32,000 nucleotides of DNA from Haloferax volcanii DS2 (lineage in GTDB: Archaea > Halobacteriota > Halobacteria > Halobacteriales > Haloferacaceae). Location: the NCBI RefSeq assembly GCF_000025685.1, contig NC_013967.1, forward strand, positions 2,400,001 through 2,432,000, in the 5' to 3' direction. The notes beneath the pieces are model-generated. The model saw nothing but the letters and a program-made list of their open reading frames with translations. It had not been told where the DNA came from and did not search any database. A program made the position numbers and the translations under genes. This document shows, one piece after another, positions 1 through 32,000 of this stretch (position 1 is the stretch's first letter; each line of letters begins with the position of its first letter).

Positions 1-158
1 CCGGCCGCGATGGAGACGCCGGCGACGTCCACCGGACCGGGACGGACGGGCCCGTCGTCGGTGGGGTCCGCGATGACCCCCGGAACGACGGCGGCGGCGA
101 CGAGCGCCACGACGACGACGCCGACCGCTCCGGCCGTGAGGAGGGCGTTTCTTTCCAT
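1..158 (-). CDS. Hypothetical membrane-anchored or secreted protein, N-terminal fragment (gene continues beyond the window start)
   Basis: ATG at 158-156. Hand translation gives MERNALLTAGAVGVVVVALVAAAVVPGVIADPTDDGP..., a hydrophobic signal/anchor segment. A T-rich box lies about 29 nt upstream. The ORF is open to the window edge. Confidence 0.4.
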   Translation of the reverse strand, partial: MERNALLTAGAVGVVVVALVAAAVVPGVIADPTDDGPVRPGPVDVAGVSIAA

Positions 159-338
159 GCCCGACTGACATTTACGATTGGGTAAATGTTTTGTCCCCGA
201 TGGGTTGGCGGAGCGGGCGACACAACGGCGAGACCACGGCCGCGGAGACACCGTGGCCGCGGGGACCCGCCCGTCAGCGGGAGTGTCACGACGAGTGTGA
301 ACACACGCTTTGCTCTCGGGGCGCCTATCTCTGCTACC

Positions 339-497
339 ATGTCGAAGGCGATGCAACAGGCGACGTGTTCGTGCGGGTTCAGCGTGACCTCCGAGAACAG
401 AAACGAGGTCGTGAAAGTGATTCAGCACCACGCCCACGACGAGCACGGAAAAGAGATGACGAGAGACGACGTGCTGGCGATGATGAAGCAGGCCTGA
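339..497 (+). CDS. Small DUF1059-like protein (52 aa)
   Basis: Internal ATG at 339 of track ORF 186..497. The product MSKAMQQATCSCGFSVTSENRNEVVKVIQHHAHDEHGKEMTRDDVLAMMKQA resembles the DUF1059 pattern (Cys pair, then the H..H.E.HG helix). The upstream 51 codons are Arg/Gly-rich junk. Confidence 0.6.
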   Translation: MSKAMQQATCSCGFSVTSENRNEVVKVIQHHAHDEHGKEMTRDDVLAMMKQA

Positions 498-517
498 CGA
501 GCGCGGTCGGGCGTGGA

Positions 518-525
518 TTTTTATA
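518..525 (+). promoter_or_regulatory. Candidate TATA box for the usp gene (leaderless transcript)
   Basis: TTTTTATA is centred about 26 nt upstream of the ATG at 548, in otherwise GC-rich DNA. Confidence 0.4.
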
Positions 526-547
526 GGACGGCGTAGCGATATGTGGC

Positions 548-949
548 ATGGCAACATACGTTATCGGGACGAACTCGGTCCACACGAGCGCCGAAGTCTG
601 CGACTACCTCTCGCGGCGCATCGACGCCGGCGACGTGGTCCACGTCGTCAACTCCCACCCCGGCGGCGACGACACCGACAGCGAGGACGTCCGCGACGGC
701 GAAGACGCGCTGAACGTCGTCGTCTCCCGACTCGGTGACCTCGTGGACGTAGAGACCCACCAGTACATCCGCGGCAACGACGCCGCCGACGACGTCCTCC
801 AGTGCGCCGACGAACACGACGCCGACGAAATCGTCATCGGCATCCGAAAGCGCAATCCGACCTCGAAAATCGTCTTCGGGAGCACGGCACAGGACGTGCT
901 ATTACACTCGAACACCCCGATGGCGGTCGTCCCGCTCGAAACAGTCTGA
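548..949 (+). CDS. Universal stress protein (UspA family)
   Basis: 133 aa with an ATG start. The C-terminal motif EIVIGIRKRNPTSKIVFGSTAQDVLLHSNTPMAVVP is typical of the USP ATP-binding fold. Confidence 0.85.
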   Translation: MATYVIGTNSVHTSAEVCDYLSRRIDAGDVVHVVNSHPGGDDTDSEDVRDGEDALNVVVSRLGDLVDVETHQYIRGNDAADDVLQCADEHDADEIVIGIRKRNPTSKIVFGSTAQDVLLHSNTPMAVVPLETV

Positions 950-979
950 GTGGCGCGCCCGAGACTGGCCGCGGCCGAC

Positions 980-1708
980 TCAGTTCCCGCTTCGATACTC
1001 GACGAGTTCCATCTCGAACGCCGGCGTGTCGTCGCCTTCCTCCTCGTAGAACGCCACGTAGCCCGGCAGCGGGCTCTCCGGGGTGACGCAACTCTCCCAG
1101 AAGGCGCTCCCGTTCGTCCGGACCACGAACGCCGCACACTCTAAGCCGGCGTAGGTCGATAGCGCTTCGACTTCGAAGCTGACGGTCCCGTTGGGGCCCG
1201 AGGACTCCCAGCTGTCGCCGACGCTGAGGGTCTCGCCGTCGACGCCGTTGTAGTACGGCGAGTCGAATCCGAGGGTGGCGACCGACCCTGACGGCGTCCC
1301 GGCGAGTTCGCCGTACACCTCGTCCGGCGGCGCGGTCACGGTCTGTTCGGTCGTCCCGTTGGGCGTGACCAGTTTCGTCCGAACCGTCGCCTCGTCGTCG
1401 GTCGCGGAGACGACCTCCCACTCGTAGGTCGCGGTGCCGTCGATGCTCCGACTCTCGATATCGTAGCGGTAGTACTGCCCGGTCCGGTACCGCTGGTCCC
1501 ACGTCCCGTTGAACGAAAACGAGGCCCGTTCGGCGTCGCCGTCGCCGCTCTGGTCGGCCGATTCGCCGTCGGTGGCTGTCGCGGTCGCGTCTGTCGCACC
1601 CGTCGATGCGTCGGTTGCGGTCGTGGCGTCGCCGCCGACGCCGCCCCCGCACCCGGCGAGGAGAACCATGAGTGCCGCGAGAAGCACTCGCGCTGCTGTG
1701 GGTTGCAT
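980..1708 (-). CDS. Secreted lipoprotein, function unknown
   Basis: The ATG at 1708 gives MQPTAARVLLAALMVLLAGCGG, a signal peptide plus LAGC lipobox, followed by a Thr/Asp/Ala-rich linker. The track start at 1717 is a GTG three codons upstream. Confidence 0.7.
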   Translation of the reverse strand: MQPTAARVLLAALMVLLAGCGGGVGGDATTATDASTGATDATATATDGESADQSGDGDAERASFSFNGTWDQRYRTGQYYRYDIESRSIDGTATYEWEVVSATDDEATVRTKLVTPNGTTEQTVTAPPDEVYGELAGTPSGSVATLGFDSPYYNGVDGETLSVGDSWESSGPNGTVSFEVEALSTYAGLECAAFVVRTNGSAFWESCVTPESPLPGYVAFYEEEGDDTPAFEMELVEYRSGN

Positions 1709-1796
1709 ACAGGACACGAGAGGCCACCCGGGGTCATAATAGACACGTCAGACGGCGCGACGCGGCGGCGCGGCCGAACGGGCAGGGACGACCCAG

Positions 1797-3047
1797 TCAG
1801 TTGTCGTCGTTGTCGTCGTCGGCTTCGAGCACCTTCTCGGCGAGCGTCGGCACGAACGTCCCGATGTCCGTGACCATCCCGATGGCCTGCGAGGAGCCGC
1901 GGTCGAGCAGTTGCGTGACGGTCGCGGGGTTGATGTCCACGCAGACGGTCTTCGCCGTCGACGGCAGGCAGTTGCCGACGGCGACAGAGTGCAGGAGCGT
2001 CGAGAGCATCAGCACCATGTCGGCGCGGTGGGCCTGCTCGCGGATGGCGTTCTGCGCCTCGATGGTGTCGGTGATGGTGTCCGGCAGCGGGCCGTCGTCC
2101 CGAATCGACCCCGCGAGGACGTACGGCACGTCGTGTTTCACGCACTCGTACATCACGCCCGATTCGATGAGTCCCTCCTCGACGGCCTCGGCGATGCCGC
2201 CGGCTCGGATGACCTCGCTGATGGTGTAGATGTGGTGTTTGTGGCCCTTCCGGGGGTGTTCCATCGTCTCCATGTCCATCCCGAGGGAGGTGCCGTACAA
2301 CCCGCGTTCGATGTCGTGGGTGGCGAAGCCGTTGCCGGCCGAAATCATGTCCACGTAGCCCTCGCGGACGAGTTCGGCGAGGGCGTCGCCGCCGCCGGAG
2401 TGGATGAGCGCCGGCCCGGCGACGACGAGGACGTTCCCGCCGTCGGCTTTGGTTTCGCGGAGCGCCTCGGCAACCTCCTCGATGAGCGACTCCGAGGGGC
2501 GCTCCGAGGAGACGCCGCCCTGCATGAACCCGAAGGGACCGGAGGCGTCGCGGGGGCGCTCCGGCGGCTTGACGCGAATCCCCGCCTCGTCGGTGACGAC
2601 GAGGTCGCCCTCCTCGATGCCGTTGAGGACCTTCGTGGAGGCCCGCGGGCCGTCGTCGGTCTCCTCGATGACTATCGCACAATCCATCTCGATGTCCTCG
2701 ACCGGGAGCCACTCGCCTTGATACCGAACGTCGGTCGGGTGGTTCGTCGTCGAGTAAAAGCCCACGGGGACGACCCGGTCGGCCGGCGAGGCCTCGACGC
2801 GGGCGTCGACGGGGTCCGTGAGGTTCGCGCCGATTTGGTGGAGTTCGTGCAGTATCTCCTGGAGCGTCTCGCGGTCGTCCGCGGACACCGACATCCGGCA
2901 GTAGGAGGGCTCGTCTTTCTGCCGGCCGACGTCGAACTGTTCGACGTCGAAGTCGCCGCCGAGGTCCATCACGATGCCCATGGCCTGTTGCATCATCCCC
3001 GAGTCGATGATGTGGCCGTCGAGTTCGACCGTGCGCGTGAACGTCAT
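1797..3047 (-). CDS. TIGR00300 / LOR-SDH conserved-domain family protein (ArgZ-like)
   Basis: 416 aa starting MTFTRTVELDGHIIDSGMMQQAMG... with the conserved blocks AGPALIHSGGG and ISAGNGFATHDIE. Only the C-terminal 416 codons of the 951-aa track ORF look like protein. ATG verified at 3047. Confidence 0.85.
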   Translation of the reverse strand: MTFTRTVELDGHIIDSGMMQQAMGIVMDLGGDFDVEQFDVGRQKDEPSYCRMSVSADDRETLQEILHELHQIGANLTDPVDARVEASPADRVVPVGFYSTTNHPTDVRYQGEWLPVEDIEMDCAIVIEETDDGPRASTKVLNGIEEGDLVVTDEAGIRVKPPERPRDASGPFGFMQGGVSSERPSESLIEEVAEALRETKADGGNVLVVAGPALIHSGGGDALAELVREGYVDMISAGNGFATHDIERGLYGTSLGMDMETMEHPRKGHKHHIYTISEVIRAGGIAEAVEEGLIESGVMYECVKHDVPYVLAGSIRDDGPLPDTITDTIEAQNAIREQAHRADMVLMLSTLLHSVAVGNCLPSTAKTVCVDINPATVTQLLDRGSSQAIGMVTDIGTFVPTLAEKVLEADDDNDDN

Positions 3048-3157
3048 CGACGGAGAGAGGGGAAAGGCGGCAAAGTGGGTTACGGACGCGCGGACGGGGC
3101 GACGCTGAGAAAAGCCGGAGTCGGTCGGCGTCCAGTTGCGTCCAGTTCGGGTCGGGC

Positions 3158-3649
3158 TCAGAGGAAGAAGCTCTTGAACGTGTTGGCGACGGTCCAGACG
3201 ACCTGGTCGACGGGGTGGCCCCGCTCGCCGTTGACGCGGATGCGGTCGTCGGAGAGGGCGCTTCGCACCTCGGACATCGGCTCGGGCGACTCGGCGATGG
3301 TTTCGAGCGTCTCTCGGTCCGTCGTGATTCGGGTCGACGCCTCGCTGTCGGGGCCGGTCGACAGGTCCTCGATTCGCATATCGTCTCGCACCGACGCGGA
3401 GAACACCCGAGTCTCGCCCCCGTCTTCGACGTAGACGTTCACCGTTCGCCCCGCGATGAGACTCCGGGCGAACGAGACGTCTAACTCTTCGACGTTGTCG
3501 TTGTACAGCGCGACCCCCTCTTCGAGGAGCCGTTGTGTGTCGGCGTCGCTCGGCGTCTCCGACTCCTGTGCGACCACCGGCGCGGACGCGGCCACCGTGA
3601 CGAGCGCGACGGCGAGGAACAACGAGACGAGACGGGTGGATGTGGACAT
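3158..3649 (-). CDS. Secreted hypothetical protein (possibly an SCP2-like C-terminal region)
   Basis: The ATG at 3649 gives MSTSTRLVSLFLAVALVTVAASAPVVAQE, a signal peptide. The mature part is acidic. The family assignment is tentative. Confidence 0.6.
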   Translation of the reverse strand: MSTSTRLVSLFLAVALVTVAASAPVVAQESETPSDADTQRLLEEGVALYNDNVEELDVSFARSLIAGRTVNVYVEDGGETRVFSASVRDDMRIEDLSTGPDSEASTRITTDRETLETIAESPEPMSEVRSALSDDRIRVNGERGHPVDQVVWTVANTFKSFFL

Positions 3650-3718
3650 TTCTGTGTGGTATAGGCCTGCCGAGGTCATAATGGTTCGCGCGAGCGTTCA
3701 ACGGATTGACGGCTTCCG

Positions 3719-4660
3719 TCAGCGAACCGTTCGGAGGAACGACAGGAGATGGCCGAACGTCTGTTCGAACGCCCGGTCGTAGTGGTCGAAGTGACCCGCG
3801 GGGAGTTCGACGAGCGTTGCGTCCGGAAGTTCGTCCGCGAGGGCGGCGACCGCGTCGGCGGGCGCGAGGTCGTCGCGAGTTCCCGAAACGAGGAGCGTCG
3901 GGCAGGTGATCGCGTCCGGGTCGGGAAGCGCTCGGTAGCGAAGTAACGAGAGGAACAGCCGAGCGGGCGTCTCGTCGCGCCACGCGCTCCCCGGCGGCAC
4001 GAGGTCGCGGTAGGCGGCGCGCACGCCGGGGTCCTCGAAGACGGCCATCGACGAGCCGTCGCCGACGACCGGGACGCGATACGGACCCAAAAGCCGCGAC
4101 TGGAGTCTGTCTCGGACGCCGGCCGCGAGGGCGGCGAGCGCGCCTTTGACGCCGCGGCCCCGCGTGACGGCTTTCCCGTCGAGCATCGGATTCTGGGCGG
4201 CGACGGCGGCGACGCGACCGTCTTCGGCCGCCGCGCGGAGGGCGTAGCCGCCGGAGAGCCCCGCGCCCCAGAGGACGAGCGAGCGGGAGTCGATTTCGTC
4301 GCGCCCGCGGAGCCCCGAGAGCGCGGCGTGCCAGTCGACAATCTGCGAGTCGGGGTCGACGAGGTTCCGGGGCTCGCCGTCGGAGTCGCCGGTGTGTCGG
4401 TAGTCGAAGAGGAACGCCGCGTAGCCAGCCTCGGCCAGTCGCTCGGCGTAGGGTCGAAGCCCGAAGCGACGCTCCGCGGCGAGTTCGCCCGCCATGACGA
4501 CTACCGGCGGCGACTCGACGCCGTCGGGTCGGTAGAGCCAGCCCGCGCAGTTCGACCCCTCGCTGTCGAACGTCAGCGCGACGCGCGAGTACTCGAAGTG
4601 CGAGGGCCGACGCGGGCCGCGCGCGGCGGGCGGCTCGCCGCGGTGTCGCCACGCGCTCAC
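3719..4660 (-). CDS. Alpha/beta hydrolase fold protein
   Basis: Nucleophile elbow G-L-S-G-G in LVLWGAGLSGGYA and a C-terminal His region (PAGHFDHYD). The GTG start at 4660 overlaps the upstream stop as GTGA. No in-frame ATG lies upstream of the conserved region other than the ORF-initial ATG at 4765, which precedes an Arg-rich junk segment. Confidence 0.8.
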   Translation of the reverse strand: MSAWRHRGEPPAARGPRRPSHFEYSRVALTFDSEGSNCAGWLYRPDGVESPPVVVMAGELAAERRFGLRPYAERLAEAGYAAFLFDYRHTGDSDGEPRNLVDPDSQIVDWHAALSGLRGRDEIDSRSLVLWGAGLSGGYALRAAAEDGRVAAVAAQNPMLDGKAVTRGRGVKGALAALAAGVRDRLQSRLLGPYRVPVVGDGSSMAVFEDPGVRAAYRDLVPPGSAWRDETPARLFLSLLRYRALPDPDAITCPTLLVSGTRDDLAPADAVAALADELPDATLVELPAGHFDHYDRAFEQTFGHLLSFLRTVR

Positions 4661-5013
4661 GCGTCGCCCTCCTCGTAGAGGCTGTCGAGGACGCGCTGGG
4701 ACAACTCCTCGTCGTCGAGCGCGTAATCGTTGTACGCGCGAATCCAGTCGGCTTCGAGCGTCCACGTCGCCTGCACGTCGCCTTCGCTTCGGAGCACCGT
4801 CGCCTCGACGGTTCTCGGTTCGAACTCGTCGTCGCGGGCGTGTTCGAGGAAGGACGTGACCGCGCGGCCCACTTCGCCGTGATCGGGTTCGACGTCCGGG
4901 AACGCCGTGAGATACGTCAGCGAGACGGCGTCGTCGAGCGAGACCGATTCGACGCTGATGCCGTTGCCGCGGAGCGCCTCCTCGACGGCGGTCGCCGGTT
5001 CGAGGTCGTTCAT
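4657..5013 (-). CDS. Hypothetical acidic cytoplasmic protein (118 aa)
   Basis: ATG at 5013, acidic halophile-type composition, stop overlapping the start of the hydrolase gene. No family recognised. Confidence 0.6.
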   Translation of the reverse strand: MNDLEPATAVEEALRGNGISVESVSLDDAVSLTYLTAFPDVEPDHGEVGRAVTSFLEHARDDEFEPRTVEATVLRSEGDVQATWTLEADWIRAYNDYALDDEELSQRVLDSLYEEGDA

Positions 5014-5035
5014 ACCACGCGATACGACTGCCGGC

Positions 5036-5044
5036 GGCTAAACG
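5036..5044 (-). promoter_or_regulatory. Candidate TATA box (CGTTTAGCC on the minus strand)
   Basis: The T-run begins 29 nt upstream of the ATG at 5013. The same TTTAGCC core occurs upstream of mch. Confidence 0.3.
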
Positions 5045-5114
5045 TTTGCCGCGAGACAGAACGACGCGCGGGTCCGACCGACGGCGTCGCGTCGGGTCGA
5101 CGGGACGAACCGGG

Positions 5115-5843
5115 TCAGTCCGCGCTCGCGTCGGCCCGGCGAAGCGCGTCGTGGAGCGAAAACAGCGGCTCGATGTCGCCGGCGGCGTAGTCGACGAGGA
5201 GTCGAGTGAGTTCGGCGTGCGTCCGCGTGTGGTCGAGTTCCGCGACGACGCCCTCGACGTACGCCTCGCCCAGCGCCTCGCCGACGTGCGCGCCCTTGAC
5301 GTGGTCGGCCTCGACGCCGAGGCGGTCGAGGTAGCCCGCCGGGAGGTCGTAGTCGTCGTACCAGACGGTCGGCTGGTCGACGCCCGCCTCCTTGCACGCC
5401 TTCCACAGCGCCGGGATGTCGCGGTTCGGCCGGACCGCCTCCGGGTACGCCTCGGCGGCGAGCGTCCCGAGGTCGACGTGGTCCGCGAACAGCGCGTCGA
5501 TTCGACGCGGCGCGTCCGCCCAGACGCCGGCGTCGGCGACGCGGTCAGCCCACGCGCGGAGGTGGTGTTCGTCGAAGTACTCGCCGTTGTAGGTGACGAC
5601 GCCCTCGCCGCCCGCGCCGCGGGCCTCGCACCACTCGACGACCCGCCGGAGGAGGTCGGCGGTGTGGTCGAGCGACCAGTCGCCGTTGCGGAGGAGCACC
5701 TCGACGTCGACGGTAGCGTCGTCGCCGGCGCGGTGGCCGAGACCGACGGCGACCAACTCGAAGTCGTCGGTGTTTCGGAAGTCGCTCGGCTGACCGTTCG
5801 GGCTTGCCGTCTCGATGTCGACCGCGAGTCGCCCCTCGTGCAT
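5115..5843 (-). CDS. RNase H-like / DEDDy 3'-5' exonuclease-fold protein (family-B polymerase exonuclease-like)
   Basis: 242 aa with three motifs in canonical order: LAVDIETAS (ExoI, DxE), VVTYNGEYFDEHHL (ExoII, NxxxFD) and LLVDYAAGDIEPL (ExoIII, YxxxD). Confidence 0.65.
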   Translation of the reverse strand: MHEGRLAVDIETASPNGQPSDFRNTDDFELVAVGLGHRAGDDATVDVEVLLRNGDWSLDHTADLLRRVVEWCEARGAGGEGVVTYNGEYFDEHHLRAWADRVADAGVWADAPRRIDALFADHVDLGTLAAEAYPEAVRPNRDIPALWKACKEAGVDQPTVWYDDYDLPAGYLDRLGVEADHVKGAHVGEALGEAYVEGVVAELDHTRTHAELTRLLVDYAAGDIEPLFSLHDALRRADASAD

Positions 5844-6013
5844 ACCCCGCTGTTCCGCCGGCGGGAGTCAAAAGTGGCCGGATTATCCGGCGAGTCGGGC
5901 GATCCGAGACGAACGCGCCGCTATCCGGTCGAGCGCGGCAGAAATGAAGTGAACTGGAAGTGACGTTCGCCGCGGGTGTGCGGCGGCAGTCGAGCGCGTC
6001 GGGGCTCGGCTCG

Positions 6014-7483
6014 CTACTCGGAGCCGAACATGTTGCGCATCATCGGGTGCATCTCCATGAGCTGTTCCTCCGCGATCTCCTCGTACAGCTTGTACGTGAT
6101 GGAGACTGTAAGGAGTAGCCCCGTCCCGGAGACTGCGCCGATGGTGCCGAGCATGTTCGCCATGACGGCGAGCAGGCCGACGAGCGCGCCACCGATGACG
6201 GTCACCTGCGGGATGTACCGCTCCATGACCCGCTCTATCACCTGCGGGTTACGGCGGAACCCGGGAATCTGCATCCCGGAGTTCTGAATCTGCTGCGCGG
6301 TCGATTTCGGACCCATTCCCGTCGTCTCGACCCAGAATATCGCGAACACCGCGCCACCGACGATCATGAAGATCAGGTCGATGAGCACGCGGATGGCGAT
6401 ATCGAGCGGGTCGGCCGACGTGAGTCCGAGGAACCACATCCAGTCGGACCGCGACTGGATGGGCGCGAGATAGTAGAGCAGGCCACCTGTGACCTGTCCG
6501 CTCGTGTACTGGCCGAGCCACGCTGGCATGCCGACCCACGAGGAGTTGAGGAAGCGCCCGAGGAACTGGATGTTCGCTTGCAGGGCGCGAACGAGGATCA
6601 TCGGCAGGACGCTCGCATAGATGAGCTTCACCGGGAAGCGGCCGCGGGCACCCTTCACGCGGGCGTGCGAGAGGGGAATCTCGACGCGGACGCTCTCGGC
6701 GTAGACGACGATGCCGAAGATGAGCAACGTCGTGATGAGCGCGAGCAGCTGTCCCTGACCGAGGAAGACCGTCGACAGCAGGTCGGTCGGCGAGGCCGGT
6801 AGTTCGATGGCACCGGTGATGATGCCGATCCACGTCGCGAAGAAGCCCGACGTGCCGCCGAGGCCCTGCCAGCTGAACAGCCCGCCGACGAGCTGTTGGC
6901 TGACGCCGGCGATAATGAACAGGCCGACCCCGGAGCCGACGCCCCACTTGCTGACGATCTCGTCCATGAAGAGGATGAGGACGCCACCGACGGCGATCTG
7001 CGCGAAGATGAGTCCCTTCACGCCGACCGTGCCGATACCGAGCGATGTCGCTACGGCCTGGTCGGCCGGCAGGAAGTTGCCGGCGAACACCATCGGCAGG
7101 CCCGTCAGGCAGATCATGACCCCGACGAGCAGCTTCTGCAGTCCCTGATAGAGGACCTGATCGCGCGGGTTGTTGTCCGTGTCGAGCCCGAGCAGGTCAG
7201 CACCGCCGAGCAGTTGTAGAACGATGCTCGCGGTGACGATGGGACCGATGCCCAGTTGGAGCACCGAACCCTGCTGGCCGGCCAGGATGGACCGGAACTG
7301 ACCGAACAGGTCGTTCGCGGTCGCGGCGTCGAGGCCGAACAGCGTCACGTTCGTCAGGAAGAAGTACAAGACGAGAATGCCGCCGGTCCACCCGAGCTTC
7401 CGGCGGAACGGAACGTGTCCCTCCGGTCGGGCGACTGCGGGCATCCGCGAAAGCACTGGTTCGGCGGCGTCCTTCCATCCCAT
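6014..7483 (-). CDS. secY: Preprotein translocase subunit SecY
   Basis: 489 aa, multi-pass membrane protein in the canonical position after L15. The N-terminus reads MGWKDAAEPVLSRMPAVARPEGHVPFRRKLGWT. Confidence 0.97.
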   Translation of the reverse strand: MGWKDAAEPVLSRMPAVARPEGHVPFRRKLGWTGGILVLYFFLTNVTLFGLDAATANDLFGQFRSILAGQQGSVLQLGIGPIVTASIVLQLLGGADLLGLDTDNNPRDQVLYQGLQKLLVGVMICLTGLPMVFAGNFLPADQAVATSLGIGTVGVKGLIFAQIAVGGVLILFMDEIVSKWGVGSGVGLFIIAGVSQQLVGGLFSWQGLGGTSGFFATWIGIITGAIELPASPTDLLSTVFLGQGQLLALITTLLIFGIVVYAESVRVEIPLSHARVKGARGRFPVKLIYASVLPMILVRALQANIQFLGRFLNSSWVGMPAWLGQYTSGQVTGGLLYYLAPIQSRSDWMWFLGLTSADPLDIAIRVLIDLIFMIVGGAVFAIFWVETTGMGPKSTAQQIQNSGMQIPGFRRNPQVIERVMERYIPQVTVIGGALVGLLAVMANMLGTIGAVSGTGLLLTVSITYKLYEEIAEEQLMEMHPMMRNMFGSE

Positions 7484-7486
7484 GAT

Positions 7487-7984
7487 TTATTCCTCGTCGT
7501 CTTCGTCGGCGTCGGCCGATTCCTCGGCTTCAGCCGCTTCTTCCGCGCGTTCGGAGAGTTCGGCGTCGCCGCCGGCCTCTTCGATGAGTTCGACGGCACC
7601 GGCCGTGAAGGCGTCGGCGACGACGTGCAGTTCGTTGCGAACCTGCCCGCCGCCGAGCACCTTCACGACGTCCGCTTCCCAGCCGTCCTCGGCCACGTCG
7701 CGGGCGTCGATGACGTAGGTGTCGCCGTCCTTCTCGGCGACTCCGTCGGCCGCGAGGAGCGCCGCGTCCTCGTCGAGCTTCTGGACCTTGACTTCAGCGA
7801 CGTCGTCCTGCAGGACATCCGGTCGCTTGAAGCCGTGCTTGCCGAGCGGCTCGTAGTTGTGGAACTCGTGTTTGTCGCGTCCGGCGCGGCCGCGACCGCC
7901 GCGGTGACCGGCACCGCGTCGGTTCTTGTGCGTACCGCCGCTGTGCGTGCGGGAACCGCGTTGGCGTCGCTTCTTGGACGTCAT
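7487..7984 (-). CDS. rpl15: 50S ribosomal protein uL15
   Basis: MTSKKRRQRGSRTHSGGTHKNRRGAGHRGGRG..., with an acidic C-terminal tail. ATGA overlap with the L30 stop. Confidence 0.95.
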   Translation of the reverse strand: MTSKKRRQRGSRTHSGGTHKNRRGAGHRGGRGRAGRDKHEFHNYEPLGKHGFKRPDVLQDDVAEVKVQKLDEDAALLAADGVAEKDGDTYVIDARDVAEDGWEADVVKVLGGGQVRNELHVVADAFTAGAVELIEEAGGDAELSERAEEAAEAEESADADEDDEE

Positions 7985-8445
7985 CGCATGTCCTCCAGGA
8001 GTTCGTCGATCTGTTCGGTGCTGTGCTTACCGAGCTGGCCGCCTTCCTTGGTGACGTGCTTCTGTCCGCGGTGGCCGCCGCGCGGCGGGTGCAGACGGAT
8101 CACGGGGGAGACGCCCTGCTCTCGCAGCGTCGTCTCCTCGTCGACGATGGCCTGCGCGAGCGCAGCCACGTCGTCGTAGTCGGTGTTCTCGGAGACCCAC
8201 TCGTCGGTGATGTCGCCGTCGCCCTCCTCGGGCTCGGCGCGCGTGCTGATGAGGGTCTCGACGACGTCGACGCTCGGCTCGCCGTGCGCGACGAAGTCGT
8301 TGACCTTCGAAATCATCCCGCGGTAGGCGTCGGTCTCGGGCACGAACGTCGCGTGATTCACGCGGTGGATGTTGAGCATCGTGAGCGTGTCGCGGACGTC
8401 CTGTGCGATGTTGACCTCGCCGCGAAGCTGAACGATAGCCTGCAT
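7981..8445 (-). CDS. rpl30: 50S ribosomal protein uL30
   Basis: [36 protein letters not shown], matching archaeal L30. Operon position agrees. Confidence 0.95.
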   Translation of the reverse strand: MQAIVQLRGEVNIAQDVRDTLTMLNIHRVNHATFVPETDAYRGMISKVNDFVAHGEPSVDVVETLISTRAEPEEGDGDITDEWVSENTDYDDVAALAQAIVDEETTLREQGVSPVIRLHPPRGGHRGQKHVTKEGGQLGKHSTEQIDELLEDMR

Positions 8446-9089
8446 TATTCGCGCACCTCCTGACGGACTTCACGAGCGCGCCGCGGCGTGCGGGACTGCG
8501 ACGCGTTCTTGAGCGCGTTGTAGGTCGCCTTCGCGAGGTTGACCGTGGTCCGGGTGTTCCCGTCGCTCTTGGTCCAGGCGTCCTGGACGCCGGCGAGTTC
8601 GAGGATGTTCCGGACGGTCTCTGCGGCCGCGAGGCCGAGACCCTGCGGGGCGGGGATGATACGGACCGTCACGGAGCCGGCCTTGCCCTCTGCCTTGCGC
8701 GAGAGGGAGTTGAGGCCGCCTGCGCGGTCTTCCCACGACCCCGAGCCGCGGTCTACCTTGATGATGTTCAGTTTCGCCACCTCGATGGCTTTCTGGATGG
8801 CACCGCCGACCTGGTCGTCGCGGGCCTCAGCGTAGCCGAGGTAGCCGTCACGGTTCCCGACTGCGACGACACACCGGAACTTCACCCGGCGGCCGGAGTC
8901 GGTCATGCGCTGGACCATGTTGATGTCGAGCACCTCGTCGTCCAGTCCGGGAAGGAGCTGGTCGACGAGCTGGGGTTCCTTGAGCGGAAGTCCCGTCTCG
9001 AGCGCCTGGTCCATCGACGTGACGTCGCCGTTCTGCACCATGCGGCCGAGCCGCGTTCGCGGCTCCCAGCCGTTGTTATTGCTGCTCAT
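8445..9089 (-). CDS. rps5: 30S ribosomal protein uS5
   Basis: 214 aa, S5 dsRBD and C-terminal domain sequence. Operon position agrees. Confidence 0.95.
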
Positions 9090-9640
9090 TCGTCCTCCTG
9101 AAGGTTCCCGAGCACTTCGTCGAAGTGGTCGGGGAGGTTCGTGGCATCGAACTCTCCACTGTAGAGCGGCTCGTCGAGCTGCTCTGCGTACTCGGCGATG
9201 TGGACACCGCGGTTGCGGTCCCAGTCAGCGAGTACTGCATCGTTGTGGGGGATTTCGAGGCCAGCGTCGATAGCACCCTCCTGCACCGCGAAGACCTTGT
9301 TTCCGGGCGTGGCCGTGTTGAGGCCGATGTCGAGGACCGCTTTCTCGACGCCGGCGGCCAGCGCCCGCTTACCTGCCAGATACCCCGTGAGGTACGCGCT
9401 CGGGAGGTTGCCCGTGGGGGCTTCCCAGCCGTACTCGTCGAGGTCAGCAGAGGTCGCTGCAGCGTGGGTCTCGTCGCCCTGCGGGCCCGGAGTGACCAGC
9501 TGCGCCCTGACGTGCTTGTTGCTCACGCGAGCAACGAGGCGGGGCTTGCCCGATTTCAGCAGGCGCAACCTTTGATGGTAATCGGTCCGGACTTCGCGGC
9601 GACGCCGCATCGGAACCTTGTATCGTGGTCCGGTCGCCAT
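9086..9640 (-). CDS. rpl18: 50S ribosomal protein uL18
   Basis: [43 protein letters not shown]. Operon position agrees. Confidence 0.95.
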
Positions 9641-10095
9641 TATTGAATCTCCACCTGGTAGTTGTTCTGAATGTATGCTTCGAGCCGGTCCACGCTATCG
9701 AATTCGCCACCGGACGCCTTGTTGTAGAGCGTGCGGTACTGGGAACGGTCGAGCGTTCCGTCCTCGCGAAGCTCCTTCAGGCGACGGCGCTGGGCGCGGA
9801 TTCGGCTGACCCATGCGTCTTTCTTGTTCTGTCGAGCGCCGGAACGGCCCTTACGGGAGCCGGCACCCTTGCGGTGACCGTAGGAACGCTTGGCGGCGCG
9901 CTCGCGTGCGCGACCTTTCGAGTTGCCCTTGGCGTCCTTGGCGCGAATCGTGCCCTCGTCGACGAGTTCACGGATGTCTTCGCGCGTGATGGCCTCCGCG
10001 ATTTCGGCCTGTTCTTCGGGGTCGAACCACACTCGGCTCTTGCCGACGTCGAGGACGTCGGCCGCCATTCGCTTCTGCGCTTTGAGGTCCGTCAT
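9640..10095 (-). CDS. rpl19e: 50S ribosomal protein eL19
   Basis: [28 protein letters not shown]. Operon position agrees. Confidence 0.95.
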   Translation of the reverse strand: MTDLKAQKRMAADVLDVGKSRVWFDPEEQAEIAEAITREDIRELVDEGTIRAKDAKGNSKGRARERAAKRSYGHRKGAGSRKGRSGARQNKKDAWVSRIRAQRRRLKELREDGTLDRSQYRTLYNKASGGEFDSVDRLEAYIQNNYQVEIQ

Positions 10096-10802
10096 CAGTT
10101 ATCCACCTCGACTTCGACGTAGGTGGGGTTGAGGACGCGAATCTCGCGGTCCTCACACGCTTCCTCGATGCGCTCGCGCTTGCGCGCGCCGACCGAGGAG
10201 GCGATGCGAACTGCCTGCGTATCGCCGTCGATGCCTTCGAGGTCGTCCGTGTTGAACACGCGGACCTCCTCGAAGCCCGACGGGTGAAGGCCGCGGGCGG
10301 CCTTCGGCGTGCGGTAGCCCGCCTCGACCTTGGCGCCCTTGCCCTTGATGCCGATACGCTGTTTGGAGAGACCACCACGGGGGCGACGCCACGACGTGGG
10401 CGTGCGCTTCTTCTTGTGGTAGTCCTGCCGGTTGAACTGCGGCTTGCCCTCGCGGCGCTTCTGCGCCAGGGCTTCCGCGGTTTCGTCGTCGAGCTGGGGC
10501 TTCTTGTCCGCGTGACCGCGGGGCTGAAGCTCCGTCTCGACTGCTTCGGCTTCCTCTTCCTCAAGCTCGGCTTCGGACTCGTCTTCGACTTCGGCCTCGG
10601 CCTCGTCGGAGACCTCGAGGCCACCGACGTCGGCTTTGATACGCGCGGCGAGCGCGTTCCCGATGCCGTCGACCTCGGCCAGTTCGGACTGGCTCGCGGC
10701 CTGTACGTCGTCGACGCTCTCGAAGCCGGCTTCGCGGAGCGCGTCGGCCTTCGACGGGCCGACGCCGCTGATGTCTTCGAGTTCGGTGATTTCTTCCGAC
10801 AT
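10095..10802 (-). CDS. rpl32e: 50S ribosomal protein eL32 with an N-terminal helix-hairpin-helix extension
   Basis: The C-terminal roughly 130 aa is the L32e core. The N-terminal roughly 100 aa has two HhH-like GVG/GIG motifs plus an acidic linker. Confidence 0.93.
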
Positions 10803-11338
10803 TAGGCATCACCAGTCTGCGGTTTCTGGGTGATGTACACGCCGTCGGTGAACACGCGAGTGTCCTTGTCCTTGACGCGGGTGAGTTGTTCGATGTCGGC
10901 GGCGGTCTGCCCGACGTCCTCCTTGTTGGAGCCCGTCAGGGTGAGTTCTTCGCCGTCGACCTGTACGTCCGTGTCGCCGCGAATCTGCGCTCGTCGCGGG
11001 GACTTCTCGCCGAGGAAGTTCTTGATGACCACGTCGCTGCCTTCCACGCTGACCTGCATCGGGAAGTGAGCGTAGTGGACTTCCATCTTGTACTCCCACC
11101 CCTCGGTCGCGCCGTGAAGCATGTTGTTCACGTGGCTCTCGAAGGTACCGATGGTCGCGTTGGTCTTCGCGTTCTCGACGTCGCTCTCGATGACGACAGC
11201 GCCGTCTTCGGCGGAGACCGAGACGTTCGGGTACCAGAGGCGCTTGGTGACGCTTCCGTTGGGGCCCTCGATGGTGAGCTCGAGGTTCTTGACCTCGGCG
11301 GATACCTCGTCCGGGATTTCGATTTCTATTCGGCTCAT
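10802..11338 (-). CDS. rpl6: 50S ribosomal protein uL6
   Basis: The ATG at 11338 gives [16 protein letters not shown]. The longer track start at 11371 would overlap rps8. Confidence 0.93.
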
Positions 11339-11342
11339 TGTA

Positions 11343-11735
11343 CTAGTAGACGTAGGCGATGATCTGGCCACCGATGCCCTTCTCGCGGGCCTCGTAGTGG
11401 CTCATGACGCCGTGGCTCGTCGTGACGATGAGCGCGCCGTAGTCACGGGCGGGGAGGAATCGCTTCTCCCATTTCTCGAAGTCGTCGGCTCCGGCGGAAT
11501 ACCGGGGCTTGACGACGCCACAATCGTTGATTGCGCCTTTCAGTTCAACCTCGAACAGACCGGCCTTGCCGTCGTCGACGAACTCGAAGCCGTCGATGTA
11601 CCCGCGGTCGTAGAAGACCTCGAGGACGGAGCCGATGATGTTGGAGGCGGGCTGGATCTCGTGGGACAGGTGTCCGACGCTCTCGGCGTTGTCCACACCG
11701 GAGAGCGCGCTACTGAGTGGGTCGTTGTCAGCCAT
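11343..11735 (-). CDS. rps8: 30S ribosomal protein uS8
   Basis: 130 aa, [22 protein letters not shown]...IIAYVY. Confidence 0.95.
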
Positions 11736-11738
11736 TGC

Positions 11739-11915
11739 TTATCGGTACTTCTTGAATCCCATCTCGCGGGCGATCTCTCGGAAGCACTGGCGGCACAGGT
11801 TGATGTCGTACTTGCTGACAAGTCCCTGCTTTCGACCGCAGCGCCGGCACTCGTTCTCCTGGCCGGTGCGGCGGGACGCGTGCTCGCCCGTCTGTTCTGT
11901 TTCGCTATCGCTCAT
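11739..11915 (-). CDS. rps14: 30S ribosomal protein uS14 (type Z, zinc-binding)
   Basis: Absent from the ORF track (58 aa). Hand translation: [58 protein letters not shown], with CxxC...CxxC. ATGA overlap with the rpl5 stop. Confidence 0.92.
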
Positions 11916-12430
11916 TCTTCAACCTCCACGTCGAACGTGGACTCGATGAACGCGACGGCGTCCTCGACGGTCATCCGGTGGGACGACGGAATCTGACGGG
12001 AACGCTTGTCGCGCTTTTTCACTCGGTAGCCGGGGCGGACGAGGTTGACCGTCACGTCCAGCCCGTAGATACCGATCTGCGGGTCGTACTCCTGGCTCGG
12101 GAACTCCGTGTGCTCTTCGACGCCGAAGCCGAAGTTGCCGGTCTCGTCGAACGACGAGACAGAGAGGTCCGCGATGGGGAGTGCGGTTTCGAGGAACTCG
12201 ACGGCGGTGTCACCGCGAAGGGTGACCTTCGCGCCGACGGGTTCGCCGCGGCGAACGCCGAAGTCCTGGGAGGCGCGGCCGGAGATCGTGCGAACGCTCT
12301 CCTGACCGGTGATCTCTTCGAGGATGTCTTCGGCCTTGGCGAGTTCGCGACCACCTTCGCCGACGCCCATGTGGACGACGACCTTCTCGATGCGCGGGTC
12401 GCGCATCTCGTGGAAGTCAGCCTCGCTCAT
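11912..12430 (-). CDS. rpl5: 50S ribosomal protein uL5
   Basis: 172 aa, L5 sequence. Operon position agrees. Confidence 0.95.
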
Positions 12431-13170
12431 TCGTCATCACCGCCGTCAGCAGCCTGACGTGCTTCGGACTCGTCGTCCGAACCCGTGAAGTTCTCGTCGA
12501 TGACGACGACGTACTGTTCGACCGTCTCGAACTCGCCGTCTTCGGTCTCGACGACAACGGAGTTGTTTCCGCTGCCGGGCGTGACGATGATCTCGGTGAC
12601 CTCGCCGATTTCGCCGGCGTGCTGGCCGTTGACGGCCGTGACGAGCGCGCCTTCCTCGTAGGGGAAGTGCGCGACGACATCCTTCGTCTCGTTGTCGACG
12701 ACGATGGAGTCCTTGCCGCTGTACTCCGAGGCGTCCTCGACGACGAGGGTCGCCCCGTCGTGGAGCGTCAGCTGGAAGTCGCCACCGCCGACCTGCGTCT
12801 TGTTCACGATCTTACCGAGACGGCTGGATGCCGAGTCGGCGTCGATGGGGGTCAGCGCCAGGCGGCCTCCCTCGTCGGGGAAGACGCGGTAGTACTCCTC
12901 TCGCTGGACGAACGCCAGGATGTCGAACATCCCGATGGGACGGCGGACGTCGGAGGCCACGTCGCCGTTGACCAGAATGCTCTGGTGGTTGAGGGCGTAC
13001 TGGGCCTCCTTCTTCGAGTCCACGTAGCCGAGCACGTCGCGCAGGACGATGAGGAGGGGAACCCCCTCTTCGCCGTGCGGACCCGCTCCGGCCTTGACCG
13101 TGAACGTGCCTGTCTTGCGCTCGACCGGCCAGGACTTCGGTACGGACAGTCGCTTCTGGTGTCGAGTCAT
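12427..13170 (-). CDS. rps4e: 30S ribosomal protein eS4
   Basis: [33 protein letters not shown]. Confidence 0.95.
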
Positions 13171-13523
13171 TCGTTATCCTCCTTGAGTCGGGCCTCGCGC
13201 ACGTCGTCTTCGAGGTCCAGTTCCGTCACGCGGACGTTACTGGCCTGAAGGGGGCGTGGGACCTCCTCGCCGTCGGCTTTCTCAACGACGACACCGTCGA
13301 CGTAGATGACGGCGTCGGTGAGGTCGACCTCGGTGACTTCGCTTTCTTCGCCGGCGAAGTCGCCGCGGAGCACCTCGACCGTGTCGCCCGCGTTGACGCG
13401 GACGTTACGGCTGCCGTACTCCTCGCGGAGGTCGGCCGACAGCGGTGCGCGGACCTGCTTTTGCCGCTCGTGGAGCGGCGCGTCGCGAATCTGGGTTCGC
13501 TGTTTGCGCGGTTGTCGAGTCAT
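13167..13523 (-). CDS. rpl24: 50S ribosomal protein uL24
   Basis: 118 aa with a KOW motif region. Operon position agrees. Confidence 0.95.
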
Positions 13524-13524
13524 A

Positions 13525-13923
13525 CTATACGATCATCGTAGCCGTCGATGCGATACTCCCGAAGCGCTCGGCGACTTCGCGTGCGACGGGACCCTTGATT
13601 TCGGTCCCGCGAGGCTCTTCCATCTCGTCGATGATGACGGCGGCGTTGTCCTCGAACTTCACACGCGTGCCATCGGGCCGGCGGATGGATTTCCGCTGGC
13701 GGACGATGACCGCTTCGAGCACCTGGCGGCGCATCTCGGGGGTACCTTTGGTGACCGAGACGGTCACCTTGTCCCCGATGCCTGCCTTGGGGTGGCGGTT
13801 CTTCGTGCCGGAGTAACCCGCGACGCTGATAATCTTCAGTTCACGAGCGCCGGTGTTGTCGGCGCACGTGACCAGCGAGCCACGGGCGACACCCTTGGTG
13901 ATGTCCGCTTTGAGCGCTTCCAT
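13525..13923 (-). CDS. rpl14: 50S ribosomal protein uL14
   Basis: The ATG at 13923 ([11 protein letters not shown]...) forms an ATGA overlap with the rps17 stop. The track start at 13926 is a GTG one codon upstream. Confidence 0.93.
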
Positions 13924-14267
13924 CACTCGTCACCTCCCATAATCTCGACGACGACGTGAGATTTCGTCTTCGAGAGAGGTCGGGTCTCCGCAATCGTTAC
14001 TTCGTCACCGACAGCGACGTCGTCGAGCACGCCCGGCACGTGTGCCGGGATGCGGGAACGTCGCTTCATGTAGCGGTCGTACTTCGGAACGAATACGTCG
14101 TACTCCCGCTCGACGATGACGGTCTTTGCCATGTCCGTCGAGACGACCGTCCCCTCCAGGGTCTGACCCCGGACGGAGAGCGAGCCGTAGAACGGACATT
14201 TTTCGTAGTCGTAAGCCTCGGAATCGTCAGGTTCCGGAGGCATTGGAACGTCAAGTCCTATCGCCAT
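13923..14267 (-). CDS. rps17: 30S ribosomal protein uS17
   Basis: 114 aa, S17 OB-fold sequence. Operon position agrees. Confidence 0.95.
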
Positions 14268-14689
14268 TTCGAGTCACCAGTAGTTTCGGTGCGCAGGGCG
14301 GGTCGTGAGAGCAGTTGTGCGCCATCCACCGTAACGTAGGCCACGCCCTCGCAATTCCCCGAGGGGGAAGCCGCCGATGATGAGTCGGCGAGCCGATCAG
14401 ACTGACTGGCATCAAATCCGCCAGTAGTATCCGACCGAAGTTTGGACGCGGTCCCCGACGCCTTCGCAGCGTCGGCGGCTTCATCTGTACGCGGAATCGC
14501 AAATTCGAAGGTCGCCCCTCGTTTTGGCACCTGCCGCACCCGAGACCCGTCGTCGACCATGAACGTGTGCATCGTCTCGACGACGATGCGACCGGCTATT
14601 CCGACGAGGTCGGGGTTCGCCGCGTCGACGACCTCCACGTGGAGGCCGTTGAGTTCGTGTCGCGTGAGGGTCTCGGGTGTCAGTGGCAT
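14258..14689 (-). CDS. rnp1: Ribonuclease P protein component 1 (Rpp29/Pop4)
   Basis: Sm-like core [33 protein letters not shown]...[10 protein letters not shown]...[10 protein letters not shown], at the canonical position between L29 and S17. Contains an internal low-complexity insertion of about 50 aa. Confidence 0.88.
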
Positions 14690-14901
14690 TATTCTTCGTC
14701 GAGGTCGCCTTCTTCGCCCTGAATCGTCTTGATTCGGGCGATGGTCTTCTTCAGTTCAGAGACGCGACCGGGGTTCTCCGGCGCGCCACCCGCGGCCTGC
14801 ACGGCCTTCGCGTTGAGCAGCTCCGTCTCGAGATCTTCGAGTTCGGCGGTGCGCTCTGCGGGCGTCATGTCGCGAATCTCTTCGGTGTAGAGGATCGCCA
14901 T
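14689..14901 (-). CDS. rpl29: 50S ribosomal protein uL29
   Basis: 70 aa, [32 protein letters not shown]. Confidence 0.95.
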
Positions 14902-15816
14902 TTATTCTTCCTCCGTTTCGTCGTCGTCTTCGTCTTCCATCTCCGCGACGAGGTCCGCCGCCTCTTCGGCGACGTCTTCGTCGAGTTCTTCGTCGTCGTC
15001 GACGACTTCCTCGACTGCTTCCTCCTCGTCGTCGGCATCGTCGACGACTTCCTCTTCGACCGCTTCGACGGCCGCTTCCTCGACGACGTCTTCGTCGACG
15101 GCGTCCGTCTCGGCGTCGGCGTCGGCGTCCTCGGAGACGTCCGGAACCTCTTCCGGCTCCTCTTCGAGGAGGTCCTCGACGCTTTCGGTCTCTTCGATCT
15201 GTTCGACCGCGTCGGGGTTGGCGTCTTCCTCGACTTCGAAGTCGTCGGGGAGGCGGGCACCCGGCGGGATGATTTTGACCGTCACGCCGATGGTACCGAG
15301 CTTCATGACTGCGACGCCCTGGCCCTCGTCGACGATCTCCTGTGCGGGCTCGCCGTTGTGCTTGATGTAGCCGCGGTTGAACTTCTCGACACGGGAGCGA
15401 GCGCCCGTGACCTTACCGGAGAGGACGATTTCGGCACCGAGTGCGCCGGCGTCCATGATGCGGTCGATGGTCGTGTGGCCCGCCTTACGGAAGTACCAAC
15501 CGCGCTCGAGCGCGTTGGCGAGGCGGTCGGCGACGATCCGGGCGTTGAGGTCCGGTTCGTCGACTTCCTGCACGTCGATCTGGGGGTCGTCGAGGTTGAA
15601 CCGCTCTTCGAGTTCGCGGGTGACCTTACGGATGTTCTTCCCGCCTTTCCCGATGACCATCCCGGGCTTTTCGGCCTTGAGCACGATCTGCGTGCCCATC
15701 GGCGTCTTGGCGACGTCCATGCCGCCGTAGCCCGCTCGACCGAGCTCTTCTGCGAAGAACTCGTCGATCTGGGACCGCTGCAGTCCGTTCTCGATGAATT
15801 GGTGTTCGTCAGCCAT
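14902..15816 (-). CDS. rps3: 30S ribosomal protein uS3 with a long acidic C-terminal tail
   Basis: KH-domain S3 core of about 200 aa followed by an Asp/Glu-rich tail of about 100 aa. Confidence 0.95.
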
Positions 15817-16277
15817 TATTCCTCGACCTCTTCGATGATGAGTTCGACGTCACAGATTGGGGTGTTCCACGGGTCCGCCCGACCGAAGGCGCGGGGCTTG
15901 CGACCCTGACGCTCGCCGACCTTGTGGGCGGCGACGTGCTTGATCTCCATGGCCGGTCCGTCGAACCCCTGTTCGGTCGCGTTGTTGCGAACGTTTTCGA
16001 GGAGTTCGAGGAACGCCTTGGACGCCTTCTCGGGGTACCGTCCCGCGTCCCAGCCGTCGATGTCGCTTCGGTGACCGACGCCGGAGTTGTGCTGCTTGAA
16101 CGGAACCGACCGCTCGCCGTCGATGACGGCTTCGAGGTACTCCTCTGCGTCGGCGACGGGCATCCCCTTGATGGCGCGGGAGATGGCCTTGCTGTGCTTG
16201 ATGCTGATGGGCCGGTCCCGGAGCATACCCTTGGCCGTGGTGTCCGGGTCGGCCTCGACGCTGTAGTTGATTCCCAT
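15816..16277 (-). CDS. rpl22: 50S ribosomal protein uL22
   Basis: 153 aa, L22 sequence. Confidence 0.95.
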
Positions 16278-16280
16278 GGT

Positions 16281-16703
16281 TTACTTGAGGGGCACGAACT
16301 TCGAAGACCGGGTCGCGCCGATACCGGCCTGACCGTGCTCGACCGAGCTACGGGTCAGCTGGAACTCGCCCAGGTAGTGGCCGATCATCTCGGGCTGAAT
16401 CTGGGTGCGCTCGAACTCCTGACCGGTGTAGACGGCGAAGGTGAGACCGACGAATTCGGGGAGAATCGGCATGTCGCGCAGGTGCGTTCGAATGGGCGCG
16501 TTGGCCGTCTCCTCTTCCGTCTTGTCCTGAGCCTTCGCGAGCAGCTTCTCGTGCTCGGCCGACAGGCCTCGGGTGATGGTTCGCCGCTGACGAGCGGGGA
16601 GCAGTTCCGCGACCTCGTCGAGCTCCATCTCCTGCAGCTCGTCGAGCGTGTAGCCGCGGTAGGTGAACTCACCTTCGCGGCCGGTGCGGTATTGCGTACT
16701 CAT
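16281..16703 (-). CDS. rps19: 30S ribosomal protein uS19
   Basis: 140 aa, S19 sequence ([11 protein letters not shown]). Confidence 0.95.
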
Positions 16704-16705
16704 GG

Positions 16706-17431
16706 TTACTTACCTCCCTTGCCACCGCGACCGGTGCGTTTGGAGGCGATGTCACCGACCTTCCGGCCCGGCGGAGCGTTCCGCGAGACGGACTTCGGCT
16801 GACCGGGGTGCTGCCGGCCGCCGCCACCGAACGGGTGGTCGACGGCGTTCATAGCAACACCACGCACGCGCGGCCACTTGATACCGCGCGCTTTCATCTT
16901 GTGGTACTTCTTCCCTGCCTTGACGAACGGCTTCTCCGTGCGGCCGCCACCGGCGACGACGCCGATGGTGGCTCGGCAGTTGGGGTTGAGGCGCTTGACC
17001 TCGCCCGACGGGAGCTTCACGATAGCGACCTTGCGGTCGTGCGAGAGCAGCTGCGCGCTCACGCCGGAGGCGCGGGCGAACTTCCCGCCGTCGCCGGGCT
17101 GGTGCTCGACGTTACAGACGGGAACACCCTCGGGAATCTCGGCGAGCGGCAGCGTGTTGCCGGGCTTGATCTCGGCGGAGACGCCGATCTGAAGCTCTTC
17201 GCCGACGCTGATGCCCTCGGGCGCGAGAATCATGCGCTGTTCGTCCTCGAACTCGACGAGGGCGATGGGCGCACTGCGTGCGGGGTCGTGCTCGATGCCG
17301 ACGACCGTCCCCGAGATGGTGTCTTTGTCTTCGGACTTCTTGTGCGACAGTTCGGCCTTGTAGCGGTGCGACGGCGCCCGGAACGTGGACGTACCGCGAC
17401 CGCGACGCTGGCCCTGAATTCGGCGTCCCAT
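16706..17431 (-). CDS. rpl2: 50S ribosomal protein uL2
   Basis: 241 aa, [25 protein letters not shown].... Confidence 0.96.
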
Positions 17432-17433
17432 GG

Positions 17434-17685
17434 TTAGAACACCCCGATACGCGACGCGACTTCCTGCGCGTCGTCGTCTTCAGAGAGACGAACTGTTGCT
17501 TTCTTTTTGCCTTTCATCGTGACCTGCGTGTTGACCTTCTCGACGGTCACGTCGTAGCGCGACTCGACTTCCGACTTGACGTCGGACTTCGTCGAGTCGA
17601 TGTGGACGATGAACTGGAGCTTGTTGTCGAAGTCCATCTGGTTCATCGCCTTCTCCGTGACCAGCGGGTGTTCGATGATGCTCAT
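17434..17685 (-). CDS. rpl23: 50S ribosomal protein uL23
   Basis: 83 aa, L23 sequence. Confidence 0.95.
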   Translation of the reverse strand: MSIIEHPLVTEKAMNQMDFDNKLQFIVHIDSTKSDVKSEVESRYDVTVEKVNTQVTMKGKKKATVRLSEDDDAQEVASRIGVF

Positions 17686-18428
17686 CGTTCTGCGACCTCC
17701 TCGAGCGCGCTCTCGGTGAACAGCGTGAGGCGACCGGCGTGGGTGCCGGGCGCGAGGTCCTCGGCGGAGACGTTCGCCGCGGTGGCGACGTCGACGCCGG
17801 CGAGGTTGCGAGCCGCCTTCGAGGGCTCGTCGGCCGTCACGAAGAGGATGGACTTCGGACGGGTGTACTTGCGACCGCGGAGCTTGCCCTGGCCGCTCTT
17901 GACCTTCTTGTTCTCCTCGGAGCGCTCGATGTCGTCGGAGACGCCGAGCGACTGCAGGAGGTCGACGACCTCCTGCGTCTTGACGAGGTCCTCGAAGTCG
18001 TCGGAGACGACGAGGGGGAGCTCGACGTCGTCGTCGAAGCGGTGACCGCGCTCGGCGACCAGCTCGGGGTCCGTCGTGGCGGCGAGCGCCGAGCGGACGG
18101 CGAGCTTACGCTCCTTCGTGTTAATCTCCTTCCCCTGGTCCTTCTCGGCCTTCGGCGGGTGAGCGCGACGGCCGGAGACGGCGTGCGGGACGCGTCGGGC
18201 GACGCCGTTCTGGCGTGGGTCGTGGGACATCCCACGGCCGCTGCCCATGGACTCTGCCGGGGTTCGAAGTCGGGCGTAGGGGTCGGCACCGTACGGCTGT
18301 TTTCGGTTTGCCTGCGCGGCGATGACGGCACGCTTGATGAGGTCCGGACGGTAAGCCGTCTCGAAGACCTCGGGCAGGTCGATGCTGCCCGCGTCGTCGC
18401 CGTTCAGGTCTCGGATAGTTGCCTGCAT
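17682..18428 (-). CDS. rpl4: 50S ribosomal protein uL4
   Basis: 248 aa, L4 sequence. Confidence 0.95.
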   Translation of the reverse strand: MQATIRDLNGDDAGSIDLPEVFETAYRPDLIKRAVIAAQANRKQPYGADPYARLRTPAESMGSGRGMSHDPRQNGVARRVPHAVSGRRAHPPKAEKDQGKEINTKERKLAVRSALAATTDPELVAERGHRFDDDVELPLVVSDDFEDLVKTQEVVDLLQSLGVSDDIERSEENKKVKSGQGKLRGRKYTRPKSILFVTADEPSKAARNLAGVDVATAANVSAEDLAPGTHAGRLTLFTESALEEVAER

Positions 18429-18431
18429 GGT

Positions 18432-19448
18432 TTAACCCTGGTTCGATGCGGTAGAGACGTAGCGCACCTCGGGGTCGAGGCGCGGCTGGTCGTTCGGCCG
18501 GATGGCCGGGCGGAACCGCAGGAGGCGCTTGTTGGGGCCCGGCAGCGAGCCCTTGATGAGCGCGTACGAGCCGTCGACCTCGCCGTAGTTGACGAAGCCA
18601 CCTTCGACGGAGGCGTCGTCGCCCTCACCGAGGTCGATGAGGCGCTTGTTGAGCTCGGTGCGCTGGTGGTAACCGGTCTGACCGAGCTGCGGAACCGTAG
18701 AGCGGACACGGGACGGGTTCCAGGGGCCGAGGTTGCCAATACGGCGTCTCCAGCCCTGGCGGGCGTGCTTGCCCTTACGCTTCTGGACGCCCCATCGCTT
18801 GACGGGACCCTGCGTACCCTTACCCTTCGTGACTCCCGCGGCGTCGAGGTACTCGCCGGCGCGGAACACGTCGGACATCTCGTGTTCGCCGCCCTCGGCA
18901 ACGAGGTCGAGGGCGAAGTCGGCGCGCTCCACCATGGAGCCGCCGCCGACGCGAGTCTCCATCACGTCGGGCTTCTTCTTGGGCACGTTCGCGAGCTCGG
19001 AGGGCACCGTGTGCGTGATGACGCGGAGGTCATCGACTTCGCCGGCCTCGACGGCCTCGCGAAGCGCGTCGGCGTCCGAGTCGAACGTGTCTTCTGCCGG
19101 CAGGTCGAGGACGCGGTCGAGTTCGTCGTGGAACTCGCCCGCCCAGACCTCGGTCTGCGGCTTCATACCGTACGGCGTCTGCTCGTAGGCGCGAAGGGCG
19201 ACGGCGCGCATCGGCGGCGTCTCGACGACGGTCACCGGGACGGACTCCTCCATTCCTTCGTGGGGGGAGTCTGCCTCGTCGTTGACCATCATCACGTGGG
19301 TCATACCGGCCTTGTAACCGGCGAAGCCCTGCAGCGCTGGGGAGCCGTCGTCGGACGGCCACGACTTGATGCGTGGAACCTCCTTGACTGCTCGCTTGCG
19401 CGGGCTGAAGCCCATCGAGCCTTTTCGTGGTCTGCTTGGTTGTGGCAT
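18432..19448 (-). CDS. rpl3: 50S ribosomal protein uL3
   Basis: 338 aa, MPQPSRPRKGSMGFSPRKRA.... Confidence 0.96.
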   Translation of the reverse strand: MPQPSRPRKGSMGFSPRKRAVKEVPRIKSWPSDDGSPALQGFAGYKAGMTHVMMVNDEADSPHEGMEESVPVTVVETPPMRAVALRAYEQTPYGMKPQTEVWAGEFHDELDRVLDLPAEDTFDSDADALREAVEAGEVDDLRVITHTVPSELANVPKKKPDVMETRVGGGSMVERADFALDLVAEGGEHEMSDVFRAGEYLDAAGVTKGKGTQGPVKRWGVQKRKGKHARQGWRRRIGNLGPWNPSRVRSTVPQLGQTGYHQRTELNKRLIDLGEGDDASVEGGFVNYGEVDGSYALIKGSLPGPNKRLLRFRPAIRPNDQPRLDPEVRYVSTASNQG

Positions 19449-19452
19449 GGAT

Positions 19453-20295
19453 TCACTCCGTGAGTGTCAGGGAGGCGAGGGAGGCGAACATCGCTTCCTC
19501 CGTTCGCACGACCTCGCTGCCCTGTCGCGGAATCGTATTGAGCCAGAGGTCGAACCCCGGACCAACGGAAGGTTCGACGTCTGCAACATCCTCGGGAGGC
19601 ATCCCGAGCATGTCCGGAAGCCCACGGCCCGGCGACCCGAAGACGACGGTCATGCCGCCGGCATCGGTGATGCGGGCCGTCAAGTCGCCCAATGTGGGGA
19701 CCGACAGCGGTTCGCCATAGCGAGACGTGGCGATTCGCACGCCCGCATCCGGCCTGCCGAGTGCTTCCGTGAGGTCCATGCGGGATACGTCGAAGCCCGG
19801 AAGGGGCTCGTCGACGATCCGCGCACGGACCGGTTCTCGCGAAGAGATCCTGACAGCGACGCGCTCTCCCTCTGTGAGGTCCATCCCGGGAGGGACGAAC
19901 AGGGAGATCGGGTGTTGCATTCCGCAATTGACCCGAACGCGGTCGTCAGGTCCGACCTCGGTCACGATTCCTTCTCGCAACGCGGGCGACTCGTCGGAGT
20001 CGTCCGCGGTCGTAGACGCGACGAGAACGGGCGGCAGGATACCAGCGTAGCGGAGTTCGTCGCGCTTGCCCCAGACCTCTTTGCGGAGGTAGGGGGGCGT
20101 CGCGGCGTACCGAAGTACGGTTTCGACGAACTCGCCGCCCCAGTTGTTCTCGCCGTCTTCGTCGGGGAAGACGACGAGTTCGTTCGCCCGGAAGACCGCC
20201 GCCGCGCGGGCGACGTAGCCGAGTTTGCGAGTTGCCTCGCGTTGATCTTCGGCTTCCCGGACGAGTGAGGACGGCACGAGTACGCTGAGTTTCAT
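19453..20295 (-). CDS. SPOUT-class methyltransferase (DUF171/COG2106-like, putative RNA methyltransferase), first gene of the operon
   Basis: The ATG at 20295 gives MKLSVLVPSSLVREAEDQREATRKLGYVARAAAVFRANELVVF.... The C-terminal block VVFGSPGRGL resembles the trefoil-knot SAM site. The stop lies 4 nt before the rpl3 start. Confidence 0.75.
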   Translation of the reverse strand: MKLSVLVPSSLVREAEDQREATRKLGYVARAAAVFRANELVVFPDEDGENNWGGEFVETVLRYAATPPYLRKEVWGKRDELRYAGILPPVLVASTTADDSDESPALREGIVTEVGPDDRVRVNCGMQHPISLFVPPGMDLTEGERVAVRISSREPVRARIVDEPLPGFDVSRMDLTEALGRPDAGVRIATSRYGEPLSVPTLGDLTARITDAGGMTVVFGSPGRGLPDMLGMPPEDVADVEPSVGPGFDLWLNTIPRQGSEVVRTEEAMFASLASLTLTE

Positions 20296-20525
20296 GCCGG
20301 GTTCATCCTCGTCTCGTCTAGACTGTGGCGTTTCTACCGGGGGCCTACCTAAAAGAGTAGCGAATCCATTCTGGGGTGATAGAGCGTCCCACGACCCAGT
20401 TTGCGGGGGATTGGCGAACGTCGCGTGGTACATAATTACACGGCCGGCGACAGGTCGTCGAAGGCGAATCTCACGTGGTAGCAGGTGGCGCGCCGTCGCC
20501 CGATTTCTCCCCCGTTTCGCAAGTC

Positions 20526-20533
20526 TTATTTAT
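20526..20533 (+). promoter_or_regulatory. Candidate TATA box for the tRNA-Gly transcription unit
   Basis: TTATTTAT is the most AT-rich octamer in the intergenic region, about 55 nt upstream of the mature tRNA 5' end. This implies a leader of about 25-30 nt. Confidence 0.35.
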
Positions 20534-20584
20534 CAACCCGACACTATCGAGTAACGCAGCAGCACGCCACGATACACACGGACT

Positions 20585-20655
20585 GCGCTGGTAGTGTAGT
20601 GGTATCACGTGACCTTGCCATGGTCACAACCTGGGTTCAAATCCCAGCCAGCGCA
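20585..20655 (+). tRNA. tRNA-Gly (anticodon GCC), copy 1
   Basis: Hand-folded cloverleaf: acceptor GCGCTGG/CCAGCGC, anticodon stem TGACC/GGTCA, loop TTGCCAT, T arm CTGGG-TTCAAAT-CCCAG, discriminator A. No encoded CCA and no intron. Confidence 0.93.
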
Positions 20656-20667
20656 CTTCCACCACAT

Positions 20668-20738
20668 GCGTCGGTAGTGTAGTGGTATCACGTGACCTTG
20701 CCATGGTCACAACCTGGGTTCAAATCCCAGCCGACGCA
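20668..20738 (+). tRNA. tRNA-Gly (anticodon GCC), copy 2
   Basis: Positions 8-65 are identical to copy 1. The acceptor stem is GCGTCGG/CCGACGC. It lies 12 nt downstream of copy 1. Confidence 0.93.
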
Positions 20739-20793
20739 CTTTCTGAACGGAACCAAACGAGGAGTCGCCGGACTCCGAGTTTCCGTGGAGTGA

Positions 20794-20896
20794 AGAAGTG
20801 CGGCCAAGAGGGATTCTGAACCCGACCAGTCGCGCACAGCGAACGAAGTGAGCGAGCACGTCTGGGTTCGGTTCAAATCCCAGCCGACGCACTTCT
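20794..20896 (+). repeat. Unit 1 imperfect palindrome (inverted plus direct tRNA 3' end) enclosing a tRNA-Gly remnant
   Basis: AGAAGTGCG (20794-20802) pairs with CGCACTTCT (20888-20896). GGGATT (20810-20815) pairs with AATCCC (20876-20881). TGAACC (20817-20822) pairs with GGTTCA (20870-20875). Confidence 0.8.
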
Positions 20897-20949
20897 GCCG
20901 AACACAAACCTCCGAGAGACCTCTGTGTCTCTCGGTCTTGCGAGGCTGC

Positions 20950-21027
20950 GTGCGGGACGCTGAGATTTGAACTAGCGAGCGAACGCGAGTGAGCGAGTGG
21001 AGTTCAAATCTCAGCCGACGCACTTCT
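20950..21027 (+). repeat. Unit 2 imperfect palindrome with a perfect 14-bp stem, enclosing a tRNA-Gly remnant
   Basis: CTGAGATTTGAACT (20960-20973) is the exact reverse complement of AGTTCAAATCTCAG (21001-21014). The outer GTGCG (20950-20954) pairs with CGCAC (21019-21023). Confidence 0.85.
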
Positions 21028-21097
21028 ACAACGAACCTACCTTCCGAGCGACCGCTGTACGTGTCGCTCGGACTGTGAGTTGTGAATGCTGGACGCT

Positions 21098-21157
21098 GGG
21101 GTTTGAATCGGGGAGCGACGCGAACGGAGTGAGCAGAGCGACTGAGGTTCAAATCCC
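21098..21157 (+). repeat. Unit 3a hairpin (12 bp including two G-T wobble positions)
   Basis: GGGGTTTGAATC (21098-21109) pairs with GGTTCAAATCCC (21146-21157). The G-T pairs at 21101/21154 and 21108/21147 work only on the plus-strand RNA. Confidence 0.7.
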
Positions 21158-21195
21158 GTCTCACCGACTCGGCCGCTGGCCTCGCCGGTGCTCCT

Positions 21196-21241
21196 GAGTT
21201 CACCTCACAGTGTTCGGTGAACTCCCAGCCGACGCACTTCT
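21196..21241 (+). repeat. Unit 3b hairpin plus tRNA 3' end copy
   Basis: GAGTTCACC (21196-21204) pairs with GGTGAACTC (21216-21224), followed by CCAGCCGACGCACTTCT. Confidence 0.75.
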
Positions 21242-21279
21242 CTCTGAACTCGACTCAGTCACCGACGCGTCCCGAAAAC

Positions 21280-21570
21280 TCACGCTTCGTCCCGCGCCCG
21301 CCACCACCAGCCCATCGCGGCCACGCCGACGACGAGGACGACGACGGCGAGCGCGTCGAGGGCGTAGTTGAGCGGCGTTCCCGTCGGCACGGTCCCGGAC
21401 TGCGTCACCTGTAAGAGAGCGTACGAGAGCCACGTGAGACACATCCCGACGAGGAGAACCGCCCGCGTGCCGGAGAGTTTCCCGCGCCGGTACTGCACGG
21501 CCGTGCCTGCGAGGAGCAACAGGTACGCGACGAGCAGGGGAACGCCCCCGAGGTCGGCGAGCACGCTCAC
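21280..21570 (-). CDS. Small membrane protein (about 96 aa, 3 predicted TM segments), start uncertain
   Basis: The hydrophobic C-terminal two-thirds of track ORF 21280..21690 reads LADLGGVPLLVAYLLLLAGTAV...ALAVVVLVVGVAAMGWWW. The upstream 40 codons are Arg-rich junk. Candidate GTG starts lie at 21570 and 21564. Confidence 0.4.
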   Translation of the reverse strand: MSVLADLGGVPLLVAYLLLLAGTAVQYRRGKLSGTRAVLLVGMCLTWLSYALLQVTQSGTVPTGTPLNYALDALAVVVLVVGVAAMGWWWRARDEA

Positions 21571-21750
21571 GGTTCCGTCGGGAACACCGCGAGGGGAATC
21601 ACAGTCGCGAAGCCGGCGAGCAGTACGCCGAATCCGGATGGCGCGGCGCGGGAAGGGAGAGGGACCATACGCCACCTCCGCAGAGAACACACTAAAGGGT
21701 TGACACCATTCGCCTCGAGGGACGCCGGCCCCGCACGCGTGGGCGAAGAA

Positions 21751-22005
21751 TCAGTATCCGAGCGTGTCGACCGTCTCGATTCGCTCGATACCGTCGAGTT
21801 CGCAGAGGTCGGAGACGGCCGGCTCGGCGAGCGAGACTACGATGCCGCCGAACTGGAGTTCGCGTTCGAGGCTGCCGCCGAGGGACTCGACGCGGCTTTC
21901 GAGCGCGGTGCGGGCGTCGTCGTCGGCGGGTTCGACGCGGAGTGCCGCGACCTCGTCGTCGAGCGGGTCGTCGCGCATCCGGCGGACGGGGTGAGAGAGA
22001 TACAT
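21751..22005 (-). CDS. Hypothetical small acidic protein (84 aa)
   Basis: ATG at 22005 with a GTTTTC box 28 nt upstream. Third-position GC is clearly higher in this frame than in the exactly antisense + ORF 21700..22095. Confidence 0.5.
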   Translation of the reverse strand: MYLSHPVRRMRDDPLDDEVAALRVEPADDDARTALESRVESLGGSLERELQFGGIVVSLAEPAVSDLCELDGIERIETVDTLGY

Positions 22006-22028
22006 ACCCGGCGGTCGTCGCCCGGCGG

Positions 22029-22034
22029 GAAAAC
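22029..22034 (-). promoter_or_regulatory. Candidate TATA-like box (GTTTTC)
   Basis: Lies 28 nt upstream of the ATG at 22005. Confidence 0.3.
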
Positions 22035-22081
22035 GGTCGCGGTCGGCCGATGGCCGGCCGCCTTCGACCGAGGGAAGCGGG

Positions 22082-22366
22082 TCAGTCCTCGGTGAAGTAG
22101 AACAGCGCCTCGCGACCCGCGCCGCAGTCGGGACACGCCGACGGGAACGCCGTCAGCGAGCCGAGTTCGCCGCAGTCGTCGCAGCGCCAGACGAGTCGCG
22201 CCTCGCCGAAGTCCTTCTCGGGCAGTCGCTGATGTTCGACGACGGTCGGCGGTCGAACCGCTCGAGACGCCGTCTCGGCGGTCGTCTCGACGGCCTCCCA
22301 CCGCGCTCGTTCGTCGTCGAGCGGTTGCGCCGGCTCGGTCGGTCGCGCAGGTGTCTTTATTGCCAT
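22082..22366 (-). CDS. Zinc-ribbon (rubredoxin-like) domain protein (94 aa)
   Basis: WRCDDCGELGSLTAFPSACPDCGA gives CxxC-x13-CxxC. The ATG at 22366 is supported by a GTTTAT box 30 nt upstream. Confidence 0.6.
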   Translation of the reverse strand: MAIKTPARPTEPAQPLDDERARWEAVETTAETASRAVRPPTVVEHQRLPEKDFGEARLVWRCDDCGELGSLTAFPSACPDCGAGREALFYFTED

Positions 22367-22391
22367 AGTGTCGCATACGCACGCCAGTCGC

Positions 22392-22397
22392 ATAAAC
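22392..22397 (-). promoter_or_regulatory. Candidate TATA box (GTTTAT)
   Basis: Lies 30 nt upstream of the ATG at 22366. Confidence 0.3.
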
Positions 22398-22405
22398 GCC
22401 CGTCG

Positions 22406-23464
22406 TCACTCCTCGTGACTGTCAGGCCACGAGGACCACCTGAGCTCCAGTCTGACGGGGTCTTCCGGGAGGAAACGGCTGGTCTCGGTGTCGGTGACGA
22501 CCCGCTCTGGGCGGGGGAGCGTAACGGACTCGTCGCCGACGCGGAGCGTCAGGTCCTCGTCGGGAGCGGCCGCAACGAGGCGGTCGAGTCGTTCGATGGC
22601 CGCGGTCACCTCGCCGCGCGTCACGGTGTCGGTCCGGGAGTCGAGGGGGACGCCGCCGAACAGCGGGCGGACGTTCACGTCGCGCGAGCGGTTCGACAGC
22701 ACCGCGTTGACGGCCGCGCCGAGGAGGATGACGAGCCCGCTGAAGTAGAGCCACGTCAGGAGGACGAGGATGCCGGCGACGACGCTCGACTCGGGGGTGC
22801 GGCTACTGAACTCGACGTAGAGCCGGAACAGCGACTCGAACGTCGTCAGCCCGACGGCGGCGACGAGCGTGCCGGGAACGACTTCGAGGGAGGTCACGTT
22901 CTCGTCGGGGAAGATGTAGTACATCGGGTAGAACGTCACGAACAGGACGGCGACGAGGAGTCCGCGGTAGACGACCCAGCCGAGCGCGCCGTCGAGCGCC
23001 GGGAGCGCGGACTCGATGAGCGCGCCGGCGACGACGGCGAGCGAGACGGTGACGAGCACGACGATGCCGTCCAAAAGCTGGTCGGCGAAGGTGTTGGCCG
23101 CCTCCGACTCGTAGATGTCCGAGAAGGCGGTGTCGAGACCGCGGAAGATGCGGAGCGTCCCCCACACCAACACGAGCGCCCCGACGACGGAGAGGCTCGC
23201 CAGTTGGGTCGACGACTCCAGTTCGGCGACGATAACGTCGCCCGCGCCGGGAGTCAGGACGGACTGGATGACGGCGATGACGCCCTCGCGGAGACCGCTG
23301 TCGCCGGTGGCGGAGACGGCTGCAAGGACGAGCAGAAACAGCGGTAACAGCGAGACGAACGCCCCGTAGGCGATGCTTCCCGCCATGAAGGTGAGCCGCT
23401 CGGTGCGCACCTCGTACACGATAGCCCGGCCGAGCGTGAGCGCTCTCGTCATGCGCGGATTCAT
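22406..23464 (-). CDS. YihY/BrkB (ribonuclease BN-like) family membrane protein
   Basis: LTFMAGSIAYGAFVSLLPLFLL..., six hydrophobic segments, and LTWLYFSGLVILLGAAVNAV near the end of the core. ATG at 23464 (alternative at 23452). There is a soluble C-terminal extension of about 100 aa. Confidence 0.85.
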   Translation of the reverse strand: MNPRMTRALTLGRAIVYEVRTERLTFMAGSIAYGAFVSLLPLFLLVLAAVSATGDSGLREGVIAVIQSVLTPGAGDVIVAELESSTQLASLSVVGALVLVWGTLRIFRGLDTAFSDIYESEAANTFADQLLDGIVVLVTVSLAVVAGALIESALPALDGALGWVVYRGLLVAVLFVTFYPMYYIFPDENVTSLEVVPGTLVAAVGLTTFESLFRLYVEFSSRTPESSVVAGILVLLTWLYFSGLVILLGAAVNAVLSNRSRDVNVRPLFGGVPLDSRTDTVTRGEVTAAIERLDRLVAAAPDEDLTLRVGDESVTLPRPERVVTDTETSRFLPEDPVRLELRWSSWPDSHEE

Positions 23465-23556
23465 GGGCGCTGATACGTCGGCAGACGAGAAAAGCGCGCT
23501 GCGCGGTCGGGTCAGCGGTGGCGGCTGTCGGTGGTGGCGGCCCTCGGTGGTGGGAG

Positions 23557-23724
23557 CTACCGACGGGCGGCGAAGACGGCGACCGCCAGCCCCAACACGG
23601 CACCCGTCACGGTCCACTCCACCGCGTAGCCGACCGCTCCGCCGATGGCCGAGCCGAGAGTCACCCCGCCGGCGACGTTCGCTCCCGCGACGAGCGCCAT
23701 CCGAGTGAGTTCGCTCTGGAACAT
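23557..23724 (-). CDS. Small glycine-zipper membrane protein (55 aa)
   Basis: The internal ATG at 23724 gives MFQSELTRMALVAGANVAGGVTLGSAIGGAVGYAVEWTVTGAVLGLAVAVFAARR. Third-position GC is high. No family recognised. Confidence 0.4.
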   Translation of the reverse strand: MFQSELTRMALVAGANVAGGVTLGSAIGGAVGYAVEWTVTGAVLGLAVAVFAARR

Positions 23725-23796
23725 ATCGGAATCTGTGGCTGTTCGAGGGGATAGCCTCGTCGGTTCCGTCGTCGATTCGGTCGACAGGTCACCCCG

Positions 23797-23802
23797 TTTT
23801 AC
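23797..23802 (+). promoter_or_regulatory. Candidate TATA box (TTTTAC)
   Basis: Begins 31 nt upstream of the ATG at 23828. Confidence 0.3.
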
Positions 23803-23827
23803 TACCGCGTGGCGCGTTGGTTCGGCC

Positions 23828-24142
23828 ATGACAGTCATCGCTATGTTGAGCGTCGCACCGGTCGTCGAAGGGAGCATGTCGGGCGAGGTCGCCAAGGCCG
23901 TCGCGGCCCTCGACGACTTCGAGGTGTCCTACGAGACGAACCCGATGGGGACGGTCATCGAGGCCGACGACATCGACGAACTGCTCGCGGCGGTCGGCGC
24001 GGCCCACAAGGCGGTCGACGGCGACCGCGTGAGCACGTTCCTGAAGATAGACGACAAGCGCACGAAAGAACAGACGGCCGCCGACAAGGTCGACGCCGTC
24101 GAAGCCCATCTCGGACGGGAAGCGAGAAGCGACCGCGAGTAG
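23828..24142 (+). CDS. MTH1187/YkoF-like (DUF77) thiamine-binding family protein
   Basis: 104 aa. MTVIAMLSVAPVVEGSMSGEVAKAVAALDDFEVSYETNPMGTVIEAD matches the ferredoxin-like DUF77 pattern. Confidence 0.8.
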   Translation: MTVIAMLSVAPVVEGSMSGEVAKAVAALDDFEVSYETNPMGTVIEADDIDELLAAVGAAHKAVDGDRVSTFLKIDDKRTKEQTAADKVDAVEAHLGREARSDRE

Positions 24143-24245
24143 CGTCGCGGCTCACGGTCACGGCCCGCGGACCCGTCGCGCGGGTCCGACGTTCGAGACA
24201 CGAGACACGTCCACGCGACCCGCAGCAGTGGGTGACTGACAAACC

Positions 24246-24251
24246 CTTTAG
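24246..24251 (+). promoter_or_regulatory. Candidate TATA box (CTTTAG, within CCTTTAGCC)
   Basis: The T-run begins 28 nt upstream of the mch ATG at 24275. Confidence 0.3.
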
Positions 24252-24274
24252 CCGAAGGCGCGCAATCGCCTCGC

Positions 24275-25207
24275 ATGGACAGCATCAATCGGATGGCCAT
24301 CGAACTGGTCGACGAGGCGCTCGACTTCGCCGGAGAGCTCGGCATCGAGGGCTACGAACTCGACTCGGGTGCGACGGTCATCGACTTCGGCGTCGACGCC
24401 GACGGCGGTGTCGAAGCGGGGATGCTCCTCGCGGAGATTCAGACCGCGGGTCTCGCCACGGTACAGACGCGGATGGGCGAGGTCGCCGGCACGCCCCGTC
24501 CGCACGTCGAACTCTCCACCGACCGCCCCGCGCTGGCCCTGCTCTGTTCGCAGAAGGCCGGCTGGGAGCTCACCTTCGACGACTTCGACGGCCTCGGCTC
24601 CGGCCCGGCGCGCGCGCTGGTCGGCGAGGAAGAGGAGTTCCACCACCTCGGCTACTACGACGAGTTCGACCTGACGGTCCTCGCCGTCGAGAGCATCGAC
24701 CTCCCGACCGACGAAGTCGCGGAACACGTCGCGGAGACGACCGGCCTCGAACCGAGCGCCGTCTTCCTGCCGACCTACGCGACCGGCTCGCTCGTCGGGA
24801 GCGTCACGGGCGCGGCCCGCGCCGCCGAACTCGCCGTGTTCAACCTCTTCGAAGCGGGCTACGACCCGACGAACGTCCTCTCTATCAACGGCTCCGCCCC
24901 GCTCGCGCCCGTCAGCTACGACGAGAGCGTCGCCATGGGCCGGACGAACGACGCCGTCGCCTACGGCGGGCGCGTCCACGTCACCGTCAGCGAGGACTTC
25001 GACGAGTTCGACCGCGCGATTTCCACGGCCGAGTCGGACTACGGCGTCCCGTTCGAACAGCTGTTCGAGGACGCCGACTGGGACTTCGGCGCGGTCGACC
25101 CCGACGTGTTCGGCCCGGCGCAGGTCACGGTCGATGTGGTCGACGGTCCGACGTACACCCTCGGCGAGACCGACGAGGACGTGCTCGCCGACTCGTTCGG
25201 GCTGTGA
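24275..25207 (+). CDS. mch: Methenyltetrahydromethanopterin cyclohydrolase homologue
   Basis: 310 aa with conserved Mch blocks: TVIDFGV, QKAGW, GSGPARAL, GSVTGAARAAE, AMGRTNDAVAYGG and a C-terminal SFGL. Confidence 0.92.
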   Translation: MDSINRMAIELVDEALDFAGELGIEGYELDSGATVIDFGVDADGGVEAGMLLAEIQTAGLATVQTRMGEVAGTPRPHVELSTDRPALALLCSQKAGWELTFDDFDGLGSGPARALVGEEEEFHHLGYYDEFDLTVLAVESIDLPTDEVAEHVAETTGLEPSAVFLPTYATGSLVGSVTGAARAAELAVFNLFEAGYDPTNVLSINGSAPLAPVSYDESVAMGRTNDAVAYGGRVHVTVSEDFDEFDRAISTAESDYGVPFEQLFEDADWDFGAVDPDVFGPAQVTVDVVDGPTYTLGETDEDVLADSFGL

Positions 25208-25695
25208 GGCGCAAGCCGGTCCCGCCCGCGCCGGACGCCCTCGACCGGCTGTGGGACGCCCACCGCGCCGTTCCGCTGATTCCGGGCTCCGAAGACGACT
25301 GCTGCGGCCGAGTGGCGACCCGACTCGACGTGACGCCCGACGAGGGACGCGACTGGCTCGTGTTCTGTCAGTCGCTCGGGCTCGCCCGCGAGGTGAGCCG
25401 CGGCTTCGAGCGCGTCCGCGACGACCCCGACCAAGACGACCTGCGGCGCGCGTTCGAGGAGAACGTCTTCGGCGCGCGCGAGGTGCTTGACGCGCTCAAC
25501 GACGAGCCGATGTCGGCGGACGCGGTGTTCGAGGCGTTCGCGCCGACTGTGCCGAACTGGGAGCGCCACCGCGACCCGGAGGGGTGGGAGTCGCGCTGGC
25601 GCGACAGAGTCGCCCGCCTCCTCGACTGGGCGGTGCTGTTCGACGCGGCGGCGAGAACATCGGACGGCTACGTCGCGGTCGAGCACTCGGCCTGA
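25204..25695 (+). CDS. Hypothetical protein (163 aa), translationally coupled to mch
   Basis: The GTG at 25204 overlaps the mch TGA as GTGA. The product VRRKPVPPAPDALDRLWDAHRAVPLIPG...YVAVEHSA is protein-like. Only the last 163 codons of the 628-aa track ORF are plausible. Confidence 0.6.
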   Translation: MRRKPVPPAPDALDRLWDAHRAVPLIPGSEDDCCGRVATRLDVTPDEGRDWLVFCQSLGLAREVSRGFERVRDDPDQDDLRRAFEENVFGAREVLDALNDEPMSADAVFEAFAPTVPNWERHRDPEGWESRWRDRVARLLDWAVLFDAAARTSDGYVAVEHSA

Positions 25696-25739
25696 CCGGT
25701 CGCCGGCGTCGAAGCGGCCGCCGGGACTCGTCTCTGTTT

Positions 25740-27344
25740 CTAGTCGACTTTCGTCACGGTTCCGACGCCCTTCGACCGCCCCTCGCGGAAGACGAATCGC
25801 TGGCCCTCCTCGACGAAGTACGAACGGAATTTGAACTCCACGCGAGTCGTGCCGGTGTCGCCCGGCAGGAGTCGTCCGCCGTCGGGGTGGAAGACGGCCG
25901 CCTCGGAGATGGTTTCGAGGTGGACGACCGGCTCGTAGCCCTCCTGAATCCGCGTCGGGTGGTTGAGCACTATCACGTCGGCTTCGAACTCGCGGACCGA
26001 CGTGGGCTCCGCGTCGGCCGGGAGGAGCACCATCCCGCGTTCGATTTCGGACTCGCGGACGCCCTTGAGCGCGATGCCGACGATGCGGCCGGCGTTGGCC
26101 CGGTCGACCCGGTGGTAGTGCATCTCGATGGAGCGGACCTCGACCTCGCGGAACTCGCCGTCCGACATCGGCCCCAAGAGGAGTTCGTCGCCGGCCTCGA
26201 CAGCCCCGGAGTTGACCGTGCCCGAGGCGACCGCGCCGACGCCCGTGACCGAGTAGGTCCGGTCGATGTACATCTTGAAGTCGCCCTCGGCGGCGCTGCG
26301 CTTCGGGAGCGACTCGAACAACTGGTCGAGGTCGTCGAGACCGTCCATCGTCACCGCGCTCGTCGGGAACAGCGGGACGACCGACTCGCTTATCTCCTCG
26401 ACGGCGGCCTCGACGCCGTGGCGCTCGACGCTCAGGGGCGTCCGACCAACGTCGCGGAGGAGTCGCTCGACCTCGCGTTCGACCTCGGCGGCGCGCTCCT
26501 CGGAGACGGCGTCGACCTTCGTGATGGCGACGACCGTCGGCAGTTCCATGGCGAGCAGGATGCCGAGGTGTTCGCGGGTCGTCCGCGTCGGGCCGTCGTC
26601 GGCGGCGACGACGAGCAGGCCGTAGTCGAGGCGCTGGCCGACGAGGCCGCGAATCGTCGTCCGGAGCCACGGCTCGTGGCCCACGGTATCGACGAACGAG
26701 ACCAGCCGGTCGGCCTCCTGGACGATTTGCGCCCGGTCGGACTTCCGGTGGGGGTTGCGCATGTGGACCGGCCCGTCGTCGGAAAAGCCGTAGACGGCGT
26801 ACGAGAGGTCCGCCGACAGGCCGCGTTCGACCTCGTGGGGTTGCACGTCGAGGAACGACCGCGTGCTTCCGTTGCCGTTGTCGGCCTGTCCGGTCACGAG
26901 CGACCCGACGAGCGTCGATTTGCCGTGGTCGACGTGCCCCGCGGTGCCGACGACGATGTGGTCGTCGTCGACGTCGAGCATCGCGCCCTCGCGGATGGTC
27001 GCGACGCCGACGAGGCCGCGTTCGACCGAGTCACCGACGCCCCACGTCTCCACGTCTTCGATGTGCGCCCCGGCCTCTTCGGCCAGAAGCGACAGCACGT
27101 CCATGGTCTCGGAGAAGTCGTCCGGTGGGATGCCGGCGATGCCGCCGTCGTCGGTGACGCCGACCACGTAGGTCGCCACGCCGTCGCCGGAGAGCACTCG
27201 GTGTCTGAGTTGAGCCGCGAGCGACTCCATCCGGCCGTCGGACAGGTGAACGGCGCGGGTGAGGCGTTCTTTGAACTCGACGTTTCCGCCTTCTTCCTCA
27301 CCGCGCTCGAGGGCCTCGTCCAAGAGAGCCCGATCCGCGCTCAT
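25740..27344 (-). CDS. GTPBP1-family / EF-1-alpha-like translational GTPase
   Basis: G1 GHVDHGKST, G3 DTVGHE, G4 ITKVD, followed by EF-Tu domain II/III-like beta barrels. The ATG at 27344 is supported by a GTTTTC box 29 nt upstream. Confidence 0.85.
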   Translation of the reverse strand: MSADRALLDEALERGEEEGGNVEFKERLTRAVHLSDGRMESLAAQLRHRVLSGDGVATYVVGVTDDGGIAGIPPDDFSETMDVLSLLAEEAGAHIEDVETWGVGDSVERGLVGVATIREGAMLDVDDDHIVVGTAGHVDHGKSTLVGSLVTGQADNGNGSTRSFLDVQPHEVERGLSADLSYAVYGFSDDGPVHMRNPHRKSDRAQIVQEADRLVSFVDTVGHEPWLRTTIRGLVGQRLDYGLLVVAADDGPTRTTREHLGILLAMELPTVVAITKVDAVSEERAAEVEREVERLLRDVGRTPLSVERHGVEAAVEEISESVVPLFPTSAVTMDGLDDLDQLFESLPKRSAAEGDFKMYIDRTYSVTGVGAVASGTVNSGAVEAGDELLLGPMSDGEFREVEVRSIEMHYHRVDRANAGRIVGIALKGVRESEIERGMVLLPADAEPTSVREFEADVIVLNHPTRIQEGYEPVVHLETISEAAVFHPDGGRLLPGDTGTTRVEFKFRSYFVEEGQRFVFREGRSKGVGTVTKVD

Positions 27345-27368
27345 GGAAGCGGGTAGGAAACCGACCGT

Positions 27369-27374
27369 GAAAAC
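27369..27374 (-). promoter_or_regulatory. Candidate TATA-like box (GTTTTC)
   Basis: Lies 29 nt upstream of the ATG at 27344. Confidence 0.3.
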
Positions 27375-27485
27375 GCTTTCCGCGGTAGTGATTGCCATGA
27401 GACTGTACCACAACCGAGACGGAAGCGACGCGGAGGCGCTCGTCGGGGGTCGTAACGGTCGAATGCGGGTGAAAAAGAAAACGCG

Positions 27486-28076
27486 TTACTCGGTCAGACG
27501 CTCGTAGGCGCGGTTGACGCGCTTGAACGCCTCCTCGTCGCCGGTCTTCGAGTCCGGATGGGTCTCTTTGACCCGCTCGCGGTAGGCCGCTTTCACGTCG
27601 TCCGCGGAGGCGTCGCCGTCGAGGTCGAGCGTGTCGAGGGCTTGTTGTCGGCTCATGCCGCGCCGCGGCGGGCGGACGCTCGGCCCGTCACCGCGGGTTC
27701 GCTGTCGCCGCCGGCGGTCGCCGTCGAATCCGCCGTCGGGACCGGCGTTAGGGCCGAACCGCCCGGCACGCGGACCCTCTTGTGGGTCGTCGCGGGGGCC
27801 CGCGCCGAAGCCACCGGTCTCCCGGCGGTCGCCTCGCCGTCGCTCCGACCGGAAACCGAACCCGCCGCGTCCGGCGTCGGCGCGGACGCGCGTCCGGCGG
27901 AACCGCTCGTGGAGGCGGCCGCTGACGTGGGCGTACATGAAGTACGTCGTCGCGCCGAAGGGGACGGCGACGAACAGCAACAAGAGCTGTCGGTAGGCGA
28001 ACGCCAACACGACGAGGAGCATGGTGATACCCGCGAACACCGCCGCGAGCCCCATGACGAGTCGGTCTCGGTCCAC
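27486..28076 (-). CDS. Membrane-anchored J-domain (DnaJ-like) protein
   Basis: C-terminal J domain with HPD (VKETHPDSK), two N-terminal TM helices and an Arg/Gly-rich linker. The start is a GTG at 28076 (GTTTAC box 29 nt upstream). An alternative ATG lies at 28055. Confidence 0.8.
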   Translation of the reverse strand: MDRDRLVMGLAAVFAGITMLLVVLAFAYRQLLLLFVAVPFGATTYFMYAHVSGRLHERFRRTRVRADAGRGGFGFRSERRRGDRRETGGFGAGPRDDPQEGPRAGRFGPNAGPDGGFDGDRRRRQRTRGDGPSVRPPRRGMSRQQALDTLDLDGDASADDVKAAYRERVKETHPDSKTGDEEAFKRVNRAYERLTE

Positions 28077-28100
28077 GGGCGCAGTTAGGGTCGCACGGTG

Positions 28101-28106
28101 GTAAAC
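28101..28106 (-). promoter_or_regulatory. Candidate TATA box (GTTTAC)
   Basis: Lies 29 nt upstream of the GTG at 28076. Confidence 0.3.
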
Positions 28107-28166
28107 GTCTCGCCGGGCGGCGACCGCCGGACGATTCGGTCGGGAAAATCGACCGCCTGCGTCGCC

Positions 28167-28964
28167 TCAGCGGTACTGGTTCAGCCGGTTTTTGAGGCGC
28201 TTTGCGGCCTGTCCGGCGGCCTTGTCGAAGTCCTCACCGTCGTCCTCGCCGGCGAAGATGATGCCGCGCGAGGAGTTCACGAGACCGACGCCGTCCGCGA
28301 GGCCGAACTCGACGGCGGCCTCGGCGTCGCCGCCCTGCGCCCCCACGCCGGGGACGAGAAACGGCAGGTCGGGCACCTGCTCGCGGAGGTGTTCCAGTTC
28401 GTCGGGACCGGTCGCGCCGACGACGAGGCCGACGTTCCCGTGTTCGTTCCAGAGGTCGCAGAGCGCCGCGACGCGCTCGTAGAGGGGTTCGCCCGTGTCG
28501 AGTTCGAGCGACTGGAGGTCCGCGCCGCCGGGGTTCGAGGTGCGACAGAGGACGAACACGCCCTTGTCTTCCCGCGAGAGGAACGGCTGGATGGAGTCGC
28601 GGCCCATGTAGGGGTTGACCGTGATGGCGTCGGCGTCGTCGAGCAGGTCGGCGTACTTGCGGGTCGTGTTGCCGATGTCGGCGCGCTTGGCGTCCAGCAG
28701 GACCGGCACGCCCTTCCCGTGGGCGTAGGCGATAGTTTCCCGCAGGGAGCGCCAGCCGTCTTCGTCCTCGTAGAACGCCGCGTTCGGCTTGAACGCCGCG
28801 GCGTGCTCGTGAGTCGCGTCGATGATGCGGCGATTGAACGCCCACCGCGGCAGGTCCTTGTCGAGCAGGTGGTCGGGGAGGCGGTCGATGTCGGCGTCGA
28901 GGCCGACCGAGACGACGCTGTCTGTCGCCTCGATGCGGTCGCGGAGGTCGTCGAAGAAGCCCAT
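28167..28964 (-). CDS. pyrF: Orotidine 5'-phosphate decarboxylase
   Basis: 265 aa from the ATG at 28964 (MGFFDDLRDRIE...). Motifs VGLD, FKPN, LLDAKRADIGNT and VPGVGAQGG. Confidence 0.92.
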   Translation of the reverse strand: MGFFDDLRDRIEATDSVVSVGLDADIDRLPDHLLDKDLPRWAFNRRIIDATHEHAAAFKPNAAFYEDEDGWRSLRETIAYAHGKGVPVLLDAKRADIGNTTRKYADLLDDADAITVNPYMGRDSIQPFLSREDKGVFVLCRTSNPGGADLQSLELDTGEPLYERVAALCDLWNEHGNVGLVVGATGPDELEHLREQVPDLPFLVPGVGAQGGDAEAAVEFGLADGVGLVNSSRGIIFAGEDDGEDFDKAAGQAAKRLKNRLNQYR

Positions 28965-29063
28965 TGCCCGCGAGTGCGACGACCGACAGTAAGGGGTTTT
29001 CCCTTCGGCGTGGGCGGCGGGCCTCTCACGAGCCGAGCGCGCTGGCCGCCCCACCCCGAACCC

Positions 29064-30260
29064 TCAGACGGGTCGCTCGACCGTCCAGAGCAGGCCCGCA
29101 CCGACGACGAGCACCCCGCCGAAGAGCGCGAGCGCGCCGGCCGGCGAGAGGGCGTCGGCGACGACCCCGCCGGCGAGTTCGAACGGGACGACAGCGAGCG
29201 AGTAAAGCATCCCGGCGGCCGAGAGGACGGTCGCGCGCCCGACCGAGTCCACCCGGTCGTTGACGTACTGGTTCCCGAGGACGGACGAGACGTTCGTGAC
29301 GCCGCGGGCGACCGCGAACGCGGGGAAGGCCAGCGGCCCGAAAAGCGGGACCGACGCGTAGGCGACCGCGAGCACGAGCGGCGAGGCGAGGAACCACCGG
29401 CGGACGCCGACGCGGGATTCGACCCAGCCGGCGCGGAACGTCGCCGCGGCCGCGACGAGCGAGAACAGCGCGTAGGAGGCGCTGACGGCGGTGTTCGTCG
29501 CCGTCGCGGGGACGCCGAGGTCGAGCGCCACGTCGCGGAGAATCGGCTGGTCGAAGATGTACACCATGTTGGCGACGCCGAACAGGAGCGCGAAGTAGGC
29601 GACGAAGCCGCGGAGCGGCGGGCGCGAGAGCTTCTCGCGGATGACCCGAAGCGCCGTCCGCGGCGTAAAGTCGCCGCCGGTCGCGCCCGTCTCGGGGACC
29701 GACAGCAGAATCGGGACGCCCAGCGCCGTCACCGCGGCGGTGGCGAAGAAGGGGACCGCGTAGTTCGTCGCGTCGGCGAGGAGGCCCCCGGCGAGGGTCG
29801 TCACCGCGCCGATTGCGAGGCCGACGCCGGTGGCGCGCCCGCGGACGGCGGCGAACTCGTGGGTCTCGTCGGTCTCGGCCAAGAGGTCGTAGAGCCACGC
29901 GTCGTCGCTGCCGGACCGGAACGTCTGGCCGACCGCCCACGCGCCGTAGACGACCGCGAGTTGGAGAAACGTCTCCGACAGGCCCATCGCCGCGGTCGAG
30001 ACGGCGATGACGGCCGTGCCGAGGGCCATCGCGCTCCGGCGACCCAGTCGGTCGCCGAGGTAGCCGGTCGGTATCTCGGCCGCGACGAGCGCGAGCCACC
30101 AGACGCTGTTGAGTGCGCCCACCTCGGCGAACGAGAGGCCCCGCGAGCGGACGAACAGAATCCAGATGGCAGTCGTGAACGAGACGAACTCGGTCGTCTT
30201 GTAGGCGTAGTACTTCGCGACCGGAGAGCGCAGCCGGGCGGTGACGGGCCACGAAGTCAT
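29064..30260 (-). CDS. MFS transporter
   Basis: 398 aa, about 12 hydrophobic segments, with the MFS loop motif GYLGDRLGRR. Confidence 0.85.
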   Translation of the reverse strand: MTSWPVTARLRSPVAKYYAYKTTEFVSFTTAIWILFVRSRGLSFAEVGALNSVWWLALVAAEIPTGYLGDRLGRRSAMALGTAVIAVSTAAMGLSETFLQLAVVYGAWAVGQTFRSGSDDAWLYDLLAETDETHEFAAVRGRATGVGLAIGAVTTLAGGLLADATNYAVPFFATAAVTALGVPILLSVPETGATGGDFTPRTALRVIREKLSRPPLRGFVAYFALLFGVANMVYIFDQPILRDVALDLGVPATATNTAVSASYALFSLVAAAATFRAGWVESRVGVRRWFLASPLVLAVAYASVPLFGPLAFPAFAVARGVTNVSSVLGNQYVNDRVDSVGRATVLSAAGMLYSLAVVPFELAGGVVADALSPAGALALFGGVLVVGAGLLWTVERPV

Positions 30261-30344
30261 CGTCCCATGGTCTCGACACGACGCAAAGAACGTGTGGATT
30301 CGACCGGCGGCGGCGGTGTCCGGGTCGAGCGAAACGCCCGCTGT

Positions 30345-31151
30345 TCACCCGGTCCGGAAGGAGAAGTCGGAACTCGGCGCGCTGTGGGTGAGCCACCCCA
30401 TCGACACCACGTCGACGCCGGTGTCGGCGTAGGCGGGGAGCGTCTCTAGCGTGATGTCCCCGCTGGCCTCCGAGATGACGCCTTCGGGGAGTCGGGAGAC
30501 GCCCTCGCGGACCGCCTCGGGCGGGAGGTTGTCGAACAGGACGATATCGGCCCCGGCGGCCGCGGCGCGCTCGCCCATCTCGGGCGTCTCGACTTCGACT
30601 TCGAGTTTCGTCGCGAACGACTTGCGCTCGGCGAAGCGGCGGACGGCCGCCTCCAACCCGAGTTCGGCGATGTGGTTGTCCTTGACCATCACCATCCCCG
30701 AGAGCGTGAGGCGGTGGGTGTCGCCGCCGCCGGCGACGACGGCGCGCTTTTCGACGCCGCGGAGGCCGGGGGTGGTCTTGCGGGTCGCGGCGACCCGAAC
30801 CGAATCGGAAACCTCGCGGGCGGCGGCGACGGCCTCGCGGGTCGTGGTGGCGACGCCGGAGGCGTGGCCGACGACGTTGGCGGCGACGCGCTCGCCGCGG
30901 AGGACGTTCCGGGCGTCGCCGTCGACCCGCAGGACTTCGTCGCCCGATTCGACCGCGTCGCCGGTCGCGACCGCTTTCTCGGCCTCGACGCCGAGGGAGT
31001 CGAAGACGGCGACGGCGGCGTCGAGACCGGCGGCGACCGCCGTCTCTTTGGCCACGAGTCGCCCGGTGGTGTCGCCGGGCACGTCGTTCGTCACGTCGCG
31101 GTGGCCGACGTCCTCGGCCAGCCAGCGCTCGACCGTCTCAGTCGTCAGCAC
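30345..31151 (-). CDS. nadC: Nicotinate-nucleotide pyrophosphorylase (carboxylating) / quinolinate phosphoribosyltransferase
   Basis: 268 aa with a GTG start at 31151. Typical QPRTase blocks are present (WLAEDVGHRDVT, ATRKTTPGLR, MVKDNH). Overlaps the nadB stop by 14 nt. Confidence 0.9.
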   Translation of the reverse strand: MLTTETVERWLAEDVGHRDVTNDVPGDTTGRLVAKETAVAAGLDAAVAVFDSLGVEAEKAVATGDAVESGDEVLRVDGDARNVLRGERVAANVVGHASGVATTTREAVAAAREVSDSVRVAATRKTTPGLRGVEKRAVVAGGGDTHRLTLSGMVMVKDNHIAELGLEAAVRRFAERKSFATKLEVEVETPEMGERAAAAGADIVLFDNLPPEAVREGVSRLPEGVISEASGDITLETLPAYADTGVDVVSMGWLTHSAPSSDFSFRTG

Positions 31152-32000
31152 TCGGCGTCACCCCCCGTCCGGCGTCGTCGCTTCCGTCGCTTCCGTCGCC
31201 CCCATCGCGTCCGTCCGGGTCGACGAGCGAGTGACAGCCGGCCGATGGCGCGTCGGCGGCCGCGCGGGCGACGAGGAGCGACGAGACGCAGGCGTTCCGG
31301 AGTTCGTAGACGGACCGCGAGACGCGGGTGCGGGCGTAGGCGTCGACCTCGCCCTTCAGGCGACGGAGCCGCGCTCGGGCGGTGTCGAGGCCGTCGGGCG
31401 TGCGCTCGATGCCGACGAGCTCGTCCATCGTCCGCCCGAGGCGGTCGAACTTCGCGTCCGCGAAGGCGTCGGGGAGCGCCGGGTCGGAGTCGCGCGGCGG
31501 CGCGTACTCGACGGTCTCGGCCTCGTCGCGACCCCGGTCGGCCGCCGTCTCGCCGGCGCGGACGCCCCAGACGAGGCCTTCGAGCAGGCTGGTCGAGGCG
31601 AGTCGGTTCGCGCCGTGGACGCCGGTGCGGGCGCACTCGCCGGCGGCGAACAGCCGAGGGAGGGAGGCCCTCCCGCGGTCGTCGACGGCGACGCCGCCGC
31701 AGAGGAAGTGCTCGCTCGGCGCGACCGGGATGCCGGCGTCGAGGTCGACGCCGCGGTCGTCGCAGAGCGCCGCGAGGTCGGGGAACTCATCGCGGAAGTC
31801 GAGGTCGGACACGTCGAGGACGACGCGGCCGGACCGGTCGCGGGCGCGGGAGACGGCGCGGGCGACCACGTCTCGGGGGGCGAGCTCGGCGTCGTCGTGC
31901 ACGTCGGGCATGAATCGGCGGCCGTCGGCGTCGCGCAGGACCGCTCCCTCGCCGCGAACGGCTTCGCTGACGAGGAACGGTTGCGCGTCGTCGTCGGCCC
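31138..32000 (-). CDS. nadB: L-aspartate oxidase, C-terminal part (5' end lies outside the window)
   Basis: The reading frame stays open past the ATG at 31911 to the window edge (...FLVSEAVRGEGAVLRDADGRRFMPDVHDDAELAPRDVVARAV...). The FAD flavoprotein and C-terminal helical domain sequence is typical of NadB. Confidence 0.88.
   Translation of the reverse strand, partial: ADDDAQPFLVSEAVRGEGAVLRDADGRRFMPDVHDDAELAPRDVVARAVSRARDRSGRVVLDVSDLDFRDEFPDLAALCDDRGVDLDAGIPVAPSEHFLCGGVAVDDRGRASLPRLFAAGECARTGVHGANRLASTSLLEGLVWGVRAGETAADRGRDEAETVEYAPPRDSDPALPDAFADAKFDRLGRTMDELVGIERTPDGLDTARARLRRLKGEVDAYARTRVSRSVYELRNACVSSLLVARAAADAPSAGCHSLVDPDGRDGGDGSDGSDDAGRGVTPSADD

Follow-up and report, generated by a model that had tools for sequence, protein, structure and literature searches.

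A two-hairpin unit carrying copies of the tRNA end trails tRNA-Gly genes of Haloferax volcanii and other Halobacteria

The two tRNA-Gly(GCC) genes of Haloferax volcanii DS2 analyzed here are followed by an array of three units, each of which carries a direct copy of the tRNA end together with an inverted copy. The hairpins formed by these copies probably represent the second domain of a modular family of tRNA-trailing units in the class Halobacteria. In our estimate the chances are even that the unit is a self-propagating tRNA-trailing repeat, which is co-transcribed with its tRNA and forms serial RNA 3' ends.

Anatomy of the array behind the tRNA-Gly genes

The window analyzed comprises 32,000 nucleotides of the H. 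volcanii DS2 chromosome, with window positions corresponding to chromosome coordinates minus 2,400,000; all features described below lie on the plus strand. Both tRNA-Gly(GCC) genes, i.e., copy 1 (HVO_2566, 20585-20656) and copy 2 (HVO_2567, 20668-20739), were identified by ARAGORN and by the Rfam model RF00005, which gave 66.7 bits for copy 1 (gene identifiers from the supplements of PMC7237163). Their acceptor 3' strands read CCAGCGC and CCGACGC, respectively, and copy 2 represents the template type of all tRNA-end copies downstream. Within 20500-21245, all-A/T hexamers are confined to a TATA-like box, TTATTTAT, at 20526-20533 upstream of copy 1; none is present in 20740-21245, i.e., the array itself contains no TATA-like sequence. 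Judged from sequence, this box is the sole candidate promoter for the entire array.

A unit starts at the first base behind the tRNA discriminator and consists of two hairpin domains, D1 and D2. The 5' arm of D1 is a pyrimidine-rich trailer (YTTCT...), and GCGAAC..GTGAGC or GAGCGNAGCGAG forms a purine-rich cap at its tip. The second domain, D2, is an extended hairpin in which the 5' arm (S') corresponds to the inverted T-loop and T-stem 3' strand, the interior (c2) is a cassette of one of a few conserved types, and the 3' arm (the T copy) is a direct copy of tRNA positions 52-73 (22 nt) that is followed by YTTCT. The repeat runs from position 52 through the discriminator, with every unit placed between 22-bp direct repeats. 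T copies were identical to the tRNA at 21.3 of 22 positions, and the trailer consensus Y-T-T-C-T is common to tRNAs and T copies. Units measure 60-320 bp, contain no ORFs and retain the two-hairpin architecture throughout. They have no terminal inverted repeats; YTTCT.. at one end of a unit bears no inverted-repeat relationship to ..CGTCTGGCTCC at the other.

In unit 1, D1 is of type X (20740-20793) and comprises the trailer CTTTCT and a predicted hairpin with the core GGAGTC-GCCG-GACTCC at 20761-20776; this type is kept in loci L001, L011, L012 and L013. It is followed by S' (20794-20822), in which the tRNA end and the trailer recur in inverted and diverged form, by a c2 cassette of type a (..CCAGTCGCGCACAGCGAACGAAGTGAGCGAGCACGTCTGG.., 20823-20869), the inner helix of which covaries, and by a T copy (20870-20891) that matches tRNA positions 52-73 without mismatch up to the discriminator A20891. 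For a 27-mer tRNA-end copy, no chance matches are expected. Behind this T copy lies the trailer CTTCT (20892-20896), which fits the consensus and with which unit 2 begins. The D1 of unit 2 is of type Y (20892-20947, from predicted fold and sequence), and its hairpin, CCGAGAGAC-CTCTGT-GTCTCTCGG at 20912-20935, has a near-identical counterpart in Halobacterium (L030). The D2 of unit 2 (20948-21022) is composed of S' (20948-20973), c2 type b (20974-21000) and a T copy (21001-21022) with two mismatches to the tRNA, both of which are compensated by S'.

Unit 3 is composite. Its D1, of type Z (21023-21087, from predicted fold and sequence), contains the hairpin CCGAGCGAC..GTCGCTCGG at 21044-21071 and the junction GTGAGTTGTGAAT, and is identical at 62 of 62 positions to the D1 of L007, even though the neighbouring gene has diverged by 12% at 4-fold degenerate positions. 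The first part of D2 (21088-21159) consists of S' (21088-21109), c2 type c (21110-21145) and the T-loop part of the T copy (21146-21159). Two hairpins (21162-21190 and 21194-21228) are inserted into this T copy, the second of which serves as a substitute T arm. The remaining half (21224-21236) supplies the T-stem 3' strand, the acceptor 3' strand and the discriminator A21236, after which CTTCT is found. The inserted hairpins covary in L002-L007, and the split T copy also occurs in L002-L006, L022, L041, L052 and L060. A remnant of a further D1 (CTTCTCTCTGAAC..GTCACCGACGCG.., 21237-21284) abuts the 3' end of the convergent gene, and orthologues possess a fuller hairpin at this site, e.g., GCGACGCG-TCTCGT-CGCGTC in L017.

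An initial annotation of this DNA had described four hairpin units, each with an upstream inverted arm. All sequences that it quoted are present where it placed them, and the hairpins are real; however, the two stretches 21146-21159 and 21224-21236 are halves of one tRNA-end copy, so that there are three units, the third and fourth copies being a single one split by two hairpins. The pairing of 20794-20822 with 20870-20896 was confirmed, as was that of 21098-21109 with 21146-21157, which includes two G-T positions. The second pair proved to be a perfect inverted repeat of 15 nt (20959-20973 and 21001-21015) rather than 14, with the outer GTGCG/CGCAC pairs as described; the latter are kept in H. 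volcanii units 1 and 2. In the fourth, 21196-21209 and 21211-21224 are 86% complementary, but they form the substitute T-arm hairpin and not an inverted tRNA copy. D1, the conserved hairpin upstream in each unit, was absent from that annotation.

Against shuffled sequence, the hairpins of units 1 and 2 folded much better on either strand (z-scores of -4.6 and -5.8 for plus, -4.5 and -4.1 for minus), while the composite unit 3 as a whole folded no better than shuffles (z -0.8). The Rfam tRNA model (RF00005) did not match the units even at E<=10, and ARAGORN reported the two real tRNAs only. A search of 20740-21300 against Rfam 15 yielded nothing at gathering score, the best hit being a chance match (E=5.7).

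Distribution, turnover and covariation in Halobacteria

Amongst the tRNA-Gly(GCC) loci sampled from Halobacteria, 42 of 73 (about 58%) bear such units, as do all but a few of the orthologous Haloferax loci; the palindromes are not, therefore, specific to this strain. The architecture is kept in 62 units from those 42 loci, in addition to the window and one tRNA-Val locus. The c2 type-a core had at least 120 metagenome matches, behind at least 28 tRNA species, and across tRNA species the arms of type-a units match the local tRNA. Relative to the tRNA, 105 of these cores are in forward and one in inverted orientation, and about 105 of 123 c2 cores lie no more than 700 nt downstream of a same-strand tRNA. 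The same core is present behind a Natronorubrum tRNA-Val; the one plasmid match was a mis-assigned chromosome piece with this tRNA-Val unit. D1 and c2 types are common to different families of Halobacteria.

The arrays turn over rapidly, with 0 to 3 units amongst species in which the neighbouring protein is 99% identical, and with D1 and c2 types reassorting. Within Haloferax, the D1 order X-Y-Z is kept and the flanks downstream of the array vary among species. Comparison of an empty site (L063) with a filled one (L045) places the units between the tRNA and its T5 terminator. A clean recent insertion polymorphism was not found. Neither a transposase nor a larger element was seen around the 123 cores or within the window, no integrase lies near the array, and the tRNA-Gly end and the unit had no match in haloviruses or in phage, plasmid and viral-contig collections.

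Changes on both arms with pairing kept were counted in 148 cells, as against 63 in shuffles, and none of 500 shuffles reached this value; on this point the initial annotation is supported. Its reading of paired changes between units 1 and 2 was confirmed, both for GGGATT/AATCCC versus GAGATT/AATCTC and for TGAACC/GGTTCA versus TGAACT/AGTTCA. Relatives that share the loop type have GCTGGGATTTGAACT / AGTTCAAATCCCAGC, which identifies GAGATT/AATCTC as a genuine double change within this lineage. To a large extent, however, the compensatory pattern results from both arms following the sequence of the local tRNA. S' matched the local T-loop and T-stem at 4.96 of 7 positions versus 3.97 of 7 (p=3e-6), and follows the local choice of TTCAAAT or TTCGAAT (44 UA to 19 CG). 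On the acceptor side the complementarity was 2.93 of 8 with the local tRNA and 2.76 of 8 with unrelated tRNAs. The local match of the antisense arm is confined to the T-loop/T-stem part, and a general sequestration of the acceptor strand by this arm, as had been proposed, is not supported.

Pairing that is possible only in plus-strand RNA had also been proposed, and this signature was weak or absent over most of the unit. The ratio of G·U to A·C mismatches was 104:110 for the arms of D2, 18:27 for the stems of D1 and 23:16 for the tRNA-Gly set, as against 50:5 (10:1) for genuine tRNA stems in the same data; an excess of G·U was seen only in the inner D2 core (44:13). Given this mixed ratio, i.e., about 1:1 in the arms and D1 and 44:13 in the inner core, selection at the RNA level is possible but not established. 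The caps are strand-specific (18:0 and 35:1), and conservation is higher in the T copy than in S'.

Transcription, RNA 3' ends and competing explanations

Published data on H. volcanii place RNA 3' ends within the array. Continuous RNA-seq coverage extends to a 3' end at window position 20895 (chromosome 2,420,895; IE-PC) (PMC7237163 Supplementary Tables 1, 4), and DSM 3' ends were mapped at 21029 (chromosome 2,421,029) and at 21083, inside the D1 of unit 3 (PMC7237163). An sRNA, HVO_2565s3, is annotated in the region (PMC7237163 supplements). Transcription past tRNA-Gly copy 2, another prediction of the initial annotation, is borne out by these data, and the units are co-transcribed with the tRNA. 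The dRNA-seq supplements searched had no entries for the array region. The ends at 20895 and 21029 lie 4 and 7 nt behind T copies 1 and 2, rather than at the discriminator A as had been predicted, and tRNase Z cleavage consequently finds no support in the mapped ends. Behind other H. volcanii tRNAs, 3' ends recur at unit-length intervals, e.g., at 118, 270, 388 and 499 nt for HVO_2785 (PMC7237163). These periodic ends presumably mark further units; in this organism, units were read directly at one complete tRNA locus.

For H. volcanii, termination sites with a T-stretch or TC motif and with hairpins upstream have been described, in a study that also used an in vivo reporter assay (PMC7237163). 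The units resemble these sites in that a stable hairpin precedes a T/C-rich tract containing TC and RNA 3' ends map there; they differ in their serial, modular arrangement and in that a copied end of the preceding tRNA makes up the hairpin, and their terminator role is putative. We infer that the hairpin gives rise to the 3' ends, which could also be exonuclease stalls or processing products. Our preferred explanation, a self-propagating and co-transcribed repeat, would run as follows. Lacking a promoter of their own and situated between the tRNA and the T-run terminator, the units are transcribed with the tRNA, and each restores the setting of a tRNA gene, in which a structured end is followed by YTTCT. 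A unit would then act as a serial module for RNA 3'-end formation, i.e., as a back-up terminator or an exonuclease stop. At the DNA level it would propagate itself, with copy number and module combinations shifting fast through recombination in the 22-bp repeats. Both arms reproduce the end of the local tRNA, one of them in inverted orientation, presumably through a copying process; we know of no enzyme or mechanism that makes such a pair of copies. Counting against this explanation, the acceptor part of the T copy is near-perfectly conserved, yet unpaired.

It is rather unlikely, in our view, that the array encodes a functional structured RNA, i.e., a t-element-like minihelix selected at the transcript level, in which the T-arm and acceptor strand are sequestered and from which RNase P and tRNase Z release small RNAs. 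Co-transcription, the annotated sRNA, the strong covariation, the strictly sense orientation of c2 and the caps, and the G·U excess in the inner D2 core would all fit such an RNA, as would the T copy ending exactly at the discriminator before a real-tRNA trailer motif, and a predicted fold in which the unit ends pair within a compact two-hairpin RNA. The sequestration idea is partly supported, but S' generally leaves the acceptor strand unpaired, the G·U to A·C ratio in the arms and D1 is far from that of tRNA stems, and presence, absence and copy number differ between near-identical species. Known t-elements, which are described as RNase P and tRNase Z substrates (PMC4326828), likewise occur in H. 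volcanii as tRNA-derived-looking structures inside a transcript and adjoining RNA ends, and the T copy retains the T-loop, the T-stem 3' strand, the acceptor strand and the discriminator. In contrast to t-elements, the units have no cloverleaf or tRNA-model match, their acceptor strand is usually unpaired, their mapped ends are displaced from the discriminator, and they form repeated modules linked to the very tRNA gene that they copy. This lack of a match at E<=10 and the displaced ends, at +4 and +7 nt, also argue against a functional RNA. In work by Holzle et al. in 2012, the tRNA-like elements tested, with the exception of the 5S one, reportedly remained uncleaved in vitro, which again counts against it.

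We also think it improbable that the units are purely selfish DNA, i.e., miniature non-autonomous insertion elements that target the 3' quarter of tRNA genes and duplicate 22 bp, with S' matching the target and transcripts arising as by-products. Target direct repeats around every unit, the empty and filled sites L063 and L045, one c2 core behind 28 tRNA species, fast array turnover and a symmetric mismatch spectrum in the stems are consistent with insertion, and a T copy better kept than S' is expected if it is regenerated at each event. The hairpin tips combine a GNA triloop with tandem G·A, a type of exceptional stability in DNA, which also favours this view. However, no transposase or integrase is associated with the units, they lack terminal inverted repeats, and no larger parent was found, with about 105 of 123 cores lying close behind a same-strand tRNA. 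Furthermore, the D1 order X-Y-Z in Haloferax resembles inheritance and loss rather than repeated insertion, and the repeat terminates precisely where the mature tRNA does, a boundary that should be irrelevant to a DNA ruler. REP/BIME, MITE and PATE sequences resemble the units as small intergenic modules that do not code for protein, occur in many copies and form hairpins, their cores being conserved and their stems variable, but the units differ in being strictly tRNA-linked, in having a fixed orientation (105:1), in arms copied from the local target and in lacking terminal inverted repeats. To our knowledge there is no transposase related to the units. PATEs are known in haloarchaea (PMC3119063). 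An origin as IS200/IS605-type palindrome-associated elements was nevertheless rejected, as a tRNA link is not described for PATEs and no transposase is nearby.

Integrase scars, i.e., tandem attL/attR fragments that remain after viruses or plasmids have entered tRNA-Gly and been lost again by deletion, are largely refuted and in our judgment very improbable. Such scars typically show the 3' portion of the tRNA as a direct repeat behind the intact gene (PMC3119063; PMC9897764), arrays of such repeats can occur (PMC3119063), and the downstream flanks do differ among Haloferax species. Between the repeats, however, lies about 100 bp of ORF-free hairpin DNA with a fixed two-hairpin architecture, in units of 60-320 bp, instead of an element with genes. 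The units also include an inverted copy, one cassette serves 28 tRNA species, no integrase is nearby, and neither an attP partner nor a halovirus or plasmid with the tRNA-Gly end or unit was found. Recent strain-specific inverted duplication or chance palindromes, for which the perfect 15 nt in the arms of unit 2 might speak, are refuted by orthologous and class-wide conservation, by the folding z-scores and by the expectation of no chance matches for a 27-mer.

Several further candidates were rejected. A split, permuted or intron-containing tRNA (bulge-helix-bulge) was set aside on the basis of the complete upstream tRNAs and of ARAGORN and Rfam finding no second tRNA. For a box C/D or H/ACA guide RNA, no RUGAUGA box was seen by eye and there was no ACA placement; CTGA occurs in some arms only, through a 1-nt insertion. 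A retro-element primer-binding site does not fit an antisense arm that complements the genomic trailer (AGAAG, GAAAT) and not CCA. The AAC..GTT ends and G|TT boundary are suggestive of an integron attC-like site, but T-loop exchange predicts chimeric tRNAs, none of which was seen. Template switching at the native trailer, with a tandem-inversion-duplication as its product, is contradicted by a D1 5' arm unlike the empty-site trailer (L063 versus L045), and leaves the conserved c2 cassette without explanation. Finally, no attP was found in haloviruses or plasmids.

Implications for tRNA transcription units in haloarchaea

The literature that we searched, including searches with diagnostic sequence strings, contained no description of the unit. 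We put forward, with somewhat less than even confidence, that this is an unrecognised class-wide tRNA-gene element which copies the last 22 bases directly and in inverted form around exchangeable cassettes. It would be either a target-templated mobile module, for which we know of no enzyme, or an overlooked component of tRNA transcription units, acting as serial terminators or as a tRNase Z-released two-hairpin RNA. If true, many haloarchaeal tRNA genes, those of H. volcanii included, would belong to longer transcription units than annotated, ending in one to several mimics of the tRNA end. This would bear on the way in which archaeal RNA polymerase halts downstream of tRNA genes when the genome is GC-rich, on the origin of many "intergenic sRNAs" and tRNA "3' UTRs" in transcriptome maps, on tRNA gene annotation, as partial copies are common, and on how a short repeat can be assembled out of the sequence that it targets. 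The question can be tested directly in a tractable organism for which reporter assays and RNA-seq data exist.

Anatomy of the array behind tRNA-Gly(GCC)

Window coordinates equal those of the H. volcanii DS2 main chromosome minus 2,400,000, since the positions of HVO_2564 (window 18432-19448) and HVO_2565 (window 19453-20295) match those listed in the supplements of PMC7237163, i.e., 2,418,432-2,419,448 and 2,419,453-2,420,295, respectively. Within the HVO_2565 coding region, upstream of rpl3, the minus strand (19850-19949) matches the Rfam L4-Archaeoglobi ribosomal-protein leader at 69.9 bits; an sRNA with several 3' ends, HVO_2565s, is tabulated over the same gene in published tables. The array itself follows a tandem pair of tRNA-Gly(GCC) genes (copy 1, 20585-20656; copy 2, 20668-20739), whose sole differences are compensating acceptor-stem changes (GCGCTGG/CCAGCGC versus GCGTCGG/CCGACGC). 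A 171-codon ORF runs antisense across the entire array (20688-21203, minus strand); no Pfam family matches it, and a GC-rich artefact is its most likely origin.

The initial annotation had described four copies of the tRNA end, each paired with an upstream inverted copy, and every sequence it quoted is in place. Chance predicts no second occurrence of the 27-mer tRNA end, yet it is found again with 0 and with 2 mismatches, and the hairpins of units 1 and 2 fold much more stably than shuffles on either strand (z of -4.1 to -5.8). Comparison of 17 orthologous Haloferax loci and about 60 loci of other Halobacteria showed a fuller unit, of which the initial annotation had captured only a part. In this unit, the tRNA discriminator is followed by a pyrimidine-rich trailer (CTTCT or TTTCT), which also supplies the 5' arm of the first of two hairpins (D1); the second (D2) comes directly after. 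In order, D2 comprises the antisense arm (S'), a cassette in the interior (c2) and a tRNA-end copy (T copy). All T copies in Haloferax are of the copy-2 type; in genera with a single tRNA-Gly gene, they are of the CCAGCGC type.

Three units occur in the window (20740-20891, 20892-21022 and 21023-21236), with D1 types X, Y and Z and c2 types a, b and c in that order, and the supposed third and fourth copies proved to be a single split T copy. In unit 3, two hairpins are inserted between its T-loop (21146-21159) and its T-stem 3' strand (from 21224); the second, the GAGTTCACC/GGTGAACTC pair, serves as a substitute T arm. This variant, with covarying stems, also occurs in the compared loci L002-L006, L022, L041, L052 and L060. 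In a Haloferax profundi locus (L010, reverse complement, approximately 3300-3640), one T copy is broken by about five successive hairpins, each terminating in an (A/G)(C/G)TCC(C/T)G motif, which gives the impression that insertions entered repeatedly at its T-stem 3' strand.

Distribution and turnover of the units

One to three units were present in 42 of 73 haloarchaeal tRNA-Gly(GCC) loci adjoining the same methyltransferase gene. A BLAST match revealed the same architecture downstream of a Natronorubrum tRNA-Val(CAC), with the c2 type of window unit 1 and arms matching tRNA-Val. The type-a c2 core pattern was found in at least 120 metagenome stretches, preceded by at least 28 tRNA species. 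Among the matches listed, 105 of 123 type-a cores lie shortly downstream of a same-strand tRNA and one is inverted, i.e., an orientation of 105:1; the remainder sit at the end of a contig or have no tRNA called by ARAGORN, and several of these show tRNA-end sequence immediately upstream. Six of nine tRNAs on type-a-core contigs, none selected by the pattern, have a copy of their own end downstream. The sole inverted cassette among the 106 oriented cores listed follows a tRNA-Ala(GGC) (locus L114, 1135-1340). An 828-kb Natronorubrum bangense record labelled a plasmid (NZ_CP031306.1, 'plasmid unnamed1'; L081/L082) looks like a chromosome piece, as rpl3, the RNA methyltransferase gene next to it and the tRNA-Gly locus all lie on it.

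An empty (L063) versus a filled (L045) site shows that units come after the tRNA but ahead of its T5 terminator. Both unit number (0-3) and the combination of D1 and c2 types vary among species with 99% identity in the neighbouring protein, while the D1 order X, Y, Z is kept. D1 is somewhat more conserved than the neighbouring gene at its 4-fold degenerate sites, with divergences of 0-11% and 12-15%, respectively. Near-identical D1 hairpins recur across families, e.g., in Haloferax and Haloarcula or Halobacterium.

The start of the direct repeat differs between two classes: position 52 (GG before TTCRA) for the main one, the T-stem 3' strand for a variant one. Its end falls at the discriminator to within about a base, and T copies match their own tRNA at 21.3 of 22 positions.

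Covariation and complementarity of the arms

Across 70 aligned type-a D2 hairpins, pairing held in 87.5% of cells versus 80.4% in shuffles, and 148 cells had changed on both sides versus 63, a count that none of 500 shuffles reached; slid controls collapsed. The c2 inner helix, which is not tRNA-derived, also covaries (CG/UA/GC, GC/AU and similar). The compensatory substitutions reported initially are real, but they do not demonstrate selection for sequestering the tRNA 3' strand and mostly record how the arms track the tRNA as well as one another.

S' can pair with the T-loop and, in a manner specific to the local tRNA, with the T-stem (score 4.96 of 7, versus 3.97 with other tRNA species; p=3e-6). 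Its acceptor-side score with the local tRNA was no better than with unrelated tRNAs (2.93 versus 2.76 of 8); acceptor-strand sequestration is therefore unsupported as a general rule, although the outer GTGCG/CGCAC pairs are retained in H. volcanii units 1 and 2.

Selection on the transcript was assessed by comparing G·U-type mismatches, tolerated in sense RNA only, with A·C-type mismatches. The ratio was 50:5 in real tRNA stems of the same loci, 104:110 in D2 arms, 18:27 in D1 stems and 23:16 in tRNA-Gly arms, so that most of the complementarity is without a signature of transcript selection. In fixed register, the type-a alignment gave 70:42 and its best-aligned inner columns 44:13, and the D2 core may carry such a signature. 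Strong strand specificity was seen in other features: the 105:1 orientation of c2, and the purine-rich hairpin tips, which were on the sense rather than the antisense strand in ratios of 18:0 and 35:1, at loci not selected for tips.

RNA 3' ends and a two-sided account

The array lacks an A/T-rich hexamer, and the sole TATA-like box lies upstream of tRNA-Gly 1. A plus-strand RNA 3' end at 2,420,895, within annotated sRNA HVO_2565s3, lies 157 nt past tRNA HVO_2567 with continuous and high coverage (PMC7237163). It corresponds to window 20895, four bases past the discriminator of T copy 1 (CAC TTC/T, the slash marking the end). A second method gave ends at 2,420,753, 2,421,029 and 2,421,083 (PMC7237163), the second being seven bases past T copy 2 and the third near the end of the unit 3 D1. 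The published ends near T copies 1 and 2 thus lie four and seven bases beyond the discriminator A rather than at it. A Y-T-T-C-T consensus, resembling the T-stretch/TC termination motif (PMC7237163), occurs after both real tRNAs and T copies. In minus-strand orientation, T-rich tracts come after the D1 hairpins at 20761-20776 and 20912-20935, which score there as terminator-like and might halt antisense transcripts arriving from the convergent gene downstream.

Published lists also place ends 137-157 nt behind other H. volcanii tRNAs, which we infer to be linked to units. Outside the window, a ladder of ends at 27, 118, 151, 270, 388 and 499 nt behind tRNA HVO_2785 (chromosome 2,619,788-2,620,260; period about 118 nt) suggests that at least four units are arrayed there.

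The units have no match in Rfam 15, and no description was found in the literature, including by sequence strings; coverage of subscription journals was limited, and a 2012 Biochimie survey of H. volcanii tRNA-like elements may touch some loci. A processed t-element-like RNA and a purely selfish insertion element are plausible but less favoured readings; both chance and scars of classical integrases have effectively been ruled out. The evidence best supports a family of tRNA-trailing repeats that has a DNA side and an RNA side. On the DNA side, 22-bp direct repeats flank a unit that is rapidly gained, lost and reshuffled, with arms that are copies of the local tRNA end. On the RNA side, the units are co-transcribed, each re-creating a structured end followed by YTTCT, where transcripts would end via termination or exonuclease arrest.
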